Of a stretch of 64,000 bases of DNA, positions 1 to 64,000 are shown one piece after another; position 1 is the stretch's first letter; every line of letters starts with the position of its first letter. A program made the translations under genes and the position numbers. The stretch is from Eledone cirrhosa (taxonomy: Eukaryota). Where the stretch lies: positions 351,912,001-351,976,000 of the forward strand of contig OZ024742.1 of assembly GCA_964016885.1 (NCBI GenBank), given 5' to 3'. The notes under the pieces were generated by a model that saw nothing but the letters and a program-made list of their open reading frames with translations, was not told the DNA's origin and did no database searches.

Positions 1-485
1 AAATATGAAAATATGATAAACACCTTTAATACATTTTTAGATCTAATTCTACTCACATTAGAAGACGTGAATATCCTCCAAACAACCACAAGGAAACATA
101 TTTCAAGTTACCTATTTCATGTTTCGTAGTATTATTCTGAAATGGACGCCATAATGTGTATGCAATTAACATTCATGTTGTTAATTAATTCAAATATATA
201 TATATGAATAAGTGAACTAGCAGACAAAGCGTACGATCAAGTTTGCTATTGCACTTCTTAACATATATCTTGAATAATTAGCAGCACGAGCGCTAATTAT
301 ATGTAAATTATTACGTCCATTTCAGAATATTGCTACTTCTCAACATTTGGCCGATGCTCTACGGATAACATCTTGGATGAATTCGTCACTTTTTCTGTAA
401 GTCAAATGATATATAATGCATAAATCATCATATGATTTACATGGCTAAAATGTGAGCATAAAAATGCTATTAACTATTTAGACCT

Positions 486-620
486 ATGCTGTTACATGTA
501 TGTACAACACGGATTCTAACAAAACATTTTGAAAAGAAAATTGACGGAACATATACAAGAACGCTGCTAGTTGCGCTGGATATATACTGGAGACAACAAA
601 CTGCAAAATAACTTATTGAA
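486..620 (+). mobile_element. Decayed RTE-clade LINE RT C-terminal fragment
   Basis: Translates as LLHVCTTRILTKHFEKKIDGTYTRTLLVALDIYWRQQ, resembling the RTE motif LLYG.ETWTLT...KKLDG.YTRMLR..L...W; ends in a stop. Confidence 0.55.
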
Positions 621-1006
621 CAATGGAGGTCGGTAGAGACTGGAGAAAAGGAGTGGTGATCAGCCGTGCAAAAAGCACGCCCGTGTTATGACGGATGTTG
701 TTAAATTATTTTAGATTTCCTGGAATATAAGTTCTTATTGTGAAGTTTAAAAGGACAATGTGCCCATTATATGGTAGCGGCTTGTGTCGAAAACGTTAGG
801 GAAAAGGGAACTAATGACTGTAGACATATAGATTTACAATATGAGGTAATCTTCAGAATAATGTTTTAAACATATACGATATTTTCCCGTTTTCTTAGAG
901 TAGGATATATGTAAATATTTTGTAAAGAACTCACACATTATATGTTGAATACGTGCATGAAACTATATATCTATCGATATACGAATATGCATGTACATAC
1001 AAACAC

Positions 1007-1064
<58 letters not shown>

Positions 1065-1339
1065 TTAGAAACACACAGATACATGCGGACACACACATAT
1101 ATACATGAATACATCCGCACCTAACTGTGAGTTAAGGGTGCCAACTTCACCGATGTTGCTCAATGAATGACTGGGACAGACCAATTCAGTTTGAACCAGA
1201 CTGAACCAGTATCAGAGTTAAAAATACATTATGAAGAGAGAAGAAACATTTAGATATAATTAGTAATAAAATGTATCATACCTAAACTGTTCCTAAATTC
1301 CTCGACTACGTAGTTTCGTGGCATAAACAAAAACAATAT

Positions 1340-1672
1340 ATCAAAGATATAGAGTCCTTGCGAGGTCTGCCGACTTATCAAGAGGATACCTCATTTTACT
1401 AGTCTCAAGAACGCGTCTACACGACGTGAGAAAGAATCCCAAAAGGCGGAGGGGGAGATAGTCACGCGATATATTGTTATATTTGGGGATGGTCATATTG
1501 CCAGAAATAATAATAAGACATATACATATATTTATATCTATATTTTTCACTAATAGGCAATCAATACAAATCATTAATTACCAGTTATATTAACTATAGG
1601 GGTTTAAATATATGGAAGCGAAAACCAACAGAAACCAAACAGTGAGTTTGTTTTATTATTATTTCTGGCAAT
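1340..1672. mobile_element. Fold-back remnant of the 3' end (pLTR) of the PLE family at 9474-10755
   Basis: 1615-1672 GAAGCGAAAACCAAC..CAAACAGTGAGT..TTCTGGCAATAT matches 10672-10718; 1470-1516 is the reverse complement of the same end (..ATGACC.TCCCCAAATATAACAATATA). Confidence 0.6.
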
Positions 1673-1876
1673 ATCGGTAGAAGGTTGGACGTCATGCTTT
1701 CTAGCATAGTTACGTCCCTTTACAGTCTGAGTTCAAATCCCGCCGAGATTAACTTTGCTTTTTATCCTTATGGGGTCCATAAAATAAAGTACCAGTCACG
1801 CACTGGTTCGATTTAATCGACTTTCTCCTCCTCCCACGCCCAATCACTGGCCTTGTGGCTATATAAGAAACCAATA
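1666..1876 (+). mobile_element. tRNA-derived SINE family 1 (Meta-domain-like)
   Basis: B-box-like GAGTTCAAATCC followed by TTTGC(C)TTT(C)ATCCTTA(C)GGGGTC(G)ATAAAATAAAGTACCAG and an (ATT)n tail; about 11 copies in the window. Confidence 0.85.
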
Positions 1877-1883
1877 TTATTTC

Positions 1884-2060
1884 TGGCAATATCGGTAGAG
1901 GGTTGGACGCCATGCTTTCTAGCATTGTTACGTCCCTTTACAGTGTGAGTTTAAATCCGGCAGAGGTTATTTTGCCTTTCATCCTTACGGGGTCGATAAA
2001 ATAAAGTAGCAGTAATGGACTGGGTAATTGCTGGCCTTGTGCCTAAAGTAGAAACAATTA
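1884..2060 (+). mobile_element. SINE family 1, second tandem copy
   Basis: Same head, core and GCTGGCCTTGTGCC..GTAGAAACAATTATT end. Confidence 0.85.
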
Positions 2061-2240
2061 TTATTTCTGGGAATATTATAACAGTATGACTCTCACAAAT
2101 TATAACAATATTTGTGTCAACACATGATTTCATATCAACAACCTTCCAAAACAGTTTCATCGTCATCATATATATATATATATATATATCCATAGAGTAA
2201 CATGGCATGTATATTCATTTTTCCATTACCATTACAAAGG

Positions 2241-2323
2241 GTATGACGAGCCACGGATGACGGAGTAGGATTAGATCGATACAGATCGAAACTTCAGCTG
2301 ATCAGCGGCGAAACGCGCGTGAC
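2241..2323 (+). ncRNA. Degenerate type I hammerhead motif (PLE pLTR remnant)
   Basis: GT-ATGACGA-GCCAC...GCGGC-GAAA-CGCGCG-TG-AC followed by AATAAA; C3 and the cleavage-site base are mutated. Confidence 0.5.
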
Positions 2324-2396
2324 AAACCAATAAACGTAATGAAGGAGTAACCAATCGCCCATGTTATTTTATTTCACTATATATATATATACATAT

Positions 2397-2460
<64 letters not shown>

Positions 2461-2465
<5 letters not shown>

Positions 2466-2632
2466 AACCAGTAAGACCCCGACAGCTGAGCTCAAGCCGT
2501 TTCGACGGCTAATTCAACGGCTTGAGCTCAGCTGTCGGGGTCTTACTGGTTCCTATTACCCACTCTACTACCTCAAGTATTGAGTACTTTGGTGCGTTAT
2601 GGTCCACCTGGTTCCTTACCACATCTCCTTCG

Positions 2633-2634
<2 letters not shown>
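2461..2634. mobile_element. Family A fold-back element carrying the 3' half of an HHR, inserted in (TA)n
   Basis: Inverted arms ATAGGAACCAGTAAGACCCCGACAGCTGAGCTCAAGCCGTT / AACGGCTTGAGCTCAGCTGTCGGGGTCTTACTGGTTCCTAT plus a ~78 nt unpaired tail; GAAA-CGGC..GCTG-TC matches stem III and the cleavage triplet. Confidence 0.8.
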
Positions 2635-2690
<56 letters not shown>

Positions 2691-2692
2691 AG

Positions 2693-2910
2693 GGAAGGCG
2701 TGTGACTGAGTGGTTAGAGAATTGGATTCGCAATCGTAAGATTGTGACTTCGATTCCTGGACCAGGCGATGCGTTATGTCCTTGAACAAGTCACTTTATT
2801 TCACGTTGCTCTTTATACCTGGAGTTGCGACCGATAGATAGTATTAGCAATTGGAAAGACCAACGGAAACATTGGTCCCTCTGTCCGATTTGACGAAAGT
2901 CGATCGTTCC
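2693..2910 (+). mobile_element. tRNA-derived SINE family 2
   Basis: A-box-like TGACTGAGTGGTTAGAG, B-box-like TTCGATTCC, then TGTCCTTGAACAAGTCACTTTATTTCACGTTGCT; homologous to 25395-25615. Confidence 0.75.
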
Positions 2911-2935
2911 TATATATATATATATATATATATAT

Positions 2936-3015
2936 ACTGAAACCGGTCATTGAAATGATCATAGTATAATAAACTTTACAAGGATTTACACCAGTACATG
3001 CCCCCTGTTATTTTG

Positions 3016-3018
<3 letters not shown>
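2936..3018 (+). mobile_element. Family D fragment with HHR 3' half (GAAA-CCGG-TC)
   Basis: Matches the arms of the 56512-57073 palindrome; flanked by (TA)n on both sides. Confidence 0.7.
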
Positions 3019-3082
<64 letters not shown>

Positions 3083-5285
3083 GAGAGAGAGAGATAGAGA
3101 GAGAGAAGGAATTTGTAGTTTATTTGAAGCAGTGTAGATGATATAATGTATCCTAAGATTTGGAAGCCACGAAAGTGCTGATTTGAACAAAGGAAAATTA
3201 GAACGCACTTTACTTTACCTTTACTTTATTCATATTTCCTAATATTTCGAGATTAATATCGCTTCATCCGAGGAAAATAAAGGAACTATTCCATTGTACA
3301 TATATATATATATGTGTGTGTGTGAATATATATATGCGTGTGTGTGTAAGTGTGTTTGTGTATGTGCGTGCATGTGTGTGTGTGTGGGTGCAGTGTGTGT
3401 GTGTGTGTGTGTACGTGTGTGTGAGTGCATGTGTAATATTTATATGTGTATCTTTCCAAACGTTTTGTCTATTCTTCCTTAGAATATTCCATGTCTCAAG
3501 TCTCATATTTGCTTGGCACAGTACAAAGGAAACTTGTTTTATTGTAAAATTAATTATAGTTGTTTCTACAGTTGCGGTTTATGTGATAAAGAGTGGGAAT
3601 GGGACATTTTTATTGCTTAAGTTCGTAAAACCTAAATTCAACACCCATGTAATAGTATATAGTTATTGCAACATGCTTGCAGATATGATACTTCACAGAG
3701 TACATCCAAGTAAGCAGGATTCAAGAATAGAATCTTTGGGAATATACTTAGCACATATATTGTGTAATCATCGAAAAACTATAAATATTGATTTCTTACT
3801 CAAACAGTTCAGATGTATTTTGGGAAAAAAGTATTGAAATGTTTAGCCATTGTGTTTGTTAGTTACATTTTTGTTTATTTCTCCCGTGAGATCCTAAGTA
3901 AATTGGTTAGAAACACGAAACATAACCATGTTGTTTTAAGATTCTTTAGTAATATCCACATTCTGAAGCGATAGTTCCCCCAGGAAATAGTACTATTCAA
4001 ATATGTAGATGTGTAGGCAGTAATATTCCTGTGTGATGTGAAACGGAAGTTGTGTTATTACGCTATCAGTAAATTTTGTATACGCAAATTTGAGAACAAA
4101 CAAAATAAAACAAAGCAAAGATGCAACAGAGTGGTCAGGGAATACGCCGAATGCTTCGGTTTTACAGGGATATAAATTAGGTGCGGACGCTTCAGATACT
4201 TATATAGCTAATATTTAGAGGATTTTTAGACTGTAAACCTATTAGATTCTCAAGTATTAATAAAGGAGAACATGTAGTCTTTAAACGACGTTTATCAACA
4301 CTCTGTCCAAAAGCGTTTCAGACAAAATATCCCTGTGGTCCTTTTCCAAGTGTTTACAAAATAACTATCTATATGTTGAGTCAAATAATATTTTATGAGA
4401 TTAGCGCGGTAGTTTAGCAAGTTTTGTGACATGTTCTAGATATTTGCATTCTCCTGAACATAAATTGACGTAGCTCTATATACATGTGTTACAGGGTACA
4501 GGCTTGGCAAGACGTGAACGAATTTAATCATGTTTCTGCACAATCAAGCAACGTATATAAGGAAGTTGCGAATTTTAAAAAAGTCAAAAAACTTATAATA
4601 TTGAATATTCTCTACATGATATTCTTTATATGAAAACCTGTTAAAAACCAAGTATCTGTTCGACCATATTATCGTCATTTTTTCAGCTAAAATTACATAT
4701 ACGTCTCCTTTTGTAAATAAAGTTTACGTCATACCATATCTAGTATGATCTCAACAGAATTATGTGAATTACACACGCGCACATACGCACACACACGCAC
4801 ACACATGCACACACACACACGCGCGCACATACACATAACTGTTATATATATATAGATCAAATATAAATGTGAAGAGAAAATACACAAAATCATACATAAT
4901 TTTTCGTTCAAATTATCCCGACTTCAGAGGTTTCACCGATTGTAGGGATACAGCGCGCACTGGGACCGCGAGTTTATTGGCTTATCAAGAGACTCCCTCA
5001 ATGAAAGGACAATTTCTTGAACTCAGCAATACCAGTGAAATGTTTTCAAGAGGGAAAATGACCACGCATTATAACTGTGCCCAGAAGCGTAATAAAAAAA
5101 GTGACTGTTGGTGAATAACATATTTGCTAGAGGTCTGAAGAAGTCTGTTTCAGCATAATTTTAACCTGAACATATGGGCGTGGAGACAAATTAAATTACA
5201 TACGTAGGTATAAACGCACACACACACACAAACGCATGTGCGTTCATACAGTTGTGCTTCCTGTTCCGTATAACCATGACCCGTC

Positions 5286-5548
<263 letters not shown>

Positions 5549-5658
5549 AGTTAATATGCCCAAGGGTACTAAGTACCCATAGAAATATATAGGTTGTCTA
5601 TGATTTAAAGTTGTTCTATGGTATTCATTTGACATGAATTTTGCTTGTTCTGCTTATC

Positions 5659-5740
<82 letters not shown>

Positions 5741-6017
5741 AATATATATAAGTTAAAACAAAAAACAAAAACAATAACGGAGAGTGCAGTACAAAGTGTT
5801 AGTATTAGGTTCACGCTTGAGAGTGGTGCATATATCTATATATATATATGTGCGTGTGTGAATGTGTGTGTGTGGTGTCTTCTCATTACTACATAGCTCC
5901 GATTCATTGGTTATAAATATGTATGTATATGTATATTATTAATTTATGTATATATACGTATTTATATATTGAATATAATGCAGCGGTCTAGTTTCCACCA
6001 ACTCTAGGAGATTATGT

Positions 6018-6187
6018 GGTTTGGCAGTATCGGTAGAGGGTCGGACTTCAGGCTTTGTCGGACGTCATGATCTGAGTTCAAATCCCGTTGAGGTTAACTT
6101 TGCTTTCATTCTTACGGAGTCGATAAAATAAAGTACCAGTAATACACTGAATAATTGCTGGCCTTATGCTAAAGGAAGAAACAATTA
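6018..6187 (+). mobile_element. SINE family 1
   Basis: TGGCAGTATCGGTAGAGGGTCGGAC..GAGTTCAAATCCC..GTCGATAAAATAAAGTACCAG. Confidence 0.85.
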
Positions 6188-6343
6188 TATGCCCGAAATA
6201 TTCGATTATATTTGCTGTCGAAGGCCTGCAATGAACCAGGTTACATTAAGCTCTCCTATATTCCAGATTCAGAATATTTTCATGTCCTCTTATATATATA
6301 TATATGCACACACACACATACGCGCACACACGCACACACACAA

Positions 6344-6411
<68 letters not shown>

Positions 6412-6776
6412 ATCATAATCTATAAAGCTCAGTGTATGGACATGCACCTTTGTTATAGAAATCTATGATATAGAATTTCTTCAGTTGAAACTTACACTTC
6501 AGTATTTGAAATAGCTTCGATTGCGTCTTGGCACATATCATTTTTTTCAATTTCACCCACAATTACGCAAAAAATAGATAAAACTCAATATTTTACGATT
6601 TTTTTCTGTCTCATTTAAACTGCTAAATACTTTCCATTACCATTCAGACTCTATACAACTTCATACTTTCTGCTACTTTCTCTTTCCAAGCTTGATGGTC
6701 ATACTGTCCGTTTTACTCTCTCATATCTGCTTCCCTCTATCTACAACCCACACATTTTGCTACATTCTCTTTTATA

Positions 6777-6936
6777 CTAGAAACAGCAGCTAACTCTCCC
6801 CCATATCACACCACTCCCTACTGTCTTAAATTTAGAAAACACATATCCTCTATGAGGTCACTAAACCTGCTAGAAACAACAGCTAACTCTCCCTCATATC
6901 ACAGCCCTCCCTACTGTCCTAAATTTAGAAAACACA
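6777..6936 (+). repeat. Two direct copies of a ~70 nt repeat fragment
   Basis: CTAGAAACA.CAGCTAACTCTCCC.CATATCACA...TCCCTACTGTC.TAAATTTAGAAAACACA at 6777 and 6870. Confidence 0.7.
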
Positions 6937-7193
6937 CAGACAACCATGCAGAACAACTCCATCGCAGCTCTGTTGTTCGGCTGGCATCGTCTACGCGCGT
7001 GTTGCGCAAGTACTGTTAAACAATAAATTTCAACACTTTTTTTGCACAGAGATAATATCCATAGGCGAAACTACAATAGTCACTGCTGGCGCAGCTCCTG
7101 CTTCCAGGTCTGCAATTCATTCACCCAGTGCCTGGCAGACAATAAAGTGCTGCCATAAAATGGGTGGTGCAACCTAACTTTGGTAACTTAATG

Positions 7194-7333
<140 letters not shown>

Positions 7334-8067
7334 GATTTATAGATCGGTAACTAGATATATAGAGAGGAGTAGAGTTAGAGATAGATAAAGAGAACGATTC
7401 ATTTAATATGCAGACACTTTTGTGTACGCAAGTACAGCCATTTTCAAAATCAAATTGTTAGGTTTACATCAAGTATCATTAAGTTTACAACAAATGTGCT
7501 TTCCTATGATCTGTGTTTGCCAATATAATGTTCAATAAATATTAATATTATTTTATAATATTATACAACGCCATACTAGCCAAACCCAGGTAAAAGAAAT
7601 AATTGAAAATACTTGATATATTGCATATGAAACATAAAAGACAAGAGATAAATGATAAATATAATAGATGTTATTATACAATATATTGATATTATGGAGA
7701 CAGATATAATTAATCTTATCATTACATTGTAGAGAGATATCAATTTGATGCTTACATACAATCTTGTCCGTTTTGTTCCTTCGTTTGAACCCTCTTCACT
7801 TATTTCAGGAAAATTAATAATTTATTGGAATTCAATCTTTAATATCACAATTGAAATAAATATGCCCATACAAGCAGTATTGCTCCATTAACAAGTGCGT
7901 TACAATCATGTCATCATGATAATCATCTTTACCATTTTAAAAATTCCAATTTCACCAGCTATATTTCAATTAGTAAATATTTGCCAGTCTTATTCAAGCA
8001 TAAATTAGATGGCTGTGAGAAAATAAAATGTCTTTTATTAAATGATAAATGCTTAGTGAATAATATT

Positions 8068-8220
8068 GCTTTGCAGCATAGAGTTACGGTCCTTTATGAT
8101 GTGCGTTCACATCCCGCCGTGGTTAACCTTGCATTTCATCCTTACGGGGTCGATGAAATGAAATACCAGTAACGTACTGGGTAATTGCTGGCCTTGTGCC
8201 AAAAGTAGAATCAATTATTA
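8068..8220 (+). mobile_element. SINE family 1 (5'-truncated)
   Basis: Core TTTCATCCTTACGGGGTCGATGAAATGAAATACCAG and the family 3' end. Confidence 0.8.
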
Positions 8221-9179
8221 TCCAACATATTGATTCAATAATCACACATTTCTTCGTTTTCTTTTAGGTATTCACTGAAAAATAATGTTCTGTGATTATC
8301 AGCATGGTTTGTATTATGACAGGAATATTGACTGAAATCTTTTATATCTGCCTTAATCACAGTAGTATATTATATTGTAATTCGTAATTATTTATATATA
8401 TTTGTTTCTCAGTACCGGTGAATATCTATACCATCCGCGTATGTTTCTCCAATTCAATATTTATCCAATATTGCATTGTATATATTTGCATGGAACTAAA
8501 ACTGAAATGACACATAAGTATGTCCATATTATCTAAACATCCTAATTTATACCGGAAATTACATTATATTAAACAAGATACTTTTATGAATAGGAGCAGA
8601 TATAAAATTTGTTTCACCAATTATAAATTCTCATTCAGTGGTATCGTTAATATTACAACATAATGGCTACATTCAATCTATGGAATAAAAAGCACAACAG
8701 AATGTGAAATAACATATCAAACAACAGTAAGATTTTCAATCTATTGATCGACTTATTATGCCAGTCTAAATAAGCTTTGCCCTAGACAAACTCTATAATC
8801 AAAATAAATTCCTTTGAGGCAAATCATCTTCCAGTGGTCTGAATAAACTCAAATGCTTTCATACACGAAGTGAAAATGTGAAAATACAATGTCATTTGAT
8901 GATGTCTTTGAATATTAAGCCATCATACTTGTGCATCATGTCTGATGCGGTCAATAAATAAAATACACAAACACTAATGCGTAAGCATTGTCGACGTAAA
9001 GGAGATACAAAGCCAACAAAATAGAATGTCAGACTTAACATGTGAACATATATTAGATAAGTCACTTTTGTATGAAATTTACTCACGGGCGCACACAAGC
9101 AGACACACACGTATATATGGATCCTTAAATGCACACACACACACACACACACACACACCCCCCACACACACACACACAC

Positions 9180-9226
<47 letters not shown>

Positions 9227-9418
9227 ACAAAGATTGTGTGGTAAGATACCAGGTGGTCCATAACGCACCAGAGTACTCAATACTTAGGGTAGTAGAGTGG
9301 GTAATATGAAAAGAGGCATGAGCCCGACGGCGGAGCTCCGGCCGTTTCAACAGGTAGATCAGAAACGTTCATATAAAGGTGTCGAAACGGCCGGAGCTCA
9401 GCCGTCGGGGTCATATAG
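9227..9418. mobile_element. Family A fold-back element
   Basis: Tail on the left; arms CCCGACGGCGGAGCTCCGGCCGTTTC / GAAACGGCCGGAGCTCAGCCGTCGGG. Confidence 0.75.
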
Positions 9419-9473
9419 ACATATATATGTGTGTGTATTATAATACGTATATATATATATATTCATCAACCGC

Positions 9474-10226
9474 ATGCAGTTCTCTGGCTACAGCCAAAGA
9501 GACAGAGTCAGAGTTTACGAAGGAGCCATGGAAAAGTATAAGACCCTCATAGAACTGGACATGAAAGGAATTTGCCCACTATACAGGAGCAAATCATGGA
9601 ATAGCTTAGATAGAGCTAGACATAAGATAGGGAAGGCCACATCATGGTACGACAACCAGAGATATCAGAGTGTCATGTTTGTGGACGCCACCCCTGGAGG
9701 GAAATTAGCTAACCAGTGTAGAAAGGCCCTGAGAAAGACCCACTTAAAAATAAAGGTGGTAGAAAAGCCAGGAACCACCATAAAATCCCTGATCAGCAAA
9801 ATCTACCCTTTTAAGAAAACCCACTGTACCAATAGGAAATGTATCATATGTAAGGTGAACCCCCGGATAAACTGTAAAACTAGAAACGTAGTCTATAGCA
9901 TAAGATGTACAGAGGGTACTTGCAGAAACACGACAACAACATACATAGGTGAGACAGCTCGTAGCATAGGTGAAAGGATAGACCAACACTGGGGGGAACT
10001 AAAAGGACGAAAAAACGGGTCAGTACTATACGAACATGCTAGACAACAACATGACGGTAATATAGACAACATAGAAATTAGAATAATATCTAAACATAGG
10101 AATGACCCAGCAGATAGGCAAATTAGAGAGGCCAGTGAAATAGAAATTAGAAGACCAAAGCTAAACAGAAAGAATGAGTGGAACAACAACACCCAAACAA
10201 ACAACACTGACCTAAGAGAAGTATAA
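9474..10226 (+). pseudogene. PLE C-terminal ORF fragment: linker, Zn knuckle and GIY-YIG endonuclease (5'-truncated)
   Basis: C-x4-C-x2-C (CTNRKCIIC), NVVYSIRC..C..YIGET, R..H, E..EI..P.LN; begins directly after a (TA)n tract. Confidence 0.85.
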
Positions 10227-10755
10227 ATAAATAAGTAAATAAAATAAAATAAATAAAATAAGATAAATAAATACATACACAAGCACATAAACACACACTA
10301 GTCACCCAGCAGACACAACACTATACACACTAGTCACACATCACACATAACATTATACACACACGCAAACGCATGCGCATAGAAGACAAAATAAAATAAG
10401 ATAAACAAACAAGCAAATAAATAAATAAATATATAGACAGACTGAACAAAAAAAATGGCGTAGACATACAACACAACAGGAGGAACAATGAATATAACAC
10501 CACTGACGATGTTGCAGATGTGCAACGAAAGATTTATGTAAATTATGTAAACTATATATATATGTGTTTGTCTATATTGTATCTGTATTATTTTTGACCG
10601 CCGGTCAGTCAATGGCAACATTGAGGACCGAGTAAGTTAGATCGCAGATATATATATATAAAAGACAGCGAGAAGCGAAAACCAACCAAACAGTGAGTGT
10701 TATTAATTCTGGCAATATTAGGCACATATGACCCTCCCCAAATATAACAATATAT
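10227..10755 (+). mobile_element. 3' UTR/pLTR of the 9474 PLE
   Basis: A/CA-rich simple repeats, then an HHR, a GTGAGT donor-like site at 10693, and an end in (TA)n. Confidence 0.65.
10501..10547 (+). ncRNA. Type I hammerhead ribozyme motif
   Basis: CA-CTGACGA-T-GTTGCA-GATG-TGCAAC-GAAA-GATTTATGTAAAT-TA-TG; perfect 6 bp stem II, stem III apparently missing one base. Confidence 0.7.
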
Positions 10756-10789
10756 ATATATATATATATAAATGTCTAATGGTAGCTAA

Positions 10790-11680
10790 GATGCATCCAG
10801 GGGCGGTATGCCGGTTGAGCACTCTATGCTGCTACCGAGCTCCCTAAACACCAGCCAGCTGGAGCGTATGAGAAAACGCATATCACATTTTTTTTATGCA
10901 ACACGGCTTATCCGTGCTGATAGATCCTACCACTATAATGGTGAATTTCCTTGATGTTACCCTGGAACTGAATATGGGCATACACAGACCATACCATTAT
11001 GCAACGAGAACCTGCAATATGTGAAGAGGCACTCGAACCACCCCACGTTCGCCAAGTAAAAGGGGTATCCAAACGCAAATCCACCTTGTTGGGTAAAGCA
11101 GACGTGTTTAACCAGCACGCCGACTATTATAATGAGGCACTGCGCAGGGCCGGTTACATAGAAGCCATAGTGTACGCCCCGGACAGAGAAGTGCCTAGCG
11201 GCGAGGCACCTGGATATGAGGATAGCAATAGTACTTCCATAGGTAGACAATACAACACGGAACTAGCAACTAGAAATATGAGTAGCAGTATAGATTACCG
11301 CAAGGCCGCAAGACTGACACTAAGGGAGACGAAGGCACACGTGGACGGTAGACCACGCAGTACACGCAAACGGAATCCAGGCACGGACACAATACGTGAC
11401 GCGGACACTAATACCAGAGACAGGGTAAATACATATACGGACGTGAAACCAGGTAGAAGAAACACCCGGATCAGTAGCAATGAAATAGCCCCGGCAATAG
11501 CACCAGATAGCATTAGAGAGCCGACAATATAGAACGGAATACTCCAGTGCGTTAAAGGCGAAACCCCAACGCACACGGTAGATATATAGATGGAGTTAAC
11601 TTAGGGGACGAAATAACGGGCAGACACAACCCGAGACGGACACCTGACCCAACACACGTTACTACTACTACTACTACTAC

Positions 11681-11728
<48 letters not shown>

Positions 11729-12610
11729 ACACAGACAACGTAATAGGACAAGTTCTAAAACCATTATATGCTTTAACGAGCCGTATTTGAAGCATTTATA
11801 CAGCAATGTGCCAGGCCAGGCCTCTTCTTCAAAGCTTTAGACGAGTGCTTCCCACCGTCGAGCAGGTACCACAGGATATTCAGCTGCCACAAGGTGAAGT
11901 TCTCCTGCTCCACCGAACCTAACATAGCAGACTACATGGCCAAAGCCAACGCGGTGAAGTTGAGGAAACTCGACCCTCAACAGCGGCGGGCGACTGGCGG
12001 TCACTAGGGCACGGAGGCCCCTTGCAGACAGTGTCTCCAACCACACTCCGATCCCCGCAGAGGAGAGCGTAATCGAATGTCGGGGGGAACTGAGCGGCAG
12101 AGGGCGTCAACCGCACCGACAGAACAGCACCCAGATAATCGGGGGAGTGATGTGGTAAACCAAGGGACCAGTGTTGTAAATGAGCAATATAACGACCGAA
12201 CTTGCAACTGCAGAGTGGGCACACGATGCCCCCTGCAGGGTAGATGCTTAATGAAGGGCCTAGTATATAAATGTGTGGTTAACACGCACACCACCAAGCG
12301 CACCTATATCGGCGCAACATCCACGGCCTTTAAATCGAGGATGTATAATCACACAAACTATTTCAAGGACCGGAGCAAGAGACATTCCACTAGGCTGGCG
12401 GACCTAATATGGGACTAAAAGACAACGGCACCCTGTATGATCTCAACTGGAGTATCGTTCAACAAACAAAATGCATATTCGGCCGGAAACAGGAAGTGTA
12501 GGCTATGCCTATCCGAGGCCATGGAGATAGTCAGATTGAAGGATGGTGCGATCAACCTGAAATCGGAGATTATAATGACGTGCAGACACCAGAGAAGGTG
12601 CACATCCCCC
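10790..12610 (+). pseudogene. Naiad-like PLE, degraded RT thumb plus GIY-YIG endonuclease
   Basis: VNFLDVTL..RPY..YV..SNHP, YNEALRRAGY, IICFNEPY, FPP..YHRIF, CNC..CPLQGRC..LVY..YIGAT, CRLCLSE..NLKSE..CRH; contains frameshifts and stops. Confidence 0.85.
11661..11727 (+). repeat. (ACT)n microsatellite inside the Naiad-like coding linker
   Basis: About 22 ACT units. Confidence 0.95.
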
Positions 12611-13499
12611 GCAAGCCGCAACCGGTCAGCCCAAGCTAAACGCATGCGGGGAAGGGACGCCAGTCTGAGCGGCGGCGTGGGTCCAAGAGATCAGACAACA
12701 TACCCGGTTGATTACCCCTGTGGAGTAAGGCGACGCAACCTATGCTGCCAATGGGACTCGGCACGTCATCCTAGTCAACAACATCGCATGAGCCGGGGCA
12801 CGGTGGCTCAACCTCTACGGATGGTCTGTCCCGTACCATACTTCAATAAGGCATACTATATCATCCACAGGGACATGCTCCTTTATTGCCTGTTCAAGCA
12901 CATCTTGCTTCTGTATCTTTTCAGTGGTATATGCATATTCTCCACGCACTCCATTACGTAACATACCATGGATTTTTCCATTTACAGACCAATGTATATC
13001 TTTGTATACTTTTCTTATATAATTCGGATGTAGGTATTTTTTTAATATGTATATATATTTTTTTAAATATATATTCTCTTTAATATATATTTTTTTTATA
13101 TATCTTTTTATATATATTTTTATGCATTATGTATATATTTTTTTATATATTTTTTTCATATATTCTGCATACATTCTTTCATATTTCATGCATGCTTCTA
13201 CTATATACGGTCTGGGAATACACTTTACGTTAATATCATGAACTCCCCATATTTAGCCTTGCTTGAGGTGTCTATACGCAGATTTATCCCCGTTGGCAGC
13301 ATAATATGAACACCATCTGCATGTACAACCCTATGCCTTTCTTACATGTATTTTTTGTACATTCTTTTATGTGTGTGTAAATGTGTGTACATGTATACCT
13401 ATGTGTAAATATATATGTGCGAGTCTGTGTGTGCGTGTATGCACACGTGGTTGGCGGACAATAGATGTAGTGTATGTGTGTGTGTATGTATAGGTGTGC

Positions 13500-13543
<44 letters not shown>

Positions 13544-13544
13544 C

Positions 13545-13579
<35 letters not shown>

Positions 13580-13669
13580 TGATCTCTTTTTATATATATA
13601 TATGTGTGTGCGTGTGTGTGCATGTATGTGTATGTGTGTGTGTGTATACGTGTGTATGTATGTGTGTAT

Positions 13670-13804
13670 ACGCGCGCGTGTGTGCCTCTCTTGTGCATGT
13701 ATGGGTATATTTTGTGTGACTATTTCTGTGTGTGAACGTAAGCACACAAGTTACTGCGTATGTACCCGTCAGTATATGTGTGTGTGTGTGTGTGTGTATG
13801 TGTG

Positions 13805-13857
<53 letters not shown>

Positions 13858-14303
13858 GTGTGTGTGTGAGTATGTGCAAGTGGGAGTGTGAGCTGACAAA
13901 CAGCAGTAATTTTGCCAACGGGGCAGTGGGTGAATGACAGCTCACGCCCTGACGGTCACCGGGCTGATACAAGTGGTCAGAATAATGATGACGTCACTAA
14001 TCAGTGACCAACCCAAGGACGCGCAAAGCGGATGAAGGTGGGGGATATGGGCTTGTAGTTCCAGAAAACCCCAGAAAGATGATTGATCCGAAATCAATAG
14101 ACGTGTCCGAGGAACCTGCGAGACTAGAATCAAGTAGATCCACACATGGATCGCACCTCGAACTGCTCGCCGGGGAAACAATTGTAACACACAATAAATG
14201 AGTTCCGATGCATCACTGATTTTTCGTTTTCCATTCAATATATGTATATACACACACACACACACACATACACACACACACAGACACACACACACACACA
14301 AAG

Positions 14304-14370
<67 letters not shown>

Positions 14371-14892
14371 AGGAAAAAAGATGTAATCGGAAATGCAACT
14401 GGAGTCTTATTTAAAAAAAAATATATATATTTATTTGATTCCATTACCGGTTCCGCAGTTCTCCTGCTTTTCAGAATTAGACTTGAGATGGAGGGTCTGT
14501 GGTTTTTCTCACATCTGTGGATTTTCTCATATATATATATAAAAGTTTGTGTGTCTAAGTTTATATCTAAATGTAATTATATGAAGAATATAACTGAATA
14601 TCTATTCTCTTCACGACATCGTACTAATTGTGCCGAATTTGACGATGAAACATAAATAAAATATACCATATATAAACGCGCGTGTGTATGTGTGTGCCTC
14701 TCTGTGATCATGTATGCGTATATTTGGGTGACTATTTATGTGTGTGAACGTAAGCCCACACACGCTACTCTGTATTTAGCTGTCAGTATATGTGTGTGTG
14801 TGTAGGGGGGTGCGAGTGGGAGTGTGAGCTGTCAAACAGCAGTAAATTTGCCGACGGGGCAGTGGGTGAGTGACAGCTCACGCCCTTACGGT
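13670..14892 (+). repeat. Diverged direct duplication (13670-13956 vs 14677-14892)
   Basis: Shared GTGAACGTAAGC..GTGGGAGTGTGAGCTG.CAAACAGCAGTAA.TTTGCC.ACGGGGCAGTGGGTGA.TGACAGCTCACGCCCT.ACGGT. Confidence 0.8.
14103..14190 (+). ncRNA. Hammerhead motif, U4C core variant with a long loop II
   Basis: GTGT-CCGAGGA-A-CCTGCGAG...CTCGCCGG-G-GAAA-CAATTG-TA-ACAC, then AATAAA at 14193. Confidence 0.65.
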
Positions 14893-15805
14893 ATCACAAA
14901 TCCTGCTAGAAACAATAGCCCAATCTGAAGTAAATTACATCATTTAACAGAAAATAACTACACATTGGTTCACATTCCTTAGGATAATAAGTCTTAAAAA
15001 CAACAACAAAAGGAGATTTTGGATTTGTATGTTATTAATTATAGGTCAGCACGCCCTGGCTGATACCGGAATAATCTCTAACAAAATGCAGACTTCACAA
15101 CGTCAAATAAAAATAAAATATAATTATCGTTGAAGAAAACAACGTCAGTGAACACTCGTGCGCGCCAAAAAAAAATTCCAAATAAACAATCAGTAAGAAA
15201 AATATGAAAAGCAAACCAAAAATATTCAACTGCACCAAGTCGATCTGTATATATTATCAAAGCCATAGCAGCATTTTAAATGCGATTACACTACAAAACA
15301 CATGTAACAGCTACATAATTTAAAAATAATAAAGGCGATAATATTGCTTTTTGCTGAACTCCTTATAGTAGAGTTTTTTCGGAATGTTTCTGACTGTTGT
15401 TTCATGTAAACAAACATTCGTCTCATTTTGACGTCACCAGCCCTGTTTAGCATGTGCGTTTTATTTTCATAATCACGCATGATGTTGAACTAGCCTGCTT
15501 TTAAATTCCCTTGTTGTCATATTATAATCAGTGAGATTTTGGCTATCGTGTTGAGCTCTGTTGAGGATCGAATTCCAAACGTGACCATCCCCACTGAAAG
15601 TTTTCGTGAAATAGTATTTTCAAGACAATACAGAGCATTTGTAGTTTTTCCAAATTGAAGGATGATTATTTAAAAACTTTATTTTATCATGAGTTAAGGC
15701 TCGATTGATTTTTTCCTGGATTTCACTAAATTCTGTTGAATGAATCTATATCCTGAATCCTTTTGAATTGATTTTGAATTATTTTCCCACATCTTACGTT
15801 AACTA

Positions 15806-15938
15806 TTAGTAGAGTGGGAAATAGGAAAAAGTAAGACCCCGACGGCAGTGCTCAAGCCGTTTAGACGCCAATTTCTGGACTGTCCAGAAATAGCCGTCGA
15901 AACGGCTTGAGCTCTGCCGTCGGGGTCATACTTTTTCC

Positions 15939-15940
<2 letters not shown>
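15806..15940. mobile_element. Family A fold-back element
   Basis: Arms centred on TTTCTGGACTGTCCAGAAA; right arm GCCGTC-GAAA-CGGC..GCCG-TC-GGGG. Confidence 0.8.
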
Positions 15941-15970
<30 letters not shown>

Positions 15971-15978
15971 TATGTGTA

Positions 15979-16060
<82 letters not shown>

Positions 16061-16110
16061 ACTATATATGTATATATATAAATATATATGTGTGTGTGTG
16101 TATATATGTA

Positions 16111-16179
<69 letters not shown>

Positions 16180-16216
16180 TACACGCACATACATATTTAC
16201 ATATATATATATATAT

Positions 16217-16405
16217 AACGAAGGAAATGTGGTAAGGAACCAGATGGACCATACCGCACCCAAGTACTCGATACTTTGGGTAGTAGAGTGGGTAATAGGA
16301 ACAAGTATGACCCCGTCGGCAGAGCTCAAGCCATTTCGACGGCTAATTCTGGACTGAATTAGCCGTCGAAACGGCTTGAGCTCTGCCGTCGGGGTCATAC
16401 TTGTT

Positions 16406-16410
<5 letters not shown>
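16217..16410. mobile_element. Family A fold-back element with its full tail on the left
   Basis: Centre GACGGCTAATTC-TGGACT-GAATTAGCCGTC; flanked by (TA)n. Confidence 0.85.
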
Positions 16411-16461
<51 letters not shown>

Positions 16462-16527
16462 TAAACAGGAATGTATATATATATATATACACACAGGCAT
16501 ACACACACACTCACACACGCACACACA

Positions 16528-16561
<34 letters not shown>

Positions 16562-16616
16562 CTCTTTCGCTCTCTCTCTCGCTCTCACTCTCTCTCACAC
16601 ACGCACATTTACATAT

Positions 16617-16760
16617 ATAATTGTTTCTACTTTGGGCACAAGGCCAGCATTTATATACAGTGTATTACTGGTGCTTTATTTTATCGAGCCCGTAAGGATG
16701 AACGGCAAAGTTAAGCTCGGGTGGATTTGAACTCAGACCGGATTTCAACTCCCGTCGAAA
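16617..16760 (-). mobile_element. SINE family 1
   Basis: Reverse complement of the family core and 3' end. Confidence 0.8.
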
Positions 16761-19146
16761 GGGTTAAACCATAATAGATTGAACAGACACTAGACTAGTA
16801 ACATATGTATACATGATTTGTACAGCACAAAATAAAGAAAAAAATACACTGTCTAGAAATTAACTACAGAAACATCTGGAGAATACTTGTATAATTCTGA
16901 CGAAGAATTTGGGTAAACAAAAATATTAAAATTCACAGAAAATAAAATGTTTGATCGGATCCCACTCAGAATTTACAGTCTCACACAGCAGTGAATCGAA
17001 GCAAAGAAAATTTATCTGAAATTATCGAAATTAACAGAACAGGACTACCGACACACAGAAACGACAGTGAGTATTAAAAAAACAGTACAATTTATTTAGG
17101 TTTTCTTTATTAATTGAAGGAAGCCAATAATTTCATATAAATACCGACTTTAATTATTAGTGCTTCATGTCTTAGCTCGTCTTACTTTCCTGGCAATTAC
17201 ATTAGGTTCACTAAGACATATCCTCTCCATATCTAAGCGAAATCAAGATGGATATAGAAATTATTTCTGAAAATTAATATTAAAAAACTAATTATATACG
17301 AGGGGAACGACTATTGCAATGGACATGGTATTGTCACTAGTTCTACTTAAATGGTCTGTTAATATGATTGGGAGATTGTAATCACTATCCTGTAGAGAGA
17401 TCATATATAACGTAAACATATAATGTAATAGATATGGGGCATATATAAAACAATAATTCTACAAGCGGAGCCTATATGTACAACTAGGAGTTTATCATCT
17501 ATAATAAGTGTTCTGCGAAGAGAAGTTCAATTGGGATGATTGTTATTCCTTATGTCTTGTTCTTACTCAAAACAGTTACACATAAAATAGCAGTTATTTG
17601 AATTGTTCCAGAAAGCAGAATCATGATATTCTTGCATTTTATTTTGACTTGAAATCCTAGAAGTGAATTACCTAGCATTACGTCAATGTGGATTCGATAC
17701 AATGTCCTACATTGCAATTAAAGATTTAATTTATTCGATAATATTCTTGCCATAAGATTTTCTCACAAATATTATATGTCCAGATAGCTAATATATAAAC
17801 CAAACATAACACCCCTTTATCCTATCATAAAGGTCTCTAGAAAATCGATATATTACAACTGTGGACGAAATAATTTCCGATATATATTTTGCGGCTTTAA
17901 TCATTAAAATACATGCGTATCAATTTTGGTATGACGATAGTGTTTCAGTGATAGAGAAATTATATAACTATGACGTATTTCTGTCACATAATTCGGCTAT
18001 CAACTCCGAGCAATATGTTATCTAAATTAGATAATTAGATACTTATCTTACTTATGAAAATGATATCCTGCCACACAAAACTTGCTCGCCGATATCTATA
18101 ACACTATCTGAATAACTACACCTGCCTATATTACATCAACAGAGAAGTAAAAAACTATCGGGAATTCATGTATGATGTGCTATTAGTAAATTGAATCTCT
18201 TTTGATACGCTTTCAATATTCCTTTCAATTGCAGCAGTAATGCTTTGGTGACATATACCAACACCACATATTCGATTTTTCAATTAGCAATTTTGGTTTT
18301 GGCGTTGGTTCCAAGGGAGTTCGATTTCAATGATTGCATCCTTCTTCACTACATCACTATTCCAATTTCAAGTTGCTATTTTCATTGGTTTAATATATTA
18401 ATGATATGAACGCACGTTGTAATATATACAATGTTGCGCATACTTTATATAATAACCGAGGGCTAATGTGAAGCTTGCCTGCTCAAGATACAGCTCCTGT
18501 AGATCTAACAAGGGGGTTGATGATTGAAAAGTGGATATTTTTAATATTTCTCCCTATACAAAAGTAATTATGTGTTAGATAGCTCTACTCTTTCAATGAG
18601 AGAAATCTTAATCCCTTTAATTTATCAGAATTTCTGGCTGGAATTAAACAGCGATGTACCAGATAACTTGAAATTCTAACAAAGGATGGAAAGTATATAA
18701 ATATTCATTTTTTAGCTACTTTATGAGATATAGTAAGTATTAATCTGGGCCAATATAATTCTTGAAAAGTTCTTGTCGATATTTAATACTGATGCCACTA
18801 AATCTGGTTTGTTATATAAGGCTTTATATCAAAGTCTGCCTTGAGAAATATTCGTGTACTAGAGACAAATTCTATTAACAATTCTCATAAATGTGGATAA
18901 GACACATCCTGTTTTTTGGTTGAATATCAGTAAAATTCAATTTTTAACACATATAGATAAAGAAATATACTGAAGGTGAACTCCCACAGGAAAGATACAA
19001 TTGCAATTTCAACTTCAGTACAAAACTTACTTATTTTGTGAAGTAAAATGTGACGTAGCTGTCTTTATCATCTTCACACAATTTAAACGTGATACCATCG
19101 TACAGACAGACACACGCACACATACACACACACACACACATACACA

Positions 19147-19187
<41 letters not shown>

Positions 19188-19761
19188 TATGGCTGTATGC
19201 CGCTGTGTGTGGATATAGTTTATTTGTGTGTGTAATGTATCATTATAGCGATTTTGATATTTAATTCTTAATTATGAATAGATATTTTCATATTCTTACT
19301 TGATAAAAATATTTCACTTCGGATTAAGTGGAATTATTTTTAGTCTGTCTATCTTTATTTACCATACTTCTTTTCTTTTCATTGTACATCTCCATATTCT
19401 TTGCCATTCGCATTTTTTAAAAACCTTTCGTAAAATTAAGATGGAGTTTATTTTAAGAAGATTATGTGTCATATTTCGACAAAGAGCAGAGGAATGAGAG
19501 AATAAGAGAAACAATAAACTTAATATTATGATTTACGTCTATCATATACTTAAATGGATTGGATATTTAACAGCAGTATGCCTAGGCACGAATGAGAAAC
19601 GATAACATATGTTGTACAAATGGCATTCAACGACGATAAATGAGGCAGGAAACAAAAGGAATAACTACTATTCATAATAAAATATCTTACTATTTTAGGG
19701 AAACGACTACACTTACACACACACATCCACATTTATTTATGCAATGTCCATAGAGGTATGC

Positions 19762-19810
<49 letters not shown>

Positions 19811-19814
<4 letters not shown>

Positions 19815-19955
19815 GGTTTGTTTTGGTTCAACACTGAATAGAACTGGTCATTCCATATTGCCAACCTTGATGTAATATTAGGGACGTAATGCATCTCACC
19901 CGTATTCGTTTGTGTTGTTGCCGGTCGAGTACGGAGTTAATTATTATAAAATAAC
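19811..19955 (-). mobile_element. Family D 3' tail remnant
   Basis: Reverse complement aligns with 56920-57072 (ATAATTAACTCCGTACTCG..ACGGGTGAG.TGCATTAC..CCAGTTCTAT.CAGTG). Confidence 0.7.
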
Positions 19956-19991
19956 ATCAACCTTCATGTAATATTGTTGTCATTTTAAAAT

Positions 19992-20350
<359 letters not shown>

Positions 20351-20379
20351 CACGCATACCTCTACCAACATTGCTTGTC

Positions 20380-20645
20380 GAAGTAGGTTATGTAGAGTTA
20401 AATGTGTTGGACTTACGATCATAATGGCGTGCTTTTGATTACTGTGCTCGGTTGTGAGTTGTGTTCTTGAGCAAAACACTTCATTTCACGTTGCTCCAGT
20501 ATACTCAGATGAAAATGAATAGCAGTAATAGGTGGAGGTTTAACCTGCGATGGACTGGCGTCCTGTTCAGGGAGGGGTGTTGTACTGTCAGTTGCTTCCT
20601 GCTATGAAACTAGGATAAACACAGGTCAAACGAACCTTCTGGATT
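20380..20645 (+). mobile_element. SINE related to family 2, with a V-domain-like segment
   Basis: TGTGTTCTTGAGCAAAACACTTCATTTCACGTTGCTCC and CCTGCGATGGACTGGCGTCCTGTTCAGGG. Confidence 0.6.
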
Positions 20646-22232
20646 ACAGATTTTAAAGACAAGACTACAGAAAGTTGCAGCACAAGGGAAAGGGCTCATG
20701 TGCTTTCGGCCCATGACATTGATGCTTTTAAGTTGAAGTGTTAATGGTGACTTTATGAAGGCGTCAGCTTCTTGCTATGTTGCTGTATATATCTACCATG
20801 TAGATAATTCATGCGTAGACGCCAGCCATTATATATATATACAGCATGACAATTTATATTTTAAATACTTTGTTACACACAGTTTGAAAACATTTTCACG
20901 GGATGTCGATTAGTAACAAATAAATCATGTGTACCCTACTATGAAATAATTAATGATATTTATTCCTGGTTATTTGCTTTTCTGAGTATTCATTCAATTA
21001 AGTACATGTAAGCATTGAACATTCGCGGAGTATACTCTCGAGGAAATCATCGAGCTAGAAACACGAGCATAACATAGAATTCAAACATATTCAGACATTT
21101 AAAAGTAATTAGATAGTAAAGTTAGGATATAGAGTTTCAATGAGAATTGACAGAGATAGAAAACCTAACGTCACCAGCACTGGTAATGTCTTTTCTTAGG
21201 GCATCGAACTGATCCATTCCTGAAATGTGGTGGAGTGGCTGTATCAGTCGAGCTTCAGCCAATAGGCTTTGCTGTGTAGAGGTACGTATCTTAACAATCG
21301 TATTTCAAATCCCTTCGAGGTGAACATAACATTTGAACCAAATAGGATCGATAAAGTAAAGCACCAGTAAGATGACCGAACTTTGTCACAAAACGTGGCT
21401 ATACTTTTCTTCGTGATAATGTTAGTCCGATATAGCATGGAGAAAGGAAATACACTGAGAAATGTTAAAATCAAACCAGTGCCGCCCGCTAAGTAATCTC
21501 CTGACATCTAATCTACAGATATTCATATATGAAACACAATTCTAGGTATATTAAGCATATCTCCTTTGAATACACAGCAGTCCAAGAAGAAGGCTTTAAA
21601 TAATTCATGAATTCTAGGACTACCGAAGTTTATAGGAAGAGCTTTAATGACTATGATATAGAACAGTTGAGGTTTATTCAACTTTACATAATTTAATAAG
21701 AAAAACGTATTACTAAAGCTTTATGTTCAGCATCAAATTTCTCCCTCAGCATAAGCGGTAAAATGTTATGATACAACACAACAATCACCATTTCTCAAAA
21801 GCATTGTGAAGTTATAAATAGTAACATATTTTCAGATGTTTGTGATTTGTCAAAGATCGATTAAGCTATTTAATTCCATGACTATTAACACCCAGTTTAT
21901 AAAAGAAGCTTTTTCAGTTATCTACATTTCAATATATATCGCAATTGTTGTCGTATTTATTGTTTGACCCCACTAAGAACGAGTAGAAACGTTATCATAC
22001 ATCCTATGACTTACGTTACTTTATTCTGTTTTCTTCTACCGAACTATATAAGTTAAAGTTCAATTCATAGTCTAGCATGTTGTATTCTGTCGAGTGTTAT
22101 TATAAGAGTCCTCACACAATTTTGTCTAAGTCCGGTTAGCATGCATCAAATAATTTTAAACAATCATGGCAGCTTGAACCAAGGTATTCACTATATCAGA
22201 GATCTTTGATATTTTCCAAGACATATTGTAAA

Positions 22233-22420
22233 ATAATTGTTTCTACTTTAGGCACCAGGCCAGCAATTACCCAGTGCATTACTGGTACTTTATTTTATCG
22301 AACCCGTAAGGATGAAAGGCAAAGTCAACCTCGGCGGGATTTGAACTCAGATCGTAAAGGGACGTAACTATGTTGGAAAGCATGGCGTCCGACCCTCTAC
22401 CGATACTGCCAATTCACCGC
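22233..22420 (-). mobile_element. SINE family 1, near full length
   Basis: Reverse complement of head, B-box, core and tail. Confidence 0.9.
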
Positions 22421-24189
22421 ACAATAATGTAGTCACTTCAGGACAAGCAAGTAATGAGAAATTATCACTTTACACTGCTTATGGAAGCATAATCAGTTCT
22501 TGGCATCTCTTTAATTCTACCGAGTCAATGTATGGAACAATTCAATTGATATTTCTGTTGTTGAAACGTTAAAAAAAATCACGCCCATATTTATATAGAT
22601 CTGAGATACTCATTCAACAAAAAAATATATGTTGTACACTTTCATGCGCAATTTTGTGGGTATAAATATATCTTTGCTTTCTAGCATTGTACTAACCTAT
22701 AAATTAAGCATCCGTGAGCTACGCTATACATTTTAGTTGTTTAAAATTTTGAGACGTCTTTTATACGAACATATCAACTTGTGAGTAACGTTGCAGATTT
22801 GGTAATACACTGTCATATTATACAAGGATATAAAGCGCAGTAATAAAAAATGCTATATGTGTAGAAAGGAGTAAGAGCAAAGATTTGCAAGCCATGAAAT
22901 AATGATCAGAAAAAAAATGTGTAAGGTTTTTCAGATGCTACAAACTCGTTATATATTATAGTATTTATTCATGAGATATTCCCAAAGAAACATGAGAAAC
23001 GACATCCACAAAGAAATCATGGATGGTAGAACTATTTAATTCCATCATAAATACTGGGATTTTGTAAAGACACCTTTTTGTATCTGGATATATTCGTCAT
23101 ATATATGATACATATTTTACGGAGTGAACAGTTTGTTTGTGAAATAAGATACGAAGACATCACTAAATATAAAAGTCATCAAATTGTGAGATATGTATGA
23201 TAGTGTCCATAAAGTATATACATTTTGTATTTTAATATCAAAGTCTTTTCTGGGTATATGTACTCAAAAGGTTTTTACAATACTGTTGTCGAAATGACCA
23301 GATTAATTGTACGACTGATGTGATTTATTGTTAATAAACCTATCATGCGTGTGATAAGTTGAAATGAAAATTCATATTTCGTATTTGAATATTATTGAAC
23401 CCAAAATTAATGTGTACAGGAAACCTATAATTTGTAAAGTTTCTGGGTTAGGTTCCTTACAATTATATCCTTCACACTGAATGAAATGGCATTTTAATGG
23501 CACTAAAGCCTTAGATAAATCTCAGAGCTTCCTATATATAATTCCTCAAAACATGTAATCTTGCTGACACAAAAAAAAGGATGTTTGCTATATAAGCGTA
23601 TCGCTTAAGATATATTTTTATATCATAGTTATGTATTCCTGTCCGGTATGTCAACTTGCCCGCCAAACTGATTTTCCAAACGCAATTAATCTATTATTTT
23701 TTTAATTTTTGTATTTTGTCTTCAAAACATATTCAATATTTACTTTGATATTGCAGCTTTGTTTCTAATCATTAATCATGTCATACAAACACTTTAAATA
23801 TTCTACTTCGTATATTTAAATCTACACACTGCATGCATTATATTTCCGCCAAATAAAATTATGAAGATATAATTTAGATTTTCAAAGGAGAGAAATCAGG
23901 ATGTAGAAGACGGAGCATCACTAGAGCAATAACCAAATTAATATTTATACTATAAGAAGAAAGGCGACTATGGGAGAAAATTAGGAAGACAGTTAAGTAG
24001 AAAATAAATTGAACGCACAACTGTGTTAACAACTGAAACATGTGGCATCATAATAAGAGACTCATGAGTAAAGTATGGCGGTAATGTAAGAGAGACATTT
24101 TTGAAAGCGATAATAAAGTAGTTGCATAGATACATAGTTACATTCTACACACATACGTATATGAATAAATCAATTCATACATACATACA

Positions 24190-25342
24190 TGGTGGTGGCT
24201 GCCAACTTGTTTTCGAGTATGGTCACTACTTTATATCCATGTAGGAGAACCCCTACCGATGTGCTGAACGAGTGTGACTTTTTAGTCCAGCCAACGACTT
24301 GAAAACTCTGGTACAAACACTACACTTGTGACAATCATTGACACATAGTGCTGGGCCCATGGTACCATGTGACGACAAGTGCAGAGTGATCTCCAGATGT
24401 GAAGCAATGCCTGTGCCGTAAAGCTTTTATAGGGAGCGAAGGCACTGCACAAAGCCAGTCCCACTCTCTTAACCAATATGATATGTTTACCAAAAAGAAG
24501 AACAAGTCAACATCATTTGATACCGTCAGGGTTGCAGGTATTATATCAGAGTTTTCCTTCTCCTAGAATTCTTCCTTGACAAAGGCTAAGGGGTCATACA
24601 TACATACATAGATACATATATACATACATATATACACACATACACACATGATGGCTGAAAACTCATGCTAAGTGTATTGAAATCGCTTGTCAGATTCAGA
24701 TGTGTGACGCTCGGATATGGGTTTTCAAGCCTGCCAGAGACTTGCACTGATTCGTAATTTGCCGGCACATATGAATATCCCTGGCCTCAGGTATGCATCA
24801 GGCTGCCTGTGGACCTTCACAATACCGAGGAGATCATACTTTACTGGATCTCTTTCAACGTGGCTCTGACTGTGGCTGGCTCCGTAGACTAGATTTACAT
24901 TTTTCAACACCCAGGGCACTTCAATTCAATGGAGACACCGATCGTTTCGAGAGATTCACCAAGGCATTGCCTACGCAGATTCCATTTGATCTTCTCGTGC
25001 TCTATGCGTCTGTCCTCAAAATTCTCGTCCCCATCATTCACCATTCCACGCCAAGTTTCTATTTCAAGTGATTAAAGCTCCCAGTCAGCCATCATTAAAC
25101 GATTTTTTTTCAACGAGACCTTTACACAATCCTTGAATTGGGGTCTTGGCTTGTGAAGTATTCTCTTACCCTCACGAAGCTCACCATACACGACTTGTTT
25201 TGGGATTCCATCATCCTCCATTGTGCAGGGGTGTCCGGTACATTTCAAACGTCGTTGGTGGATGATCCTCTCAATGCTCCGACACTCACTTCTCTCAAGG
25301 ACCTCAACATCATTCACATGCATCTGCCACTTGATACCGAGC
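24190..25342 (-). mobile_element. RTE/BovB-like LINE 3' fragment
   Basis: RRLKCTGHPCTMEDDGIPKQVVYGELREGKR..PRPQFKDCVKVSLK at 25072-25340; extent of the 3' UTR is uncertain. Confidence 0.75.
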
Positions 25343-25394
25343 ATACACATATACATATATACATATATACATATATACATACATAGATACGTGA

Positions 25395-25615
25395 ATGCGT
25401 GTGGCTGAGGGTTTAGGGAATTGGATTCACAATCTTGAGGTTGTAAGTTCGATTCATTCCTGTACCGGGCGATGTGTTATGTCCTTGAGCAAGACATTTT
25501 AATTCACTTTGCTTCTTCTACCTGGAGTTGCGACCGATAGATAGTACGAGCAACGGAAAGACCGACGGAAACGTTGTTTCCTGGGTCCAATTTGACGAAC
25601 GTCGATTGATCCTAT
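25395..25615 (+). mobile_element. SINE family 2
   Basis: Colinear with 2693-2910. Confidence 0.75.
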
Positions 25616-25979
25616 ACATGGATACATACGTATATAAATACATAGTGATCAAGATAGAGAAATGCACTTATCGCAAAAGACAAGTCGCGGTAATATGTTA
25701 ATCTTTATGCCATATGTTGCCCTCTAATGTTTCAAGATTCACGAAACAGCAGGCTGTAAATACAGTGAACATACTATAGTTGGCAGAGGTGACTTAACTT
25801 AGCCTGCTAAATTACTTTAGGTCGAGTACTCTTGACTAATTTGACAAGATGCCAGGCAAACAATAGAAAATGGAAAAAAAAATAGATAGGTATCAAATAT
25901 AAATAAAAATAAGTTAAAATATATTCCCTGCTATATTGTCATTTATATTGTTTGTTTATTTCTTTTTGCTGTTTGTATT

Positions 25980-26025
25980 GATTATATATACATAAACACA
26001 TCGACATACACACACACACACACAC

Positions 26026-26115
<90 letters not shown>

Positions 26116-26190
26116 GTATGTATGTAAAAATATATATGTATGTATGTATAAATATATATGTATGTATGTATAAATATATATATGTATATG

Positions 26191-26232
<42 letters not shown>

Positions 26233-26285
26233 CATATATATATATATGTATGTAAAAATATATATATATATATATGTATGTATAA

Positions 26286-26319
<34 letters not shown>

Positions 26320-26408
26320 GTATGTATGTATAAATATATATGTATGTATGTATGTATAAATATATATATATATATGTATGTATAAATATATATATATATA
26401 TGTATATG

Positions 26409-26494
<86 letters not shown>

Positions 26495-26505
26495 CACATA
26501 CATAT
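25980..26505. repeat. Long compound (TA)n/(TATG)n microsatellite
   Basis: Direct inspection; similar tracts at 15940-16215, 34420-34680, 35930-36545, 43130-43527 and 52205-52490, plus dozens of shorter ones. Confidence 0.95.
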
Positions 26506-26656
26506 GTCGGCATTTTGGCTGAGATCAAATTGTAAATTTCTCCTCTTTATTATTTTAATACCTAATACGTCGGCCCAATCGGACTACTTATATTTCTGGG
26601 TCTGATCCTTCTTTGCCACACTTGCGTTTTTATTGTATTATTGCTTTGTATGCACA

Positions 26657-26856
26657 GTGGCGGTGGATTGGCAGTATCGGTAGAGGGTCTGAGGCCATGC
26701 TTTGCAGTAAAGAGTTACAGACCTTTATGGTCTGAGTTCAAATCCTGCCGAGGTAAAATGTGTCTTTCATCCTTACGGGGTCGATAAAATAAAGTACCAG
26801 TAATACACTGGGATATTTGCTGGCCTTGTGCCAAACGTAGAAACAATTATTATTAT
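26657..26856 (+). mobile_element. SINE family 1, full length
   Basis: GGCGGTGGATTGGCAGTATCGGTAGAG head through (ATT)n tail. Confidence 0.9.
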
Positions 26857-27854
26857 TATTTTCTCCATAACTTTCAATTATTTGGCTTGATGTATTTAGT
26901 TAATTAGCCGTTCTTTTACCTGTTTTTTAAACTATTCAAATTATATTTCTTCATAGCCTTCTGTATCAATCAGATTGTTACAGCATCGCAATAAAACCTA
27001 CTTTACTATGCTTTTGTATTTTTTCAATTTCGTTTTGAATTCTACTAAAATTAAATGTGCATTTTTTTCTTACGGTTGATAAAATAATATAAAAAATAGC
27101 CCAGTTTTCTTCACTGTAATACACCTACCACATTAGAAAGTGATAACATTTTAATTGTAGTTTTTGTTGTTAAGAATGTTGTGTAGAAATAACCGATAGA
27201 AGAACGAAAAAATGCAATCATGAGTTTTTAGAACACCGGAAAACGATTTGCGTTGTTTGCTCCAGCTCAATGTCCTATATTTTCAAAGGTTAACTTTACC
27301 TGCTTTCAGGACCTACAAAAATAGTAGCAATGCAATGATTATGATGATGAGAGCAAGTGTAGGTGTGAGACGAGACATAAGGGGAATATGTTTATAGTCT
27401 GTCTACATGTTAAGGAAAGACATATGTGGCTTCATATATATAAATAAATAGGTAGGTAAATAATATATATATAATGGCAGCGAAGTCAAGATAATCGATA
27501 TGAAGGATGGACTTTTAAAACAACTTTGAAACTGAGAAACTGACAGCAAAGTAACACGCAAACATTTCGTTACCAGAAGAATGAAGGTAACGTCATATTG
27601 TTCAGTTATATTGCAGCACATACAGAGAATCATACTCACGTATTGACACACGTGAGCTAACGTAGAATATCGCATCTGTACAACAACATACAAAACACCC
27701 ACTCGCACAGTTATATATAAGCGATCACAGATATATCTTTAAGCACACACACACACGTACACACAGACACACACACACACTAATACACACACACACTAAT
27801 ACACACACACACAAAAACATGCATACTCACAAACACACACATATGCATATATAA

Positions 27855-27960
27855 AAGAAAGCGTCGAGGCCCGACGGTCGTTCCCATGCCGTTTCAACAG
27901 CTATCTGAAGAACCTAGAAATAACTGTCGAATGAAGGGCTAACTAGTTTTTTACTGGTTT
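27855..27960 (-). mobile_element. Family A-related fold-back remnant
   Basis: Minus strand reads CTGTT-GAAA-CGGC..ACCG-TC-GGGC, with an imperfect ACAGCTAT..ATAACTGT hairpin. Confidence 0.45.
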
Positions 27961-27980
27961 AATCCTGATATATATATATA

Positions 27981-28130
27981 AGTTTATCGCGTGTTCAATC
28001 GGGGGTAACTCCACTAAGTAAGGTACTCAATACAAAGCAGAGTGTAAATATTTAATATAGGAACATTTTCTACAGGACTAGAACTGTTTCATTCGGGAGA
28101 AATCATCGGGAAGCTTCCTGATGGTTTGTA
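27981..28130 (-). mobile_element. Family B element with an HHR at 28067-28113 (minus strand)
   Basis: Minus strand CTTC-CCGATGA-T-TTC-TCCC-GAA-T-GAAA-CAG-TTCTAGTC-CTG-TA-GAA; short fold-back centred on GGAAGCTTCC. Confidence 0.8.
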
Positions 28131-28651
28131 TATTAAATATATATATATATGATACTACGTTGAGTTCAAAATATGAAATAGTCCATAAATGAAGGATTAA
28201 CAATCTTCTTTGTGTGACCGACTGTACAAGGAAATGTCTTGGTGAAACCAACAAAATATATCGTGTTGCTATTGATACGATTAAAAAGAATGATGTATTA
28301 GATTACACAAACACACTTAGCTATAGTCAGAAATAGATATGAGTATTATGATAATATGATAAACAGACATAGTTGTATAGAGATGTATTGGCATACCAAC
28401 AAATAGATAAATAAAATAACATATTTATCTATCCAAAGCACAGCTCAATCGTTGCTTCTACATTACCTTAGATCTCCTGCTACAGCTACAGAAGACAATA
28501 GAGATTCCTAGACACACATAAACTCACACGCGCACACATATACATAGATACACACGTACATACATACATACATACATACATACATACATACATACATACA
28601 TACATACATACATACATACATACATACATAATGCATACATATATGTATGTA

Positions 28652-28717
28652 CGAGCTGAACATCCGCTAAGGTGAAACAATTGTTCTCGGTATGGTGAAC
28701 TAACTGTTGTGTTACGA

Positions 28718-28719
<2 letters not shown>
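28652..28719 (+). mobile_element. Family C element with a minimal HHR
   Basis: CGAG-CTGAACA-T-CC-GCTAA-GG-T-GAAA-CAATTG-TT-CTCG; 4 bp stem I, G8 mutated. Confidence 0.7.
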
Positions 28720-28756
<37 letters not shown>

Positions 28757-28761
<5 letters not shown>

Positions 28762-30565
28762 TTAGTTAAGCAAAACAAGACCACACATTTCACAAGGAAG
28801 ACATTATTAAAAGATTGTCAACACATTTGGCAGCGGCACGCTCCCCACTCCAAGTAGCAAACTAAAATCAACCCTAGAATAGGAATGAGAAATGGGATGA
28901 CAAATAACGAATCCCCAGGTATAATAACCCTAGGAAGGCCCCTACCAACTCCAGTAGAACCCCTAGAAGGAATAGACCTAGAAATATCACCTGCCTTAGC
29001 CCCCCATTCTCATCTAATCTAGCCACTAATATCCCTAAACGCTTCTTCTCTATACTATCTAAACATTCCCCACCCCAACCATAGAGATTACAAACTCTTT
29101 AATAAAAATAACATTAAAATCTCCACAACACCTAACCTAGCTAGCCACATCGGATTTATTAGCCATCATAAACTAAGACAGTATAACTCCCACACCGCGG
29201 TACTACCACCCCTATCAAATACACCACGTCACTACACCAATAATTACTCTAGTAGCACACCTCCCCCATCTAATCCTTCTACCACTGACCTACCGCTTAG
29301 GTTAAACTACCCTACTCTCCCTAACCGCAGAAGCAATTGCAACTGCCGTTACCCTAATGCATGCACATTAAATGGACACTGGCTGACACCCAACATAGTC
29401 TATAGGTGCACGGTTAAAACTGCTTCGAATACCAGCTCTTATATCGGGTCTACCTCTAACCCTTTTAAGGTACGCAATAACGCGCACTCTTTTTCCTTCC
29501 GAGACCCTAGCAACAGATGTTCGACATCGCTAGCTAGGCTCATTAAAAACCTTAAATTAAGCAACGTTCAACGCTCACTAAAATGGGATATCGTGGCTAG
29601 GGCCCAACCGTTCAATGGACGAAAAAATCTTGTGATCTCTGTATTACAGAAGCATATTACATAACTCAATCACGACCTCTACCGATTAACGATAGAACGG
29701 AGGTAACTTTTAGCTGTCAACATCGAAGGGCTAATTCCTTTGCCAATATAATATTTGACCCAACTTAGCCCCATTTTTACTTGTAGCTAATAAGTTAAAT
29801 AGCTACGACTAATTTAGATAATTATAAGTTACCTTCCCTACATTGTCTCTCAATTAAAACAATTAAAAATTAGCACTTAACTATAAACTACCCACAATGT
29901 ATAATCTCTCAAAGAGTTACTTCCCCTGAAGCCACCCTCTAAAAATTAAGATAAATATGTCCTTTGGCAGCCATCTTGTTACCAATAGGCAGATCTCACA
30001 CAATGCAGCCTCGACAGATGAATACTGCTTGATTATGGATGACAACTGATGCAACCAAGACACCATAGTGAAAAACCAATATATGGAACATTATATTAGG
30101 TAACGTTCTCTCCTTATTTTAATTTGTATTCCTTTGAAGTTCCGATGAGCCGCTCTGTTTTTTAAATATGTTAATTATTTTCAACTGTACCAGATCAATT
30201 AAGATATATAGTCATCTGATCCAGAAATATCATATGGAGTAGCAAAACAATTGTAAACGGACATTATAATTATTAATATTATTATTATTATTCTCTACAT
30301 CCCTTACATCAAAATAAAATATGTTGACAATCTTTTAATAATGTCTTCCTTGTCAAATTCGTGGTCTTGTTTCGCTTAACTAATGAATATTTCCAGCTCT
30401 GCGCACCTAACTTCTGCATGAACCCAGCCACCTAGCTGATTTCTACTGCATATTGCACATTGAGCACATGCCCTTACGCTTTGGCTTCTAACTAATTCAC
30501 CAATCTCTCCTCTCATATCTCCTCTCCTATCTCCATCTCTCTCTTTAAGATTGGCTACTCTTGAA

Positions 30566-30570
<5 letters not shown>
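28757..30570 (+). mobile_element. Second Naiad-like PLE (5'-truncated, degraded GIY-YIG region ~28980-29768) with an inverted 5' segment
   Basis: RNITCLSPPFSSNLATNI..KLFNKNNIKIS, CNCRYPNACTLNG..IVYRC..YIGST..KWDIVARAQPF..CDLCITE..SCQH; 28757-28820 is the reverse complement of 30325-30389. Confidence 0.85.
30139..30258 (+). ncRNA. Hammerhead motif (U4C core, ~80 nt loop II, G12 mutated)
   Basis: GTT-CCGATGA-GCCGCTCT...GGAGTAGC-AAAA-CAATTG-TA-AAC. Confidence 0.6.
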
Positions 30571-30647
<77 letters not shown>

Positions 30648-30649
<2 letters not shown>

Positions 30650-30786
30650 CAAAGGAATTGTGGTAAGGAACCGGATGTACCATAACGTACCGGAGTACTC
30701 AATACATAGGGCAGTAGAGAGGGAAATAAGAAATAGTATGACCCCGACGGCTCAAGCTCTGCCGTCGGGGTCATGCTTTTTCCTAT
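30648..30786. mobile_element. Family A fold-back element centred on HHR stem III
   Basis: ATGACCCCGACGGC-TCAAGCTCT-GCCGTCGGGGTCAT, with the family tail on the left. Confidence 0.8.
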
Positions 30787-31079
30787 ATGTATATATATCC
30801 TCATCATTATCATCGTTTAACGTCCATCCTCCAAGGAATATATATATATAACAGTGGGATGGCGTTATCTTATGGCTAAAACAGCGTGAAGTGCTGTGAC
30901 CAACGGCGCCTACTGGCGCCCGACAGACTGGTGATCAAGGTGATCAATGTGATATATATAATTACTGATGATTTCAAACGGGCGAGGAGTAGTTCTAATC
31001 CTTTAGAAGACATATCGATAATATATATATATGTATATCTATATATATATATAATAGATAATATATATATATATATACT

Positions 31080-32250
31080 ATTTTACTCTTTTACGCTTTT
31101 ACTTGTTCCAGCCATCCGATTGAGGCCATCCTGGGGCACCGCCCTTGTTGCTACACATTTTATCTCCAGCCTGTATTGGTTGGCCACTGGTGCAAGAGGG
31201 AGTTCGTTTCTGCTGTCCTTAGGTTTCCATCATGCCTTGCTGTGGGCTCATCCGGGATCCTGAATAGCAGTTGTCGAGATGTTTCTTGAAAACATCCACA
31301 TCCACAACATGCAGATCTGTCAGATCCCTCGGCAGCTTGCTGAAGAGTTGAGGGCCCTTGAACCCCAGGCTATTGCAATATATGCTCCTTATTCTAGAGG
31401 TACAAGACGGGAATGTTGGCACCACACAGTGACGTCCTGTTCGACGGTTGCTCCAGCTTCCAATGCCAAAGATTGGTGCTAGTCCCTCCAGGATTTTCAA
31501 CATGTAGATCACTGAATATCTCTCCCGTCGTCGTTCAAAGGAGTAGAGATTCACTTCTTTTAGCTTCTCCCAGTAGCTTATCTCCATCATCGTCGCAATC
31601 CTCTTGGTGTAGCTTCGCTGGATTGCATCAGCTCCGTGGTTAGTTTAATACTATGGGGAGACCATTGCTGGGAGCAATAGTTCAGGGGGCTTAGGACAAA
31701 TGTCCTCCATAGTGTTAAGATGGTGTCTCGGTCTCTTGTCCGGAAAATCCTCAAGATCCAGCCAGAGAGTCGTCTGCACATCGTCACTACTTTCATGATG
31801 TGTGAGGAAAAAGCTGCATCGTCGCTCATGTCTACACCCAGGTTTCGTGTCGATTTCGACACGGGGATATCGGTCCCTCCTGGTCTGGCATAACTGCGTT
31901 GTACTGTATTTGTGTTTCCAAGTTTGTATTGTAGGGCTTGGAAATTGCCCATTTATATATGGCATCCAGATCTTGTTGTAAAAAGGCAGGGTCAGCCGGG
32001 ATTTTGATTGCCTGGGCTACCTTAGTGTCGTCAGCATAGCTAGTGCGGTATGTTGTATGTACTATAGAGGGCCTATCTGAGAGAGCAACCAAAAACAGTA
32101 GTGTTCCCAGGAATATGCCTTGGGGCACCTCACCTGTTATTGATGTTTCCTTTGAAAGGGTCCCGTTTGTGCGACTGTCTGGATTCTCTCCTTTAAGAAG
32201 TCATGCAGCCACTCACCTACTTTTCCAGTTATGCCAAGTCGGTGTAGTTT
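31080..32250 (-). mobile_element. CR1/Crack-like LINE RT 3' fragment
   Basis: PQGIFLGTLLF..YADDTK..RNLGVDMS..LNYCSQQWSP..LYSFERRRERYSVIY; frameshifted, with a (GTAAAA)-type tail. Confidence 0.85.
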
Positions 32251-32252
32251 GT

Positions 32253-32391
<139 letters not shown>

Positions 32392-32828
32392 ATCACTTCT
32401 AATGGATTAGAACTACCCCTCGCCCGTTTGAAATCATCAGGAGTTCTGGGTAATGTGAGCTTAGGATTGCAATTTATAGATTTCTCTGTGGTACAGGCAG
32501 TGAAGAAAATAGAGGCAGGGAGGAGAAATAGAATGGAAACAGGAATAACAATGAGAAAAGGTAATCGTGGTTGGGGAGAATCGTGATTAAATTTATTGGG
32601 TTTGGTCAGTCAGTTGTAGAGATAATATAAGAAACTATTGTCAGAGTGTTGCGTAAATAATATTTTATGGCAAAAAACACCTACGTACGTGGGAACATTG
32701 TTATTCTAAATGTTTCCTCACAATCTGCCATACATAGCGCACACGCTTATGTATGTATGGTTATATATATATATGGTGGAAGAGTGAATAATAACATGGT
32801 TTGCTGTACAAAAAGGGTTTTATTTACA

Positions 32829-32939
32829 GTATTAACAATTGTATCATTGATCAGGTGAGTCTAAAGGCCGCTAATCACTCGAAATTGCATTACTCGACCT
32901 TAAATACAGTGTGTATCTCTGATCAAATCATCGGAATAC
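32829..32939 (-). ncRNA. Hammerhead motif (U4C core, long loop II)
   Basis: Minus strand GTATT-CCGATGA-T-TTGATCAG...CTGATCAA-T-GATA-CAATTG-TT-AATAC, then AATAAA; 5 bp stem I and 8 bp stem II are perfect. Confidence 0.7.
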
Positions 32940-32946
32940 ATATATG

Positions 32947-33016
<70 letters not shown>

Positions 33017-33021
<5 letters not shown>

Positions 33022-33068
33022 AACCAGTAAGACCCCGACAGCTGAGCTCAAGCCGTTTCGACGGCTAA
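33017..33068 (-). mobile_element. Family A single arm
   Basis: Identical to 2461-2512; stops inside stem II. Confidence 0.8.
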
Positions 33069-33639
33069 GTGTGTATGTGTGTGTGCGTGTGCGTGTGTGT
33101 TTGTGTGCGTTTGTCTGTGTATGTGTGTGTATAAGAAAATGATTTTTAAAAAAAGATGTCCCACACGGGTGAACGTATAAGGAGATGAAATACAAAATAC
33201 AATTGGAGTCTTTTGCCGAATTTGTTGGTCAAGATTGAAAGCTCGGAGGAATTCTCTTATTTTAAGATGTCCTGTTTCAGTGTGTTGGCCATTTGTTGAG
33301 ATGTTGGTGGCTGTTTAGGTCCCCCTGTGGTGGATGTGTACCTACAGATGTGGTTTACACTCACATATACATAAGCACATATATACATATATTTGGATAT
33401 ACAAGCATAGGTACTTAGGTACACGCATACAATTAATACTAAATTAACTGATCTAATAATCCATTTGTGAATACCTTTCATACCTGACCTATACTGACGT
33501 GTCCTTCATACAATTAATGCATACAATTAATGCTACACATTCTCCTCATTTTTCTAATTAAGTTAGAATATTTAATTGAAAAGAAGAATATCACTAATTG
33601 TGTGTAAGATTGGCAAATGTCTAACAAATTTGGGCCAGT

Positions 33640-33790
33640 GGAAAGTCGATTATATCGAATACGTTCATTATTGGTACTTTAATTTATCGACCCCGATAAG
33701 GATAGGAAACAAAGCTTATTTGGCGGGATTTGCTCTCAGAACGTAAAGTGCAGTAACTCTATGCCACAAAGTATATTGTCCGACACTCTA
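33640..33790 (-). mobile_element. Old SINE family 1-related copy
   Basis: GGTACTTTAATTTATCGACCCCGATAAGGAT..GGCGGGATTTGCTCTCAGAACGTAAAG. Confidence 0.65.
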
Positions 33791-34442
33791 CTGATATTTC
33801 CTACATTGTTTTTTTTGCTTATATAACATCCTACAAATTCGGAGATTCGTTATATATGGATTAAGCAGCCCACTTGCAAATATCTTGTTTTTTATTTTGA
33901 TAGTGTTTATTGTAGCTTCCGTTTTTTTGTCTATTTTCTAAACTAATCTCTATATTTTACTCACTGATTCTGTAACTAAGCCATGAAATGTTCCCATACG
34001 TATTATATTTCTAGCCATTCTATGTTGCAATAGCATGAATCTGACTTTATACAATTTGTTGAAATAATATGTTCTGATATAAATAGAATAATAATGGTAT
34101 TTTGTGTCAGCAACGAATAAAAAAAAATGAAAGATATATTTCTACGATTTCACAGATATATTGCAGACATATAAATTCATTAAATCTTATATTCTTCAAA
34201 ATATTTTTATAACCAACAAACATTTATATAACGTTTTTAAAAACTGTTTACAACAAAGCGCTCAGTTTTTAATATATTGGATATTCAATTTCTTTCGGTT
34301 AACACTTTGACGGATTTATATTTCATGCTGCTAAGTTTTACGCGTGAGAGAGATTATTTTCTAATCCTTTAGATACGCTCATACCAATATACACGCTTAC
34401 ATACATACGTGCATACCAAGATATACACACATGCACACACAC

Positions 34443-34549
<107 letters not shown>

Positions 34550-34552
34550 TAC

Positions 34553-34666
<114 letters not shown>

Positions 34667-34680
34667 GTTTATATATATTT

Positions 34681-34936
34681 AATATAGATAGGCTTCTACA
34701 GGCTAGAAATGTTTCATTCGGGAGAAATCATCTGGAAGCCGACTGTCCGAGTAATATGGTGGTATTATGGTGGAAAATACCACCATATTATTTGAACAGT
34801 TGGCTTCCTGATGATTTTTCCAGATTGAAACAGTTCTAGTCCTGTAGAAGGCTTTCTATATTAAATATTTATACTCTGCTTTGTATTGAGTACATTACTT
34901 ACTGTGGTTACCCTACATTGAACCCAGGATAAACTT
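34681..34936. mobile_element. Family B fold-back element; HHR at 34804-34850 (+) and an inverted copy at 34693-34739
   Basis: CTTC-CTGATGA-T..T-GAAA-CAG-TTCTAGTC-CTG-TA-GAAG; arms meet near 34770; ~73 nt tail. Confidence 0.85.
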
Positions 34937-35564
34937 ATATATTTCGTTTCATTCTAATCCATTTATCGTTTTCTGTGCGCCCAGCCGACTGAACTCACTC
35001 GATATGCAAATTAGGCTGCTCAGCCGTTAATATGCATAAGGAAAGTATATACTTTCAGACGTTCAACCATCTGGCAGGAAGGTATACGTTGCTGACGATA
35101 GCTAATAAGCTAGAAACATAGTACATCGTTCCTGTGTCAGTGTTGAACAAAAAGGTGACGTGGTTGCCTAAACACTGTACGGTGTAATCCGGGCTGTTTG
35201 TTGGTTTACAAAAAAAGAAACCGAGCATTATAATAAATGTTCGGTAAACCGATACGTGCATATATGTATATGTGTGCATGTATGTATATACATACTACTG
35301 TACGTCTGTATACATATATGTATGTCCGTATACATACATGCATACTTACATTAAAGTAACTGCCGTACTAAGAGTGAGAAATGAAATTTCGTTTCATTCT
35401 ATTCTATATATATATATATATGAAAAGTGTAATTTTCTACACAAAACGAAGGTTATAGAGAAAATTGAGGTTGGTAATGGCACATGGAATATATAAGAGA
35501 CAGAATACTTTTTTGTGAAAAAACATAATTTTATAAGGTAAGGAAATAATAAAGGGTATAAAAA

Positions 35565-35606
35565 ATGACCGGTTTCGATGGGTCTGCAAAAGCCATCTTT
35601 TCAAAT
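35565..35606 (-). ncRNA. Hammerhead motif, U3-A8 core variant
   Basis: Minus strand AT-TTGAAAA-GATGG..CCATC-GAAA-CCGG-TC-AT. Confidence 0.7.
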
Positions 35607-36059
35607 GTTGATTAATATTAAGAAAAATTAATAATACGAAGAGTTAAAATTTGAGATTTGAAAATTCAAGTATAAAATTCATTGTGGGATTTCATAGCAG
35701 TTTTCATCTAGGTAGCAACAACAGGTTGACTGCTGTGTCCTTTTCTGGTAGTGAATGAGAAGTTACTTGGGGTGTGGGTTATTTTATAAAGGTCAGATTT
35801 AGCAATCGCCAACTGGCCAGCTGCTGGTCAGTGAGGGGGTGGAAGCAATATACATACACATATCTTCCTGTGGTGGGTAGGAGAGTGGAGCGTGGTAGAA
35901 AGGGATTTAGTGCACTTACACCTATCTATACACACATACCTTCATCCACACATACATACATATACATATACATATACATATATATATACATATACACACA
36001 TACATACACACACACATACATATACATACACACATACACACACACACATATATACACAT

Positions 36060-36122
<63 letters not shown>

Positions 36123-36188
36123 TATATATACATACACATACATCCAGATACACACATACATACACACACACATATATATATATATACA

Positions 36189-36235
<47 letters not shown>

Positions 36236-36831
36236 CCACACATACATACACACACACACACACATATATATACATACACACATACAAACATACACACACC
36301 CACACATATGCATATACACATCCTCACACATATATATACACACACACACGCATATATATATATATATATACACATACGCATACATCCAGATACACACATA
36401 CATACACACACACACACGCACACACAATACATGCATCCACATGCACACACATACGCACACACACACATATACACATACATACACCCACACACAGAGAAAT
36501 GGCCTCCAAATATATATATATATATATACATACAGACACATATATTTTTTCCATAATATAAGAAGTTGGGACAGTGAAATTAAAATACAAGTCATGCTGA
36601 TCACATTGAGTTCTTCATGTAGATTGGGCCCCGCAACCGACAGTGGTGAATTATGTGTGCGCATATATATATATATAGATATATGTGTGTGCACGTGCAG
36701 GGTTTAACATGGATGTGTTGGTCACACAAAGGCATGGTTTGTCAACGAAAAAACCTGATTCTACAGAATTGGTCTCTGGTCTTTAATAGTAGTGATTCCG
36801 TGCGTATGTGTGTTTATATTTTATGACAATT

Positions 36832-38271
36832 CTATTGGGGTGATAACCCGTTTAGTTTTGGTTTAAATTTGTTAAGGAATAGATTTTCTTTGTTTATTCT
36901 TTGTTGCTGTGTGGACGAATCTGAGCACTTGTAGAAGGGGAAGATTTTAAAGTTGGGTAGTGTCATTCCTGCGCAGTTCGCAATATGGCTGCTCAAGGGG
37001 ATTTTTCTTGTGTTAGCGTCCCGGATTTGTTGGCGGTGGATGGTCATTCTTTTGCGTAATGAGGTGCCCGTCTGTCCTATGTAGTTGTGTTTGCACCCAC
37101 CGCAAGTTATTGCGTAAATCAAGTTCTCCGAGTTGCAGGTGAAATTGTTTGTTACTGTAAATGTTTGGCCATCTTTGAATGTAAATGTTTGTCCTTCAGT
37201 GAGGTAGAGGCACGTTCCACAATTTGTTCTACCACATTTGGTAACTGTAGGGTTGAGGATTAGTTTGGGTATATTTGGTCCAGTGAGAATGCGTTTAAGT
37301 GATTCGGGTTGTCTTTTACTTTTAAGGATCTTGTGTGTTTCAAGAATAGACTTCATTTTTACATCTTTAAGTAGGATGGGGAGGTTTTTGTGTAGGTGAT
37401 CAAACATTTCGGTATTTCTGGGGTTGAAAGTGGATACATATGGCAGGGTGTTGAGTGTGGTTTTCTGTTTTGGATTGTTAAGTTGATGGGGATTTAGGTG
37501 TTTTGCCCTGTCTATTCCATTGTTGATTATTTCAAGTGGAAAGACTCTTAAGATAAGGGTGCCTTTTAGTTCCTTTAGTCTTTGCTCCCGTTTAGGTGGA
37601 TCTGATACTATGGTACATATACGTTTGGCCAAATTGTAAGGAATGTTAAGTTTTGTATGTTTTGGGTGACTTGATGTGAAAAAGAGGTATTGCTTGGAAT
37701 CTGTGGGTTTATAGAATATATTTGTATCTAATTTCCCGTCTATTACAGAGATGAGAATATCCAAGAAGGCTAATTCCTTAGGATTGGATTCCATTGTGAA
37801 TTGTATGTTATTATCTATGCTGTTTATCATGTTTTTAAACGTAGTAAGTGAGTTCATGTCTTCTTGCCATAGGATAAAGCAGTCGTCTAGATATCTTTTC
37901 CAATTGGCTTTGAGGTGTGTGTGGAAAGAGTCTCCAAATAAGAGAAGGGACTGACTGTATATTTGTTGTTCATGGAATCCCATGACTAGGTTGGCATATG
38001 TGGGTGCTACTTTCGTGCCCATTGCCGTACCTGATACTTGTCTGTATGTTGAACCATTGAATGTGAAGTAGTTATTTTGTAGGATAAAGCGGAGTCCGTC
38101 AGTGATAAAATCTGTGTTGATGCGTGTCGGTATTTCTGATGGGTGTGTGTTAAGCCAGTATTGGACTGCTGTTATTCCATAGTTGTGAGGTATGTTTGTG
38201 TAGAGGTTTATTACGTCAAAGGAGACAAGAATTGTATTTGCACTTACTGTTTTAGGGAGGTGTTTCAGCAT
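36832..38271 (-). CDS. PLE reverse transcriptase plus GIY-YIG endonuclease (open frame extends upstream to ~38529; N-terminus missing)
   Basis: FDVINLYTNI, GTAMGT, RYLDD, FLD, YKPTDSKQYL..SSHP, CGRTNCGTC, NLIYAITC..C..YIGQT; upstream FYGLPKLHK and LRPII. Confidence 0.93.
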   Translation of the reverse strand: MLKHLPKTVSANTILVSFDVINLYTNIPHNYGITAVQYWLNTHPSEIPTRINTDFITDGLRFILQNNYFTFNGSTYRQVSGTAMGTKVAPTYANLVMGFHEQQIYSQSLLLFGDSFHTHLKANWKRYLDDCFILWQEDMNSLTTFKNMINSIDNNIQFTMESNPKELAFLDILISVIDGKLDTNIFYKPTDSKQYLFFTSSHPKHTKLNIPYNLAKRICTIVSDPPKREQRLKELKGTLILRVFPLEIINNGIDRAKHLNPHQLNNPKQKTTLNTLPYVSTFNPRNTEMFDHLHKNLPILLKDVKMKSILETHKILKSKRQPESLKRILTGPNIPKLILNPTVTKCGRTNCGTCLYLTEGQTFTFKDGQTFTVTNNFTCNSENLIYAITCGGCKHNYIGQTGTSLRKRMTIHRQQIRDANTRKIPLSSHIANCAGMTLPNFKIFPFYKCSDSSTQQQRINKENLFLNKFKPKLNGLSPQ

Positions 38272-38842
38272 ATCAAGGTCATCTCGTATGTAGCTCTGTA
38301 TATGTTGTAGAAAGGGTTTCAGTAGGATGTCCAGAAAGTTGCTAAGTCTGTGGGTTTCACATGTAGGGCCTGCTATAATTGGCCTGAGTTTTAGGTCTTC
38401 TGGTGGTGTTAGATCAATGTAATTGTTGGTTGAGGTGTCACATGCATCGTTTATGGGTTTACATTTGTGGAGTTTCGGTAAGCCGTAAAAAGAGCTTGTA
38501 TTGCATTTGAAGTGGCTTATATAGTTAAACTATTTTGTGGTTAAGCTGTTGCGGTATTTATTCAGTAAGGTCACCTCAACCAACAATTACATTGAACTAA
38601 CACCACCAGAAGACCTAAAACTCAGGCCAATTATAGCAGGCGATTGCTAAATCTGACCTTTATAATATAACCCACACCCCAAATAACTTCTCATTCACTA
38701 CCAGAAAGGGACACAGCAGTCAACCTGTTGTTGCTACCTAGATGAAAACTGCTATGAAATCCCACAATGAATTTTATACTTCAATTTTCAAATCTCAAAT
38801 TTTAACTCTTCGTATTATTAATTTTTCTTAATATTAATCAAC

Positions 38843-38884
38843 ATTTGAAAAGATGGCTTTTGCAGACCCATCGAAACCGGTCAT
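38843..38884 (+). ncRNA. Hammerhead motif, U3-A8 core variant (inverted pLTR copy)
   Basis: AT-TTGAAAA-GATGG-CTTTTGCAGAC-CCATC-GAAA-CCGG-TC-AT. Confidence 0.7.
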
Positions 38885-38989
38885 TTTTTATACTCTTTAT
38901 TATTTCCTTACCATATAAAATTATGTTTTTTCACAAAAAAGTATTCTGTCTCTTATATATTCCATGTGCCATTACCAACCTCAATTTTT

Positions 38990-39024
<35 letters not shown>

Positions 39025-40076
39025 GATTATTTTAATATGAGGAACTGTTTCTTTGTTTTTATCCATTATTTTTATTAATTTTCATTAATTTATATATATA
39101 TAAGATTATTATAGTTGGATTTCTAATATATTGTTTATATCAACGGTGCCCGTAGCTGTTTCTTGCTTTCGAGATTTTTTACGTTTCTTAAACATTTCAA
39201 CTCACTCGACGCTCCAATGTTTTATCACAAATTTATTTTATATAGCTATACGAGAATGTGTGTGAGTGTGTATGAGAGTGTGTATGTACCCATACACAGA
39301 TATATATACGCACACATCCGTAAACCTAATTTGCGCATTGAATTCCGTCACAAAATGAACCATACATACAATAGATTAATTTATATATTGCAATATTGTC
39401 TGTATAAATATTATTGATAATTAATCCATAGGCACGAATTTCAATCAATTGTGTTCATAGTTATTAAAAAGTAAAGCTATATTGGAATATTCACACGATT
39501 TTAACGTCATAATGCTTTAACATTTTACCAATTACCTGTGGCATAATTATCAAACACTCTTCCATTTCCATTTTCTCTACTTTTAATCTTTTTTTTATGA
39601 TTTATATGTTGCTGCTATTTTTACGACTTTTAAACTCAGTTCTAGTAACATGAGATACGTTTGTTAATATTTATGTTTCGTTTACTTGTTTTTCTTTGTT
39701 CGTCCTAAATATATACAGTCTGTTTGTTTGCTCATGATTCAATTAAAACCCTTTCTTCCAACTTAGTCTAAAATGCCCATGAGGATTTATAAATCCCGAA
39801 TATATAGGTGAGTAAATAAAGAAATATTTTGACAACGACTGGTGTTATAACAATGACATGTTATAGTCTACAGTTTCTAAAGAAATTAAATGTTGATGGA
39901 CTATAACTGATATCTGCAGACACTAAAGCAACTCAACTAAACATATATAAGTATATATATATCCATATACACAAAGTGTCCAAAAATATGCACTCACATT
40001 TAACTATTATTCGTTTCTAACTCAATTAACATGGTATTTGTTGTCATTATAGAGTCTGTATATATTAGAAGAGACC

Positions 40077-40140
<64 letters not shown>

Positions 40141-40345
40141 GGAGAGAGAGAGAGGGGGAGAGAGAAAAAAGAGTTAGAGGACGATATCGCAGTAACTTGT
40201 CGCATAAAGGCTGAAACCACCGCTCTTTTCGGTCGGGCACATGATCTTCCATCATATCTACTCTACTACTTCCCATGCATAGAGTACTACTGAGATGTGT
40301 GATCCCACTGGTTGCAGCGCCGTAGATCTTATATATTCATACATG

Positions 40346-40417
<72 letters not shown>

Positions 40418-40462
40418 TAAATACATATATACATACACACATATATATATATATATATATAT

Positions 40463-40635
40463 AGTTAAGTTATTCCCGGTTGAATCGGAGCTAACCACAG
40501 TAAGTTAGGTACTCAATACATAGCAGAGTAAACACGTTTTAATATAGATGATATTCTACAGGACTAGAACTTTCATTCTTTAGACATCATCATGATTTCT
40601 AAAGAATGAAACAGTTCTAGTCCTGTAGAATTTCA

Positions 40636-40643
<8 letters not shown>
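40463..40643. mobile_element. Family B fold-back element centred on the HHR core
   Basis: TTCTACAGGACTAGAACT.TTCATTCTTTAGA..CATCATGAT..TCTAAAGAATGAAACAGTTCTAGTCCTGTAGAA; tail on the left. Confidence 0.8.
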
Positions 40644-40734
<91 letters not shown>

Positions 40735-41324
40735 TCAGTATGACAAGGATGTAATATCAGTTACGGACGTTTCATTGATCCTTGACGAACAACTGTTTGA
40801 AACTGTGCCGATGTAATATATTGATCAATTGTATAAATATGTCACTAATCGGACAGAGGGGGGCTTACAGAATTATGTTTGTCGTAGACCTTAACAAACA
40901 AACATACACTTACAACTACAAAACTACCCGTTTACACATCACACAGACACATCCTGTATATTAGACATTAACAAAAAAGTAATACTGTTGCCTTACCAGA
41001 ATACTACGTCAATGCACATATACAGATATAATACAGAATGACACACATCGATCTTAAGCATATCATATATCAAAATAAAGAGATTCTATACAACTATTGT
41101 CGACGTTTTAGGCCTGGGAGCGTTAGGAAATCAGTAATATATATTACTTAAGTAAATAATCTCATATATAGCTCTACAGTAAATGGTTCTAGGAATATTG
41201 ATCTACCTGGCGGCTCTATAATATCACTCTCTTTTCTTCTCTCCTTCAATCTATTTTATATACAAATACGTAGCCTGAGTCAATAAAACCTATGAGATAA
41301 AGAGAGACCTTGTCAAGATGGAAG

Positions 41325-41420
<96 letters not shown>

Positions 41421-42844
41421 TTATATATACGTACATATATATGTGTATATGTATATATGTGCGTCTCCCTGCGGCCGTGTTTCAGTGTTTCTGTGTGTGG
41501 TGAGGGGGGGGGGGTTAGAAGAATGGATAGATAGATACTCATTTAACGAAAGAAAGATAGTTTGCTGGATAGAAAATGATGATGCAAACCTGGAATGATA
41601 TATTCAGTTATAGTTTACACTTACATATATCATACAATCCTCAGTTCATGCAGTGTGACATTATCGTGCAGTTTCATGTCGCCTATATCACATGCTAAGG
41701 ACCATGTTTTTTTGTCTCTTTATTTACCGACAAATTATCTCAGAAACATCGTAATTAAGATGTCCATTATCGCAGCAAAACAATGTGCAATCAATAAATG
41801 TATAGGGGACAGAATGAGATATATTAAACAATGCATCTATTAAGGCAGCTTATTGTTAGTTAAATCAATATGTAATAGCAAGAGAGAGCATAGATATGTG
41901 AGAATGTTGAGCGATTTGTGTTTACTTTACTCCATCACTAGACCTAGTGACGCATACTATATGATGTCATGTATGGAATATGGAAAACTACTATAGTAAG
42001 AAAAATATGTGATGTTTACAGGGAAGGTCACATAACGTTATTTAATGTTAGCTCATATGGGAATCATTTTTCAGCTCTCATATCTGGGTGAAGCATCATG
42101 AATACTGAACAGTATTTTATACATAATATATATAATTAATGATATATAGTCGAAAGCATTTGGCTTTCTGACTTTATATTCGTCTGTCATCATTACCAAT
42201 TAATTTAGGTTAAAAGATCAGTTTCGGAAATCTTGATTATACACATGAACATATTTGTATATGATGAGAATTTAAATAAGAGTGATGTTCACCACAGGCA
42301 TGACGTCATGCGACCCTTGATCAAGTGACTCCACGTGAGCATATTGTTATCTCTCTGGAGACACCTATACCTTCGTTAGCATATCTCACTAATAGTATTT
42401 CTAGCCCTCTATTTTGGCTCTGCTAATTGATTAACATTATAGTATTTTAAAGTAGAAACAATTGTATAGTATTTTATTATTAACGAATACACTATCACAT
42501 TCATATACATAGGCTTGCGTGTTGGCTTTAGTAATACACGATATAAAATGACCTTTCATTGTTAATAAGTCATAGAATATGCTGCTGGAACTAGTATACC
42601 AACTAATACCAGTAAAAATAAGCTAACTATATGCTTGTGATGTATCACACATTATATTAGTAAACCAGAGAGATATGTATTCATTTTAAATATGATTTGT
42701 TTATTGTATTTTAAAACACATCATATGCGAATGACTGTAAAAGCCGATGAAATTCCAAAATCTACAATAAATACAATTTTTCACGAGGCACGCACCTCTC
42801 AAAACACGCACACACAACCACACAAATATACACACACATATGAC

Positions 42845-42877
<33 letters not shown>

Positions 42878-42894
42878 ATATATATAAGTTTAAT

Positions 42895-43075
42895 TATAAT
42901 TGTTTCTACTTTTAGTACAAGGCCACCAATAAGCCAGTGTATTACTGGTACTTTATTTTATCAACCCCATAAGGATAAAAAGCAAAGTTAACATCGGCGG
43001 GATTTGAACTTAGAATAGAAAGGTACGTAACTCTATGCGTCAAAGCATGTCATCCGACCTTCTACCGATCCACCG
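42895..43075 (-). mobile_element. SINE family 1
   Basis: Reverse complement of core and head. Confidence 0.85.
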
Positions 43076-43128
43076 GTGTTGAAACACATACTCAAACAGA
43101 CGTGCATAAAACACACACCCATTTGAAG

Positions 43129-43340
<212 letters not shown>

Positions 43341-43341
43341 G

Positions 43342-43505
<164 letters not shown>

Positions 43506-43530
43506 CATATATACATATATATATATATGG

Positions 43531-44905
43531 TATGGTTGATTGTAGACTTGTTCTATATGTGACGGTATTTTAACGATAGTTATAGCTCTGATTCATCTGA
43601 ATTATTGAGCCCTCTGCCGCTCATATCGAATTTCGTTTATCGTGAACTCGTGCGCCGATTTTTCGATACTCGATCTTTCTAATATATTTAGCTCTGGACA
43701 TAGCTATCCACCAGTTAATTTTATTGCTCATTTTTTGTCGATTCTATTGAGTGATGAATAGCTTTTGTTTTATTTTAACATGTCTATTGAGCACTCTAAT
43801 TCGATATGTGTATTTCCACATTCACTCGAATTGTTTTCGCGGATATAGGGGTCATCTCCCTTGTCTAATGCCATGTGCGTTTTTCACCGCTAGTTGACTC
43901 CTCTGCCGCCAGGAAAAAACTCGTTGATAACGTAAACTCCGTTCCACTTGCTCTAGTAGGCTTTTATATTTATATGTGAGCTGATAGAGTACAGTCTAAG
44001 GATTTACAGAAACCCATGAAGCTAGATTTAACACCTTTCTAGTGGGTCCGGGTATGATTTTACATTCATTTAAATTATTGACGTATTGTTTTATTGATAT
44101 TTTTTATCTGTTTGGCCCGAATCTTCCTTTATCGATTTTAAATCGTATGGTTGATTGTAGACTTGTTCTATATGTGACGGTATTTTAACGATAGTTATAG
44201 CTCTGATTCATCTGAATTATTGAGCCCTCTGCCGCTCATATCGAATTTCGTTTATCGTGAACTCGTGCGCCGATTTTTCGATACTCGATCTTTCTAATAT
44301 ATTTAGCTCTGGACATAGCTATCCACCAGTTAATTTTATTGCTCATTTTTTGTCGATTCTATTGAGTGATGAATAGCTTTTGTTTTATTTTAACATGTCT
44401 ATTGAGCACTCTAATTCGATATGTGTATTTCCACATTCACTCGAATTGTTTTCGCGGATATAGGGGTCATCTCCCTTGTCTAATGCCATGTGCGTTTTTC
44501 ACCGCTAGTTGACTCCTCTGCCGCCAGGAAAAAACTCGTTGATAACGTAAACTCCGTTCCACTTGCTCTAGTAGGCTTTTATATTTATATGTGAGCTGAT
44601 AGAGTACAGTCTAAGGATTTACAGAAACCCATGAAGCTAGATTTAACACCTTTCTAGTGGGTCCGGGTATGATTTTACATTCATTTAAATTATTGACGTA
44701 TTGTTTTATTGATATTTTTTATCTGTTTGGCCCGAACCTTCCTTTATCGATTTTAAATCGTATGGTTGATTGTAGACTTGTTCTATATGTGACGGTATTT
44801 TAACGATAGTTATAGCTCTGATTCATCTGAATTATTGAGCCCTCTGCCGCTCATATCGAATTTCGTTTATCGTGAACTCGTGCGCCGATTTTTCGATACT
44901 CGATC

Positions 44906-44912
<7 letters not shown>
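43531..44912 (+). repeat. Tandem array of a 615 nt unit, about 2.25 copies, ORF-less, inside (TA)n; one HHR-like motif per unit
   Basis: TATGGTTGATTGTAGAC at 43531, 44146 and 44761; copies nearly identical; CTGATAG..GAAACCCA..TGGGTC at 43981-44048 and 44596-44663. Confidence 0.9.
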
Positions 44913-45542
<630 letters not shown>

Positions 45543-45569
45543 TTATATATAATTTATATATATCTATAT

Positions 45570-48500
45570 ATCCACACCTGAGCGCTCACTCCTCAGTAAT
45601 GGCCTTCGCTTCATACCCCACACTCCGCACAGCGACGAGTTCCGCACCCGACAGGAGGTCGAGCGATTCGTGCGACCTACGAAGCTACAGGCACCTTTCG
45701 GTCAAACGCCACCGGCTCCGAACGCCCCAGACCCGTTTCTCGCCCTGGGCAGACGACCATCGTCTTGGACGATGACCCCAGGGAAATTTAGCACCTTGGA
45801 CGCGTTCGTCGATATCAGCCGTGGCGCAGTAAATCGCTTCGACTTCCGCCACCGGTCCCAATGGAATAACATCTTACCGGGCGAACTCCTCGCTCTCCGC
45901 TCCCTCCGTAGCCGAGCTAACATCGTTATCAAATCGGTGGGCAAGGAAGGCGCCATGGTGGTGTGGCGCGCTGGCCTCTACACGGCTGAAGCCCTCAGGC
46001 AGCTCCGTAACCCCCTCTTCTACCGGCCTCTACCCTCCGATCCCATACCCCTCTACCAACAACAAGTTTCCTACACCATCCAACACCTTGCCTCCTCCTC
46101 CCCCCACCGCTTCCCACCTCATCGTCCGCACCCCCGCACCCCCACCATCTACTTCCTCCACAAAATCCACAAACCCGACAGCACCTGCCGCCCCATCTTC
46201 TCCGCTTGCAACTGCCTCACCGAACTCATCTCCGCCTTTCTTGACTCTATCCTCGCCCCCCTCGTCACCACCCTCCCCTCCCACATCTCCGACACCAACC
46301 ACGCCCTTCGCCTATTCGACTCATTCACCTTCCCACCCGGCCCACAGCCCTTCCCCTTCACCCTAGATATCAAGTCGCTCTATACAGTCATCCGCCACGC
46401 CGACGGCCTACGTGCCCTCAAGCACTATCTCGACCTTCGCCCATTCCCCATCCCCTCCACCCCACCCTCTTTCGCCTCGCAGAGCTGGTCCTCACCCTCA
46501 ACTGTTTCTCCTTCTCGGGTGAGTTTTACCAACAGGTCACGGGGGTAGCCATGGGCACAAAAATGGGCACAAACTATGCCAACCTTTTTGTTGGCCATAT
46601 TGAGGCCCAAATCTTTGCCCAGTACACCGGCCTCACGCCCGAACTGTACCGTCGTTACATCGACGACTGTATCGGAGCCACGACACTCACCCGAGAACAG
46701 CTCGACTCCTTTCTCTCCTTCTTCTGCTCCTTCCACCCCTCCCTCCACTTCACCACCTCTATCTCCACGACCCACGTCCACTTCTTAGACATATCCGTCG
46801 TCTTCGACCCCTCCCATCACTCCCACGTCACCTCCGATTTCTTCAAACCCACCGACTCCCACTCCTACCTCGACTTCACCTCTTCCCATCCCACACACAC
46901 TAAACACTCAATTCCCTACTCCCAACTCCTCAGGATCCGCCGCCTCTGTAGCCGAGATGCTGACTTTGAGACCCAGGCCCTTTCCCTAATAGGCCATTTC
47001 ATCCGCAGAGGTTAACCCACGACCAGCCCACCCCACCCCATCCATCTCGTCCACAACCCTCTCACTCGCGCCCGTGCTGTCCACCGCTCCAGCACCCTCA
47101 TCCCACGCCACCGCACACCCACCCATCGTCTCCCCTTCCCCATCACCTACCACCCCTCCACCGCACCATCCTCCGCCACTTCCGACGCCTCCAGTCCGAC
47201 CCCTCCACCCCCCACATCTTCCCAGCTCCACCACTCCCCTCCTTCAAACGCGCACACAATCTCCGCACCCTTCTCGTCCGCAATTCCCTAACCCCCAACC
47301 CACGACCCCCCCCCGGGTCCTTTCCCTGTTCCAGGCCTCGTTGCAACACCTGACCCCACACCACCAACACCACCACATTCCAGGGTCCCCACGACCACTC
47401 TCTCTCTGTCCGGCATGCCTTCCGCTGCACCTCCTCCAACCTAGTCTACGGACTTCGCTTCACGGAGTACAGCGTACCCTACGACGGACAGACTCGACGT
47501 CGCCTGGCGGACCGCTTTACCGAATACCTCCGAGATATTCGTCTCGGCGGTAGTTCCCCCATCGCCCGCTGCTTTGGCGCCCCTGGACATTCCGCGCTCC
47601 ACCTCACAGTCTGTGGCCTACTCCAATGCCACGGAACAACCGCCACACTCCTCAGGGTCGACAACGCACCATCTTCACCCTACAGACCCACACTCCCCCC
47701 GAGCTGAATCCCCCACCCCTATTTCTTTAGCCTTCGACCGCCCTGTCCCCCCTACACACACCTATCCCCCACTAACACCATTAACACACTCCTTCTTGTC
47801 ACCCCACAACTAACAATACTAACACCCCCACACAAACCTGACCACCCTTCATCAACTAACATTACTAACATCCTTCCTTTCTTCTAACCCTCCCCTTTTC
47901 ACGCACACACCCACCGGTACATATATACACGCACTCACACTAACCACACACCCTACTACCACCACTAACCCTCACACCCACACATCCACTCCCACCACCC
48001 CACAACTAATACCACTACCCTCTCCCGACCCCACGCACACGAACACACGCAGCCACTTACACCACCAACTCTACACACCCTAACACCACTGACCTCCACT
48101 AACACCCGCATTCAACCCTTTCCCCAGCACAGTGTACTAACACCCACTAACACCCCCTTCACCACACACACACCACTACACTACACTCCCTCCACCGGCC
48201 CCTACACCTTTGTACCCCACACAACACCCCTTCTCACACACACACTCTCACATCGCACTAACACCTCTACTAATAAACACACCCTCCCCACCCCACCTTT
48301 CACACCTACCCATCCTCTCCCCTGTCCACCGCACCTCCGCACACACTGACACACCGACTTTCTCCACCTGCCATTCCCCTCGACTGCTGCTATGCCCTGA
48401 ATCTCTGACCACCTCTCCGCACACACATATCCACAACCCTCCTCCTGCCTTGACCCTCTGACCACTTCATGTTGCGCGTTCACCCCACATCTCCCCTCTT

Positions 48501-49257
48501 CTGACCAACCCAACCACGGATTACACATATTGGACATCGCTCCCACGAATCAACTCCATCACAAGGTAATTACCCGGCATCCCACCACATCCTCTACGGA
48601 ACTACCTTAGGAACTTACCCACGGACATACACTCAACAAAATTGTTTTTTCCACACGCCACCTACATGCACAATACGTATAAACACCACACACACGTGCA
48701 TACCACCACATATTTACACACTCAGCCTCCGGAATGATCTGCCCCCTCACTCACCCCCTCTGACGCCTCCCCATCCGCACACGCGCACACACACCGACCT
48801 GTACCCCACCCCGCACACACCTTTTCCTGAACATGCAACCCCGTTCTTCCCCCAACTCTCACATACACACACACACACACACACGTACACCTACACACAC
48901 ACACTAAGTTCAACCCTCCCCGCTCAGACACCCCGCCTCCCTCTTCCCACTCCACCCGCCACCACCCCTACACGCCCCACACCTTCCACCACCTGTTTAA
49001 TTTCATGTTTATTTTAATTTTTATTATGCTTTTATATTTATTTTCATTTGTACCGTTTCCTCTCACCCCCTTTTTTCTAAATGTCTCTCCCCGTCTCCCC
49101 TACACCCTATTGGAACTCTCTTCCCACACACCTTTCGCCTGAAGAAGGGCTTATGCCCGAAACGTCGTTCCCCACCACCACCCCACTCTCAAGAGCGTGA
49201 AATTAATAAACCTTTGTTCGTACTGCCTCTCTGTTTTGTTCCCGTTCAATTTTTCAC

Positions 49258-49260
<3 letters not shown>
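45570..49260 (+). mobile_element. C-rich Neptune-like PLE with a degraded RT-EN (~45575-47710) and 3' UTR/pLTR
   Basis: [90 protein letters not shown]; frameshifts and stops; (TA)n on both sides. Confidence 0.92.
49137..49168 (+). ncRNA. Canonical minimal type I hammerhead ribozyme
   Basis: GC-CTGAAGA-A-GGGC-TTAT-GCCC-GAAA-CG-TC-GT; palindromic ACGT stem III (dimer-type); AATAAA at 49205. Confidence 0.9.
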
Positions 49261-49302
<42 letters not shown>

Positions 49303-50194
49303 CTTTCTCGTAGCATAAACGAAATATACACACACACATTATTACACTACAAGTGCGTTATATACTCCGTGATATGCATTAAATACACTTTCTTACTATC
49401 GTACGTTTATCTACATACATCAGTATAATAAAATGCATGTAATTTTGTTTTGTATGATATTGCTTAAGTAAATTATAACATACAGAAAATAATGTCACTA
49501 TTGAAAAGATTCTTATTAACAAATATAAACCACAGGTATGCTGGAATCATACAGCTAACCATATTTAATGAGTTGTTGTACATATTGATATTGAAACAGA
49601 ATTACCTTTGAATATTCAACATCTACAGAAACATTAATGAGTTGTATATAATTAATGGCATTAAGCGTAGGATTTCCAAAGGGTGGTGCATTTGCCATTT
49701 TTTTCCTCATGGGGAGGCGGCCGTAGTAATGCCAAGTAAGTGAAGTACAAACTCTAGTAACGCTGCTGTCAGTTACACAGCAGGAGATAAAATAATGACT
49801 CAAAATATATTGCACATTTCTGGCTTAAATAAGACACATGACCTCATCACAGTTAGATCCCCATTAGCCTTATTATTTTGACTTCCTAAGCCTTCTTTTT
49901 GAAGAGAGTTGATTAAAGTTGAAATGTATCAGTAAACATGACTCAAAGGCACAAATAAATATGAACGAAATAATATTATTGAAATGTACGTATGAGAAAA
50001 TATAGAGCTACGACTGTCAGCAGAAAACACAACGTAAACATGTTTACTATAGATTGATCATCATATCCACTGCAATATATTAACAGAACAGTTGTAGCTT
50101 GCAACACTACGAATAGACGAATTCATGGCGCCAAATTGCATAGTGTTCAAAGTTACATTCATGGATTATCTCTCCCCTTTATTTTCTCTCTCTC

Positions 50195-50281
<87 letters not shown>

Positions 50282-50435
50282 TAGTGAACATGTGTAGTAG
50301 TTTTCTATATATATCTAACTTGTAAAGTGAGGATATATTTCAACATTAATATGTTATTAATCAGATTATGACATTTCAAATCTACAATAATATTTTCATA
50401 TTGACATCGATAATGTGCTGTATTTTAAATGGCTA

Positions 50436-50469
<34 letters not shown>

Positions 50470-50861
50470 GTGTGGGGGGGGGGGGTATATAGAAGGAAGT
50501 GTGTTTTTTATTATAAAAAAAATACAGAATAGAAAACGAGTTGTTCTTCAAGGTGGAAACTATGAGGAAAGGAAATCGATATGAGATTATTGATTGATTT
50601 ACTTTACCCGTTTCACAGTTCTATGAACAGTGACTTTTCAAAAGTAAAATTGAGATGGAAGGTTTGTGTTTCTGTTGTGGTTAGTCTCGCATCTGATGCG
50701 AGACAAGCCACCGTTCATAGAACACGTCAGTTTCATTATCGTTTTCTTTTCCCTATATAGATAAAATCCGAAAGATGGCACGAGTCTAATCTTTCTCAAT
50801 TTTTCCGATCTTACATCTTCTCACTTTTATCTTTCTATTTATCTTTTCTTTCTAATTCTAT

Positions 50862-50895
50862 CTTCTGAAGAAGGACTAGTGTCAGAAACGTCAAG
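50862..50895 (+). ncRNA. Minimal type I hammerhead motif in an ORF-less element
   Basis: CTT-CTGAAGA-A-GGAC-TAGT-GTCA-GAAA-CG-TC-AAG; upstream hairpin GTGGTTAGTCTCGCATC-T-GATGCGAGACAAGCCAC at 50677-50711. Confidence 0.75.
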
Positions 50896-51045
50896 TCACT
50901 GTTCCTGTTAAACTAATATATTTCTTCAATGTTGTGTGTCATTTGCTATATTATATCTGTCTAATGTTTGCATGCACGCACACATACACACAAACACCCC
51001 ATCCACACACACGCACACACACACACCCATATATATATATATATA

Positions 51046-51430
51046 CACCTCTGTATGTGGTTGACGGCTGAGAGTAAAGAGTACTCAATACCTATGTTGA
51101 GTGTTAATGTTCTTCTCTGACGACAGTATGGTAAACAGGCTAAAGTGCAGTGTAACGCAGTCTAGCGTTGATAAAATGAATATATATATAAATTTATACC
51201 TAATTGTGTATGGTTGACGGTATATTTGGTCAGTTTCTACATGCTGTTGAAATGTTGGGTAAATACTCTATTGTGGTCAACCGCGAAGAGGCTGCTTTCG
51301 GTAATTTATCAATTATTTCTTCATAGGAGCCTTTATTCTTATAGCCTGGTCTAATTGATTTTTTATATGGTTGATTATGCTAATTGGGAGAGGAATAGTA
51401 TATATTTTATCTTATAATTCTAAGGACATG
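51046..51430 (-). mobile_element. Degenerate pLTR-like element
   Basis: Minus strand ATGAAGA-AATAATT..AATTACC-GAAA near 51295-51323 and a downstream TATTGAGTAC motif. Confidence 0.4.
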
Positions 51431-51435
51431 ATTCA

Positions 51436-51491
<56 letters not shown>

Positions 51492-52218
51492 GTGTGTGTG
51501 TGTGATCATATATATTCAGCATCATGTCTCATTCCCTTGCAACTTTGTTAAATTTTTAAATAATCTGCGATTTATTTAATGTTGATAAGTAGCACACACT
51601 TACTTCCGTTGGCAATTTCAAAGATCATTAAATATCAGTCCTGAGATTATCCACGAATTCCACAATACTTATATTTGCTGAAATACGGGAACTTTATGGA
51701 TTTAAGTTGATCAATTAATTAACATTTCATTTCCCTTAATGATGTAACGTTTGCCTCATACATTACTTTGAATTAACAACTCACTATACCACATGCTATT
51801 ATATAATATATCTACTGTTCCTTTGTTATTTCAATGTTCCTAACACATTAAGCGTAACTCCCTATATATTTTTCTTCATTTACCCTATAGCAGTGCCTTT
51901 TAATTCCCAATACATTCAATGCCAGGGTATTGATCCTCGTTAAATATTTTACTACCACAAGGTATTCAGCCTCGGTTAATATTCAGTCTTATGACATAGT
52001 TGCCTCCGAACACTGATATTATATCAGATTTATTGACAGCCATTCATAAACTATTCATTAAACTTTCTGAATTTAGCAAGACATTCCTCGTTAGATACGT
52101 TGGATGTAACAAAATTGTGACCAGTTGTATTATAAATAATGTTTGTAAAGGTATGTACAAACACAAATTCTCTTTCGCGTACACAGACACTCACTAACAC
52201 GCACGCATATATGAATTC

Positions 52219-52299
<81 letters not shown>

Positions 52300-52340
52300 G
52301 TGTGTACGTGTGTGTCTGTGTGTGCGTGTGTACGTGTGGG

Positions 52341-52408
<68 letters not shown>

Positions 52409-52974
52409 TATATATATATATATATATAGATATATTTATATACATACCCACACGTACACACGAACACACACATATATATATATATATACAACTGGTGCTA
52501 TTAAGTTAGACATGGCCTGGGCCAATTTTAGCAGAAACCTATCAAAGTTATCAACCTTATCAAAGATATCCAAATATGTATGGTGAGGCACGTGTCTTCG
52601 ATGATGGTGTACTATTATGTTGTGGAAGTAGCAATATATAGTAACAATAGTAATAAATGGAAAATATATCAGTTTAGTATCATATTTACGAAAATCTGAG
52701 ATTTGTATTCACATACCCATTGACCGTTGAGGTCTAGATGTTGGGTATGTCACTATCTTATTAATAGAATATTGTATTTTATCTGATGAAAGCATACTAT
52801 GATATCCTTGAAATATGTATAATGAAATAAATATGATACTATAGTGATATAGTTTCCATTTATTACTATTTTTACTATTACAATACTCCAGCTAAATGTT
52901 TTTCTGTAGAGTCGTTCATATCTGTTGTGAACATAACTCTGTTGAATACTTATCAACAAAGCATATATATATAT

Positions 52975-53150
52975 CACCGTATTTTTGCTAAAGAAATTAA
53001 AGGAATTATTTAGCCTGATAGTGGGGTTAAGAACCCTCGGAGAAACGGAAAAAAGATGAGTATTGACGTACATGTACGTCAATACTCATCTTTTTCCATA
53101 CGGCGAAAGCTAACATTTCTAATAATTTCAAATCAACTCGCTGTTTCGAA
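52975..53150. mobile_element. Family E fold-back element
   Basis: GGAAAAAGATGAGTATTGACGTACA/TGTACGTCAATACTCATCTTTTTCC is a perfect palindrome; homologous to 59575-59810 and 61548-61768. Confidence 0.8.
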
Positions 53151-55842
53151 AATATTCTTACTTGATATATATATATATATGTTTGTGTGTGTGTGGGGGG
53201 GTATAGACATGTGTTTTCTAATTCTTTTGGAAATATATTTGCAATCGTTTGGCGACTATTGTCTATATAAAACATCCAGGCCTTATACAATAAGATATAC
53301 GAAACCTACTATTATATTGGCTGATATTTATAAACCTGATTAAAACGTAATTGGTAATATTTTCGAATGAGAAGCGACAGTCTTTTTGCGAGGGCTTCTT
53401 TTACACAATTTCCTGTTAAATGTTTTGTACACATTTTTCTCGTGATTCCATGTTCACACTCCTGCCAAATAGTGAATGCAAAATCATCTCCTTTTTTATT
53501 GAAAGAGATTGACATCAATTTACCAGGTTTGAACAATTTACCTTCATTTGCATTTGATTGTACGAGTTATGGCATTACATGACTTAATTGGATCTCATTT
53601 GAAGTTCAGCAACATTGTAGTTGGTAATCTAATGTAATAGGGTAGTTGAGGAACGTATTTTTTGGCTTCATATTTTATCTCCTTCAATGCGACATTGCAA
53701 AACATTAGATGGGAAAGTCATAGAAACATTTTCTAAGACAAATTACCTTCAAACGTAAAGCACTTCAAATGTCAGAAATATGGCATATATGTATATATCA
53801 ATCAAAGATCACACTAAGTTTTCTAAAGCAGTAGATGCTAATCATATATAAATAAAACACAGCAAGGATTTCTAGTGAGTAGGCGGAGAGGAATGACGAA
53901 TAGGATATGATGGAAACGTAATATTCAAAAACGACAAAATCTTCTTTGTAGATATTCCGTAGGGACTAATTGTCCAAGGGAAAAACTAATTATCTTAAGC
54001 AAACTTCACTACCGCAATGGCAATATATTTTATCCATCAATCACATTGTAAATATTGGACGTAGTAATATTCACACTATTCAATTTCATAGACATCTTTA
54101 CATCGATAGAAGATTTTTCCTTACAAATTCATTTATCAATTCGAACTATTTATCGCCAAAGTAACGCAACCTGACAAGATAGTCCAATGATCTTTCTTGT
54201 CTCATATTGCCTCACCCGATGTAAAGAAAGAAAATCGAAATTATCAATGATGAAAATTATGACTGGAAGATATATGCGAAATATAAGGTTTATATTTACT
54301 ATATAAAAAATATGTCCCACCAATTCACATGAGGCTAAAACCAAATCTGTAGATCATTAAAATGATTAAAATGATCTGACAGTGTTTGCAGTATGGACAC
54401 AAATATAAGAAGCCATTCTACCATGAAAGACTGAAAACGAAGCAGTCTAAGAAAAAGTTAGAAACATTCTCTAAAGTAACACAACCGAACCACTCATCTA
54501 TAGATATAAAACAAGCAACGTTTCACTCAGACGTAAATGTGAATTTAATGAGAAACCTGACAAAACACATATATAAATAAACAATCAACACTTTTTCAAC
54601 GAACAGAAAAAAACTAGAAGGTATTCAGAAGGATTACAATGTGTGCCAGCTACGGTTGCACAAATGCGAAACATTTTACTTCCAAGAAAAAGAAAAAGCC
54701 ATGTACGTGAAAGGAACGTACTAAAGCTGTAAATCGTTCAAAAGTAAATAATAGACGTTATACAATTTCTGTAGATAATACGTAAACAATGCGAACATTC
54801 CATAGTACAATATTGGGAGAGGGAAACCCGAGGATAGTAATATTTGGAATTATTTGACATTCCAGATAAACACTAGTCATACACTTTCCAAGGAATATTT
54901 ATTGGAATATACATCTGGCTTAAATTAAGATAATTACAAAAAAAGAAATCTTGGTCAATCCAATTGTGTTGCAGACATCGGAAAAATATTTAAATGGTGC
55001 ATTTTTGGTCTAGTTTAGACATTTACACAATAGTGTTTTTGCCAACAAAACAGTTCAAAGCTGTTAAGCACAATTTAACAACAGAACAATAAATGAATAC
55101 ACCAGACATACATTTCGTGACATTAGATAAAATTAACAAGTGACAATTTAAGTAAACCTGTCACAAATGAAGAAATCAAGAGATTAATCTGACAATGAAA
55201 CACGCAAAACTATAACAGATATTTAAAAATACCATCTTAGATATTTTAAATACTCATGCAAGGACACCATAGAATGGGAGAATATATCAGACAACGATTT
55301 TATGACATATGATTCCAGTGACGTCTGCAAAAATATCACAACATGATGGATAAATAGAGCAAAAATGTGATCAAACCAAGAAATGACTGAAGTTAAAAGC
55401 AGCCACATAAAAAAACAACATATACTGAAATAAACAATCATTTACCGATAAACAGGTAAACATTTCTTATAACATATAATACGGCACGGAATAAAGTAGA
55501 TTATATGAGACACAAACAGACGAAATAGATTCAGTATTGGCCAATGGGGTAACGTAATCGGTAAAAAAGGAACAAGGTCTGAAGAACGGAATAACATTAT
55601 AGTTGCTCGTATATTGAATATGTGTTGAGTGTTATCTAACAATTGCTGCGACATAGTTGAATTATTAAACGACAGCCAATCATATTTCAATTACATGTTT
55701 TTTGCCTGTATATTATGTTTCAGATTTGCGTAGGTACATGATCCTATACAACAGGTTCGAAGTATAGTCTGACGATTTGAGGGGTAAACAATTGTTTCTG
55801 TCGTCACGAAATTGCGTTCAGTATATCATTATTATTATATGC

Positions 55843-56158
55843 TCAAATCCCGCCGAGGTTAACTTTGCCTTTCATCCTTACGGGGTGGATAAAATAAGGT
55901 ACCAGTAATGTACCGGTTAATTGCTGGCCTTGTGCCTAAAGTAGAAACGATTATTGTTATATGCTCAAGTGGATTGGTGTATCGGTAGAGGGTCGGACGC
56001 CATGCTTTGCAGCAAAGAGTTACGGCCCTTTTTGGTCTGAGTTCAAATCCCGCCGAGGTTAAGTTTACCTTTCATCCTTACGGGGTCGATAAAATAAAGT
56101 ACCAGTAATGCACTGGGTATTTGCTGGCCTTGTGCCAAATGTAGAAACAATTATTATT
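55843..56158 (+). mobile_element. Two tandem SINE family 1 copies sharing a triplicated target sequence
   Basis: Copies at 55843-55955 and 55968-56158; TTATT(A/G)TTATATGCTCA occurs before, between and after them. Confidence 0.85.
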
Positions 56159-56511
56159 ATATGCTCAGTTCAGTGCAACATTTCTACACTTTGTTGTATT
56201 TCATTGTGTAGAAATAGCAATTTGTAAGTTACTGTTCCTCGTTCAATTACCACACATAAAGAATAAAACAAGACAGAGCAGAGATCAACACATTCCATCG
56301 ACTAACATTTTTCCAAAGAAATAATCCCTAAACATTGCGTTTCAGAAGATCCCGTTAAGGGTGAAAGCAGCGATTCTTTGCTTAACATTTAATCTGATAT
56401 TTTAATAAATCGAGGATTCTTATATATTTGATATATATTTGTCCTTAACGAGCCCTCTTTGGATTTTAGTCTTTCACATTTATTATTATTACTATATATA
56501 TATATATATAT

Positions 56512-57073
56512 AATTATTATAAAAAAACAGGAGGCTGGACTGGTGTACATTCTTCAAAGGTTTATTATACTATGATCATTTCAATGACCGGGTTCAGTAT
56601 GCATCCGGTGATATCTTCAGGTATTAGAAATATAACAAAGGAATATAACACATAAAGTCCATGGGGCTGAAAATCAGAGACAAGAGGACGACCGACTATT
56701 TAGCAGCTTCTATCTCAGTCGGTCGCCCTCGAGGTAGAAGCTGCAAATTAGTCGGTCGTCCTCTTGTCACTGATTTTCAGACCCATGGAATTTATATGTT
56801 ATATTCTTTTTGTTGTATTTCGAATATCTGATGATATCACCGGATTCATACTCAACCCAGTCATTGAAATGATCATAGTATAATAAACGTGTCAAGGATT
56901 TACACCAGTCCTAACTCCTGTTATTTTATAATAATTAACTCCGTACTCGCACCACCAACTACACAAAAGAAGACGGGTGAGTTGCATTACATTGAGTACT
57001 CTCCATAACATTACATCGAGATTGACCATACAGAATGGCCAGTTCTATGCAGTGGTCGACCAACACACCTAAA
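56512..57073. mobile_element. Family D fold-back element (~200 bp arms plus ~140 nt tail) with degenerate HHRs
   Basis: 56512-56715 inverts 56728-56935; minus strand CTGAAGA..GAAC-CCGG-TC at ~56583-56622, plus strand CTGATGA at 56828. Confidence 0.8.
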
Positions 57074-57737
57074 TATATATATATATATATATTATAAAGA
57101 ATTAATATCTAGTAACATATATATACATACAGATGCATATCATTGCTAGCAAATATATAGGTTTTGTCTTAGTAACTTTGTGGTTCAATGCATGGGGTTG
57201 CAAAACAATAATATGAGAGACGTAAAATAAGAAAATTATAAAATTAACTTACTTACTAAAATATCACTTCCAACTAATTAGTTTCTGGAATGGAATAAAT
57301 ATATTTTCCGATGAAGATACAGAGAAGCATTCCGCCGTCAGGGAGGTCTATTCTCATCTAAGTATCCAGGCAAAGCGTGGACACTGGAAACTTAATAAAC
57401 AATAATTCAGTGGATAGGAAATAGCAAAGCGTGGACTGAATTCCTAGCCATTACTAGATATTAATTCTTTATAATTATCTCCAAATTATTTGTCGAGCAA
57501 TGTTGGCCATGACTGCTGCTATGGTAGCAGGCCGCTGTCTTATTAACAAACCTCTTTCCACTGATTGACCTCGATGTCACGTGATTGATTCTTTTTGAAT
57601 TTGCCACCGACGCAGAGGCAGTGATTTTCTCAATGGCTAGGAATTCAGTCCACGCTTTGCTATTTCCTATCCACTGAATTATTTTTTAATAAGTTTCCAG
57701 TGTCCACGCTTTGCCTGGATACTTAGATGAGAATAGA

Positions 57738-57817
57738 CCTCCCTGACGACGGAATGCTTCTCCGTATCTTCTTCGGAAAATATATTTATTCCATTCCAGA
57801 AACTAATTAGTTGGAAG
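57738..57817 (+). ncRNA. Type I hammerhead ribozyme, canonical core
   Basis: CCTCC-CTGACGA-C-GGAATG...CATTCC-A-GAAA-CTAATTAG-TT-GGAAG; palindromic stem III. Confidence 0.85.
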
Positions 57818-58255
57818 TGATATTTTAGTAAGTAAGTTAATTTTATAATTTTCTTATTTTACGTCTCTCATATTATTGTTCTGCAACCCCATGCATTGGA
57901 CCACAAAGTTACTAAGACAAAACCTATATAGTTGCTAGCATTGATATGCATCTGTATGTATATATATGTTACTAGATATTAATTCTTTATAATTATCTCC
58001 AAATTATTTGTCCAGCAATATTGGCCATGACTGCTGCTATGGTAGCAGGCCGCTGTCTTATTAACAAACCACTTTCCACTGATTGACCTCGATGTCACGT
58101 GATTGATACTTTTTGAATTTGCCACCGACGCAGAAGCAGTGATTTTCTCAATGGCTAGGAATTCAGTCCACGCTTTGCTATTTCCTATCCACTGAATTAT
58201 TTTTTAATAAGTTTCCAGTGTCCACGCTTTGCCTGGATACTTAGATGAGAATAGA

Positions 58256-58335
58256 CCTCCCTGACGACGGAATGATTCTCCGTATCTTCTTCGGAAAATA
58301 TATTTATTCCATTCCAGAAAGTAACTAGTTGGAAG
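58256..58335 (+). ncRNA. Second-unit hammerhead (stem III mutated)
   Basis: Same as 57738 but GAAA-GTAACTAG-TT. Confidence 0.7.
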
Positions 58336-58387
58336 TGATATTTTAGTAAGTAAGTTAATTTTATAATTTTCTTATTTTACGTCTCTC

Positions 58388-58471
<84 letters not shown>

Positions 58472-58614
58472 CATGCTCATATAGGGAGTCAAAATGTTTC
58501 ATAACGTTTCAGGGCCCACTATTGACCCTAATATGTACATTAGCCAGTTGTTTCGGGTCGTAGACAGAGTTTAAAAAATTGGTGAATACATTGTTTGAAT
58601 ATAGTTATTTTTTA

Positions 58615-58680
58615 TTTGATATAGAAATGCATTCTGCAGTACAAGAAACCTTTCATTCCTATAAAATCATCAGTAATGTT
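58615..58680 (-). mobile_element. Degenerate family B HHR copy
   Basis: Minus strand CTGATGA-T-TTT-ATAG-GAA-T-GAAA-GGTTTCTTGTACTGCAGAA. Confidence 0.55.
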
Positions 58681-59228
58681 TGATAAGGTCGTAAGGCCAC
58701 CGTAATGACATGTTACTCATGGCAGAACTGTCTTATTTCGCCTGCACAGGGAAATGGAATGGGCGTAAACGATAGGGAAGGCGAATGAAGGGGGATAGGA
58801 GAAGATTCCAACCAAATGACTGAGCTGGCTGTCTTTAAGACAAGTATCACGTTTGTTAATGTAAAAATAGAGCAAACATTTAATACAGATACGCTCAAAT
58901 TCGACAGATTGATTTCATAGCTCTTTTCTTTCGTTTGCATCCACAGTTTATCTATATATATATACACATTCACACGCAAACAAACAAACATATACACATA
59001 ATACTTACATCTCTTCCTGCTATATCAAGCGTTAACCTAATATATCCCTTCCATATGCTGTACCGTTTGCGTTGTTATATCTGTTTACCTTTTACATACA
59101 TAAATAATACATCTATGTATATATAGTTTTTTAACTATTGAGCGCTTGCCAGCATTTCTACGATTTTGAGTTTTGTTTCGCTTTTTCTACCAGCCGAAAT
59201 ACGAGTCCCGCTGAATTATATTTGTATA

Positions 59229-59263
<35 letters not shown>

Positions 59264-59335
59264 ATTAATTTTAATTGTATATTAATTTTGATTTATTTTG
59301 AAAAATTGGTTGAATTTTACTTGTTCTGCTTATCT

Positions 59336-59395
<60 letters not shown>

Positions 59396-59574
59396 CATAT
59401 ATTTGTATATAATTTAAATATGTATATATATATATATATACATTGTATATATTTATATATTATATATATATATATGTATACATATATATAATGAACATAT
59501 ATGTATGTATTTGTATTTATTTATAAATTGTACACATTTATATATATATATATATATATATATACGTAAGTATG

Positions 59575-59810
59575 TTTTGAATCAGTGAGCGAGTTTGAAG
59601 TTAGAAATATGAGCTTTCACCGTATTTTTGACTAAAGAAATTGTTAGCCTAGCCTGATAGTGGTGTTTAGTACCCTCAGAGAAATGGAAAAAGATGAGTA
59701 TTGACCAATACTCATCTTTTTTCCATTTCTCTGAGGATTCTAAACCCCACTATCAGGCTAACAATGTCTTTAGTTACAAAAACGGTGAAAGGTTATATTT
59801 CTAAATTATC
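59575..59810. mobile_element. Family E fold-back element
   Basis: Arms centred at 59704-59705 (GAGTATTG-AC-CAATACTC). Confidence 0.8.
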
Positions 59811-60847
<1,037 letters not shown>

Positions 60848-61469
60848 CATATATATATGAAAACAGGGAGAAAGAGACGATTATTATGAAGAAAAAAATA
60901 TGTTTTTCCTTTTTTGTCTCCCTCTCTCTTTTTTCTGGGTTAGAAAATGATTAAAACGAAATGTTTTACTTTGTGTGAAGTGTTAAGGTATTAGTTGATT
61001 TTTTTTATTATTTAACAATGGCATTTATTTATTAATTTATATATTTAATAATTGTCTATTACCGGCATTTTTATGCATTATCAAATGATAGTGAAATGTA
61101 TTAGTGTGGTGCCGCACATGTTAAACAGAACGTGCAGAAAAAATAATGTTATTTACAAACAATTTTTATGAAGTGAAAAGAAAAAAAGAAAAAGAAAAAA
61201 AAAACGTGCATAATGTAGAGCATAACAAGTCAATGTGGAAAAAAAAATAATGTTATTTACAGGCATAGTTATTGAAGTTAAGCAGATCAAAATGTGTTAA
61301 TATCGCAAGAGTGTTTAGTTGATCCATGATTCCATGATGAAGGCAAATGGTGGACTTATATATATATATATATATAAATGTGTACAATTTATAAATATAT
61401 AGAAATACATACATATATGTTCATACGATGTATATGTATACATATATATATAATATATAAATATATAGT

Positions 61470-61521
61470 GTACTCTGGTGCGGTATGGTCCATCTGGTCC
61501 CTTACCACAACTCCTCCGTTA
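61470..61521 (+). mobile_element. Family A 3' tail only
   Basis: GTACTCTGGTGCGGTATGGTCCATCTGGTCCCTTACCACAACTCCTCCGTT matches 2584-2634. Confidence 0.75.
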
Positions 61522-61547
61522 TATATATATATATATATATATATATT

Positions 61548-61768
61548 TACGCTATCGCCGTATTTTGTCTAAAGAAATGAAATAAATTATTTAGTCTGAT
61601 AGTGGGGTTAAGAACCCTCGGAGAAACTGAAAAAGATGAGTATTGATGTACGTCAATTTCTCCGAGGATTCTTAACCCCACTATCAGGCTAAATAATTTA
61701 TTTAATTTCTCTAGTCAAAATACGGCGATAGCTTACATTTCTAATAATTTCAAACACACTCGCTGTTA
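61548..61768. mobile_element. Family E fold-back element
   Basis: GCTATCGCCGTATTTTG..CTGATAGTGGGGTTAAGAACCCTCGGAGAAA and its reverse complement; tail on the right. Confidence 0.8.
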
Positions 61769-61999
61769 TATATATATAGGCGGAGAAAGAGAAATGGAAG
61801 ACTCTATCTGTAGAAGATTGCATAAAAAAGGGAAGGAAACCCTGGTTGATGATGATTATGTAAATGACATGGCACTCATTTAAATTTCTTCATATCCGCC
61901 CCATCAGTATCCTCTTTAATTGATCACTGCTAGACTTTGCAGACGTTTCACCACCTAATCGATATTTTGATATGCAGTGTTCATGTTTACGCGAAGAAA

Positions 62000-62220
62000 T
62001 ATATCAACATCATCTTCATCATCATCATGAACATCATCATCATCATCATCATCATCCCCATCATCATCATCATAACCATCAACATCACCATCATCATCAT
62101 CATCAACATCATCATCATCGCCATCATCAGCATGGTCATCATCATCATCACCATCATCATCATCATTATCATTGTCATCATCATCATCCCCATCGTCATC
62201 CTCATCTTCATCTTCATCAT
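62000..62220 (+). repeat. (CAT)n microsatellite
   Basis: Imperfect CAT run. Confidence 0.95.
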
Positions 62221-62357
62221 CTGTGGCATCAACATTGGCATGTTGATGCCACAGATGTTATCATTAATACCACCATCCCCAACATCACCAAACGTATCAA
62301 AATAGCAATAAGTGAAACACACAAGGAAGATACCACCAGCAGTAATATCATTAGAGA

Positions 62358-63968
62358 ACATCAACACCACCAACAATAACACCACCAACACCAACACCAA
62401 CAGCAATAACAACAACACCAACACCATCAACAACACCACCAACACCAACAACACCAACACCACCAACACCAACACCAATAACAACAACACAACCAACACC
62501 AACACCACCAACACCAACAACACCAATACCATCAACACCAACAATACCAACACCACCTACACCAACAACAACACCGCCAACACCAACAACACCAACACCA
62601 CCAACACCAACATCAACACCACCAACACCAACAACACCAACACCACCAACACCAACATCAACACCACCAACACCAACAACACCAACAACATCAACACCAA
62701 CAACAATAACACCAACACCAACACCATCAACACCAACAATACCAACACCACCAACACCAACAACAACGCCACCAACACCATCAACACCAACACCACCAAC
62801 ACCAACAAGAACACCACCAACACCAACAATACCAACACCATCAACACCAACACCAATAACAACAACACCAACACCATCAACACCAACAATAGCAACACCA
62901 CCAACACCACCAACACCACCAACACCAACACCACCAACACCAACACCAATAACAACAACACCAACACCATCAACACCAACAACACCAACACCACCACCAC
63001 CACCAACAACACCAATAACAACAACACCAACACCACCAACAACAACACCAAAACCAACACCGACAACACCTACAACAGCAACAACACCAACAACACCACC
63101 AACACCACCACCAACAACAACACCAGCAACACCACCAACACCACCACCACCAACAACACCACCAACACCAGCACCATCAACAACACCAACAACACCACCA
63201 ACACCACCACCACCAACAACACCAGCAACACCACCGATACCAACAACACCGACAACACCAACAACACCAACAACACCACCACCACCAACAACATCACCAC
63301 CACCAACTACACCACCAACACCGACAACACCACCACCACCGACAACATCACCACCACCAACTACACCACCAACACCGACAACACCACCACCACCAACAAC
63401 ATCACCACCACCAACAACACCACCACCACCAACAACACCACCACCACCAACATCACCACCACCGACAACATCACCACCACCACCACCAACTACACCACCA
63501 CCACCGACAACACCACCACCGCCAACAACACCAACAACACCACCACCACCAACAACATCACCACCACCAACTACACCACCACCACCAACAACATCACCAC
63601 CACCAACAACACCACCACCACCAACAACACCACCACCACCAACATCACCACCACCGACAACATCACCACCACCACCACCAACTACACCACCACCACCGAC
63701 AACACCACCACCACCAACAACACCAACAACACCACCACCACCAACAACACCACCACCACCAACTACACCACCACCACCGACAACACCACCACCACCAACA
63801 ACACCAACAACACCAACAACACCAACAACACCACCACCACCAACAACATCACCACCACCAACTACACCACCAAAACCGACAACAACATCACCACCACCAA
63901 CAACATCACCACCACCAACAACATCACCACCACCGACAACACCACCACCACCGACAACACCGACAACA
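62358..63968 (+). repeat. (CAC/CAA)n degenerate trinucleotide satellite with higher-order repeats
   Basis: About 1.6 kb almost only A/C; a ~189 nt block recurs (about 63345-63533 and 63534-63722). Confidence 0.9.
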
Positions 63969-64000
63969 TGGTATGAGAGGAGGAAATGAGAAGTAGATGA

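Follow-up and report, generated by a model that had tools for sequence, protein, structure and literature searches.

Introduction

Non-LTR retrozymes of metazoans are dispersed, non-coding and AT-rich elements arranged in tandem, every unit having a single type I hammerhead-like motif; a circular intermediate and Penelope-type mobilisation have been proposed for them (PMC7229834; Li et al. 2026, 10.64898/2026.07.22.740005), and ligated circles have been put forward as many-lap templates of retrozymes (PMC7229834, PMC4209133). Penelope-like elements, in which inverted 5'-truncated arms and (TA)n targets have been described (PMC8557442), carry minimal hammerheads of low activity in vitro (PMC4209133), and the Naiad and Chlamys elements and MRC1 are reported to form tandems without a canonical hammerhead (PMC8557442). 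Among the natural hammerhead variants described so far are U3-A8, an A6a insertion of low activity, and stems II that are very weak or reduced to one pair (PMC3088659).

We analysed a 64,000-nt window of the Eledone cirrhosa genome (GCA_964016885.1, contig OZ024742.1, positions 351,912,001 to 351,976,000, forward strand), to which the coordinates below refer and which holds a tandem array of a 615-nt unit. The unit shares the general features of the metazoan retrozymes listed above, a circular intermediate and Penelope-type mobilisation being proposed for it as well, and its length lies within the 51-972 bp range given by Li et al. 2026 (10.64898/2026.07.22.740005). Its tandem units are dispersed and non-coding, and their core is a variant of the canonical type I hammerhead. 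We regard it as a new family of the retrozyme type, in which this variant core is conserved. The element behaves like a Penelope-mobilised retrozyme, fails hammerhead membership on G8/A9 and on stem II, and is not to be filed as a proven ribozyme.

Results

Organisation of the array

The insertion occupies 1,388 nt on the + strand (43530-44917) and, with a period of 615 nt, comprises 2.26 units; it is 5'-truncated and its 3' end coincides with the site that is fixed in the family. About 2.25 copies with one difference had been noted in the original prediction, and the single mismatch was located at 44122/44737. Unit 1 (43531-44145), from whose first position all unit coordinates are counted, is followed by unit 2 (44146-44760) and by a partial unit 3 (44761-44917), which ends at the main priming site. 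(TA)n target tracts are present on both sides, as anticipated, at 43129-43528 on the left (the tract seen in the window) and at 44912-44993 on the right. The array had also been described as devoid of open reading frames, in agreement with a longest ATG ORF of 47 aa in the circularised unit.

The hammerhead-like motifs were found at their predicted positions, namely CTGATAGA at 43981 and 44596, AGAAAC, and GTC at 44046-44048 and 44661-44663. The variant core strand, C3 U4 G5 A6 U7 A8 G9 plus one further letter (A, T, G or C in relatives), spans 43981-43988, with its second copy at 44596-44603. It is followed by a putative stem II (43989-44007), of which the closing G10.1-C11.1 pair alone is largely kept, and by an extra A with G12 A13 A14 A15.1 (44008-44012), GAAA being present in 115/115 units; this extra A, reported earlier as a trait in common with the 518- and 536-nt families, is indeed seen. 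Stem III (44012-44047) pairs ACCC with GGGU and CUAGA with UCUAG and is almost invariant, without covariation. GUC corresponds to unit 516-518, and a cut is predicted 3' of 44048 from the sequence and from the footprint of 5' ends, so that unit 519 is denoted +1.

Past the predicted cut lie the zone of unit 519-546 (44049-44076), where 5' ends accumulate among the genomic copies, a putative splice-donor-like GGGTATG with its boundary after GG (44050-44056; GTAAG and GTGAG in relatives), and GCCCG/ACCCG at 44116-44120, which could pair with CGGGU right after the cut. An AT-rich, intron-like stretch runs from the donor to TGATTnTAG (unit 522 to 15, 44052-44160); the bases after its AG (RCWT) could, if spliced, pair with the 5' strand of stem I, with weak covariation. 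The main internal priming site TCTTTCTAATATAT at 44904-44917 constitutes the fixed 3' end, its internal copies ending at 43687 and 44302. A second, minor priming site at unit 48-49 (43565-43579) elsewhere forms the outer end of inverted arms and is unused at this locus.

Other elements of the window

Two families of 518 and 536 nt, about 78% alike, were observed at 57160-58390 and 59945-60780. The best reading of both is a minimal hammerhead of type I (CUGAYGA-C...C-A-GAAAC-6 nt-GUU, with ACYUCC in stem I). Each terminates on its 3' side at an internal CATAT, carries a donor-like GTAAGT past the cut site and has a 5' arm in inverted orientation. The suggested kinship of the 615-nt array with them was not supported by sequence comparison, which gave no match.

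A Penelope-like element on the - strand (36832-38529) matches RVT_1 and GIY-YIG, and a broken one on the + strand (45571-49258) carries a minimal hammerhead, CTGAAGA...GAAACGTC, at 49139. GIY-YIG-like pieces occur at 9444-10226, 12008-12961 and 29023-29664, a hammerhead-like CTGACGA at 10503, and a long degenerate array of ATC- and AAC/ACC-rich trinucleotides at 62003-63968. Long palindromic two-armed insertions lie between (TA)n tracts at 44994-45373, 2465-2633, 56520-56930 and 59580-59800; the first abuts the array, and an identical sequence flanks locus L064. The stretch at 2692-2911, just before a (TA)n tract, has an A/B-box-like head and is one of 3,592 candidates genome-wide; from the box consensus we take it to be a tRNA-like SINE. 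Its tail resembles the 3' end of the family in 28/36 nt (E 0.065), a likeness that perhaps reflects a shared priming signal, or chance.

Genomic distribution of the family

A DNA search of the 3.0-Gb E. cirrhosa genome returned 579 candidates, 39 of which were scored, and the listed matches were 98-100% identical. The exact 3' junction of the array with (TA)n occurs 747 times genome-wide, and two older versions of the junction occur 1,578 and 322 times, the reversed controls giving 0 in every case. These exact junctions amount to at least 2,647 dispersed insertions, and the homologues whose existence had been proposed as a check are therefore abundant. Full units form a ladder of subfamilies of 600-624 nt with identities down to 67%. 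The array had been called very young, which is right for its own subfamily and wrong for the family as a whole. As the core persists throughout this ladder, in sequences 67-100% alike, the single amplification of a dead founder, one of the two origins initially envisaged, is unlikely. In 569 older matches CTGATAG is followed by T, G or C, a lead that came from a public contig. Most differences between subfamilies fall in a fast-evolving segment (unit 293-434, 43823-43964), and well-conserved hairpins are found at unit 158-292 and 33-90.

A 645-nt contig of public run X2, which may derive from the same source sample as the assembly, closes on itself with a period of 615. None of the matching public runs (seven runs of five studies, all as contigs) was an RNA run containing the array, and the match of run X1 (share 0.16) rests mostly on short AT-rich pieces. 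A duplication introduced by the assembly would be suggested by two copies separated by one base difference, but hundreds of dispersed arrays carry unique flanks and the self-closing contig, even if possibly from the same sample, has the same period; we give this explanation practically no weight. The array is real, and an assembly artefact is excluded at the family level.

Insertion sites and fixed 3' ends

In 38 of 39 arrays (1.3-11 units) the last unit breaks off at one common internal position, unit 152-157 (TCTTTCTAATATAT), and continues into (TA)n, two of them with a substitution just before the end site; the exception terminates at unit 48. The common 3' end is located in a TA-rich internal patch, 254 nt downstream of GUC, and priming is therefore internal. 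The 5' ends, evaluated on the first 100 listed junctions, are spread all round the unit: 65 insertions reach at least one unit, 38 at least two, and 14 extend past the 4 kb examined. At least two TA units terminate 114/181 5' flanks. Target-primed reverse transcription of a + strand RNA characteristically leaves such a pattern, in which the 3' end is fixed and the 5' ends are ragged.

A second fixed end, at unit 48-49, was found at 15 loci, nine of which abut a head-to-head inverted arm and four of which are single arms, while the sequence examined stops short of the end in the other two. Inverted 5'-truncated arms are rare overall (2/196 loci). The features of non-autonomous Penelope-like elements, i.e., a fixed 3' end, variable 5' truncation and a microsatellite target, are all present. 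Matches to target-site duplications were detected five times in 181 loci, and only those of L041 (42 nt) and L056 (26 nt) lie outside simple repeats; both may predate the insertion. At L034, L145 and L367/L368 two copies of the family stand tail to tail within one short (TA)n tract.

None of the 181 5' flanks contained an ORF that runs on into the unit, and no autonomous partner sharing the end was found either in the flanks or at the ends of the Penelope-like ORFs within the window. Pattern searches of the genome, short of a genome-wide partner survey, confirmed no other family with the same core context.

Formation of the arrays

The difference between units is 0.47 nt inside one array (410 pairs) and 18.2 nt when loci are compared. 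In 14 of the 53 multi-unit arrays all units share fixed private variants, 18 altogether, which indicates that each new variant passed through one monomer and was then re-expanded. Five arrays speak against a pure rolling model, as they contain variants common to some laps only, mostly step-like and not in perfect laps; these fit template switches, multimeric templates or later exchange. Dimer circles were also considered and rejected, as no clean alternating pattern of variants occurs. The youngest arrays are the longest: 38/100 have two units or more, compared with 2/59 older insertions above 914 nt and a maximum of 1,329 nt among 60 held-out loci. Young long and old short arrays are the opposite of slow expansion after insertion.

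Helitrons and Replitrons have a CTRR 3' end and a fixed TC 5' end. They were discarded as a source of the family, whose older 3' ends read CTAC or CTAT and whose 5' ends vary. More generally, an origin at the DNA level, either by rolling circles of this type or by short insertions later expanded through unequal crossing-over, appears very unlikely to us. The 3' end of the young subfamily does read CTAA followed by T, step-like variants occur in the five arrays mentioned, and local tandem amplification has been proposed by Li et al. 2026 (10.64898/2026.07.22.740005); the CTAC/CTAT ends of older subfamilies, the two-armed insertions with their second fixed end and the decrease of length with age all argue against it. 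The fixed internal 3' ends, the variable 5' ends, the second priming site with head-to-head arms and the near identity of units within arrays indicate that the family is probably copied by Penelope-type reverse transcription around an RNA circle. The rolling reverse transcription postulated at the outset is hence supported by the insertion footprints.

Conservation of the variant core

The 115 full units used for the analysis of the core were picked by the 3' junction alone. L184, with a 6-nt deletion spanning GUC, was left out of alignment A1. CTGATAG proved to be the consensus, the point on which the original prediction had asked for verification, with A8 in 115/115 and G9 in 114/115 units. 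Each position of the type I U-turn strand C3 U4 G5 A6 is kept in 114-115 of the 115 units. With C3 kept, neither the canonical G8-C3 pair (or U3-A8) nor A9 is present. G12 A13 A14 A15.1, U16.1, H17 and stem III, in contrast, are as a hammerhead requires, being invariant and not covarying. At all 13 remaining canonical core positions (C3 U4 G5 A6 U7, G12 A13 A14 A15.1, C15.2, G16.2, U16.1, C17) no variant is common to two loci of the 115 units, 56% of the unit being invariant. Six of the 615 shifted patterns are equally conserved, therefore whole blocks are conserved and not the core alone; other stretches of the unit, in runs of 16-17 nt, show the same conservation. CTGATAT was found at three loci and CTGATGG at two, and positions 8-9 are therefore not strictly fixed.

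A canonical consensus elsewhere would have spoken against the variant, and two CTGANGA patterns gave 0 copies in the animal's own genome. The letter after CTGATAG is A in 94 units, T in 15 and G in 6. Between the two origins first considered, a swap or a 1-nt insertion, this free variation favours the swap of G8 and A9; the insertion fits less well, since it would make A9 the free letter. The 518- and 536-nt sister families read CUGAYGA-C-G...C-A-GAAAC, and judged from the sequences a core of A8-G9 with a free extra letter fits better in the register of these and of the Penelope-like hammerheads.

Other readings of the motif were also explored. A search for CTGATAG...CAGAAACC in other families with a different upstream base gave 17 matches, which are 13 decayed copies of the family and four unrelated-looking sequences. 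A scrambled or split core of type-SGC/CSG was rejected, as a motif inventory of both strands and a helix scan revealed no canonical CUGANGA block with reordered stems. The sole CUGAUGA (unit 220-226, in the oldest subfamilies only) sits in a plain hairpin and has no GAAA partner.

Structure predictions

Stem II had been described as well formed. It can be drawn in the subfamily of the array, but across 27 distinct relatives it is only 66.7% paired: the closing G-C is kept in 26/27 and the second pair (U-A) in 3/27, and one subfamily (6/115 units) has T at 10.1. None of the 29 proposed pairs shows a compensatory change among the 27 distinct sequences. In stem I the C1.1-G2.1 pair is kept; next come either a 2x2 mismatch and wobble pairs or, past a 9-nt bulge, a helix of 7 bp that is 98.9% paired without covariation.

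The hammerhead fold reached -12.0 kcal/mol (-6.7 with stem I in register), compared with -21.3 kcal/mol for the predicted optimum, and both this optimum and the consensus of the alignment are folds other than the hammerhead. The whole unit folds better than its shuffles (z -2.0 to -5.4, 25 shuffles each). The Rfam models returned no hammerhead match at E<=10 in the array and no ribozyme in the window, a weak test because the canonical 518-nt sister gave no match either. Neither strand offered another ribozyme candidate. On predicted structure alone the ribozyme looks crippled. In published mutagenesis, cores of such kind were near-dead, and in the complete double-mutant scan of one hammerhead only the C3-G8 swap rescued this region (PMC9901934).

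5' ends of the genomic copies

The 5' ends of the copies accumulate within 28 nt after GUC (+1 to +28), where 18/86 were found and 3.5 were expected, with a scan-corrected P of 5e-5, the correction being applied because this interval was picked after seeing the data. Stratification by TA microhomology changed the expectation for this sample to 3.6. The pile-up was repeated in older subfamilies (14/58, 2.5 expected; L215 is a doubtful member of these 14, and L249 was dropped as a duplicate of L248), in long arrays (5/35, 1.5 expected) and in held-out loci (12/60, 2.7 expected), giving 49 ends over the four samples, with about 10 expected. Its edge is sharp, with 13 first-lap ends just 3' of the GUC site and one within the 28 nt on its 5' side. 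Stops are more frequent in the first lap (13/91) than in later laps (5/154; P 0.002), and in three two-armed insertions both arms stop at unit 524-540.

The copy at locus L072 has its first letter precisely at +1, with no microhomology, and that at L357 begins at +2, two events that are not significant alone. Most piled-up ends fall not at +1 but between +12 and +24, a stretch whose TACAT and ATT are similar to the target; trimming to TA microhomology must therefore be assumed. The pile-up in the 28 nt after GUC suggests that the RNA is cut at this site, and is most simply explained if a fraction of the RNAs carry their 5' end at this position.

The 5' junction of L072 is blunt, and its neighbour there is the 3' terminus of a different palindromic element, also abundant, with GAAAC-stem-GTC; the join is possibly a template switch. 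A second peak of 5' ends at -62 to -48, which a TATA-driven start would give, was dismissed (pooled 11, 3.4 expected, scan P 0.10; 0 in the 60 held-out loci, 1.1 expected), as was an initiator at unit 536-541 serving as RNA start, most piled-up ends being upstream of it.

Alternative explanations of the 5' boundary

If the hammerhead were vestigial, the boundary would be a transcription start at +1/+2, the arrays would result from jumps of the reverse transcriptase between terminal repeats of a linear read-through RNA, and the conserved letters would be promoter or protein sites. The absence of G8 from the core, the loss of stem II in relatives and the mild excess of stops in later laps (5, 1.5 expected) agree with this account, and we assume that CTGATAG could fit a GATA site and the C/G at +1/+2 a pyrimidine-purine start. 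Penelope-like elements also have internal promoters, some of them without a canonical hammerhead (PMC8557442). We nevertheless consider it unlikely: unless it was inherited, a start on the very GUC that closes the GAAAC stem III would have to be put down to chance, the jumps would need to succeed flawlessly many times over to build arrays that are seamless and reach 11 units, stops prevail in the first lap, and the TATA-like run lies about 80 nt upstream. Another cutter might instead act nearby, i.e., the first step of splicing at the GGGTRWG donor (before +4), a host nuclease or the ribozyme of another family in trans, with a host ligase closing the circle. The donor-like motif is conserved, its variation staying within what donor rules allow (GTAAG, GTATG, GTGAG; G+5 in 115/115), a TnTAG acceptor-like site follows about 110 nt downstream, and introns adjoin the hammerhead in Penelope elements (PMC4209133). 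L072 (+1) and L357 (+2), however, start upstream of the donor cut and the putative intron is retained in all arrays; as we also found in the literature no precedent for a seamless circle made by a spliceosomal or nuclease route, this explanation seems improbable.

A slightly smaller probability was assigned to the absence of any cut at GUC, with the reverse transcriptase stalling at the 3' base of stem III during the first pass and another site giving rise to the circles. Stalling would also predict the first-lap excess, since later laps read an RNA-DNA hybrid, and it is consistent with the better folding of the whole unit compared with shuffles, but stem III is weak (4 + 5-6 bp), other hairpins show no comparable peak and no further ribozyme candidate emerged on either strand.

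Discussion

The results lead us to propose, tentatively and with slightly less than even confidence, that the array belongs to a non-coding mobile family copied into (TA)n by a Penelope-type mechanism from RNA that is cut after GUC by a slow variant ribozyme and then circularised. The steps of this cycle differ in strength. Transcripts of the array + strand would very probably be the template, primed by base-pairing between the (TA)n of the target and the internal UAAUAUAU site, and the reverse transcriptase would probably be borrowed from a GIY-YIG Penelope-like element as putative partner. It is fairly likely that long arrays would derive from rolling round a circular monomer, and that cut but unligated RNA would give short copies of up to 254 nt. 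For the cutting step, the A8-G9 core might itself cut, slowly and perhaps with the help of a protein or as a dimer, although here doubt outweighs belief; self-cleavage by the variant core, as read from the sequence, carries the same reservation. A still bolder form, which we find a shade more doubtful, would be a naturally selected hammerhead that cuts without G8, with an A8-G9 core, with C3 left unpaired and with stems I and II nearly absent, and that drives a circular-RNA retroelement through thousands of insertions, its slowness leaving both cut monomers and circles as templates.

If the core cuts, G8, which is treated as catalytic, and its pair with C3 would be dispensable in a natural and successful ribozyme, and searches based on CUGANGA descriptors would overlook whole retrozyme families. 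If it does not cut, a large retrozyme-like family would have lost its ribozyme and would still build seamless arrays, which bears on whether Penelope-like elements need hammerheads or hammerheads ride on them. Either way, the insertion footprints constitute a genomic read-out of the proposed cut, circularise and roll cycle.

The 615-nt family differs from metazoan retrozymes in its core, CUGAUAG in place of CUGANGA, in its poor stems I and II, in its long stem III, described there as short and palindromic, and in that cleavage and circles are predictions. Fixed internal priming sites and a 5' pile-up are absent from the retrozyme descriptions in the available text of PMC7229834 and Li et al. 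2026. With the minimal hammerheads in the pseudo-LTRs of Penelope-like elements (PMC4209133), the family has in common an extra nucleotide between 9 and 10.1, the G10.1-C11.1 pair, a short helix I (2 bp in D. virilis) and a splice signal beside the ribozyme. Those hammerheads, however, have A8 only with U3 and a long helix II (PMC4209133), whereas the 615-nt family combines A8 with C3 and G9, has a weak helix II and is devoid of an ORF. An uncompensated A8 with G9 is absent from the variants in the main text of PMC3088659, its supplements aside, and titles and abstracts of the published literature gave no CUGAUAG hammerhead variant, although the supplements of PMC3088659 and PMC8557442 may list one. 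The scrambled type-SGC/CSG hammerheads (PMC10085705) could rescue a canonical core elsewhere in the unit, but the CUGAUGA of the 615-nt family has no GAAA partner.

The non-autonomous Chlamys elements, e.g., MRC1, and the Naiads resemble the family in their head-to-tail multi-copy insertions and inverted 5'-truncated arm, and their microsatellite targets, (TA)n for Naiads, mask target duplications as they do here (PMC8557442). Unlike Chlamys/MRC1, the 615-nt family showed no 3' similarity to an autonomous family and still has, where the stops occur, a conserved remnant in which the hammerhead can be recognised. Tandem retrozymes and their link with Penelope are already in print (PMC7229834; 10.64898/2026.07.22.740005).
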